From the NCBI GenBank assembly GCA_951406725.2, contig OX597834.1, positions 31,248,001-31,312,000 on the forward strand: a DNA stretch of 64,000 nt. Direction: 5' to 3'. This DNA comes from Octopus vulgaris. Lineage: Eukaryota. The notes beneath the pieces are model-generated. The model was not told the origin of the DNA, ran no database searches, and was given only the letters and a program-made list of their open reading frames with translations. Position numbers and translations under genes: made by a program. Shown here piece by piece: positions 1 to 64,000 of this stretch. The number at the start of each line of letters is the position of its first letter. Positions within the stretch are counted from its first letter, which is position 1.

Positions 1-137
1 TTATTTGTCCTGACAGCTGTGCCATAGGCTTTCTGTTGTTACAACTGTGCCATAAGCTGTCTTTTACTGCAGCAGGGTGACTCTCTGTGTATGCATTGCG
101 TTTTCAACATCTCTCTCTTTTCCTCTGTTCATTTCAG

Positions 138-278
138 GTTTCTTCAAACGTACTGTACAAAACAAGAAGGTTTACTCCTGTGTGGACAACAGAAACTGTC
201 TCATTGACAAGACGCAAAGAAAAAGATGTCCATACTGTCGCTTTCAAAAATGCCTTACTGTAGGAATGAAGTTAGAAG
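138..278 (+). CDS. FTZ-F1: NR5A exon, DNA-binding domain (end of zinc finger 1 and zinc finger 2)
   Basis: tttcag|GT TTC TTC acceptor; [47 protein letters not shown]; donor G|gtgagc. Confidence 0.95.
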
Positions 279-3043
279 GTGAGCATGCCGACCCATCACC
301 CTTTGCTCTCTTGAGGGTCTTTTTTATTTATTTATTTATGCATTTTGTTGAGGGTGTTGAGGTTTTCTCTTCTGAAAATGTTTAAATTTTATTCAGATGT
401 GGTATACATGTAACTGTATACCCATCGTGCCCATTTTGGCAACATACCCATTTTACCCAGTTTAACAAACCCATTGTGTTCAGATAGATAACATACCCAC
501 TGTGCCCTCTTTGGCAATGTACTCATACACTCAGATAGACAATTAACCTACTATGCCCAAATATGTAATATACCCAACGTACCCAGGTGGACAGAATACC
601 CACTGTATCCAATTCAACAATACATCCACTAGCTCCAGATTACGGATATACCCACTTTGCCCTGTTCAGCGACATACAACTGCCTGTGCCTAACAAAACA
701 ATATATCTACTGTGCCCCAATTTGACAATATATCCACTGTACCCAGATGATATATGCAGAGCCCAGTTTTACAGCATACCCATTTTTGGCCTGCTAAACA
801 ATATACCCACTGTGCCTAAATAAATTATGTATTTGCTTTGCCCATACATGCAATGTACCTATTTTACTTACGAACCCACAGCTCAAATAGATAATGGGTC
901 ATAGTGCTAGTGCATGCATATACAGCTGCATGTGTGCGCACATACACGCGAGTACTGTCCAAATCTCCTACCGATCACATACAGCTAGCTGGCATTCAAT
1001 TGACGTATCAAGTTTTGGGCATTTTGATTGGGTTTTGCATAGAAAATTCACAAAAAAGTCACTTCTATTGATTTTTTAAAGGCTTTGCAGGGTGACTGGG
1101 GAAATGTAAAGACGTGCACGACCACCCTTGGACAGTTTTGAATGACCATAGAAAGTGCGAGCCCTCTAACTGAAAAATTGTGGATTTGTATGAAGGATAC
1201 ACACACACACAGACAGACATTTTGCCGTTTATATATCTAGAGATAACCATTGTATACATAATATACCCATTGAAAACATTGTGTCCAGTTTGCAGACAGT
1301 ATTTGACCTAGTTGTAGGGTAGTTAATGCTGTCCCCTCGGAAACATTTTTTCACGCTCAGAGTTGCTGAAGCATGGAATAAACTGCCTGCGTCAGTTGTT
1401 GACTGCCATGAGACTACATCCTTTAAGGCCCTCATGCTTTCCGAAATCCGTCGAAACTACACCTGATTATATATGCACTTTAGATAAGTTGTAGTGCACC
1501 TGAGCACTGTACACAATTATTATTATTATTATGAGATCAAGGTTTTACTAATCTGTTTTTTTTTTTTCTTTCTCAGCTGTCCGGGCCGACCGGATGCGGG
1601 GTGGTCGAAACAAATTTGGTCCGATGTATAAGCGGGACCGAGCACTAAAGCAACAAGCCATACGTCAACGACAGCAGATGCTGACATCGTGCCAAATTCA
1701 CCTGTCAAATGGAATGAACTCTTTACCCACGTCCATGGAGGACATCAAACCTAGCTCGCTCCTGATGGGTGGAAACCAGCTAATATACAGCATGGGTAGC
1801 AGTTGTGGTGGTGGTGGTGGTGGTGGCGGTGGCGGAGGCGGTGGTGGAGGAGGAGGAGGTTGTGGTGGAGGGGGAGTGGGAAACATCTCGCCTCTCTCGT
1901 CGCCGACCCCGTCGATGCCTTCACCCGTCTACGACGCGTCCCCACCCATCAGTCAGTTAACCCTAACGAACAGTGAGTGTATGCCTGTTAACACGGGCGG
2001 CTCAGCCATGCAGGGCACCCTGCAGCAGTACCCGGCCATGATCAGCGCCCTACATCCCATGCACTCCAGCCTCCTCTCACAGCAGCCTGCACTACCCCCT
2101 CTCATACCGTCCCTAATCTCAGACTTCAAGGCCACCATGCCTAATGAGACAGAACGTAAACAAAAGCTGCTTAACTTTATTCAAAACGAATTTGGTGGGT
2201 TTCAGTGTTCGTGGCATTCGGACAAGTTATTTATGATGTTATGTCGCCTTGTGGACCAGTGCCTATTTCTCATGGTTGAATGGGCACGCTATTCATTTTT
2301 CTTCAAAGAATTAAAGGTAAGTAAAATACATCCATTCATACCTGTGAGTAGTATAGTTTTCGTTAAGCATTGTCTCATGTATATATAAATTTTTTAAATA
2401 TTTATTTTTTTGAAACCGAAAGAATGCAAATTACAAAAAATTGATAATGCAGGTTGAAGGTTTGTACGATTACTTGATATTTCAAAATTTAGGGTTAGAA
2501 ACCCTTTCTGCTGGAAATTTGCAGAGAAAAGGTGTTGATAGCTGCTTTCTCTGCTCTGTAGTGTATGTGAAAGCCAAAGCAAAGCTTTGCTTTGGCTTTC
2601 AAAAAAAGAGTAATATTTGTTCTTCTACTTGTTTCGGTCATTTTGACTGCGGCCATGGTAAAGCACTGCCTTTAGTCGAGCAGACCAACCCCAGGATTTA
2701 TTTTTTGTAAGCCTAGTACTTATTCCATCTGTCTCTTTTGCCGAACCACTAAGTTACAGGAATGTAAACACACCAGCATCAGTTGTCAAGCAATGTTGGT
2801 AGGGACAAACACACACACCCAAACATATATACGCACATACATATATATAAATACATATACGACGGGCTTCTTTCAGTTTCCGTCTACCACATCCACTCAC
2901 AAGGCTTTGGTCAGCCCGAGGCTATAGTAGAAGACACTTGCCCAAGATGCCACACAGTGGGACTGAACCTGGAACAATGTGGTTGGTAAGCATGCTACTT
3001 ACCACACATGTAAAGCAGTTATATTTACATTTATGTATATGTG

Positions 3044-3087
<44 letters not shown>

Positions 3088-6000
3088 TAAATATATTTAT
3101 ATGTATACACAAGCACATATGGTTGGGCTGTCGGATAAATTTTTTCTTTTTTTTTTTTCTACTTGGCACTCCATTTTTATATGCCTGAAAAGAGATAAAA
3201 TTTATTCAAATTTCAAAAAGGAAAAACAAAAGTTGTAGAGGAAGACAGGAACTACAAGAAAAAAAAAACCAAAAAAACAAAAGATACTGATAAAAAATAT
3301 TTTTCATGTTAATTCAAATAACATTGGAAAGAATTAAAATAAAAGAAAAGAAACTAAAACAAAAAACAAATGAATTTTCCTGACAGCCTAACACACACAC
3401 AAACACGTACGCGTGCACACACATGCACACGGTTTTGGTTTTTGCGAAAAGTGCACTCAATCTATGTTCTGTTATTTGTACAAAAATGTTCATGTTGTTA
3501 CTGCCCGGAATTGCTTGCCAAATGCCCCTCTTTTGGTTGAGGGTTGGCTATCCAGGAAGCCAACCTCACAGACTTACACATTGTTTTTCATTGGTTGCGT
3601 CAGGTCATGTGGTATTTCCCTGTTGCTTATTGATATGTTCACTGGGAGATAACTTTATTGAATAGTTTCACGAAGGGAGATAACTCCAAGTATTAGTCCT
3701 TATGTTGCCAAGCCTGATTTTCCAATATATTAAAGGAAGATAATTCATCCTGATTGTATTTGGTAAACATCTAAGACAAATGCCTTTCCATGTGGACAGT
3801 TTATGAATGCTTTATTTTATCTCTATTTAATGTATTGTATTTCTCTGTGATGCACAGATTGTAGCTTCTACTACCATTTGCTATCAAATGGTAATGCAGT
3901 TGTCCCAAGACACACTCTGCATGGACTAAAACCACATGGTTGGCAAAACAGCAAAAACTCACTTAATCTCGATTTTCAATCCTATATTTGACTGCACCAT
4001 CTGTGAATTGAGAGCATGAAGCTGAAGAGGAAGCAACAGCATTTCACCAGCCACTCCTTGAAAAAATGTCAATGCAATCAAAGAAAGGTTTTTTGCATTT
4101 ATATAAAATGTCTGGTAGATAAAACTAAATGTGTGTTCAGAAGAAAAAGATAAAATGCATTCTGCAGCAACACCAAGACAAGTTCAACTGCAGTATATTC
4201 AATATAAAGCCTATTCTCTCCACAGACTAAGTCGATTGAAAAATTCAAAATCAATTTAATCAACCTAACAGAAAGGTAAATTTTAGAAATTATGTCATTA
4301 GCATCCAGAAAATGTTAAATGACCAAATATCATTCTTCAGAAACCCAAACAGGAATATGTGTCTGCTGACAAAAGGAGAATCTTAAATCATTACAACTGA
4401 ATCATTTAAGACCAAACCAAAATATCAGGTGATATCACAGAACCATACACAGAAGGAAATCAGAATCCAATGCTTATAACATAATAAACAGAAATGTAAA
4501 ATATACTAACATCACAAATATAAACAACTTTGTAGAATGTAAACCATAAATTACATTAAAGAACCAGAAACATAACTTCTCATCCAGCCCCTGGTTTAGA
4601 TGACGATATCCCTCCAACAAAGAAGTGGCAATCATAGTTAGGAAATACATCCTAGGTTCTCTAAGATTTAAATTTAGACAAGCAATGAAATTTGAATAAG
4701 ACACTGCTTCCTTTACAAGGGGTTTAATATTATAGAAAAGGTAACCAGCTGCCAGTTCCCTTTGTTTGATATAGTTGAATTGTATCCATCTAATTTCTGA
4801 ACACCTCTTGAAACCATTAAGATTCAGGAAAACATGCACCACTAGAACTGATTCTTACTTAAGCATAATAAAGAAAACAAAGATGTTGTTCCCATTTCAT
4901 AATGATTACTTCTGAATCAAGAAATAAGAAATATTTTGACATATCCATGAAGACCTTGAAGAGTGTAGAAGCTTTGGAAACAGGCAGTCCTAGGTTTTAT
5001 TTAAAAAAACACATAGCACTCAACTGCAAGGGTTAGGATTGAGCCAGTAATCTCCCATAAAATAGATGGTCATAACATAATTAATCTCAGATAAAGAGAT
5101 AAACGAGCATATTTATTCAGAGAATTCAATAGCTCCAATCCTTCAAACCACATGTTTTCTTGCTATCACATTAGACTTAAACATATATAATCCCCAGACT
5201 CACTGAAAGCCAAAACAAGGAGCAATCTATATCAGGACTCCTTCACTCTTCCTTTTGCTTATAAAAAAAGAGCATTAGAAGAATGTTAAGCTTATCATCT
5301 GACAGGAGCATATATGACAAAGCCATCTCTCGTTATACATTAATAAGGAGATGATTTATTGAAAGAACTTGAATACATTGAACAGCCTACACAAAACAAT
5401 ATTGAATACAGGGGATTATATTTGGTGCAATTCCTCATAAAGTGTGACTGTAACTTCCAGTATAACATGGAATTTCTTGTCGAACCTAAACTTACTTGAA
5501 ATGCACAGGTGCTGCAAATTCTTTAATAGAAATAGTGTAAAACCTAGCTACAGCTGCTTAGGTAATACAATCTCTCAAACCTCCCACCATCACCTAAAGC
5601 AATACACACTCTGGATGCAAATACAGAGATACACAAAAGCTTTGTACACTATGGAAAATGCTCAAAGTTGAAGATACTCTCTTACAAAGCTGGAGTAAAA
5701 GCAGCAGATGGTATTGAAATTGTGTACAAAGAACATTTAAACACAGCAGATTCTTCCAAATGAAGAGTCAATAAATTCTATTTTACTTCCCACTATATCT
5801 GGAAGTGTAAAATAAAGTAGGGAATTTTTGAAAAAGCTTGGCCATACAGAAATTGTAATAAAGTAACTTTTGCATTACTGAAAAATACCATATATTAATA
5901 ACAATAGATAATATTTTAACTCTTAAAAGTCCTATAGTGTTTTCTCAGTATATATCTCTCATTCCTATTAGAGACTAACGATTTTGATGAAATGCAGTTC

Positions 6001-9000
6001 GTACAATATGCAAATAAAAGTATATAATTATTGCATAAATGTTGATGAAATTTCATCTGCAATATAACAATTCTTTTATGTGCATTGTGAATATGGCTTT
6101 TACCTGTTGTCATGGTCTTGCACCTGCCAAGGTAGGTTGTATACAGTGATCTTGTTAGAATCTATAGATCTTGATGAAATGCAGTTAGTCCAATCTAAAA
6201 GTCATAAAATATTGCATGAATTTAGTTGAAACTTGATGTTATATAACAATCATTTGTTTACACTGTGAATGTGAGTTGAACTGTTGTCATGTTCTTTTAC
6301 CTACCAAGGTTGGTTGAATACAGTGAAGTTGGTGTTTTGAAATATATTCACAAGATATGGATTTCTGGGCATTGATTTCTCAGTTAAATCTTTAACCCAT
6401 TTGCATTCAGATTACTCAGTCAAATGCAATGTTTATTTATTCACAGTTAATTTTTAGAATGGTATTGTAGGGCTGGCATGAGAGGCCAGATCTGGCTACA
6501 TTGTACTTAAAACAGGCCGAATATTTTGGCCAGATTTGACTGGTTTAAGTACTAAAAGGTTAATAAATGAATAATAAAATAATTCATTAATAAATAATAT
6601 CATTGAATTCTAACTCACTGCTTGATGTATTAGCTGCCATTAAGCTTGAATAATTGATGAAAAAATCCAGACTGAGTTTTTTTACAAAATGAGGTTAAAC
6701 TTTGTTTCTTTCGTACAGAAGAGTGAGGGCTTAGTTTCAAATTTTGACCCCAAAACAATGGGGTTTTTTCAACTCCAGCTTTGTACAATTGAGGAATAGG
6801 CATCAGATACAACTGACTGCTGGGTAGGACCTTAATTAAACCAGAAAGCAAAGCATTTTCAAATCGTCCACATAGATGGAAATTATATATATATGTTAGA
6901 AAATTCTCTCAGACAGACTTGAAGTTGACCTTGGAGTAAAGAGGGTATGTCATTATAGAGGTTGTGAAGGGCAATGAAAGGACTTTGACAAACACAACTT
7001 ATTGATTGATTAACAGAATGATTAATTAAACAATCAATAAGTTAACTGGTTAACTTAATTGACTAATCATCATCATTGTTTAGCGTCCGCTTTCCATGCT
7101 TGCATGCGTTGGACGGTTCAACTGGGGTCTGGGAAGCCAGAAGGCTGCACCAGGCCCAGTCTGATCTGGCAATGTTTCTACGGCTGGATGCCCTTCCTAA
7201 CGCCAACCACTCCATGAATGTAGTGGGTGCTTTTTACATGCCACCGGCACAGGTGCCAGACGAGGCTGGAAACGGCCACAATCGGATGGTGCCTTTTACG
7301 TGCCACCGGCACGGGGGCCAGGCGGGGCTGGCTACGGCCATGATCGGATGGTGCTTTTTATGTGCCACCGGCAAATAATAATAATAATAATAATAGTAAT
7401 AATCATAAAGGAAGTGAAATAGAACCATTGTGTGTATGTGTTTATTTTGACATAATGACCCTTCCATGATGCTTTTTTTTTTAAAAATACAATAAAGCTA
7501 GGTTATCTTTCTTCAGTATATTAGAAAACTGTGAGGAAGTGAGATAAGCAATGAAACTTAGGTTTTTCTATGGTGATTGCGAATATAGTTGTCTCCCATT
7601 AACTATTTAAGTGGACATCAAGGAAGTCATTTTGGGGCAGAAGGCCTGACAGGAATGCTTGTTACTGAATGGACACTGTTAAAAGCACCCCAAGGGGCCA
7701 GGAGGTGGCGTTTAATGCTGCTGACAGATTAAGTCTACCATCATGGAAATATTCACATATGACCACCTCCACCCTAAAAAATAAAACAGAAAAAGAACCC
7801 AAAGTCATAAATTTTTTGCTATTTCTATGGATTTTGTTGATTTGGAATGACTCTGGATTGTGAAGAGAGTCTTGGTTTAGATAATATTTTGTTTACATGA
7901 AACTTTTATTTGCATCAGTCATTGGATTGTGGCCATGTTGGAATATCCCTTTGAAAGGTTTCTGTTGAACAAATCAATCCTGGTACTTATTATTTTGTTT
8001 TCAAGTCTGGCGCTTGTTCTTCTGGTCTCTATTGCTAAACCACTAACTTACAGATATGTAAACAAACCAACACACATACACACAGATATACAATGGGCAT
8101 CCACTTAGTTTCTGTCTATCAAATTCACTCTCTCTTTCTATTACATGCACATACACACAAACACATACGATGTGATACTGAAGAAGGAGCAATAATTCCT
8201 GAAACATGCATCTACACCCATTATTTTTCTGTCTTCAATAGCATTGTTTACACAGACATATTCATATATGAAATGTCATAACTTTCAGTACTGGCTCTAA
8301 ATTGTATAGAAAATCTGTAGAGACAACATTAGAAGCCACCCATACACACTCACACACACCTCTTACAAAATTTTCTCAAGTTTTCAGAAGAAACAATTCT
8401 TTTTACTGCTGTTACTAAAACTTGAACCCACAACCCTTATGATCAGTTGAGATTATAGAAATATGAATAAAAAGAAAACAACAACAACAATAAATAAACA
8501 TAGTTTGATCCTCTTAATATTTCCAATGTTTTTTTTGTCTTTTTAGGTTGAGAACCAAATGAAACTTCTACAAAATTCTTGGAGTGAATTATTAATTTTG
8601 GATTTTTTATATCGACAACTTAACACAAATTCCACCTCAGAGTTTACATTGGTTAGTATGTGATGCCAGGCACCTCTGTCATCTTCTCTCTGTTTGTGTG
8701 TGTGTGTGTGTGTATAGTATTGTGTGGTTTGTGTGTATGTGTGTGTGTGTGTAGTATTGTGTGGTTTGTGTCTGTGTGTGTGGAGCTGAACATGTTTTTG
8801 TGTGTGTTTGTGGTGCTGCATGTGTATGTGTATTATGTGTGTGGACCTGTGCATGTGCATGTGAGGGTTGTGCCTTATGGTACCATGGTGCTGGTTGTTT
8901 ACTCCAAGTCAGCTCCAAACAAGCCCCACCACTTATGATCAGAAGGCTTCCAACCTGCTGTGACCATTAATCTTGTCTTCAGACCACAATATATCCAGAA

Positions 9001-10189
9001 CTATATTATCCACTAAATACTCACATGTTTTTCTTTTCCTTCTCGCTTTCCTGTGTGTGTGTTAACATGTGGTGTGACCTGTGGGAAATTTGAAATTTGG
9101 CTGCTATTTCTAGTATGTGAAGCAGCAATTACATACAGTTTCCTTCATATGTGATGCAGTGTGTAGGACTGTTTGTGAAGTGTTTAGTTTATGCCTAAAT
9201 CCTGCAATGCTTGGTGGGTTTCTGCACAATTTCCATCTACCAAATTTTTCTCACGAACCACTGGTCAGCAGGAAGGCTTTAGTAAAAGTCACTTTTCTAA
9301 TGAACCCAGAGTGATGTAGATGTAAAATGAATTTCTTCTCATACAGTGCTGCTGTATATGGCATTTGAAAGAGAATTGTCCCAATTGTGAAATTTCTAAG
9401 TGGATTTTATCAGATAATGTATTAATGGACACAGCCTCTGCAACCCGTGCAATGGTGAGAAGTTCTAAATTCTAACAAAGGGAATATGAATTTTAAACTG
9501 GGAAAAAGAAATTAATTAGCAATTGCCGTCATGAAAATAAATTCTACCTGGTTAACTACAATAGAAAACTTACGCTTAATTGAAATCCTCTATATACGTA
9601 TATAAATTAAAATTACTGATTTTGATTTTATATGAGCACAACCTGTTTAAATGCTGTCACTACTAACATAACAACATCATCACTATTATCACTATCATCT
9701 CTATATGCTCTCATTCCACATCCACTACCACTGTCCCAACCAACATCATAATGGTATCACCACACATTACCACTACCACATCTTCACTACCCTCATCACT
9801 TCATTTTTGCCACACCACCACCACTACCATCACGACACTTCCACCACCGACACAATAACAACCATCACTGTATCTCACTTTTTATCACTCCTACAATCAT
9901 CAACCCTTTGTGGCTACTATATACATACATATATATATATACACATGTATATTAAGGTGGCGAGCTGGCAGAAACATTAGCGCGCCAGGCGAAATTCTTA
10001 ACGGCATTTCGTCTGTCGTTACGTTCTGAGTTCAAATTCCGCCGAGGTCGACTTTGCCTTTCATCCTTTCGGGGTTGATAAATTGAGTACCAGTTTCGCA
10101 CTGTAATCGACTTAATCCCTTTGTCTGTCCTTGTTTGTCCCCTCTATGTTTAGCCCCTTGTGGGCAGTAAAGAAATATATATACATGTA

Positions 10190-10248
<59 letters not shown>

Positions 10249-12763
10249 TGTATATATGTGTGTGTGTGTGTGTGTGCATATATATAAAATAATTTTCTCT
10301 CTCTTTTGTGTTCATACAGGCAAGTGGTCACAGATTAAACGCAGATTTCTTTGATAAAATAGGTTTAGGTGACATGAGAGAGAGACTGCAGGATCTTATC
10401 AAAAAGATGCGGGAACTAAAAATTGATGAAAACGAATATGTTTGTCTCAAATATTTAGTGCTTTTGAACCCCGGTAAGTGCTCAATTGTTGCTGTTGTTG
10501 TTGTTATCATCGTTGTTAAGGCAACGAGCTGGCAGAATGGTTAGCAGCATCTCCCCCATCTTCTATGTTCTGAGTTCAAATTCCACCAAGGTCGACTTTG
10601 CCATTCATCCATTTTGGGGTCGATAAAAGGAAGAGCTAGTTGAACACAGGGGTCTATGTAATTCACTTACACCCCAACTCAAATTGCTGGCCTTGTGCTG
10701 AAATTTGAAACCATTATTATTGTAAAGCGGCTAACAGGCAGAATTGTTAGTGCGTCAGACAAAATGCTTTGCTTCTTGCTATTTTTCAGTTTGAGTTCAA
10801 ATGTTGCCATGGTTGACTTTGCCTTTTATCCTCTTGGGGTTGATGCAATCAGTTTAATTTCTCCCTGAAATCACTAGCCCTGTGCCAAAATTTGAGACCT
10901 CCATGAGGCGTTGGACCTCATGGAGGTAGTGACAGGTGACTGAGACCTTTGGCTTGTGTTGACCTGTCAAACCATGTGAGACCATAGCTGTGGCCAGTGT
11001 CAGGTCAATGGCACATAAAATACACCTACTACTCTCTCGGAGTGTTTGGCATTAGGAAGGGTATCCAGCCGTAGAAACCGTGCCAAATCAGCTTAGAACC
11101 TGGTACAGCCACCCCCCAGCTTACCAGTTTTCAATCAAACCGTACAATTCATGCCAGCATGGAAAGCGGATGGGAAATAATGATGATGTTGATTATTCCA
11201 CAGAGGTGGACTTTGCCTTTCATCCTTTTCGGGATCAATAAATCAAGTACCAGTTGAGTACTGGGGTTGATGTAATCAATTACCTCCTCCCCCGAAATTT
11301 CAGGCCTTGTGCCCATAGGAGAAAGGATCATTATTATTATTATTATTATTTAAATTTTTTTTAAAAATTGCATTATTAAATAAAAAGTAACAAAATAAAA
11401 TAAGGGGCTGGAACCTTGGAAATTATTGTTTTCTTGAATGCTTTCTCTTCTGTTCTCCCTTAGGTATATGGGGCTACTTTAGGTCCTAAGTCTTGCAAGC
11501 TATGAGGCAATCTTCATTATTGCCGGTGGCATGTAAAATAGAACACCCAGTAAAGTGGTTGGCAAGCGGAAGGGCATCCAGCTGTAGAAACCATACTGAA
11601 GTAGACATTTGTGCTTCACTTGTCAGACCTTGTCAAATTGTCCAGCACAGAAGCCTGTCCTTAAATGGTGATGATGATGAATATTAACTTTTCACATGTA
11701 AAACTACTTTATTAAATTAAAATAAAATTAATTTGCAACAAATATATCATGTGATTCTTGTAACATTTAATATCATCATCATCATCAACATTTAATGTCC
11801 GTGTTTTAATATCCGTGCCGGTGGCACGTAAAAAGCACCATCCGATCGTGGCCGTTTGCCAGCCTCGCCTGGCCTCCGTGCTGGTGGCACGTAAAAAGCA
11901 CCATCCGATCGTGGCCGTTTGCCAGCCTCGTCTGGCCTCCATGCCGGTGGCTCATAAAAAGCACCATCCGATTGTGGTCGTTGCCAGCCTCATCTGGCCC
12001 CGTGCCGGTGGCATGTAAAAAGCACCATCCGATCGTGGCCGTTTGCCAGACGAGTCTGGCACCTGTGCTGGTGGCACGTAAAAAGCACCCACTACACTCA
12101 TGGAGTGGTTGGCGTTAGGAAGGGCACATCCAGCCGTAGAAACATTGCCAGATCAGACTGGGCCTGGTGCAGCCTTCTGGCTTCCCAGACCCCAGTTGAA
12201 CCATTCAACCCATTACAGCATGGAAAGCGAATGCTAAATGATGATGATGATGATGATGGTGTTCCATGCGAGCAAGAGTTTGACGGTTCGACAGGATGAG
12301 ATGTGATCAAACACTGCATCCTGCTCCAATGTCTGGTTTGGCATGGTTTCTACAGCTGGATGCCCTTCCAAATCCCGACCACTTTATGAATATGTAACTT
12401 TTACATGTATGTAACCTTTATATGTATGTAACCTTTATGCGTATGTAACCTTTATATGTATGTAACCTTTATATGTATGTAACCTTTATATGTATGTATC
12501 TTTTTTACTTTGCAGACGTTGGAGGTGTGGAAAGCAGGCAACTCCTTGAAGACTGCCAGGAGAAAATCAACACTGCCTTGATGGAATACTGTACTAGTGT
12601 TTATCCCAATATGAAGGACAAGTTTGGCCAGGTTTTGTTACGCCTGCCAGAGATTCGCATGATAAGCATGCACGGCGAGGAGTTTTTGTATATCAAACAC
12701 TTAAACGGAGAGCTCCCCGAGCAGACTCTCCTCACAGAGATGTTGCATTCCAAACGAAGGTGA
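138..12763 (+). CDS. FTZ-F1: NR5A / FTZ-F1 family nuclear receptor, 5'-partial, 5 coding exons: 138-278, 1577-2316, 8547-8651, 10320-10473, 12516-12763
   Basis: Spliced translation gives DBD second half [11 protein letters not shown]...[11 protein letters not shown]-box/FTZ-F1 box [30 protein letters not shown] signature LMVEWAR...[24 protein letters not shown], and AF-2 LLTEMLHSK. All introns are GT-AG with matching phases. Confidence 0.97.
415..890. repeat. Degenerate ~27-bp minisatellite (core atacccactgtgccc)
   Basis: Recurrent variants of aatatacccactgtgccc at roughly 27-bp spacing. Confidence 0.7.
1338..1531 (+). mobile_element. 5'-truncated CR1-clade LINE 3' end
   Basis: [30 protein letters not shown] (CR1/L2 ORF2 C-terminal motif), stop codon, short 3' UTR, (ATT)n tail. 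Confidence 0.8.
1577..2316 (+). CDS. FTZ-F1: NR5A exon, FTZ-F1 box, hinge with poly-Gly, start of LBD
   Basis: tctcag|CT GTC CGG; [21 protein letters not shown]...[23 protein letters not shown]; donor AAG|gtaagt. Confidence 0.95.
2624..3008 (-). mobile_element. SINE family A copy
   Basis: Reverse complement matches the full-length copy at 61471-61860. Confidence 0.85.
3950..5960 (+). pseudogene. Decayed Penelope-like retroelement (RT + GIY-YIG region, Naiad-like); boundaries approximate
   Basis: Collinear broken motifs: [10 protein letters not shown] (~4550), FDIVELYPS (~4765), FDISM (~4935), FLAITLDL (~5155), IWCN...[17 protein letters not shown] (5420-5566), YIW...PY...TEKYHIL (5794-5897); many stops and frameshifts. 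Confidence 0.65.
6392..6563. mobile_element. TTAA-flanked non-autonomous DNA element (piggyBac-like MITE family); related copies near 16920-17135, 54728-55320, 62520-62730
   Basis: Ends ttaacccatttgcattc...tactaaaaggttaa; shared core ttttagaatgacattgtagggtaggtgtgagaggccagatctggc. Confidence 0.6.
7067..7372 (-). mobile_element. SINE-like family C copy
   Basis: Shared core ggttggcgttaggaagggcatccagccgtagaaac...gcatggaaagcggacgctaaa with (GAT)n tail; internal ~62-bp units. Confidence 0.85.
8547..8651 (+). CDS. FTZ-F1: NR5A exon, LBD helices 4-5
   Basis: ttttag|[35 protein letters not shown]|gttagt, 105 nt, phase 0-0; absent from the ORF track. Confidence 0.93.
9955..10176 (+). mobile_element. 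SINE family B copy
   Basis: aaggtggcgagctggcagaaac...gagttcaaattcc (B-box-like)...gcctttcatcctttcggggt...; near-identical to 48592-48812. Confidence 0.85.
10320..10473 (+). CDS. FTZ-F1: NR5A exon, LBD helices 6-8
   Basis: atacag|[52 protein letters not shown]|gtaagt. Confidence 0.93.
11815..12257 (+). mobile_element. SINE-like family C copy with 62-bp internal repeats
   Basis: About four gtgccggtggcacgtaaaaagcaccatccgatcgtggcc units, followed by the family C core and (GAT)n. Confidence 0.85.
12391..12497. repeat. 17-bp tandem repeat x6 (gtaacctttatatgtat)
   Basis: gtaac at 12394, 12411, 12428, 12445, 12462, 12479. Confidence 0.9.
12516..12763 (+). CDS. FTZ-F1: NR5A terminal coding exon, LBD helices 9-12 with AF-2
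   Basis: ttgcag|(D)[25 protein letters not shown]...[14 protein letters not shown]...[14 protein letters not shown]. Confidence 0.95.
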
Positions 12764-13330
12764 GACACTGCCTGCCTTAGGCTCCATCCAGTCGGTGTAG
12801 ATTCTTGGGATTTTTGTGTGTGTTGGTAGGGGGTGGGGGTTTGGGTTGGGATGGGAGACGTTAGGGGAAAAAAGCTGGGTTGGTTCGGGAAACGGGAAGG
12901 GTGGGCGGGTGGAGTTTTGGGGGAGCGAGGTGTTGGGGTAGGGTAGGGGTGCTGTGAAGTTAATGCCGGAAATGACGAAGTGCAGTGCATTGCGACCTTG
13001 AAAAAGACCTTGAAAACAAAAAAGAAAAAAAGAAAAAAAAAAAACTAGCTGCGGCTTTTTTTTTTTTTTTGGGAAATTATATTTTATTTTATTTTTTTTT
13101 TTGTTATTGGCATTTTTCTTCAGCATCCAGCATCGTTTTTTTTTTTGTTTTAAACATCGTGATTATTATTGTTATGATGATGATGATGATGGAAGATGCC
13201 GCCATGGGAAGTACACACTGTAAAAAAGAAGAAAAAACACCCTGTTGTTTTGTTGTTTATTTTTGTTTTGTTTTGTTTTGTTAACTTTTTTTGGTTCCCT
13301 ATATATATATATATATACACTATATATATG

Positions 13331-13372
<42 letters not shown>

Positions 13373-13587
13373 AAAAGTAGCTGAGTTCTTGTGGTGAGGT
13401 CTGTCTGTCTGTCTGTCTCTCTGTTTGTCTGCCTGCCTGCCTGTCTGTCTGGTGTTTTTTTTTTTTTTTTTTTTTTTTTCAAATCGACAAAAGTACAGAA
13501 CTGGACTGAAAGAGAAAGAACACTGTGAAATGAAATGAAATCAAATCTGATAACGAAGGAGTTTTAGGGTTTATTAATCACTACCAT

Positions 13588-13644
<57 letters not shown>

Positions 13645-14033
13645 GTTGTTATTGTTATTATTTTGTATGTATATATATGTACATATACCTATATATATAT
13701 TTTCTGTTTTATATATATATATATTTATATATATATATGTATACACACACACATACATACATACACATGCATGTATATATACACATATAATTTAATTTTT
13801 ATGTTATATAATGTGTGTATGTATGTATGTATATATATACATTTTTATATTATATAGTGTGTATATATATAAAATTTTATATATGCTATATATTTATGCA
13901 TATGGCTTTTATATATATATATATATACATATTCTATATATGGATGTATAAATGTATGCATATGGCTTTTATATATATATACATATATATACATATTCTA
14001 TATATGTATGTATAAATGTATGCATATGGCCTT

Positions 14034-14066
<33 letters not shown>

Positions 14067-14352
14067 ATAGATATATTATATGCTATATGTATATGCTATG
14101 TATATATACCACATTTATGTATAATATTTGTTTTGTGAAATATTTTCTGTTTTTTATAAACCTCAAACTCTGGAGATAATTTTGTTGTTTCTTTTGTTTT
14201 TTTTTTGTTTTTGTTACTTTCATTTTTTTTTTGCTTAAATTGTTCCTTTTCATTTTCTTTTTTCTTTTTTTTTTGTTGGCTATTGACAGTGATTTTAAAA
14301 TTTTAGAAGAGGAAAGAGGCAGAAGGGGAAGTGTGGTGATTCTTTTGTTTTT

Positions 14353-14354
<2 letters not shown>

Positions 14355-14404
<50 letters not shown>

Positions 14405-14980
14405 GGCAGTGAGCTGGGAGAATCATTAGCATGCTGGACGAAATGCTTAGTGGTACTTCGCCTGGCGCTATGTTCTGAGTTCAAATTCTGCTGAGGTTGC
14501 CTTTGCCTTTCATCCTTTCAGGGTCGCTAAAAATAAGTACCAGTTGAACACTGGGATCACTGTAATCGATTCTTCCCCTCCCCTAAAATGGTTGCCCTTG
14601 TGGCAAAAATTTGAAACCATTATTATTATTATCATTATCATTATTATTATTTTGTCAGAAGGCAATGAGCTGGCAGAATGATTGTCACACGGGGGGCACA
14701 ATGCTTTGCAGCTTTTATCGTTTGCCTTTTACATTCTGATTTCGAATTCCGTGGAGGTTGACTTTGCCTTTCATCATTTAAGGACCGATTAAAAATGAGT
14801 ACCAGTTGTGTTCTGGGGTTGATGTAATCGACTTTCCCCCTCCCCTAAAAGTGCTGACCTTCTGACAAAATTTGAAATCATCATTATTCACTAGTATTAT
14901 TATTATTATTATTATTATTAAGGTGTCAGCTGGCAGAATCGTTAGCACAGAATTGCTACCTTTGTGGCAAAATTTGAAAC

Positions 14981-15025
<45 letters not shown>

Positions 15026-15290
15026 GGCAGCAAGCTGACAGAAATGTTAGCATGCCAGGTAAAATGCTTAGCAGCGTTTTATCCATCTTTACATTCTGAA
15101 TTCAAATTCCCCCAAGGTTGACCTTGCCTTTCATCCTTTTGGGGTTGATTAAATAAGTACCAGTTATGCACTGGTGTTGATGTAATCAACTTACCCACTT
15201 CCCCAAAATTTCAGGCCTTATGCCTATAGTGGAAAGGATTATTATTGTTGTTGTTATTATTATTATTATCATTATTATTATTATTTTATA
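14355..15290 (+). mobile_element. Chain of SINE family B copies separated by (ATT)n
   Basis: Three to four head-to-tail copies starting near 14402, 14660, 14920 (partial) and 15023. Confidence 0.8.
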
Positions 15291-18200
15291 TGTAACTAGA
15301 TCAGGAAAATATATCTTTAAGCAGAGAGATGGTGGTACATTGCATTTTCACTGTTCAACAAGGCATTGAAACTTTTTTTTAAGTACTGTATTTGATGGCA
15401 TAAAAGAAGCATGTGCATATTAGATGCACCCTAATTTCAACAACACATATTCAGAGGAAAAGGTTAGCTTATGAGAGATCCAGTTTTGCATATAGGACCT
15501 GGGGTGGTATTTTTGAGACATTTAGTTTTTGATTTTGTTTTTTTTTTTTTTTTTTTTTTTTTCAGGGGTGAAGATGGGGGACAAAAAAAGATTTGCATCT
15601 TACATGCCATCAAATATAGTGAGACTAATAAATGAGGATAATTGTGATGAATGTAAAAAAAAAAAAAAAAAAAGTGAACTGAAGAAAAAAACATTTTATT
15701 AATTTTATATTAAAAATAGAACAAAAAAAAAAAACACATTGTGAAATTATTTAACATGGATAAAATTAACGAGAATGAAGAGGAACAAACGTTTATAGTA
15801 ACAACAACAACAACATCGTCATTGTCATAACAAGATGACAGGAATATGTTGATAGTTATGAGGAGGAGGCAGAAGAGGATCAGGATGATACTGCAGGAGG
15901 AGGGATTATTGATTAAAAACTACACAAGAGAAAGAAACAAGAAAAAAACAAAAAGAAACAGGTGATTGATTGTGTATAAAATATTCTGTGATAATTATTT
16001 TGTGCATATAAATAATATGGTTGCCATGGTGATTAGATGGACACTGGCTGCTGCTGCTGTAGATGGCTGGACACTGACTGATGAGTACGGTAAGTGGACG
16101 TTGGTGAGTGGTGACTGGTAAGGAAGGTACAGTGGTATTGCTGTGACGCTAAATCTGGAGAGGTAAAAGTATGGTTCTGGGTTGACATGGAACTTCTGCA
16201 TCAATTGAGAACTATAACTCTCTTTCTCTCACATGCACACATTGTGCTGCTATTGCTCCCCCCACACACACACACAGTGTATTGTGGGGAGGGTTGTGCC
16301 ACCATTTTGCTGTTATTGAAGTAGTAGTTTCCTCCCTGTTCATCAAACCCTATGTTTTTTTCAATGAACTTTGTAAACAAAAGTCAAAAGTACTTGAAGA
16401 GTTGGGAGCTAAACATGTATGTAATGAGTTAAAGTTACATAACTTCTGGCCAGCTTTCTTTGGAAACATATATAGTACATATTTACCTGTTTCATTCCCT
16501 ACTCCCAATGATATATATACGTGTGTGTGTGTGCGTGTGTATGTTTTGTATAAATCTTTAGTTTAGTTTCCCTAAATGTAGAATTAATTCTGTAACCAGA
16601 ATAATCTAGAAGGCAGACGATGGCTGTATTGGGTTATGTCCCCTTATGTTTTAAGTTCAAATCCCATAAAGGTTGGTTTTGACTTCCATATTTCAGGGTT
16701 TGTCATTGTTGTTTGGCTCCACGTCAGCTCTGATCCAGTCGCCCTATGATGAAAGGCATTTCAGGCCTGGTTATCCTGACTATTGGATCTGTCCTTCCTT
16801 CTTTTTTTAAGGCAGTATGTTATGAGGGAAATTTGTCTGCTATTTGTAGCAAACAAGTTAACCACATAGAAGCTTTCTCATTGACTCTTTTTCATTGATT
16901 GACCCCCCACCTCCCGCCAACATTTTAACTAGTCATATCAGTTGCAAATATTCCACCTGTTTTGTGTTCAAACTGGCCAGATCTGGCCTCTTACACCTAC
17001 CCTACAATGCCGTTATAAAAATAAACACATCATTAGAATCTTGAAGCTGTGAAATAATAGCTGTCTGCTTCAAAACGATGGGAATAAATAAGCATTACAT
17101 TTGATGGAGGAGGAATCTGAATGGTGAAGGGTTGAGGATGTCATGGTCGGATTGTTTGGTGCCAAAAGTTGTGCAAACTTATGTCCTTAAAGAAGGAATT
17201 CAGTGCACATGACTCTTTAAGGGGCCTCCAAGACTGGTGGAAGGGAGAGAGAGAGAGAGGAAGGTATCCTCTTCAAACAGAGGACTTGGTCCCAAATACA
17301 ACAGACTGGTTACTCACCAAAGATACCCAAGGTGGTGGCATTAAACCAGTTGACAAATTATGTCTTCCACCCAAGTTGGAAGGCCATGATTGGATTTGTA
17401 CTCAGAATGCAAAGAACCAGAAAAAATACCGTAAAGTATTTTCTTATCATTACCATCATCATCATCTGTTTGTCTTCCATGCTGGCATGAGTTGGACTGT
17501 TCTACAAGCTAGAGGACTCCGTTGTACTCCAGAGCCTGCTATAGCTCGGTGCCCTGCCTAACACCAACCACTTTACTGTGTGTACTGGGTGCTTTTCCTT
17601 TCTTCCTTTTGTAGCACTGGCACTTGTGACGTTTCTGAGTAACTCCTAAGGCAAAGGGAAAGAGCACTTGGCTTCCTAGGATGCGATGAAGAGGTTGGGG
17701 GCGTTTTATGCCAGGTGTTGAGAGATTAAAGCATGATGGAAAGACAAGAACAAGTGACTTGCTAGAGAAGGGTTACATGGCTAATCCCCGCATTATATAT
17801 GGACAGCTTGAAAGAAGACAATGATGGAAACGAGGAAGGGTCATAACTTTCTGCCAGAGGACTGAGGTGAGCTCCACTGTGCAGGATTTCTACTGCTGGA
17901 CACTCTTTCTAATACCAACCACTTTGCAGAGTTTTGACCGAGTGGGGTGTGGCAGAGGGGAATAGGTGGCTTTGTGCCAGGGACAGGCATAGAAGTCCTG
18001 CTGTAGAGAAGCTACATGGCTACCTCCTGCAATATATAAGGGTGGCTGGTGATGATGAGGGGTCAGGGCTTAGAAGCAGAGGACTGCATCGTGCTCCAGT
18101 GTCTGTTTTGGCATAACTTCTATGGCTGGAGACCCTTCCTAGCATCTGCCAGATTACAGAGTGTACAGGGTGCTTTCTTTTTGTGATGCTGGCAGTAGTG

Positions 18201-20919
18201 AGGTCACCGAGTAACTCACAAGACAAGGGAAAAGAAAAGAGACTCCTTAACTGAGTGGGGATGTAATAAAGGGGTCAGGGGACTTTATGGCTGGTGATGC
18301 GATTAAAGTATAAGAGAGAGAGGAACAGGTGTCTTGGTATAACTGAGAGACAAGACTGCTCTTTGCATTGTATGAGGATGAGTGAAAGTAACTAGTAAGA
18401 ACAAAAACTCGAGATAAAAGAAGGTGAGTGTAAGAAAGAATGCAGAAAAAGGATCAGGAAAGGTGGGGAAGTAGATAAGTTTATTCCCTAATTGAATGCT
18501 TTGGATTAGTATGTTTTTCTTTTTATCGCCTCTGAAAGGATGAAAGGCAGAGTTGACCTCAGCGGGATTTGAACTCATGGCAGATGGAGAAAATACCATG
18601 AAGCTTTCCATCCAATGTTCTGGTGACTCTGTTTATTCTCTGCCTCTAGACCAAGAATGGACAAATTTAGTTTTTTTGAGAAGCAGGTTGCATGAGACGT
18701 GGGTCATCATCAAGCAGCCACACTACTAAAAATACTTCAAGGTAATTTTTCATAAGGCCTGCCATTCTGAAAATCCTGCAGGGCTGCAGTTAATCCATAA
18801 CTTGTTCTGACCAGCACATCTGGGGACGTTTCTATGTATGTGTAATGTCTTTTTTTTCTCTCTCTCTCTCTCTCTCTGTATGTTTCCCTGCCTGTGTGTG
18901 CAATGGAGGTGTTTGCCTCCAGTACCAAAACAGGTTCAATGTCCAGTCTGCAATACCAAATTATCAGTATCCAGACAGCTGCCCCTGGTCATCTCATTGA
19001 CTGATTGTAGTCCTTTAAATCCCAGACATAGGCAACCCTTTTCCAGAAGCAAGCCACATGAGATTTTGCTCATCATGGGCTGCACCACTTAAAAAATTCA
19101 GGGTAATTTTTAGTTAAAGGTGCCATTCAGAAAGTCCCATAGGGCCTCAGTTTGGCCCTGACTAAATCCAGACTAAGCCATTCAAAAAAGAAAAATTCTT
19201 CTTCACATCTAATCCCCACTCCCCAACGAATGTTCCAAAGTCATTGTTATTTTAGCCCCAAATGAACTTTAATCAGGCAATTCTCTAGCCATGACCATCT
19301 CGTTTGTTCAGAGATATCTAGGGTTATATTATTTAAAACATCTTTTATCCTTTTTATTAGGACAGTTGGGTTTGTGGTTCAAGAAAGATCTGGTTGCAAT
19401 TTTTTTCTTGCAGATTACAGTAATAATGTAGACAAGGGTCTCATATTCGTTTATCTGAATCCACTAACAGCCAGTTAGCAGGAATTGGTAATTCTTGGTA
19501 CAAGGTTCAATTCCTGTTAAAGACATGAGTCGTGCCAAACTAATGGAGAACCCTTGGTCTGTTAGAAATAGCAGCTAAATCCCTCTTGAATTATACCACT
19601 TGTTTGCCTTAAAACAGGGAAGAACTTGTTAGACAATGTAGTAGATTCCAATACCTGAACAGAGAGGATGGTCATGGCTGGAATGTCTTTGATATAGAGA
19701 AATACCTGATCAGGACTAACCTGAGATTAAACAATGGCTGAAGAGGAAAATCCAGTTTCCATGGAAACTCAATGCTCACACACACACACACACATATGCG
19801 TCTCTCTCTCTCTCTCTTTCTCTTACATTTTCCACTTCACAAGCAATAAAAGACCATCTTTCACTTGAGTGGACAGTTTCACTCCACTCCAGGTGACCAA
19901 TTACATTCCACTCTATATAACTAGTCATCCCCTCACTCCAGACAACCAGTTACTTTCCACTCCAGTTAACCAATCACCCTCCACTCAAGATAGCCACTCC
20001 AAGCTGTCTGCTATCTCTGGAAGGAGCAGTGATCAAGTGTTTCCGAAGTGACTGTTTGTAGGTCAAGTGGACAAAACAGACTCCATTCTGGATTCCAGTT
20101 GACAGATAAACTCTCAAGTGAGGTGTCACTCTGTGGGATGGTCATATAATCAAATATTTTTGATTGATTTAAAACATCATCATTGTCACCCTTTTGACTG
20201 GATCCAGGGAACCTGAGGACTGCATCATGCCCTGCTTTGCCATGGTTGCTATAGCTGGATGTTCTTCCTGATGCTGACCACTTTACAGAGTGTACCAAAT
20301 GCTTGTTTCATGTCACCAGTGCTAGTCCCACTACTAGATATGACAGTGCCCCTGCTTGTGGTCAGTAATAAGCCGCCTGAGAAAACTGTCCTTTTGAAGG
20401 GAGGCCCACTTGAGGCCACTGATTTCTCAGTCCAGCCAGATTATCTACCAGAATCAAAGTATGAGTTCTTTGTAGCTTTCTCTTGCTCCATTTCTCTTCC
20501 CAAATAATCCCAGAAGATATACAGGGGTAACACTGCTGCTTGTCCATAGACTATGCTGTTGAAATTAGGGAGGCAAAAAAATTTTAAAAAGGAAAAAGAA
20601 CCTTAGAGACACAGTTCTATACTTGTTCTTAATTTTAAAAGGAACTGGTGGGGGTTCATTCCATCATGAGGTGCTGCACTGCTTGACCCTTTAGTAAGAC
20701 CTTACATTACACTAAACATTGGACATTCATTGAGACATTGAGTGACAGGGAATGCAGGACCATAACAAAATAATGAGACAAGGGGGTAGGAGAGAGGGAG
20801 AACTGAATTAAGATAGGGGCTCTCACTACTGGGTGGCTTATATTTTTATTCAGTAGCTTCAGTGTTTCAATTTTGGAATCATATCTCTAAATATGAAGCA
20901 GGTTTCTATGATGATATAT

Positions 20920-21072
20920 AGATAAGGAAATAATTTTAATCTCAAATGCAGGATAATGCTAATAATATAGCATGAACAGGATTAACTATCCAAATTATAT
21001 GGATAGATTATCCTGTTCATGGTATATTTATAGCATGATCCTGCATTTGAGATTAAAATTATTTCCTTATCT
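20920..21072. repeat. 153-bp foldback inverted repeat (~73-bp arms, ~7-nt loop)
   Basis: agataaggaaataattttaatctcaaatgcaggat... pairs with ...atcctgcatttgagattaaaattatttccttatct. Confidence 0.92.
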
Positions 21073-21712
21073 GTATCTTTCAAAACATCTCAGTGCTTCT
21101 AAAGCAAACTTTGTTGACTTTCAATATAAGTTTAATTTAACATATATATATATATATATGCATGTATGTATATATATTGTTTTGGGAACAAAGAAAGCAC
21201 TCTACTACAGTAGAGTGTAATGGTTTATTTATTGCAGACTTAGAGGTCTGTCACTCCATTTGAGTTTGCCTGGTATGTTACCAGTCCCTCATACAGGAAT
21301 TGGCAAATAGACATTGTTCTGCCGATTCCTGTGTCAGGGACTAAAACATGTCTGAGAATCTCTATGGCGACAAGCCTCTTGGTCCTCCTAAATAAACTAC
21401 CTGTGTATATACATATGTAGTATGTGTTGTATATAAACATGAGTATATGTCTTGGAGGAAAAAATGTGTATATAAAATTAACAAAAACAAATATAAAAAG
21501 GGTGTATTTAAGGACCCCACCCTCTTTATCCCCCCCTATTACCCAGATGAAGAAATTGAATTTATAAATGAGAAACGGAAAACTTTTGCTTATTTTGAAT
21601 AACAAATTCAATACAGAATATATAGTTTTTATGTAAAATCCTTATGGAACATGTGGCTCTGCATGTATTTATACAAAATATGTGTACATGTGTGTGTGTG
21701 AATGTGTGTATA

Positions 21713-21750
<38 letters not shown>

Positions 21751-23001
21751 CATACATGTATCTGTCTGGAAGTATGCATCAGTGCTTTTACCCATTGAAT
21801 TTGTCTTCTGTGAGTCAAACCTTAACAAATAAGGTTCCTTGTGAAAAATTTAAGCATAAAAATATGATGGAAAGTAATGGTTAACATTTTTTTTTTTTCT
21901 TGTTTTTATTTTAAACCGAATTTTATGAGAGAACTTCATTGCAGGAATGAAGTTGCGGGAAAGAGAGGTTGAGAGATAATCCCTCTCAAAAAAAAACAAA
22001 AAAAAACACTCTTATTTGTAGAGAGAATTATTTTAATATAATTATGGAAAGAAAAACGCATACAAAAAAAAAATTGTTTTCAAAGAAAATTTTGAGAAAA
22101 TAAAAAAAAAATCAAATATCTGCAAAAAAATTCAATAAAAAATCGAAACTGATTGACTGAAAATAAATGTTTGTAGAGAGAAATTTAGATATATTTTGGA
22201 GATTTTTCTGCTGAATAATTTTAAACCATTTTTCAAGCAGAGCGCTTATAATTTGAAATATTCTTTAGAAACAGTTTATTGGTTGTTTTTTTCACAAGAA
22301 ATCTGTGGAAAAAAATTAAAACAAACGAAAGATAGAAAATATTATCGTGAGGCTCTTTTGGAAGAGAAGAATATGTTACAGTGAAGAATAACTTCTTTAA
22401 CATAAAAAAAAAAAAATTGAGAAAAACGAGGACGAATTTAATTACACCGAAGTTGGAGTAAATATTTTAGTTTCTCTTTTTTTTTAAAAAAAAAAACAAC
22501 TTTTCTTTCAAGGGAAATAACTTTAAAATACTATTTACTATTTTTACTATTATCTCCCTTGATTGCTCATACCCATTCGCGACATTCCCACGTGTTTGTA
22601 GAAGACAGCCTGGACATTTCTGAAGACTTTTGCAGCATTTTCTACTGTAGGCCAAATATTTTTCTTTCTTTTAACCTAATTCTATTACTAACACTTCATA
22701 TGCTGTTTCTTAATTTTTAACGGAAAGAAGAAAAACAAATTAACAAGAAATTATTACGAATATCGGTTGTTTTCCAGTATTTCACCTCACACACCATTAT
22801 ATCATATACAACATATTTATTTATATACTAATAATAATAAATTTAAGTATATATTTATCTCTCGTCATTCCCTGCTCTCATGAATTTTTCTTCTCCAGCG
22901 TTAAATGCCTTCAAAAAACAGAGAAACGGAACAATTATTCCGTTTCTGTGGTTTGGGTTGCAAAATTCTTGATGTGAACTCGTGTGCTGAAACAGATCTT
23001 G

Positions 23002-23378
23002 GGCAATCTTTCGTCTCTAGTAGACCTTTCCGTCGATTTCCGTATACATACACACATACACCGAGTAAAAAATTTCAGTTATCTCTCTCTTTCACACATT
23101 ACTCTCTCTGTCTCTTCACACACACTAACAGAAGCACTCCACTTACACAACATACTGTCTGTCTCCCACACCCCATCAAACAAACACACACACACACACA
23201 CACATGTACATCAATGCTCCCATGCACGGTAACTTCAAAAGAACTTCCCTCGTCATACAATCGCTTTCTCGTAGTCTCTTTCGCTCTCATTACTTCAAAA
23301 GTTCCCGCAAGCCCATATGTAAAAAAAAATTTTTTTACGGAAATCGACGGAAAGGTCTACTAGAGACGAAAGATCGCC
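23002..23378. mobile_element. 377-bp MITE, 43-bp TIRs, 8-bp TSD (Merlin-like termini)
   Basis: TIRs 23002-23044 and 23336-23378 match at 42/43; TSD agatcttg at 22994-23001 and 23379-23386. Confidence 0.9.
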
Positions 23379-23679
23379 AGATCTTGTTTTGTCTCAGGTG
23401 TGTCGTTATACCAATAATAAACACACCTACTAGTTCTGTTTCACATTTTTATCATTATTAGTCAAATGGTTAACCGTTTAACCAACTGACTGAATAATAA
23501 GAATCATAATACATGTTAAATAGAAGCGGTGCGCCTGTCTATTATTGGACGTTTCTCCCGAAATATCAGCTAAATAATGAAACATGTTTTCTTTTCTCAT
23601 TCTCTAAACCTAAAAGAAGAAGAACCTACAGTGTCCTTCCTTGTAAAATTATAGTGAAAATGTTTATCTTATATTGAGT

Positions 23680-24050
23680 TTGGCTGTGTGGTAAGTAGCT
23701 TGCTTACCAACCACATGGTTTCGGGTTCAGTCCCACTGGGGGCATCTTGGGCAAGTGTCTTCTGCTATAGCCTCGGGCCGAGCAATGCCTTGTGAGTGGA
23801 TTTGGTAGACGGAAACTGAAAGAAGCCTGTCGTATATATGTATGTGTTTGTGTGTCTGTGTTTGTCCCCCTAGCATTGTTTGACATTGGTGTGTTTACGT
23901 TCCCGTCACCTAGCAGTTCGGCAAAAAGAGACCGATAGAATAAGTACTGGGCTGACAAAGAATAAGTCCCGGGGTCGATTTGCTCGACTAAAGGCGGTGC
24001 TCTAGCATGGCCGCAATCAAATAACTGAAACAAGTAAAAGAGTAAAGAGT
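23680..24050 (+). mobile_element. SINE family A copy
   Basis: tggctgtgtggtaagtagc...ggttcagtccc...gactgaaacaagtaaaagag architecture. Confidence 0.88.
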
Positions 24051-25309
24051 ATACATGCACATGTATACACACACACATATGTATTCAATGGTTTCCCGTC
24101 TATTGTGGCACTTAAAACAATATATGCCATTCATCAGACTATATTGCCGAGTGCCATAATAGACGTGAAAGCAATGGTCACTTACTGACCAACGACTACA
24201 TAATATATTATTCCTCAGAAAGAAATGTTTTAGAGTATGCTTTTCCTGGACATACGGACGACTAACTGATATGTGTGTGTACGTGTGCGTGCTATATGTA
24301 TGTATTTGTGCGTGGATATATATATAATCTTAAATGACACAAGTATGGAGATTTATAGTCAGGACTCCATGTGTCCGTACCAACAATACGATGATTGTTG
24401 CACTTCTTCATCTATCGTAATCTCGCTGCTTGTGAAACCATCAATTACGGTCTTATGCTTCTTGTATCTTTGACACCTAAGTCTCCATCCTTGTGTCTGC
24501 TCTATGGGATGTCACAGAGAGCTGCCTGGCTTTCTCCTCGGTTTCCAACCGCACCTCTACCGTTGTGTACTTCGTTCCTCTGGTAAAGTATGTAACGTCG
24601 GATCTTTTCCTTTTGATAGCCAGATTTCAACCCAATTTCTAGTTACTTAAACAATTTGAAACTTTGTATAATGGTAGAATGTGTCAAAAGAAAACATCAT
24701 TTTCACTTGGGTTTTTTGATAAATTTGTAATTTGTAAGTTTAACGTAGTTTAATTCTTCGAATTTTAACCAATGAATCGCCAGTATTTGAGCTGAAATCA
24801 TTTGCTGCGTCTAAAAACTCAGACTGGGCTTTGATACCATTTCCACTTGTTGCAACCTCAATTCTTTTTAGTTTCAAATTGTACGTTCTGTACACAATTG
24901 TCTTTAACGTTGTAGCCCTTGTAACTTTGCTAGGAGGGGGTCACCTTGACCTCGTACCCCTCTCTTATTAAATCCTTGCACCTCACCATCTCCCGCCTCC
25001 TAAAACGGATTTCTTCTTTTGAGACTCCGGCTGCAGCTGCATAACTCATCTTTTCTTTTACAATATTTTCATCACCTTCCAGCTTCCTTTCCGTACTGTC
25101 AATACATTTTAACAGCTCCGACAACGACGATTCCATGTTGGACGAACTTATACTTTCGTACTTCATGCTCGAAAACAAATGCAGCGCTCCCCCTTTCAAG
25201 CAAGGGGGGAAAACGTTAGCAGTACTGTCGCACGGCAGCAAAACAAAGTGTTTTAACAACACACAAAAATAACAATGTTCAACAGTAAATTAACGCTAAC
25301 AAGCTATAC

Positions 25310-25660
25310 GGAGTGGCTGTGTGGTAAGTAGCTTGCTAACCAACCACATGGTTCCGGGTTCAGTCCCACTGCGTGGTCCTTGGGCAAGTGTCTTCTACTA
25401 TAGCCTCGGGCCGACCAATGCCTTGTGAGTGGATTTGGTAGACGGAAACTGAAAGAAGCCTGTCGTATATGTGTATGTTTGTGTGTTGTATTTGCCCTCC
25501 TCCTCTAACATCGCTTGACAACCGTAACTTAGCAGTTTGGCAAAAGAGACTGATGGAATAAGTACTAGGCTTACAAGGAATAAGTCCCGGGGTCGATTTG
25601 CTCGACTAAAGGCGGTGCTCCAGCATGGCCACAGTCAAATGACTGAAACAAGTAAATGAA
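25310..25660 (+). mobile_element. SINE family A copy
   Basis: Same architecture, with an internal deletion. Confidence 0.88.
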
Positions 25661-26289
25661 ATGAATAAATGAACGATAACCAATTCAACGAGAGGAGAGA
25701 GAGAGAGTGATGGAATCAATTGTGCGTCCTCGTTTATTTTAATCGCAATATCATTGTTTAACGTCCGTTTTACACGCTGGCATGGAAAGCCAGGTCTGGA
25801 AAGCCAGCAGCTGCACCAGGATCCAGTTTGATCTGGCAATGTTTCTACTGCTGGATGCCCTTCCTAACACCAACCACTCTAAGAGTGTAGTGGGTGCTTT
25901 TTACATGGTACCAGCACAGGATCCAGTCAGGTGGCCCTGGCATCGATTACGTTTGGATAGTGCTTATTTGCGTGCCACTTGTACAGGAGCCAGTCAAGAG
26001 GCACTGGCATGGGCCATGTTCAGATGGTGCTTTTTATGTGCCACCGGCACAGGAACCAGTCAGGTGGACCTGACGTCAACCACATTCGGATGACCTGCCG
26101 TATAACTAGCGGTTTTTAATTAATTAAACAAACACAGTATTTGTTATGTATTAATTAGTTCAAATCATGACATATATATATGCACGTCGGGCTTCTTTCA
26201 GTTTCCATCCACTGAAAAGAATATTGTCAGCCTTAAGCCAGATTAGTTATGTTTAGTAAAAAAGTAACTTATTTACCTAAGTTTTACCT

Positions 26290-26931
26290 TCAAAAATAGT
26301 CACATTGTGCAACGATACATCGCCCCCCCCCCCCACTGTTCCTGTCACTTGGAATCTGGCCTAGAAGTAGTCTGAGTTGCGGACCTTCTGCAGTTCACTC
26401 TTGATCTCAACAACGGTTTTAAAAGGGTGACCTTTGAACTACATTTTCATCTTGGAGAAGAGATTGAAGTCTGCAGGAGCTAAATCTGGCGAATAGGGTG
26501 GTAGTGGAAGCGATACCATGTTAATTTTGGCGAGACACACACGAGAGAGGAGAATTTGGTGACAAGGTGTCATCACGAAGAATGCAATTCTCCACGCTCC
26601 ACAGATCCGGTCGCTTTCTCCAAATGTCCTCCCTCAAACATTTCAAAACATTGAAGTAAAACTCTCGATTGACAGTTTGGTCCTGGAGGACGAATTCTCA
26701 ATGCAAAATATCGTGCATATGCTCTTTTACTTGTTTCAGTCATGTGACTGTGGCCATGCTGGAGCACCGCCTTTAGTCGATCAAATCGACCCCATGACTT
26801 ATTCTTTGTAAGCCTAGTACTTATTTTATCGGTCTCTTTTTTTTGCCGAACTGCTAAGTTACGGGGACGTAAACACACCAGCATCGATTGTCAAGCGATG
26901 CTAGGGGGACAAACACAGACACACAAACATG

Positions 26932-26968
<37 letters not shown>

Positions 26969-41600: not shown

Positions 41601-43458
41601 AGAATCAAGGATTATGGTAATGGTGGTGGTTGTAGTGGTGGTCATAGTAGGGAGGGTGGTAAGAGTGGTGATGGTAGTTGTGTTGATGGTTACAATAAGA
41701 TGGAGGTGGTGGGAGTAACAATGAAAGTGGTGGTGGTGGTAGTGTTATTGACAGTAGTAGCAAGTGGCCCTGATGATGATTGTAGTGGTGGTGAGGATGG
41801 TAGGAGAAATACTGATGGTGGTGGTAATAGTGGAAGTGGTGGTTCATAGCACTAGTAGTAGTGTTGAGCTAATCATGTCATCAACCAGACTATTGGATGT
41901 TGTTATACAACGCTTGTCACAATGCACTTTGCACCCTGCTGGCTAGGCAAGCAGGCCAACATTCACCCTGACCAGAAGTTTACTCTGTCACAAGGTTATA
42001 CATTTACAGCTGAGTGGACTGGAGTAACATGAAATGAAGGGATTTTGCTCAAGAACACAATGCACAGCTCAGTCCAGGAATCGATCTCTCAATTGTAAGT
42101 GTGACACATCAAACCGTTATGCCATGTGCCTTCACGTGTTGGGGTAAATATCAGTAGAAAACCTCTCGACCCTCAACCAACACATAAAACCTGATCTTTG
42201 CCCTGCACAATTAACCACTACATAACCCCACAAAAATTCTGTCCCATTCTCTACACCACTCTGCCAACAAAATTATTCAAATCCAAAATATCCCAGAACT
42301 TTACCCTCCCGCTCCACTAACCCCTACCAATAGAATTCCCTCCCCCACCAAATTCAACTTTCTCTCTGCAGCCTCCCCACCCTCCATACTCACACCCCAC
42401 AAAAGCTCCTCACCGTGATATTTGCCAAATTCATCTCCATACTCAGCAGATTCAATATTTCCTTTTTGCACAGCACTGGACTGATGAAAAGTTTGGTGAA
42501 GCTGGAATGTAAAGCAACAGGTACAGGGATCAAATGACAGCTGATGCCGAATCAGAAAGACACACATACACACACAAAAGAAGACATTCACAATGGTGAC
42601 AAATGGGACACCAAAGGATAAAAACAATAAAAATAAATGAAAAATAAAATAAAATAAAATATGGAGACAGACAAATGACATTTGGAGGAGGAAAAGGTTT
42701 TCTGACTTTGCAAAATTTTGCCATGTGGTAAGTAGCTTGCTAACCAACCACATGGTTCCAGGTTCAGTCCCACTGCGTGGCATCTTGTGCAAGTGTCTTC
42801 TGCTATAGCCCGGGGCCGACCAATGCCTTGTGAGTGGATTTGGTAGACGGAAACTGAAAGAAGCCTGTCGTGTATATATATATATATGTATGTATGTATG
42901 TGTGTGTGTGTGTGTCCCCCTAGCATTGCTTGACAACCGATGCTGGTGTGTTTACGTCCCCGTCACTTAGCGGTTCAGCAAAAGAGACTGATAGAATAAG
43001 TACTGGGCTTACAAAGAATAAGTCCCGGGGTCAATTTGCTCGACTAAAGGCGGTGCTCCAGCATGGCCGCAGTCAAATGACTGAAGCAAGTAAAAAGAGA
43101 GTTAATATGGTGCATGACTTTGTAGAATGTCAGTAACAGCTCAGGACTGAGATATATTTTATGATCCTGAAAAACAAGGTTCAATCTTTGGATTCTCTTT
43201 TTAATTTTTTGTTTGAAGAGAGAGAGATGAGGATGAAAGTGAAACTACTTACTTGTCAATAAAAGATGCAAAAGACCGATTCTGTTTAAGCCACCAGGTT
43301 CTAATGACTGCAGGAATGGTCTCCAGGGCTTCTTCATACAACATGCAGGCCATGTCTTGGAGTAATTTACCAGAAGGAGGTGCTACAAGGCATCAAAAAT
43401 AGTAGTCAGTACCCAGGGTAGAACAGCAAACAGCAATGTGTATGTATGTGTGTTTGTG

Positions 43459-43497
<39 letters not shown>

Positions 43498-43782
43498 ACC
43501 GACCAGGCTATCAGATGTTGCTACACATCGCTGGTCACAATGCGCTTTGCATTGTTTTAGCCTTCAAATGACGTCACCCCACTGGCTAAGCGAGCAGGCC
43601 AACAGAAGAAAGTTGTGGTGAAAGAGTACAGCAGGGGATTGCCACCACCCCCTGCCGGAACCACATGGAGCTTTAGGTGTTTTCGCTCAATAAACACTCA
43701 CAATGCCCGGTCTGGGAATCAAAACCGCGATCCTACGACTGCGAGTTCGCTGCCCTAACCACTGGGCAATTGTGCCTCCACG

Positions 43783-43813
<31 letters not shown>

Positions 43814-46800
43814 CTAATTGGATTAGGTGAATGGTCAAGGAAAAAACTGAAAAAGTGAATTATTTCACTTGCCTGATGTGCACAGCAGATCTCTTTTAAA
43901 GGCTGATGCAGCATTTGTTACTTCATCTTTCCTTGGTTGATGGGTTGAAACAAGGGATTCTGGGATCAGAGAAAAGATGTCCGAGAGAAAGACATCAATA
44001 AGGCTAAGATTGTCAAGGTAGCGGAGGTACTCGGCTCTCAGCTGGGAAACAGAGAAGAAAGACAGCTTCTAAGTATGAGTGCAGAAAGTGTCCACAAGAA
44101 ATGGCTTATGGGTCAAACAGCTATACAGGACAGAGGTCACAATGCTCACAGTCGTCATTTAATGTCCATCATTCTCTGTGCTCGCATGGGTTAGACAGAA
44201 TTTGTTGAGGTAGCTTGCTTTTCCTGTTGCCAACCCATAACTGCTTCCAAGCAATAGCCACCACAAGCCCCAGTCCCTATGGTGGCTTATATGCATCAGT
44301 GTGACACCAAAAGTCATGCCCTTGGAGTGCAAGATTCTGGTAGGGCTTCTCATGCTGGACAGGTCAAAAGATAGGGACCAGATTAATATAGATCGCCTCT
44401 TTCCAGGGGTAAAAAATGGGTTTGCGTTGGGCCAACATTTCTACCTAGAAAAAAAGCAAAGTAAGAGAAGCACTGACAACAAGTCAAAATCCAGCAAGTC
44501 CCAGGAAAATATGAAGTGGAAATAAGGCACAGTTGGAAAAGCAGGGATCCAACTGGAAAAAATCAGAAAAGACAGCCCAGATTAAAGAACAATGGAAAAA
44601 AGTCATTGAAAAGGCTTTGCTCCATGAGGAATGAAAGGGCTTATATAAGTAGTCATAGGTTCACCAAATATATGAGGGAAATAGAAATATAGTCAGAGAA
44701 AAAGATTACGCTTACCTCACTGGTAGCTGTTTTGATAAAATGTAGCTGAAGTTTCCAGGTGAGGAGGTACCCCAGGGTACAGTATGGTGGAACAGGTGGT
44801 TTTTCAATACTTGTACTGCTACCACTACTACTGTTGCTGGCGTCCATGTGGTACTCAAGTGCCTGCCAGGATTCTAAAAGTGCTTGCATTAGAGCCTCGT
44901 TTGGTTGTCTGCATCAACGACAAAAACAAGGATTTTATTAATTAGCAGAGACATGGAGAACGAATACACAAACACACACACATTTTAATGTCTACTTTTT
45001 CATGCTTGCACTAGTTGGATGGAATTAACTGAGGCAGGTTTTCTATGGCTGGATGCCTTGGCTGTCACTGACTCTCACCTGCTTCCAAGCAAGGTAATAT
45101 CTCTCCATGGCCAGACAAGTTTCCACATAACATTGGCAATGAACAACACCGCTTCTATGACAGTGACACTCATTTACAACTACCATAAAATATCAAAACA
45201 GGGAAACAGAAACACAACGCATATATATAGATGTTAGTGTATATAAATACATACATATATATATTGGTAAAAACGGTAAGATAACAAAAGAAAGAATGAG
45301 ACCTCAATATTATGTAAATTGAGGAAATTTATCTGTAAAATAATATGTGACAATTATTCAATAGTCAAGATAAAACTCTGAGTTTCGGATGCCAAGGTGG
45401 AAATCCACACCACCATCTCTTCGTTTATCTGGCCATCTGAAAAACCTCTTTCATACATAAATATATATATATATATATTTATGTATGAGAGGTTTGTTTC
45501 AGTTTGTGGCAACCAAATCCACTCACAAGGTTTTGGTCAGCCTGAGCCTATAAAAGGAAACACCTGCCCAAGTTTCTATTGTGGAACTGAACCTGGAGCC
45601 ATGTGGTTGGGAAGTAAACTTTTTAACCACATAGCCATACACGTGTGTTGAGTATGCTACTGTCTCCTTGTCTTCACATCGTGTGATAACTGTAAATGAG
45701 TGTCACTGTCATACAAGCAGTGTTGTTCATCTCCAGTCTTCCATGAAAAAAACATGTCTAGTCATGGGGAAATGTTACCTTACATGGAAACAGGTGAGGG
45801 TTGGTGATAGGAAGGGCATCCAGCCACAGAAAATCTGCCTCGGTAAACTACACAAAACCCATGCAATCAATAAAACAGTAATGCATGATGAAGACACATA
45901 ATACACAAAGGCTTCTACACAGTTTCCGTCTACCAAATTTCACTGACAAGTTATCACTGAGCCTGTAACTTCAGCAGAAGAATCTTGCCCAAGTTGTCCT
46001 TCAGTGGTACTGGACGTGGAATCACAACCTTGTTAACCCCCGTCAGCCACGCTGGCAGCAAACATGTGCTATTGACCCAACAATGTCACCATTTTACTTA
46101 CCTTCCGCTGTTGTCGTCTTCATCTCCATCAAACTGGGAACAGTACTGTTTCATGGCCTGCTGCTGGTGGACGGTAGCTTTGGACGTTTCCTCCACTCTC
46201 GTACTGAAATGTAAAGGCAGCTTATATGAGGAATAAGAATGTGTGAGTGTGAGTGAATGTGAAAGTGGGTGTGTGCGTGTTACCTTCCCCCAATGCTAGA
46301 GGCTATGATCATATCATAAGAGAGGTTTGAACTGAAGACCCTCTCCTTTGATAGTCTCTCGTGGTCCAAGAACGACAACTCTGTATTTCTTGCTGAACAA
46401 TCTGTGCAGACGGTTTGTAATAATCGAATGCCTGGGCCATACATTAACTCATTCCTTCCATCAAATCAACGTCGCCTAGACAGCGGCACAGTGTGCCACT
46501 CGTCAAGTGTCAAAGTGATTGTAGACCAACATAAAATGAAGGGTTTTGCTCAAGAATACAATGCACTACCTAGTCCAGGGATTGAAACTGTGATCTTGTG
46601 ACCAAGAGTGCAGCATTCTTGCCATCAGGCCATGCACTCTCATATCCAGTGATATCAAACCATTAAGCCACCAGATTACAGTCTGTTCAGTGTGACTCAC
46701 TCACCCCTCTCCCCATTTTTATAGCTTCTCCTGAGAGAAGAGAGTTTCAGTGGACCCTTTTCATACAAATTTGCTTGATTCTGCCCCTGGTCCTACAATA

Positions 46801-49800
46801 TATATTTCTTTACTATCCACAAGGGGCTAAACACAGAGGGGACAAACAAGGACAGACAAATGGATTAAGTCGATTATATCGACCCCAGTGCGTAACTGGT
46901 ACTTAATTTATCAATCCCGAAAGGATGAAAGGCAAAGTCAACCTCGGTGGAATTTGAACTCAGAACGTAACGACAGACGAAATACGGCTACGCATTTCGC
47001 CCGGCATGCTAACGTTTCTGCCAGCTCGCCACCTGATACAGCAGAAGTCCTACAATATAAACATCCTTGTTTGAAAATTTCATGTTATGTTCTAAACACT
47101 ATTTTAATAAAGTTATTTTACTAAATTCTTCATTATTATTTTCAAACCCAGTTGAAACTAAAACCGTTTGTTTCAACAGTTATATGGTAACAAAAGGGTT
47201 AAAGTGATCTAAATTAAAACCTGCAATCAAAAGTTTAACCCTTTTGTTACTGTATTTATTTTGAGATGCTCTGTGTTTCTTTCAATTACTTTAAATATAA
47301 CAAAGAATTTAGTAAGATATCTTTATTACCATTAAACTAGTGTTAGAAACATAAATTGTGACTAAGGTTTGGTGGAAGATTTTAATTCAAAACTTATGAA
47401 AACAAGACATTTGTACTCACAGCCAGAGCCAGTTTCAGCCGGGTTGGTAACGAAAGGGTTAATATTTGTTTGAAAGCTTAATAACGACAAAGTTATTTTA
47501 CTAAATTATTCTTTTCAACTGACATGGTAACAAAACAGTTGAGACCCAACCTTGTTATCCGTAATTGTCCGACCCTTGCACCAACTCAATTCCTTCAAAA
47601 GTTGGAACCAAGGAGATAATAAATATCGAGTTTACTTACGAGAGTTTCTTGAATTTCTTCACACAGTCCATCTCAGCAGATTCTTGGGTTTCCAAACTGT
47701 GGAGTTCACCAACAATTCTGAGCAGATCAAAGAAAGAATTAGAAAATTATTTAACAACAGACAATATGATCAAAAAAATTCCACCCATGCCCATCCAGTG
47801 TTGCATGTCCTTCCTTTTTATTTTTAAGACAGTAGGATGTAATCTAAAGAAAATCTAGCTGCTATTTCTAACAGGCAGGTCAAGTGACTATACAGGGCAG
47901 AGGTTCTCAATTGGGATCCATATGACTTTTAGGGTCCATATAAGGTTTTGTTAAAGTCCATGAGCAAAAACTCGGTTATACTTGTACAATACACAAAATA
48001 TTTTAACTTTTTTTTTATACAATTCCTAAAAATATAATAAGATTTTAACCAGTAACCCTGTAATTCATTCTATTCCTCATCCTCATTTAATGTTTGTTTT
48101 CCATGCTGGCATGGGTTGGGTGGTTTAACAGGATCTGATGGGGCTAAGGATCATGTGCTCCACTGTCTATTATAGGATCGTTTCTATGGCTGGGTGCCCT
48201 TCCTAGCATGTACAGGGTCCTTTTTACTGTGACCCTGGCACTAGTACGGGCACCATACAGTTTACAGGAGTATGAAACCCAATGAATGTTATGGGAGAAA
48301 CCTGAACACTCCCACGCGACTGAAGATGGACTAACCGATTACAATAAATAAGAACTGAGTGAACTGTCGGATTAGTTCGACTGTGTTGGTTTAACAGTGA
48401 ATACGGAGTATCGTACCTACGTTCAAGTTGTACGGAGTGCATTCTATGTTAACGTATTTCTACAAAAGGTTATTTTTAGATAACCACAACCAACTATTTG
48501 TCTAATATCATTTTACACCAGACGTGTCCACCCACATCGTAACAAAGGAGAGGGCTTTATGCTAGGGGATGAAGGTTAAGAAGGTATGTGAGAAGGCGGC
48601 GAGCTGGCAGAAACATTAGCATGCCGGGCGAAATACGTAGTTTTTCGTCTGCCCTTATATTCTGAGTTCAAATTCCGCCGAGGTTGACTTTGCCTTTCAT
48701 CCTTTCGGGGTCGATAAATTAAGTACCAGTTACGCACTGGGGTCGATATAATCGACTTAATCCGTTTGTTTGTCCCCTCTATATTTAGCCCCTTGTGGGT
48801 AGTAAAGAAATAGATATGTGAGAAGAGATGGTGGACCTGGTTCTTCATGGTTACAATTACTGTGAAATTAGGACAAAAATCAGGACAAATTAAAAATAAT
48901 AAAATGAAGAGGAGGCAAGAGATTTTTCTGCATCAGATTTCTTCTCACTTACTTGTCAAGGACATGGTAGGCTGTTATTTGGACAGCATAGAGTTTCGAT
49001 AAAAGCATCGGGCAGAACTGGTCTAGAATGGCTTCCAGCTTCTCGCTGGACGACAGACTGGTAGAGCTGGTTTCCTTCAGAGGTGTGTTCAATAGTCGGT
49101 CTTGTGGGCAGTGGGTTAGAACCTGTCCTAGCCAAGCAACGACAGGGTGTTGTTTGTCAGAGTCCTTCTCTGATGACAATACACTTTCTGGAGTGACAGA
49201 GAAATAATGATAATCTTAATGGCAAATAATAATGGCTTCTTTTATTGGCCACAAGGGCTAATATATGCAAACATAAAAGGACATACAATAACATTATACA
49301 ATGGGTTTTCACATTTGTGTAAAATCCCTTCAAATTCTTGGCACAAGGCCAACAATTTTAGAGGTTAAGTTGATTACATTGACCCCAGTACATTACTGGT
49401 ATTTTATTTTATTGACCATGAAAAGGATGAAATAACAAGGGAGGAAGAGATAATGAAAAATAGTTTGAAGAGAAGAATAGGAAAAGAAGAAAAGAAAGAA
49501 GGGACCCACCTGCTGATTGAATATAGAGTGGAATAACCAGAGCGTAAACGGTTTCACTGAAGAATTCATTCCATTCCGAGATGACATTGTCAGGGATGTT
49601 GGTCTGTGAGTCTTGCAGGCTGGCAGCCATCTCATAGAGCAGCTTACATATTCCTACCATAAATAGTTGCACCTGTACAGGTGAGCCACTCGGGCATTTC
49701 GTCTCACTGGCGCTCTGGGAACAATAAATAAATTAAGATAAGAAGGTACGGAGACAGGTATGTAATTAGGTAGATATTGGGTCCAGGGTCTTCTATAGCC

Positions 49801-51616
49801 CCAGGTTGGCCAATGCTTTGTGAGTGAATCCAATAGAAACTGTGTGGAAAGCCATTGACTGTGGCCATGCTGGAGCACTGCCTTGAAGAATTTTAGATTT
49901 GTTGAACTGCTAAGTCATGGGGACATAAACACACCAACACCATTGTCAAGCAGTGATAGGGGACAAACACACATTCATATGACAGGCTTCTGTGTGCATG
50001 TGTTCCCCACCTGCTGCTCGACAACTAATGTCCCCTGCAACAGCATTTCAGCAAAAAGAGACCAACGTCCTTGGGTTGATTCATTTTACTAAAACCCTTC
50101 AAGGCGATGCTCCAGTATGGCCACAGTCGAATGACAAACAAGATCAAAAAATAAGATCATCATCATCATCGTCGTCGTTTTAACGTGCACTTTCCATGCT
50201 TGCATGAGTCAGGGAAATGTATGTTGGTGTATTTATGACCCCTGTAACTTAGCAGTTCAGCAAAAGAAACTGATAGAATAAGTATCAGACTTAAAAAAAA
50301 AAAGTACTGAGGTTGATTCGTTTGACTAACATTCTTCAAGGCAGTGCCCCAGCATGGCCACAGTCTAATGACTGAAACGAGACACACACACACAAATTGG
50401 GCTTCTTTCTGTCTTCATCTGCAAAACTCACTCACAAGGCAATGGTCAGCCTGGGGCTCAAGCCAAAAGCTATTTGACCAAGGTTCTATACAGTGTGACT
50501 GAACTCTAAAAGCACACGGTTGGCAAGCAAATCCCTCAACCACATAACCATGCCTCTGTGGTCCCAAAAAAGGACGGGGCTCTGCCAGGGTTAAAATGCT
50601 CACAGTATGTCATCATGGTGCCCCCTATAACTCCATCAGGAGTTGAGGGTTCAAGGAGAGAGGGATCCAACTGTCTTAAAAGTTAAAGAGTACATTAAAT
50701 AATGAAGACCAGGAAGAAAAAAGACTTGGAGAGCCTTGATTAGGGGTCAGCTTGTTGAAGGCCAGCCTGGAAATCAACACCAACAACCAATTCATATCCT
50801 TTATGGTGTAACTCCATCAATCACCAATCCCAAATTTCCCAAGATTTCACATACCTTACATGATCCTTGGTCCAAATCTCTTTCAATTAACCCCCTCACT
50901 ACCAGCTCTAAATTTCAAAGATCTGCTCTGACCACTGAATCTCAGATCTCCAATAATCTAAATGTACCATATCAAACCCCACCAACTCATCAACCAATCG
51001 GATCCGACTCTGAACAGCTCCCTACTGCCAGCCCCTAACAATCTTAATTCACACCTTCCATCATTTAATTCTACTTTCTCTGACTCCCTTCCATCCTATC
51101 AGGTCTGACCCAATAACATTGCAAGTAGCTATTTTCTTTGACCCCACATCCCGTTTCAAAAAAACACTAATACTTCGTGGCCCCTCACTCTGCCCTGTAA
51201 GATGCTGCACTTCTGACACAAGAACTCCTCCCCAGAGGAAATGCAGCTGACTGCCACCGTGTAACGGAAGGTCCCATCTTACCTGAAGCCATGAAACAGC
51301 ACTGCAGAGAATGAAATCACACTGGTCATTGTCGAGGGCTGACAGCTGTGACCACATCAGCTTGAGGAAGTTCATCACCTCCACGTTAAAATGAACAGCA
51401 TGAGGAGATGCTGAGGCGATGTTGCTGTAATCAAGACAAATAACTTGAGATTACTGACTGAAAAAAAAAAAAATGTTGAGGTGGGTGGGGCAGAGATGAA
51501 AATGTAGTCCTAGAAGAAGGACAAGAGTAGGTGACAGGAGATTCAGGGCTCATAAACTTTGCAGATTCTTTCAGAATGGTGTAAAGTTAATATGGTTGAT
51601 ATAACAGCTTGGATTT

Positions 51617-51647
<31 letters not shown>

Positions 51648-54600
51648 CATCATCGTTTAGCGTCCACTTTCCATGCTAGCATGGGTTGGACAGTTCAACT
51701 GGGGTCTGGGAAGCCAGAAGGCTGCACCAGGCCCAGTCTGATCTGGCAATGTTTCTACGGCTGGATGCCCTTCCTAACGCCAACCACTCTGTGAGTGTAG
51801 TGGGTGCTTTTTACGTGCCACCGGCACGGAGGCCATGTGAGACTGGCAACGGCCACGATCGGATGGTGCTTTTTACGTGCCACCGGCACGGAGGCCATGT
51901 GAGACTGGCAACGGCCACGATCGGATGGTGCTTTTTACGTGCCACCAGCACGGAGGCCATGTGAGACTGGCAACGGCCACGATCGGATGGTGCTTTTTAT
52001 GTGCCACCAGCACGGAGGCCAGGCGAGACTGGCAAACGGCCACGATCGGATGGTGCTTTTTATGTGCCACCAGCACGGAGGCCATGTGAGACTGGCAACG
52101 TCCACGATCGGATGGTGCTTTTTATGTGCCACCAGCACGGAGGCCATGTGAGACTGGCAACGGCCACGATCGGATGGTGCTTTTTATGTGCCACCAGCAC
52201 GGAGGCCATGTGAGACTGGCAACGGCCACGATCGGATGGTGCTTTTTATGTGCCACCAGCACGGAGGCCAGGCGAGACTGGCAAACGGCCACGATCGGAT
52301 GGTGCTTTTTATGTGCCACCAGCACGGAGGCCATGTGAGACTGGCAACGGCCACGATCGGATGGTGCTTTTTATGTGCCACCAGCACGGAGGCCATGTGA
52401 GACTGGCAACGTCCACGATCGGATGGTGCTTTTTACGTGCCACATATATATAAACACACACACACATGCTGGTGTCATGTAAACAGCACTAATGTTAATG
52501 CCATGTAAAAAAAAAACAGTGTTAGTGCCATATCAAAAGTATCCAGTAGACTCTGTAAGGTGGTTGGCTTAGGAAGGGTACCCAGCTGTAGAGACCATGC
52601 CAGAACAGGCTATGAAATCATGTGCAGTCCCTGGCCTTGCCAGCTCCTGTGAAGCTGTCCAACCCATGCCAGCATGGAAAATGGATGTTACATGATGATA
52701 TATATATATATACACACATACATGTATCAGTGTGTCTGTATCATCATCATTTTAACATCCACCTTCCCAGGCTTGTATGGAGTCAGACAGAATTCATTCA
52801 TGTAGATTTCCTATGTCTGGTTGCCCTTCCTGTCACTAAAACCTCGCCTGTTTCTAAGCAAGATAATATTTGCCCTTGGTCAGACATCATCACCATTTAA
52901 TGTCTGTTGTTCCTGCTGGCATGGGTTGGACGGTTTGACCTGGGCTGACAAGCTGGAAGGCTGCACCAGACTAGTCTGATTTGGCATGGCTTCCATGGCT
53001 GAATGCCCTTCCTAATGCAACTGCTTATATGACTGGCCAAAACTATGAGACACAAGTGAGGGGCTATAGGAAACAAAATGCCCAAGGTGGCATGCAGTGG
53101 AACTGAACCTGAGACTATGTGGTCGAGAAGCAAAGTCTAAACCACACAGCCATGCTTGTCCACACGCGCGCGCGCGCAGACTAAATGTGAGCATAGTGGG
53201 TGAAGGGGATTTAGGGACTCAATGCATTTGTTTTGGGGAGGGGAAAAGGACATGGGTGTCTGGTGGACAGGTGTTAGCAGGTAGAGAAATGGAGGTGAGG
53301 TGGGTGAATTGATTGCAACAACATGCACACATCAAACAACAACTATTAGCACAGTAAACCTTAGAAATAAAAGGGAAAGTCGTCCACAGTGAGACAATAA
53401 CAACACAAATGAAACAGCCATAACATACATCATGTACTTACATGTGGAAAAGGAAATGGTCCCCAGAGTTACGCCATTCACTCAGAGTATTTAAGAGGTC
53501 GATGAAGATAGACTGCTTGTCAGGGTCTTCATGGAACTTCCATTTACCTGTTGCCATGGTGATAAGGGGCAGCAAACCTACAGCACCTTGAAGGTGAAAA
53601 AGGAGAGAGAGAGAGAACATTACAATTTATCTAAGACATATCTATGATGATGCTGATGATGACAGCAACAGTGATGATAAGAACAATGCAGCATCTCAGT
53701 ATCGTCACTGCTTGTATTGAAGGGAGGGGAGAGCTTCTACATGGTCATATGACTTGCTAGAAACAACAGTCAAACCTCTTAAATTACAACATGAATGCCT
53801 TAACCAAGGTAAGACACATTAGATGATGTAATCCTGTATGTATTGTGCTTAGGGAAAAGACGAGGTAGGCACGGGTGGATTACTTTTGATCACTGGTCTG
53901 ATTGATTTAAACTGGCCTGGGGTTAAATAACAACAAAAAACAAGCAACTGTGTAGCAAGCTGACAAGAGAGACAATGGGAAGTCATTGCCTGAAAATAAG
54001 ATGGGATGGTCATGGCTGGAACAGCTTTGATCATAACTGTACTCAGTAGTGGCTGCTGAGCTGGGGTTAAACAACTACAAATGTGTAACAAGCTGATGAG
54101 GTAGCCTCTATGAGAAGTCATTGCCTGAAAATGAGATGGGATGGCCATGGCTGGAACAGCTTTGATCATAACTGTACTCAGTAGTGGCTGCTGAGCTGGG
54201 GTTAAACAACTACAAATGTGTAACAAGCTGATGAGGTAGCCTCTATGAGAAGTCATTGCCTGAAAATGAGATGGGATGGCCATGGCTGGAACAGCTTTGA
54301 TCATAACTGTACTCAGTAGTGGCTGCTGAGCTGGGGTTAAACAACTACAAATGTGTAACAAGCTGATGAGGTAGCCTCTATGAGAAGTCATTGCTTGAAA
54401 ATGAGATGGGATGGTCATGGCTGGAATAGCTTTGATCACGAGTGTATTCTCAGTTCTGGGTTGACCTGGGGCTAACAGCTACAAAGAAAGCAAGAGAGGG
54501 TTTACTTACAACTGAGAGAGAAGAGGTTGTCACTGGGTAACGAGAGCAGCTTCGTTACAAGGACTTGTGTAATGTTCCAAGAAGCAGATGAGGTGCAATG

Positions 54601-55960
54601 TTGTATCAACATCCGTAACATTTGCAGGTGTTTCTCTGTGAATTCTTCTTCAAAATAGGAACCAATTCTTAGAAAGAAAAAAAAAAAATGGAAATAAATA
54701 AATATAATTGAACAGAAGAAATTAAATTAACCGTTTAGGATTCAGATTATTTTGTCAAATGCAATGGTTATTCCTTCCCGTTGTTTCAGAATTAGTCATA
54801 CATCATCTTGTTCTAAAAGCAGCGAAATTCTTAGCAGTATTTCGTCTGTTTTTATGTTCTGAGTTCAAATTCCGCTGAGGTCGACTTTGCCTTTCATCCT
54901 TTCGGTGGTCGAGAAATTAAGTACCAGTAATGTACTGGAGTCGATCTAATCGACTGACTCCCTCCCCAACAAAAAAACTTCCAGCCTTGAGCCTTGAGCA
55001 GAAAAAATTATCTTGTAGTTCCAACAAGATTCTGATAATATGATTGTTTATTTTCAGAATGACATTGTAGGGTAGGTATGAGAAACTGGATCTAGCTAGT
55101 ATGAACATAAAACAGGTATTTTAGCCAGATTAAATGCTAAAGGATTTACTGTTAGATATAATGCTCATTTAATAACATTGTTTTGAATTAATCCTGTATT
55201 AATCTCCATAACTGCAAGAGTTTGATGATGAAATTATTTTTAGAATGACATTGTAGGGTAGGTGTGAGAGGCTGGATCTGGCCAGTTTGAACATAAACAG
55301 GTAAAACATTGTGGCTAGATATACTTTACTTTTATTTGTTTCGGTCATTAGACACTGTGGCCATGCTGGGACACCACATTGAAGAATTTTTGAAGTTGAA
55401 TGAATCGACCCCAGGATTTAGTTTTAAGCCTGGCACTATTGATCCCTTTTAACCAAACTGCTAAGTTACAGGGACATAAACAAACCAACACCTGTTGTAA
55501 AGTGGTGAGGGAGAGACAAACAGACACAAAAGCATGCACACATAGATATATGTATATGGTGCGTACAAAGCACCATCCGTCCGTGGCCGTTTGTCAGCTC
55601 CGTCTGGCACCTGTGCGGGTGGCACGTAAAAAGCACCCACTACACTCACAGAGTGGTTGGCATTAGGAAGGGCATCCAGCCGTAGAAACACTGCCAGATC
55701 AGACTGGGCCTGATACAGCCTTCTGGCTTCCCAGACCCCAGTTGAACCGTCCAACCCATGCTAGCATGGAAAGCGGACGCTAAATGATGATGGGCTCCAT
55801 TCAATTTCCATCTACCAAATCAACCACTCACAAGGCTTTGGTCAGCCTGAGATTATGACAAGATCCTTGCCCAAGGTGTCATGCAGTGGGACTGAACCCA
55901 GAACCATGTGGTTGGGAAGCAAGCTTCTAACCACACTGCTACACCTACTAAATTCTGTGA

Positions 55961-55992
<32 letters not shown>

Positions 55993-58900
55993 TTGTTGTT
56001 GTATCTGATCTTTGTTCTGTTCTTTTTTGCAGGATTGTTCACTAAGCAATTCTGCCGAAGATTTAATCCTCATTTTGTACAAATTTGTTCTGGAAACTGA
56101 TTTGACTTACCACATAGCCTCACCTGTGCCTGTGATATGAAAATTTTTCTATAAAGAAACTAACGACCCGAATGGAGACAGTTATATTTTTTTATGTTTT
56201 TGTAAATAATAAAAAATAGATTTAAAAGAAAACAGAATTTCTTATGGTTTGTATCTTTGATGTTTTTTTAAAGATTGATTTGTATTTACCTGTTTTCTGA
56301 GAGTTTTTCATGGAATTTTTGTTCCAACAGAAACTGCAAGCCCATAGCTTGCCAATGTCCATCTGATAAGACACTGTGAAAGAGGAAAAAAGAAAACATC
56401 AAAATTCAGATTTGTGTGTGTGTATATAAATACATATTTGGTATTAATTATTAGTGCAAACAAAAGTGCAACTCTGTTGCACTTTCCATGTATGTATAAT
56501 TGCTTCTACACATAAACCAGTGTTTGGCAGTGGGGGGTGGAAATGGGTGCATAATTATATAAATATCTCTTAAAAATATAATGTCGATATATTTTATTAT
56601 TTCTAACATAGTGTTCAAAATCCCTGAAAAAGAAAAAAAAAGCACTCAGCATGCTATGTAAAGTGGTTGGTGCTAGGAAGGGCATCTTGCTGTAGAAACC
56701 TTACAAAGGCAGAACTGGAGCACAATGCAGTCCTTGGAACACTCAGAGAACAAGATGACACAGATGCATCAAGTCGCTGTCCTTTTAGGTGCAGGTGTCA
56801 CTTAAAAAGCACCCATGTCAGTGCTGCGTTATTGCACCTGTACTAGTGCTACATAAACACACCTGTACTGGAGGCACATGAAAAGCACCCAGCACACTCT
56901 GTAAAGTGGTTGGCATTAAGAAGGGCATCAAGCCATAGAAACCATGCCTCAACAGATAGTTGGAGTCTAGACAGCTCCTACTGACCAGCATCATGTCAAA
57001 CTGTTCAACCCATGCCAGCAGGAAAAGAGGACATTAAAATGATGTAGTATATATATACATATACATATATGCACCAGACTCCAATTGTCTGGTTTGGCAT
57101 GGTTTCTACAGCTGGATGCCTTTCCTAATGCCAACCAATTTACAGAGTGTACTGGGTGCTTTGTATGTGGCACTAGCACAGGGGCTTATCATGCTTGCAT
57201 GATTAGATGGAATTTTTTGAGGCAGATTTTCCTACAGCCAGATGCCCTTCCTGTCACCAAACCTCACCTGTATTCCAAGCAAGGTAACATTTCCCATGGC
57301 CAAACGAGTTTTTCTTGAAACCTTAAAACAAACATCACTTGTATGATGGCAATGTGCATTTTACAACCACCAGGTGATGTCAAGAAAGGGTACACACACT
57401 TTATATTGTTTCTGCCAACTAAATCTACTCACAAGGTTTTGATTGGCCTGGGGTTGTAGAAGAAGACACTTGCCCAGGGTGTCATGTAGTGGGACTGAAC
57501 CCAAGACCACATGGTTGGCAAGGAAGCTTCTTAACCACACAGCCATGCCTGCACCTTTAGCTCATTCAAAGTCAGCAGTAATTGTTTAGTGTTACATCAG
57601 GCAATCTGTAGTGAAAGGCATTCCAGTCATGACCATCCTATAAACATAGGCCACTTCTTTTGAAGAGGAGAGAGTGGAATGGGAAGGAAATTTGGTTGCA
57701 GTTTCTAATGAGTCAAGCAACAATGGAGAAGCTGTAATGAAGTGGTGGTTATAGTAGTAGTAGTAGCAATAGTAAGTAGTAGTAGTAAAAAGATGTGAGA
57801 TAGCAAGCAGCCACTGACCGTTGCGTGAAAAGGTCCAGTAATGTATCAGTCTGCTTATCGTCCAGGTTATCAAGATGTTTGGTCACCTGCTTGTGTAATG
57901 TCATCACAGATTTCTTCAGTTCACTATTCTGCAAAAAAAACAAAACACAACAACAATAATAATAAGGGTTTCAAATTTTGGCACAAGGCCAGCAACTTCG
58001 GGAGAAGGGGTAAGTAGACTATATTGACCTCAGTGCTCAGCTGGTACTTATTTTATCGACCCCAAAAGGATGAAAGGCAAAATCGACTTCAGCAGAATTT
58101 GAACTCAGAATGTGCAGACAGATGAAATGCTACTAAGCAATTTTTGCGACGTGCTAACAATTCTGCCAGCACACTGCCTTAATAATAATAATGATAATTT
58201 CAAATTTTTGCCACAAGGGCAGCTTGGGGGAGGTGGGGATGAGTCGATTACATCAACCCCAGTGTTCAACTGGTAATCTCTTTATCAACCCTGAAAGGCA
58301 AAGTCAACCTTGGTGGAATCTGAACTCAGAACATAGTGACGAGTGAAATACTGCTCAGCATTTCGTCCAGCATGCTAACGATTCCGCCAGATCACTGTCA
58401 TAATAATAATCCTTTCTACTAAAAGGCACAAGGTCTGAAAATTTGGGGGAGAGGGTTAGTTGATTACATTGATCCTAATGTGTCACTGGTACTTAATTTT
58501 ATCAACCCCAAAAGGATGAAAGACAAAGTCAGCCTTGGTGGAATTTGAACTCAGAATGTAAAGGCTGACAAAATGCTGCAAAACATTTTGCTCGGTGTGC
58601 TAATGATTCTGCCAGCTCAATGCCTTAATAATAATAATGATAAAAGTAAAAATGGATGCAAGACGATAGGTCTTTATTATCAGGAATAATAATAATGGTT
58701 TCAAATTTTTGCACAAGGCCGGTAATTTTAGGGGTGGAGGTTACTCAGTACTTGACTTATACTTCATTGATCTTGAAAGGATGAGAAGCCAAGCTGGCCT
58801 CAGAAGGAATTGAGCACAGAACATTAAGGGCTGGAAAGACTGCAGCAAAAGCATAATTTCCAAGACTCTAAAGATTCTACCAGCTACGTGCATTTGTGAA

Positions 58901-61900
58901 ATATCATTAGATGAAAGAAGGCATTGAACTACAAATGGTCGAGAATTACTGGTCTAACCCAAGCCAGGATGGAAAAATAGACATAAAAAATATAAATAAG
59001 GAGACAGTTTTTACCGTGTTGTAGTTATCGACCCAACATTCGGAAACAGCGACTGAACAGAGCAAGTTGTAAAGGACATCAAGAAGTTGGGGTGGATTAA
59101 GTAAGCTGGTCAAGGGGTCACTAGAATCCTCTGATAGATCATCTTGCAGGAAATCTAATAGAGATGTATGGAAGAGGCTAGTGAAGACTGTGGAAGTAGG
59201 GAAGTCTCCAGGTGGAACCTCGGGGTTTAGTTTATTGTGTCTTTGACAATCCCAGTAAGTGGCGCTTAGCTGTCCGGTTATCATGAGATATTCTTCAAAC
59301 TGAAAGACAAAAACAAAAATTTTTTTTAATTAAAATAAAATCGAAATCGATCAACATCAATGGAAATTGCAGCTGTGATACCATTGCCGGTGGTACGTAA
59401 GAGAACCATCCAAACGTGGCCGTAGCCAGCGCCGCCCCGACTGGCCTCGTGCCGGTGGCACGTAAAAAGCACCATCTGATCGTGGCTATTGCCAGCTTCG
59501 TCTGGCACCTGTGCCAGTGGCACGTAAAAAGCACCCACTACACTCAAGGAGTGGTTGGCGGTAGGAAGGGCATCCAGCCGTAGAAACATTGCCAGATCAA
59601 AATGGGCCTGATGCAGCCTTCTGGCTTCCCAGACCCCAGTTGAACTGTCCAACCCATGCTAGCATGGAAAGTGGACGCTAAACGATGATGATGATGAAAA
59701 TAAAATAAAAGTAAAATAAAAAGTAAAATAGTTTCATATTTCAGCACAAGGCCAGCAATTTTAGGGGGAAAGAGAAAGTCTATTACATAAACCCCAATAG
59801 TTGACTGGTACTTTATTTTATCAACCTAGAAAGGATGAAAGGCAAAGCCGACAATAACAGAATTTGAAACTTGAACATGAACAGCTGGATTAAATGCACC
59901 AGACATTTTGTCTGATGCTCTACCAGTTTTGTTAGTTTGCAATCCTAATTGTTTCTCATTTGGGAAACACCTTAGCAGAAATGGAGATCCTTACCTGTTT
60001 AGGTGGCAACACGTGTTCTGTCACACTGAACAGGTGACTGAAGTGCTCAACCAAAAATGGACTGGTTAAACCGTTGTCTACTTCTGCAAACACTGTATGT
60101 AACAGAGTCTTTACTTCTCCAAAGACAGTTTGTAATCTGCAAAGAATGAGAAAAAATAAAAAATGGGGGAGGGTCAATGTCACGAGAAGAGGAGAGAGAG
60201 AGAGGAAAGAGTTGAGGAAAGAGTTGAGAAAAAGCAGATATCATCATTTTAATGTCCACTTTGCACTGTTCTCAGGATTCACATGCAATTTGTTAGGGCA
60301 TAGATCCTGCAGCTGGATGCCCTTCCTGTTGCTTACCCTCATCTGTTTCCAAGTAAGATAATTTCCTCAAGATTAGATATGTCTTGGAGGAAATGAAGGA
60401 CATTACTTGCACGATGGCAACATCTGTTTACAACTATTGATGATGCTATTTGTTGAGGCATAGATCCTGATGATGATGATGGAATGGCAAGTTGACAGCA
60501 ATGCATACACACACACACACACACACACGATGGGCTTCTTTTAGTCTCCATCAACCAAATCTACTCACAAGGATTCAGTCACCCCAGCTATAGTAAAAAC
60601 ACTTGTCCAAGGTGCCAAGCAGCGGGACAGAACCCAGAATAATGTGGTTGAGGAAGCAAACTTCTTACCATAAATAAATATATTAATTATCATCCAATTT
60701 CTTTATTAGCCACAAGGGCCCAAAAATAGAGGGGGACAATACAGCCTGATTGGGGTCAGACACACAATGATTATATGACTTCTTAAATTTTACAAAATAT
60801 AATGAAATCGAATGAGATACAAGGACGTAATACAAACATGAGATGAAGCAGAGAGATGGCTTACGCTCCGACCCCCATTCTCCTCTCCTCATTGCCATTA
60901 TCACCATAATTGTCATCATCATCACCACAATCACCAAAATCATTATCATCATCACCATCAACATCATTGTTGTCACTACCACCACCACCATCATTATCAT
61001 CATACCTCATTTTTATGTGGTCCAATTACAAAGAGGAAGCCACAAAATTAGAAAGTTAACGAATTTACTGCCAGACACTAAACGAGGTACTCACTGTTCC
61101 GTTGTGGCCACTTTGTACATTACAGTATCTCGAACTGCCTGGAAAACGTTGAGGAAGAACCTACTGGTGCCCTTCGATGTTGCAGGCTGGCGACGGTAGA
61201 GAGTCTGCATTCCATTGATACAAACTTGACGAACTTCCTTTCGAGTGTGTTCTGTGGGATGAAGACAAATTATAACAAACATCAGCTAATGAGAGAAACG
61301 TTCAAAGCTAACAGAATTCTAATTGGTACAAGAAACTTTACATATATACATATATACACATAACAGGGATGGCTGTGTGGTTAAGACACTAAAATGATGA
61401 TTATGATGGTGTTACATATGACAAAATTAAAGGAATCAAGTCGAAACAAAGTTATAGAAATAAGTATATAGGCGCAGGAGTGGCTGTGTGGTAAGTAGCT
61501 TGCTAACCAACCACATGGTTCCGGGTTCAATCCCACTGCGTGGCATTTGGGCAAGTGTCTTCTGCTATAGCGCCGGGCCGACCAATGCGTTGTGAGTGGA
61601 TTTGGTAGACAGAAACTGAAAGAAGCCTGTCGTATATATATGTATATGTATGTGTGTGTGTGTGTTTGTCCCCCCTAGCATTGCTTGACAACCGATGCTG
61701 GTGTGTTTACGTCCCCGTCACTTAGCGGTTCGGCAAAAGAGACCGATAGAATAAGTACTGGGCTTACAAAGAATAAGTCCTGGGGTCGATTTGCTCGACT
61801 AAAGGCGGTGCTGCAGCATGGCCGCAGTCAAATGACTGAAACAAGTAAAAGAGAGTAAGAGTATAAAATTATGTAAAGATTTAACTGAAAAGCTGGAGAA

Positions 61901-62128
61901 CCTAACTCAACAGAGACATTACTTATAGCCAACTCTTTATTTGCACCAATTCCATATTCCACACACACAAGAAAAAAACATTATAGTTTAAGAATCTGAA
62001 GGAATTTACCTGAAACAGTCAAATCAGTTTCCAGAACAAATTTGTACAAAATGAGGATTAAATCTTCGGCAGAGTTGCTTAGTGAACAATCCTGCAAAAA
62101 AGAACAGAACAAAGATCAGATACAACAA

Positions 62129-62160
<32 letters not shown>

Positions 62161-63294
62161 TCACAGAATGTAGTAGGTGTGGCTGTGTGGTTAGAAGCTT
62201 GCTTCCCAACAACGTGGTTCTGGGTTCAGTCCCATTGCGTGACACCTTAGGCAAAATGTCTTCTGCTACAACCTTGGGCTGATGAAAGCCTTCTCAGTAG
62301 ATTTGATAGATGGAAACTGAAAGAAGCCCATCGTGTGTGGGTGTGTGTCATTGTGTACATATTTGTCCCCCACTACCACTTGACACCAGTGTTGGTTTGT
62401 ATATGTCCCCATAACTTAGCAGTCCAGCAAAAGAGATGGACCGAAGAAGCACTAGGCGTAAAAAAAAAGTCTCAATTTTTTTTATAGCTAGATGCCCTTA
62501 TCATCACCAATATCCTTAAGGCTAAATCTTTTGGCATTCAGATTACTCTCAAATGTAATGCTTATTTTATCAGCATTGCTTTGAATTAATCACGCATCAT
62601 CCCATAGCTTCAAGATTTCAATGATGCTATTGTTTATTTTTAGAATGACATTGTAGGGCAAGTGTGAGGGGCTGGATCTGGCCAGTTTGAACATAGAACA
62701 GGTAGAAAATTTGGGCCTGATACGGTTGGTAAAGTCTCACCTCTAATCCCTGGAAGAAACTAGCCAACACTTTGGCAACAAACTGCATCGAGAGGTCAGT
62801 CTTATGGTTGTCCTTACTCAGTTTTAACTTCTTCAATGTTGAGTGAATGACAAAAAATATCTTTTCAATATATTTCATCTGAAGAAGTGGTTCTGAAACA
62901 AAGGGAAAAAATATTTAAAAAATTTTTTGCATCACCTCATATTTTATAACAAAATTTAATTTTTTTTTTCATAAAACTTAAAACAGGAAGCTTGCATCAT
63001 AGAACCAGGCTGGGTGGTCGTGAGTGGGTTGGTGTCAAAAGGGTTCAACATACCTGATTGAGAATTTGATGACAAAGCCACAGTGAGGACAGACCAGTTG
63101 TCCTCGACAACTGAAAGTTCAACTCCAGCAGTTGGTGGGACAAGAGCCTGGGCACACACGTCTTCAGTGATGGACACAAGCAGCTCACCAAGGGTAGACG
63201 TTTCCAGCCACTTGGATATGGCCGTGACCTTCCAACGCGACGACAGCAGCTCCAGCAAGAACACTTTCAGCAAATGTCTGTCACCATCGAGATT
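38566..63294 (-). CDS. LTN1: E3 ubiquitin-protein ligase listerin (LTN1/RNF160), 5'-partial, 22 coding exons, 3336 nt in window
   Basis: Phase-consistent exon chain. C-terminus [60 protein letters not shown]...CPLCR is the listerin RING. It is preceded by RWD ([10 protein letters not shown]) and the conserved LGYLLTWKL and SEWNEFFSE motifs. Confidence 0.96.
38866..39260 (+). mobile_element. SINE family A copy (last LTN1 intron)
   Basis: Full-length ggcgcaggagtgg...gactgaaacaagtaaaag. Confidence 0.9.
39451..39618 (-). CDS. LTN1: LTN1 exon (RING)
   Basis: tgacag|[56 protein letters not shown]|gtgagt. Confidence 0.95.
41362..41556 (-). CDS. LTN1: LTN1 exon (RWD domain)
   Basis: ttttag|[34 protein letters not shown]...[12 protein letters not shown]|gtgagt. 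Confidence 0.95.
42414..42501 (-). CDS. LTN1: LTN1 exon
   Basis: ttccag|[29 protein letters not shown]|gtgagg, phase 2-0. Confidence 0.9.
42723..43100 (+). mobile_element. SINE family A copy
   Basis: Matches family A, slightly 5'-truncated. Confidence 0.88.
43253..43382 (-). CDS. LTN1: LTN1 exon
   Basis: ttgtag|[42 protein letters not shown]|gtaagt, phase 1-2. Confidence 0.92.
43491..43781 (-). mobile_element. tRNA-derived SINE family D; decayed relatives near 41880-42135, 46500-46640, 63580-63840
   Basis: Head gtggaggcacaattgcccagtggttagggcagcgaactcgcagtcgtaggatcgcggttttgattccc with A/B-box-like motifs; inserted in (TA)n. Confidence 0.75.
43873..44041 (-). CDS. LTN1: LTN1 exon with GC donor
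   Basis: tcccag|[28 protein letters not shown]...DLLCTS; donor CAG|gcaagt; phase 0-1. Confidence 0.85.
44716..44908 (-). CDS. LTN1: LTN1 exon
   Basis: atgcag|[14 protein letters not shown]...[23 protein letters not shown]|gtaagc. Confidence 0.92.
46102..46203 (-). CDS. LTN1: LTN1 exon (symmetric, phase 2-2)
   Basis: tttcag|[33 protein letters not shown]|gtaagt. Confidence 0.8.
46803..47030 (-). mobile_element. SINE family B copy
   Basis: Reverse complement of 48592-48812 and 9955-10176. Confidence 0.88.
47239..47458. mobile_element. 220-bp piggyBac-type MITE
   Basis: TTAA|cccttttgttac ... gtaacgaaaggg|TTAA. Confidence 0.8.
47640..47717 (-). CDS. LTN1: LTN1 exon (symmetric, phase 2-2)
   Basis: gctcag|[25 protein letters not shown]|gtaagt; continues VLDK into IVGEL. 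Confidence 0.78.
48592..48812 (+). mobile_element. SINE family B copy
   Basis: aaggcggcgagctggcagaaac...gtagtaaagaaatag. Confidence 0.88.
48953..49187 (-). CDS. LTN1: LTN1 exon
   Basis: ctccag|[20 protein letters not shown]...[21 protein letters not shown]|gtaagt. Confidence 0.9.
49510..49714 (-). CDS. LTN1: LTN1 exon
   Basis: tcccag|SASETKCP...[26 protein letters not shown]|gtgggt. Confidence 0.9.
51283..51424 (-). CDS. LTN1: LTN1 exon
   Basis: ttacag|[47 protein letters not shown]|gtaaga. Confidence 0.9.
51646..52442 (-). mobile_element. SINE-like family C copy carrying a ~10x 62-bp tandem array (51804-52442)
   Basis: Unit gtgctttttaygtgccaccrgcacggaggccatgtgagactggcaacggccacgatcggatg; ORF starts offset by 62 nt. 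Confidence 0.9.
53442..53586 (-). CDS. LTN1: LTN1 exon
   Basis: ttcaag|[16 protein letters not shown]...[18 protein letters not shown]|gtaagt, phase 1-2. Confidence 0.85.
53915..54480. repeat. 135-bp tandem repeat, ~3.5-4 copies
   Basis: gaagtcattgc at 53979, 54114, 54249, 54384. Confidence 0.92.
54510..54667 (-). CDS. LTN1: LTN1 exon
   Basis: tctaag|[24 protein letters not shown]...[13 protein letters not shown]|gtaagt, phase 2-1. Confidence 0.83.
55922..56107 (+). repeat. Inverted duplicate of LTN1 62017-~62200 (intron end, acceptor and 75 of 82 nt of the exon)
   Basis: 56033-56107 equals the exon sense sequence with one C>T change; upstream (TAC)n and polypyrimidine tract are also copied. 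Confidence 0.95.
56290..56373 (-). CDS. LTN1: LTN1 exon
   Basis: tcacag|[27 protein letters not shown]|gtaaat, phase 2-2. Confidence 0.8.
57819..57928 (-). CDS. LTN1: LTN1 exon
   Basis: ttgcag|[36 protein letters not shown]|gtcagt, phase 0-2. Confidence 0.85.
57955..58900 (-). mobile_element. Chain of SINE family B copies separated by (AAT)n
   Basis: Four reverse-oriented copies starting near 57965, 58195, 58410 and 58695. Confidence 0.8.
59015..59299 (-). CDS. LTN1: LTN1 exon
   Basis: tttcag|[16 protein letters not shown]...[24 protein letters not shown]|gtaaaa, phase 0-0. Confidence 0.85.
59380..59696 (+). mobile_element. SINE-like family C copy
   Basis: Family C core and (GAT)n tail. 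Confidence 0.85.
59995..60136 (-). CDS. LTN1: LTN1 exon
   Basis: ttgcag|[20 protein letters not shown]...TEHVLPPKQ|gtaagg, phase 2-0. Confidence 0.85.
61095..61251 (-). CDS. LTN1: LTN1 exon
   Basis: ccacag|[18 protein letters not shown]...VMYKVATTE|gtgagt, phase 1-2. Confidence 0.85.
61471..61860 (+). mobile_element. Full-length SINE family A (tRNA-derived head)
   Basis: A-box-like tggctgtgtgg, B-box-like ggttcaatccc, internal (TA/TG)n, tail ggcggtgctgcagcatggccgcagtcaaatgactgaaacaagtaaaagag. Confidence 0.92.
62010..62091 (-). CDS. LTN1: LTN1 exon (82 nt; source of the inverted copy at 56033-56107)
   Basis: ttgcag|[28 protein letters not shown]|gtaaat; phase 0-1, required to join the flanking exons in frame. 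Confidence 0.87.
62176..62460 (+). mobile_element. Older SINE family A copy adjacent to the duplicated exon
   Basis: Diverged family A head and body. Confidence 0.8.
62741..62892 (-). CDS. LTN1: LTN1 exon
   Basis: tttcag|[19 protein letters not shown]...[10 protein letters not shown]|gtgaga, phase 1-0. Confidence 0.85.
63054..63294 (-). CDS. LTN1: LTN1 exon (most 5' exon found in window)
   Basis: caacag|[22 protein letters not shown]...[16 protein letters not shown]|gtatgt. Confidence 0.85.
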
Positions 63295-64000
63295 CTGTTG
63301 AAGGAAATGATAAAATGTCAGACTCAACACCAAAATAGTTTTGAGGGTACATACCCCAGATTATTCTTGAGGACTCAAAAATGTCTCATGGCTTGAGCAC
63401 AAGACCAATAGGGAGATTTATACCCTTATTCCACCAATTTCTAATGTTGACAGGCTTTGCTAGTCACTGCCATTGTGCTGGATGTTATATTTTGGAGACT
63501 CAGCATCGAAATAGTGGACAAAGACAATTCAATTATATTGCGGGTATAACTAGCACCCCATTGGTTATGATGATGAGGGTTCCAGTTGGTCCGATCAATG
63601 AAACAACCTGCTAGTGAAATTAACATACAAGTGGCTGAGCACTCCACAGACACATGAACCCTTAACATGGTTCTCAGATAAATTCAGCTGTGATACAGAA
63701 GGTGACAAGGCTGGCCCCTGGTGAATTACAGGTACAACTCGTTTTTTGTCAAATGAGGACAAGATGTGCCTTTGGCAATCAAATTCCTGACCTTACAATT
63801 GTCAGCCAAATATCCCGAACCATTAGGCCATGCACCTTCACACATTAAGGTTACACAGAGATACAGACACACACACACACGCAATAAGAAATTGGGGACT
63901 GACTTAAAACTAATGCAGAATTGGGACCCCTGGTAGTGTGAGGACACACTACTTGACTGCAAAAGCTTGAAGAAGCAGCTTACATCATTAGAATAATTTA

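Follow-up and report, generated by a model that had tools for sequence, protein, structure and literature searches.

Within the 64,000-nt window of Octopus vulgaris DNA analyzed here, the gene LTN1 runs along the minus strand, and ten exons set at AG/GT boundaries give an exact match to the protein P0004 (CAI9738461.1). One of these exons, at 62010..62091 (-), is the source of the copy that concerns us. It is 82 nt long, encodes approximately residues 834-860, and is intact, contributing to the exact LTN1 protein. As the original prediction stated, skipping it would shift the reading frame; a stop would follow after 43 codons. The intron upstream of it, at 62092-62740, measures 649 nt, and its acceptor ends in CAG after a stretch with 17 pyrimidines in 20 positions, within a range of 14-19 over ten LTN1 acceptors by this crude count. 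When a single LTN1 exon was searched for homologues, the result was one cluster, made up of three Octopus proteins and containing no transcript variants; the 27-residue peptide of the source exon is unchanged in three Octopus species, which is expected at 96% overall identity and is therefore not counted as evidence.

Downstream in the transcript, exon-to-protein matching places five further minus-strand exons at 61095..61251 (157 nt), 59995..60136 (142 nt), 59015..59299 (285 nt), 57819..57928 (110 nt), and 56290..56373 (84 nt), and their sum agrees with the 778 nt proposed earlier for the looped exons. The donor of the last of these lies 182 nt upstream of an inverted copy of the source exon, which is hosted by the following intron of 1622 nt (54668..56289, -). 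An Rfam scan of 54000-64000 gave no matches.

The copy is a templated insert of 179 nt at 55929..56107 (+), antisense in the LTN1 pre-mRNA and downstream of the source exon in the same transcript, with 5910 nt between the two arms. It corresponds to a source tract of 176 nt at 62017..62192 (-) and matches it at 97% identity; the two differ by 5 substitutions and by a single microsatellite indel of 3 nt. With the neighboring SINE sequence included, 55789-56107 (+) aligns to 62332-62017 (-) with identity at 284 of 322 columns. Alignment bears out that 56033..56107 (+) reproduces 75 of the 82 exon nucleotides with a single substitution, a C>T at 56050, and that the insert also carries the (TAC)n tract, the polypyrimidine tract, and the AG, along with the head of a source SINE. 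Upstream intron was indeed copied, but its length is 104 nt (122 nt with shared SINE homology) rather than the roughly 110 nt first estimated. The copy appears to be drifting, with similar rates of difference from the source in the exon part (1 of 75 positions) and the intron part (4 of 101; Fisher p=0.40); none of the 5 substitutions is compensatory, and two of the changes depart from the SINE consensus. When exon and acceptor together are used as a query, they occur in two places in the whole genome, the source and the copy, and among 31 LTN1 coding segments found by tblastn the 82-nt exon alone has a second match in 1.06 Mb. The exon/copy pair has the top score among 94 inverted alignments in the interval from 38.5 to 64 kb and is the only exon-touching alignment among the 45 of those that were listed.

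The surroundings of the insert are informative about its origin. The copy interrupts an old SINE, a point that goes beyond the original prediction. The body of this recipient SINE lies at 55789..55928 (-) and lacks the private variants of the source SINE (62170..62332, +, within the 649-nt intron): at all 13 sites of this kind between 55815 and 55910 it has the consensus letter. Its severed head lies at 56108..56135 (-). At the left, homologous junction, recipient and source SINE are perfectly identical over 18 nt (55911..55928, +), and the first variant that is common to the source yet missing from all 10 other SINE copies in the window stands at 55929. The right junction shows a 2-nt CT microhomology at 56106-56107. 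If the insert is removed, a continuous SINE results: the recipient follows the consensus without interruption, and 89 of 98 spanning SINE-family alignments have no gap within 3 nt of the rejoined point. The recipient SINE is thus restorable, and together with one homologous and one microhomologous junction this fits a one-sided, repeat-primed repair of a DNA break. In such an event, a break or stalled fork would have arisen close to the intronic SINE's head, and one end would have annealed to the SINE in opposite orientation at a distance of 6.1 kb; 176 nt would then have been copied through the head of the source SINE into unique intron and exon, after which the copying end would have been released and end-joined to the other broken end. 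Junction anatomy accounts for the copy without selection. We favor, with reasonable confidence, the reading that this inverted copy of exon and acceptor arose through repeat-primed DNA break repair and is probably neutral. The inverted copy is real, and the event behind it is of a known kind.

The alternative that survives best is that the copy, whatever its origin, acts as a new editing-complementary sequence, forming a loop of about 1 kb after splicing and causing substantial editing of the exon, mainly in neurons. The two arms are predicted to be able to pair in LTN1 RNA, with a calculated energy of -289 kcal/mol at 37 C, and the exon-only duplex of 75 bp is predicted at -123 kcal/mol at the same temperature. 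The original prediction also had the full duplex as extendable into the flanking SINEs; the antisense geometry of the arms is right, but the SINE extension is an older, separate copy with only 56-86% identity per 30 nt over its first 90 nt. With the five intervening introns removed, the loop would come down to a predicted 967 nt, so that low-level editing of the exon could occur, and 15 of the 21 paired adenosines would recode if edited. Several considerations weigh against a substantial effect. ADARs prefer an A opposite a C, and at the sole mismatch in the exon duplex a C of the exon faces an A of the intron, so that editing of the intron A would be favored. The intronic partner would also last only as long as the 1.6-kb intron, and, as noted above, none of the 5 substitutions is compensatory. 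In the accessible text of PMC9989829, near-perfect duplexes are associated with promiscuous rather than site-selective editing, and that of PMC4066801 describes editing as weaker across gene segments. The latter source also reports that editing of human Alu elements falls off with distance on a scale of roughly 800 bp; its formula gives an editing signal of 0.002% at 5.9 kb and 0.87% at 967 nt, values that represent a human average over repeats of lower identity and may fail to apply to the ADARs of octopus. LTN1 or listerin had no match by name in the searched supplement text of PMC9699675, PMC8382921, and PMC9989829, whose tables may use gene identifiers or other species, so this is no evidence on editing. 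Taken at the level of sequence, the editing reading has low odds. We would expect either no effect or a low level of A-to-I editing, as a by-product, in an exon duplex of 75 bp that does not last long.

We regard a splicing role as more doubtful still. According to this proposal, the full 179-bp duplex would mask the acceptor and cause either exon skipping, with frameshift and decay, or formation of a 778-nt circle of the five exons, thereby tuning LTN1 output. The duplex would span the pyrimidine tract, the AG, and the exon, skipping would bring the stop after 43 codons, and human inverted Alu pairs are described as promoting loop-out skipping (PMC13019027, in the portion available). The arms also bracket the exons that would be circularized, lying 766 nt before the acceptor at 61251 and 182 nt after the donor at 56290. 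Yet the 649-nt intron would have to remain unspliced while 5984 more nt were transcribed, and the acceptor is probably used before the copy is transcribed. Distance and splicing order thus argue against a switch. Moreover, loop-out skipping is described as favoring weak acceptors, and this one is not weak by our crude count; nearer inverted SINEs could compete for the source SINE through a 1.5-kb loop; circRNAs are scarce in O. vulgaris; and the annotated O. vulgaris LTN1 protein retains the exon. A splice switch is therefore unlikely.

With regard to how the insert was made, copying of LTN1 pre-mRNA through an RNA intermediate by SINE or LINE machinery, instead of DNA template switching, could explain why the insert sits within a SINE and copies transcribed sequence. 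We judge it very improbable: neither a poly(A) tract nor a target-site duplication is visible in the sequence at the insert, the recipient SINE is neither duplicated nor deleted, one junction falls inside the 18 nt shared with the SINE of the donor itself, and what was copied is unspliced DNA lying 5' of the SINE head.

None of the 24 listed runs is recorded as RNA, though 12 are guessed to be, which carries no information on expression. We compared DNA contigs from 4 of the 24, two of which (X7 and X8) have almost no cover over 55997-56078 and are uninformative; the difference and joint tables were swamped by SINE contigs. In X2, which comes from a different study than the top run, a 416-nt contig opens with 30 letters of the exon copy and continues along the intron; another X2 contig stops precisely at 56107, as does one contig from X4. 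The contigs of the second sample fit the same junction. No empty-site joint appeared among the 15 joints listed, beyond which there are 678 more, with X7 and X8 lacking useful cover. A second species label probably also carries the copy, and the contig ends that suggest this imply that the copy may be long-lasting. Contig depths (28.9 for shared and 8.07 for junction sequence in X2; 75.9 in X4) fit heterozygous and homozygous states alike, and we accordingly make no claim about frequency. The X2 and X4 contigs read C at 56050, which may be the source allele retained after bubble removal. That the inverted copy is an assembly artefact is hardly credible, since copy and source differ at 5 sites and an indel, the SINE is split cleanly, and contigs from X2 and X4 agree on position 56107, even though this support comes from contigs rather than raw long reads and the short side of the X2 junction contig, at 30 letters, is one below the 31-letter bridging rule.

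Similar local inverted copies recur in the sampled genomic DNA. In 1.064 Mb, taken as four hand-chosen regions of which one is centered on the window, we found 25 local two-copy pairs, compared with 1.3 expected from 14 distant pairs. Eleven of the 25 are inverted, the LTN1 pair included, and inverted pairs with a short spacing may represent the two ends of a transposon. One of the other ten inverted copies has the same layout, part SINE and part unique (181 nt, 96%). The repair scar is itself ordinary, yet it is unusually legible, with both junctions and the empty site readable from sequence.

Our findings also bear on how new editing substrates originate in coleoids, for which the LTN1 copy offers a test case. 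Their mode of origin is still debated, as is the question of whether recoding is mostly a by-product (PMC9699675 and PMC9989829, in their available text). A young, near-perfect antisense exon copy makes a clean prediction: editing should affect the 75 bases that pair and should spare both the final 7 nt of the exon and any species lacking the copy. If no editing occurred, this would set a limit on the reach of an exon-intron duplex in an animal whose ADARs are highly active. A bolder idea, for which we see only a slim chance, is that SINE-primed break repair provides a one-step route to editing-complementary sequences in octopus, with the LTN1 copy as a newborn example that, once the intervening introns are spliced out, pairs over about 1 kb and drives clustered recoding only in the lineages that carry it. 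If this were true, perhaps a hundred or so exon copies of a comparable kind across the genome would constitute a natural experiment on the origin of coleoid recoding sites.

Among the literature matches listed, none describes an inverted exon copy in its title or the start of its abstract, and the closest comparisons are with systems that share some of its features. Known editing-complementary sequences are conserved, imperfect, and site-selective, and usually lie in an adjoining intron. The LTN1 copy shares with those of the GRIA2 Q/R and R/G sites a downstream intronic complement of an exon in the same pre-mRNA (PMC1920255, in part), but it is young, near-perfect, and five exons away. Inverted Alu pairs in TBXT loop-out skipping (PMC13019027) and in circRNA formation (PMC4201285), as far as the available text of both describes them, likewise enclose exons within one pre-mRNA; in the TBXT type, however, the affected exon lies between two arms that are both intronic, whereas one arm at LTN1 includes the exon and its acceptor.

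Repair processes offer nearer parallels. As portrayed in the accessible part of PMC8421209, MMB-TIs are MMBIR-type templated insertions and germline variants that share with our insert a short inverted copy of a local template and junction microhomology; their templates by definition lie within 100 bp, whereas the LTN1 template is 5910 nt off and one LTN1 junction uses repeat homology. One-sided invasion, or synthesis-dependent strand annealing, followed by end joining (named in a reference title of the review PMC4888836) is characterized by one homologous junction, limited copying of the donor flank, a non-homologous second junction, and an unchanged donor, and at LTN1 we find a homologous junction, a microhomologous one, a recipient restored on removal of the insert, and an intact donor. 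The LTN1 case differs in that the homology is between two SINE copies of the same gene that have diverged from each other, and in that the captured flank is an antisense coding exon.

The inverted copy of an LTN1 acceptor and part of its exon (55929-56107, plus strand) is real, and we consider it likely to be a young templated insertion, inverted and primed by a SINE: a repair scar of a known kind and probably neutral. The original prediction, which described an inverted exon copy within the same gene, was accurate in its description. Translation of ten exons chosen at AG/GT boundaries exactly reproduced the O. vulgaris protein CAI9738461.1, and the five exons between the two arms total 778 nt. 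LTN1 is a minus-strand gene that extends from about 78.5 kb (outside the window) to 38.6 kb, and the copy sits in its 1622-nt intron 54668-56289, 182 nt past a donor. Between 55789-56107 (+) and 62332-62017 (-), 284 of 322 alignment columns are identical, and from 55911 onward the copy is nearly identical to its source, with five substitutions and one 3-nt indel, the latter in a (TAC)n/TTG repeat, over 197 columns. In a genome search that skipped simple repeats, the exon and acceptor matched only two places, the source and the copy; among 31 LTN1 coding segments, only the exon with the inverted copy had a second match; and a single looped exon used as a query returned one cluster, comprising three Octopus listerin proteins.

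The element interrupted by the copy, which we take from its box A/B-like head to be a tRNA-type SINE, was aligned with the SINE beside the source exon and with ten other SINE copies of the window. Up to 55910, the recipient carries the consensus letter at 13 sites where the source SINE has a private variant, and the source letters that it does carry there also occur in other copies. Position 55929 is a source variant missing from all ten other copies, and the 18 bases ahead of it are the same in recipient and source. Past 56107 the sequence picks up again with the head of a SINE of the recipient's family, and 55928 joined to 56108 reads as one unbroken SINE, with 89 of 98 spanning family alignments free of gaps within 3 nt, and the target is neither lost nor duplicated. 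The event is thus a clean insertion of 179 nt; its left junction is homologous, and the right one carries a CT microhomology of 2 nt. Probably, a broken end within one SINE paired with an inverted SINE 6.1 kb away, was extended by copying beyond the head of that source SINE into unique DNA, and was then end-joined. We infer an origin by one-sided invasion or synthesis-dependent strand annealing (SDSA) completed by end joining, as these terms are generally understood. Such repair is treated in a review (PMC4888836). A replication-fork template switch would be expected to leave an identical trace and is indistinguishable from the SDSA route.

Contigs from four of 24 listed runs were compared over 55300-56500, two of which (X7 and X8) lacked useful cover. 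In X2 (organism A, from a study other than that of the top holder), one contig terminates exactly at 56107 and another begins at 56078, carries 30 letters of the exon copy, one fewer than our bridging criterion, and continues through the intron. This pattern would be the outcome of a 31-letter graph at a branch. The second contig (56078-56407) differs from the window by three substitutions and two deletions (eight gap positions) in about 330 nt. It represents a differing haplotype, one substitution being synonymous (at 56328), and this variation of about 1% within a label is not far under the 2.8% divergence of copy and source. In X4 (organism B), the first letter of a 115-nt contig also falls at 56107. 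With record coordinates read as native orientation by analogy with further rows, and no piece spanning the junction among those shown, the copy is probably present in this organism too. The organism B contig has a C>A change at 56047, which in the exon frame would put Arg in place of the Ser that all three Octopus proteins have; it is possibly a change in organism B's non-coding copy.

That the copy is a newborn editing-complementary sequence, as the original prediction suggested, is the live alternative, though an improbable one. The predicted duplex is stable (at 37 C, -289 kcal/mol in full and -123 kcal/mol for the exon only), and within 38.5-64 kb the LTN1 pair has the best score of 94 inverted alignments. 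Two SINE pairs that lie wholly in introns (51646-51950/59385-59692 and 51648-51877/55562-55792, 88% and 90% identical) have predicted stabilities similar to or above that of the full duplex, and competition with it during folding is conceivable. With slow splicing, the entire 179-bp stem could form over 5910 nt and mask the acceptor; if splicing is co-transcriptional, a 75-bp exon stem would close a 967-nt loop until the host intron is removed. Human Alu editing decays exponentially with distance, with a length constant near 800 bp, and is lower when the paired repeats lie in different gene segments (PMC4066801). The resulting formula gives 0.002% at 5910 nt and 0.87% for the 967-nt loop; editing is therefore more plausible than skipping or back-splicing. 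Any editing would be promiscuous, and 15 of 21 paired adenosines would recode. At the sole exon mismatch an exon C faces an intron A, the opposite of what site-selective recoding would call for, given the mismatch preference of ADAR. Copy differences (1/75 in the exon part versus 4/101 in the intron part; p=0.40, a low-power test) give no sign of constraint. A search by name gave no match for LTN1 in the text covered from the supplements of PMC9699675, PMC8382921 and PMC9989829, whose tables may use identifiers. Literature searches over a collection with few subscription papers turned up nothing about this locus, nor any case of an inverted exon copy serving as a new editing partner. The copy offers a sharp and cheap test of how octopus recoding sites can arise. 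A splice or circRNA switch is unlikely. Under co-transcriptional splicing, a further 5984 nt would be transcribed between use of the acceptor and emergence of the copy, making a skipping switch impossible.

Other repeats accompany the gene. An inverted SINE pair (46798-47034/48594-48817; 88% over 237 nt, 1560-nt loop) brackets a single short LTN1 exon near 47639-47719 in a classic loop-out geometry, its arms closer than those of the exon-copy pair. A degenerate C/A-rich tandem array of about 9 kb (29310-38328; GC skew near -0.7) stops just past the final LTN1 coding exon. A tandem array whose period, about 62 nt, stems from an internal SINE segment occupies 51803-52443 (97% between offsets), and a 135-nt tandem repeat in an LTN1 intron (54000-54438; at least 3.3 copies, 98% identity) may reach left of 54000.

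Local copies were counted in 1.064 Mb with tandem repeats masked (the 464 kb surrounding the window, plus three hand-chosen 200-kb regions). A pair was counted when its members lay at most 50 kb apart and had in common 60 nt or more of sequence that is otherwise single-copy, with an identity of no less than 85%. There are 25 such pairs, against 1.3 predicted from 14 distant pairs; 11 are inverted, and four of these, counting the LTN1 pair, are at least 1 kb apart. One of the other three has a similar layout of about 90 nt of SINE and 90 nt of unique flank (L054:252-432 and L054:1518-1698, within the sampled sequence; 181 nt, 96%, 1.1 kb apart). A hand estimate that combines a rate of three per Mb, some 200,000 exons (PMC10700109) and a mean exon length taken as 170 nt suggests that exon-capturing copies genome-wide may number on the order of a hundred, with several-fold uncertainty. 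As a templated insertion, the LTN1 copy resembles the MMB-TI class as set out in PMC8421209, yet we do not assign it to that class because its template lies outside the 100 bp within which MMB-TI templates are found.
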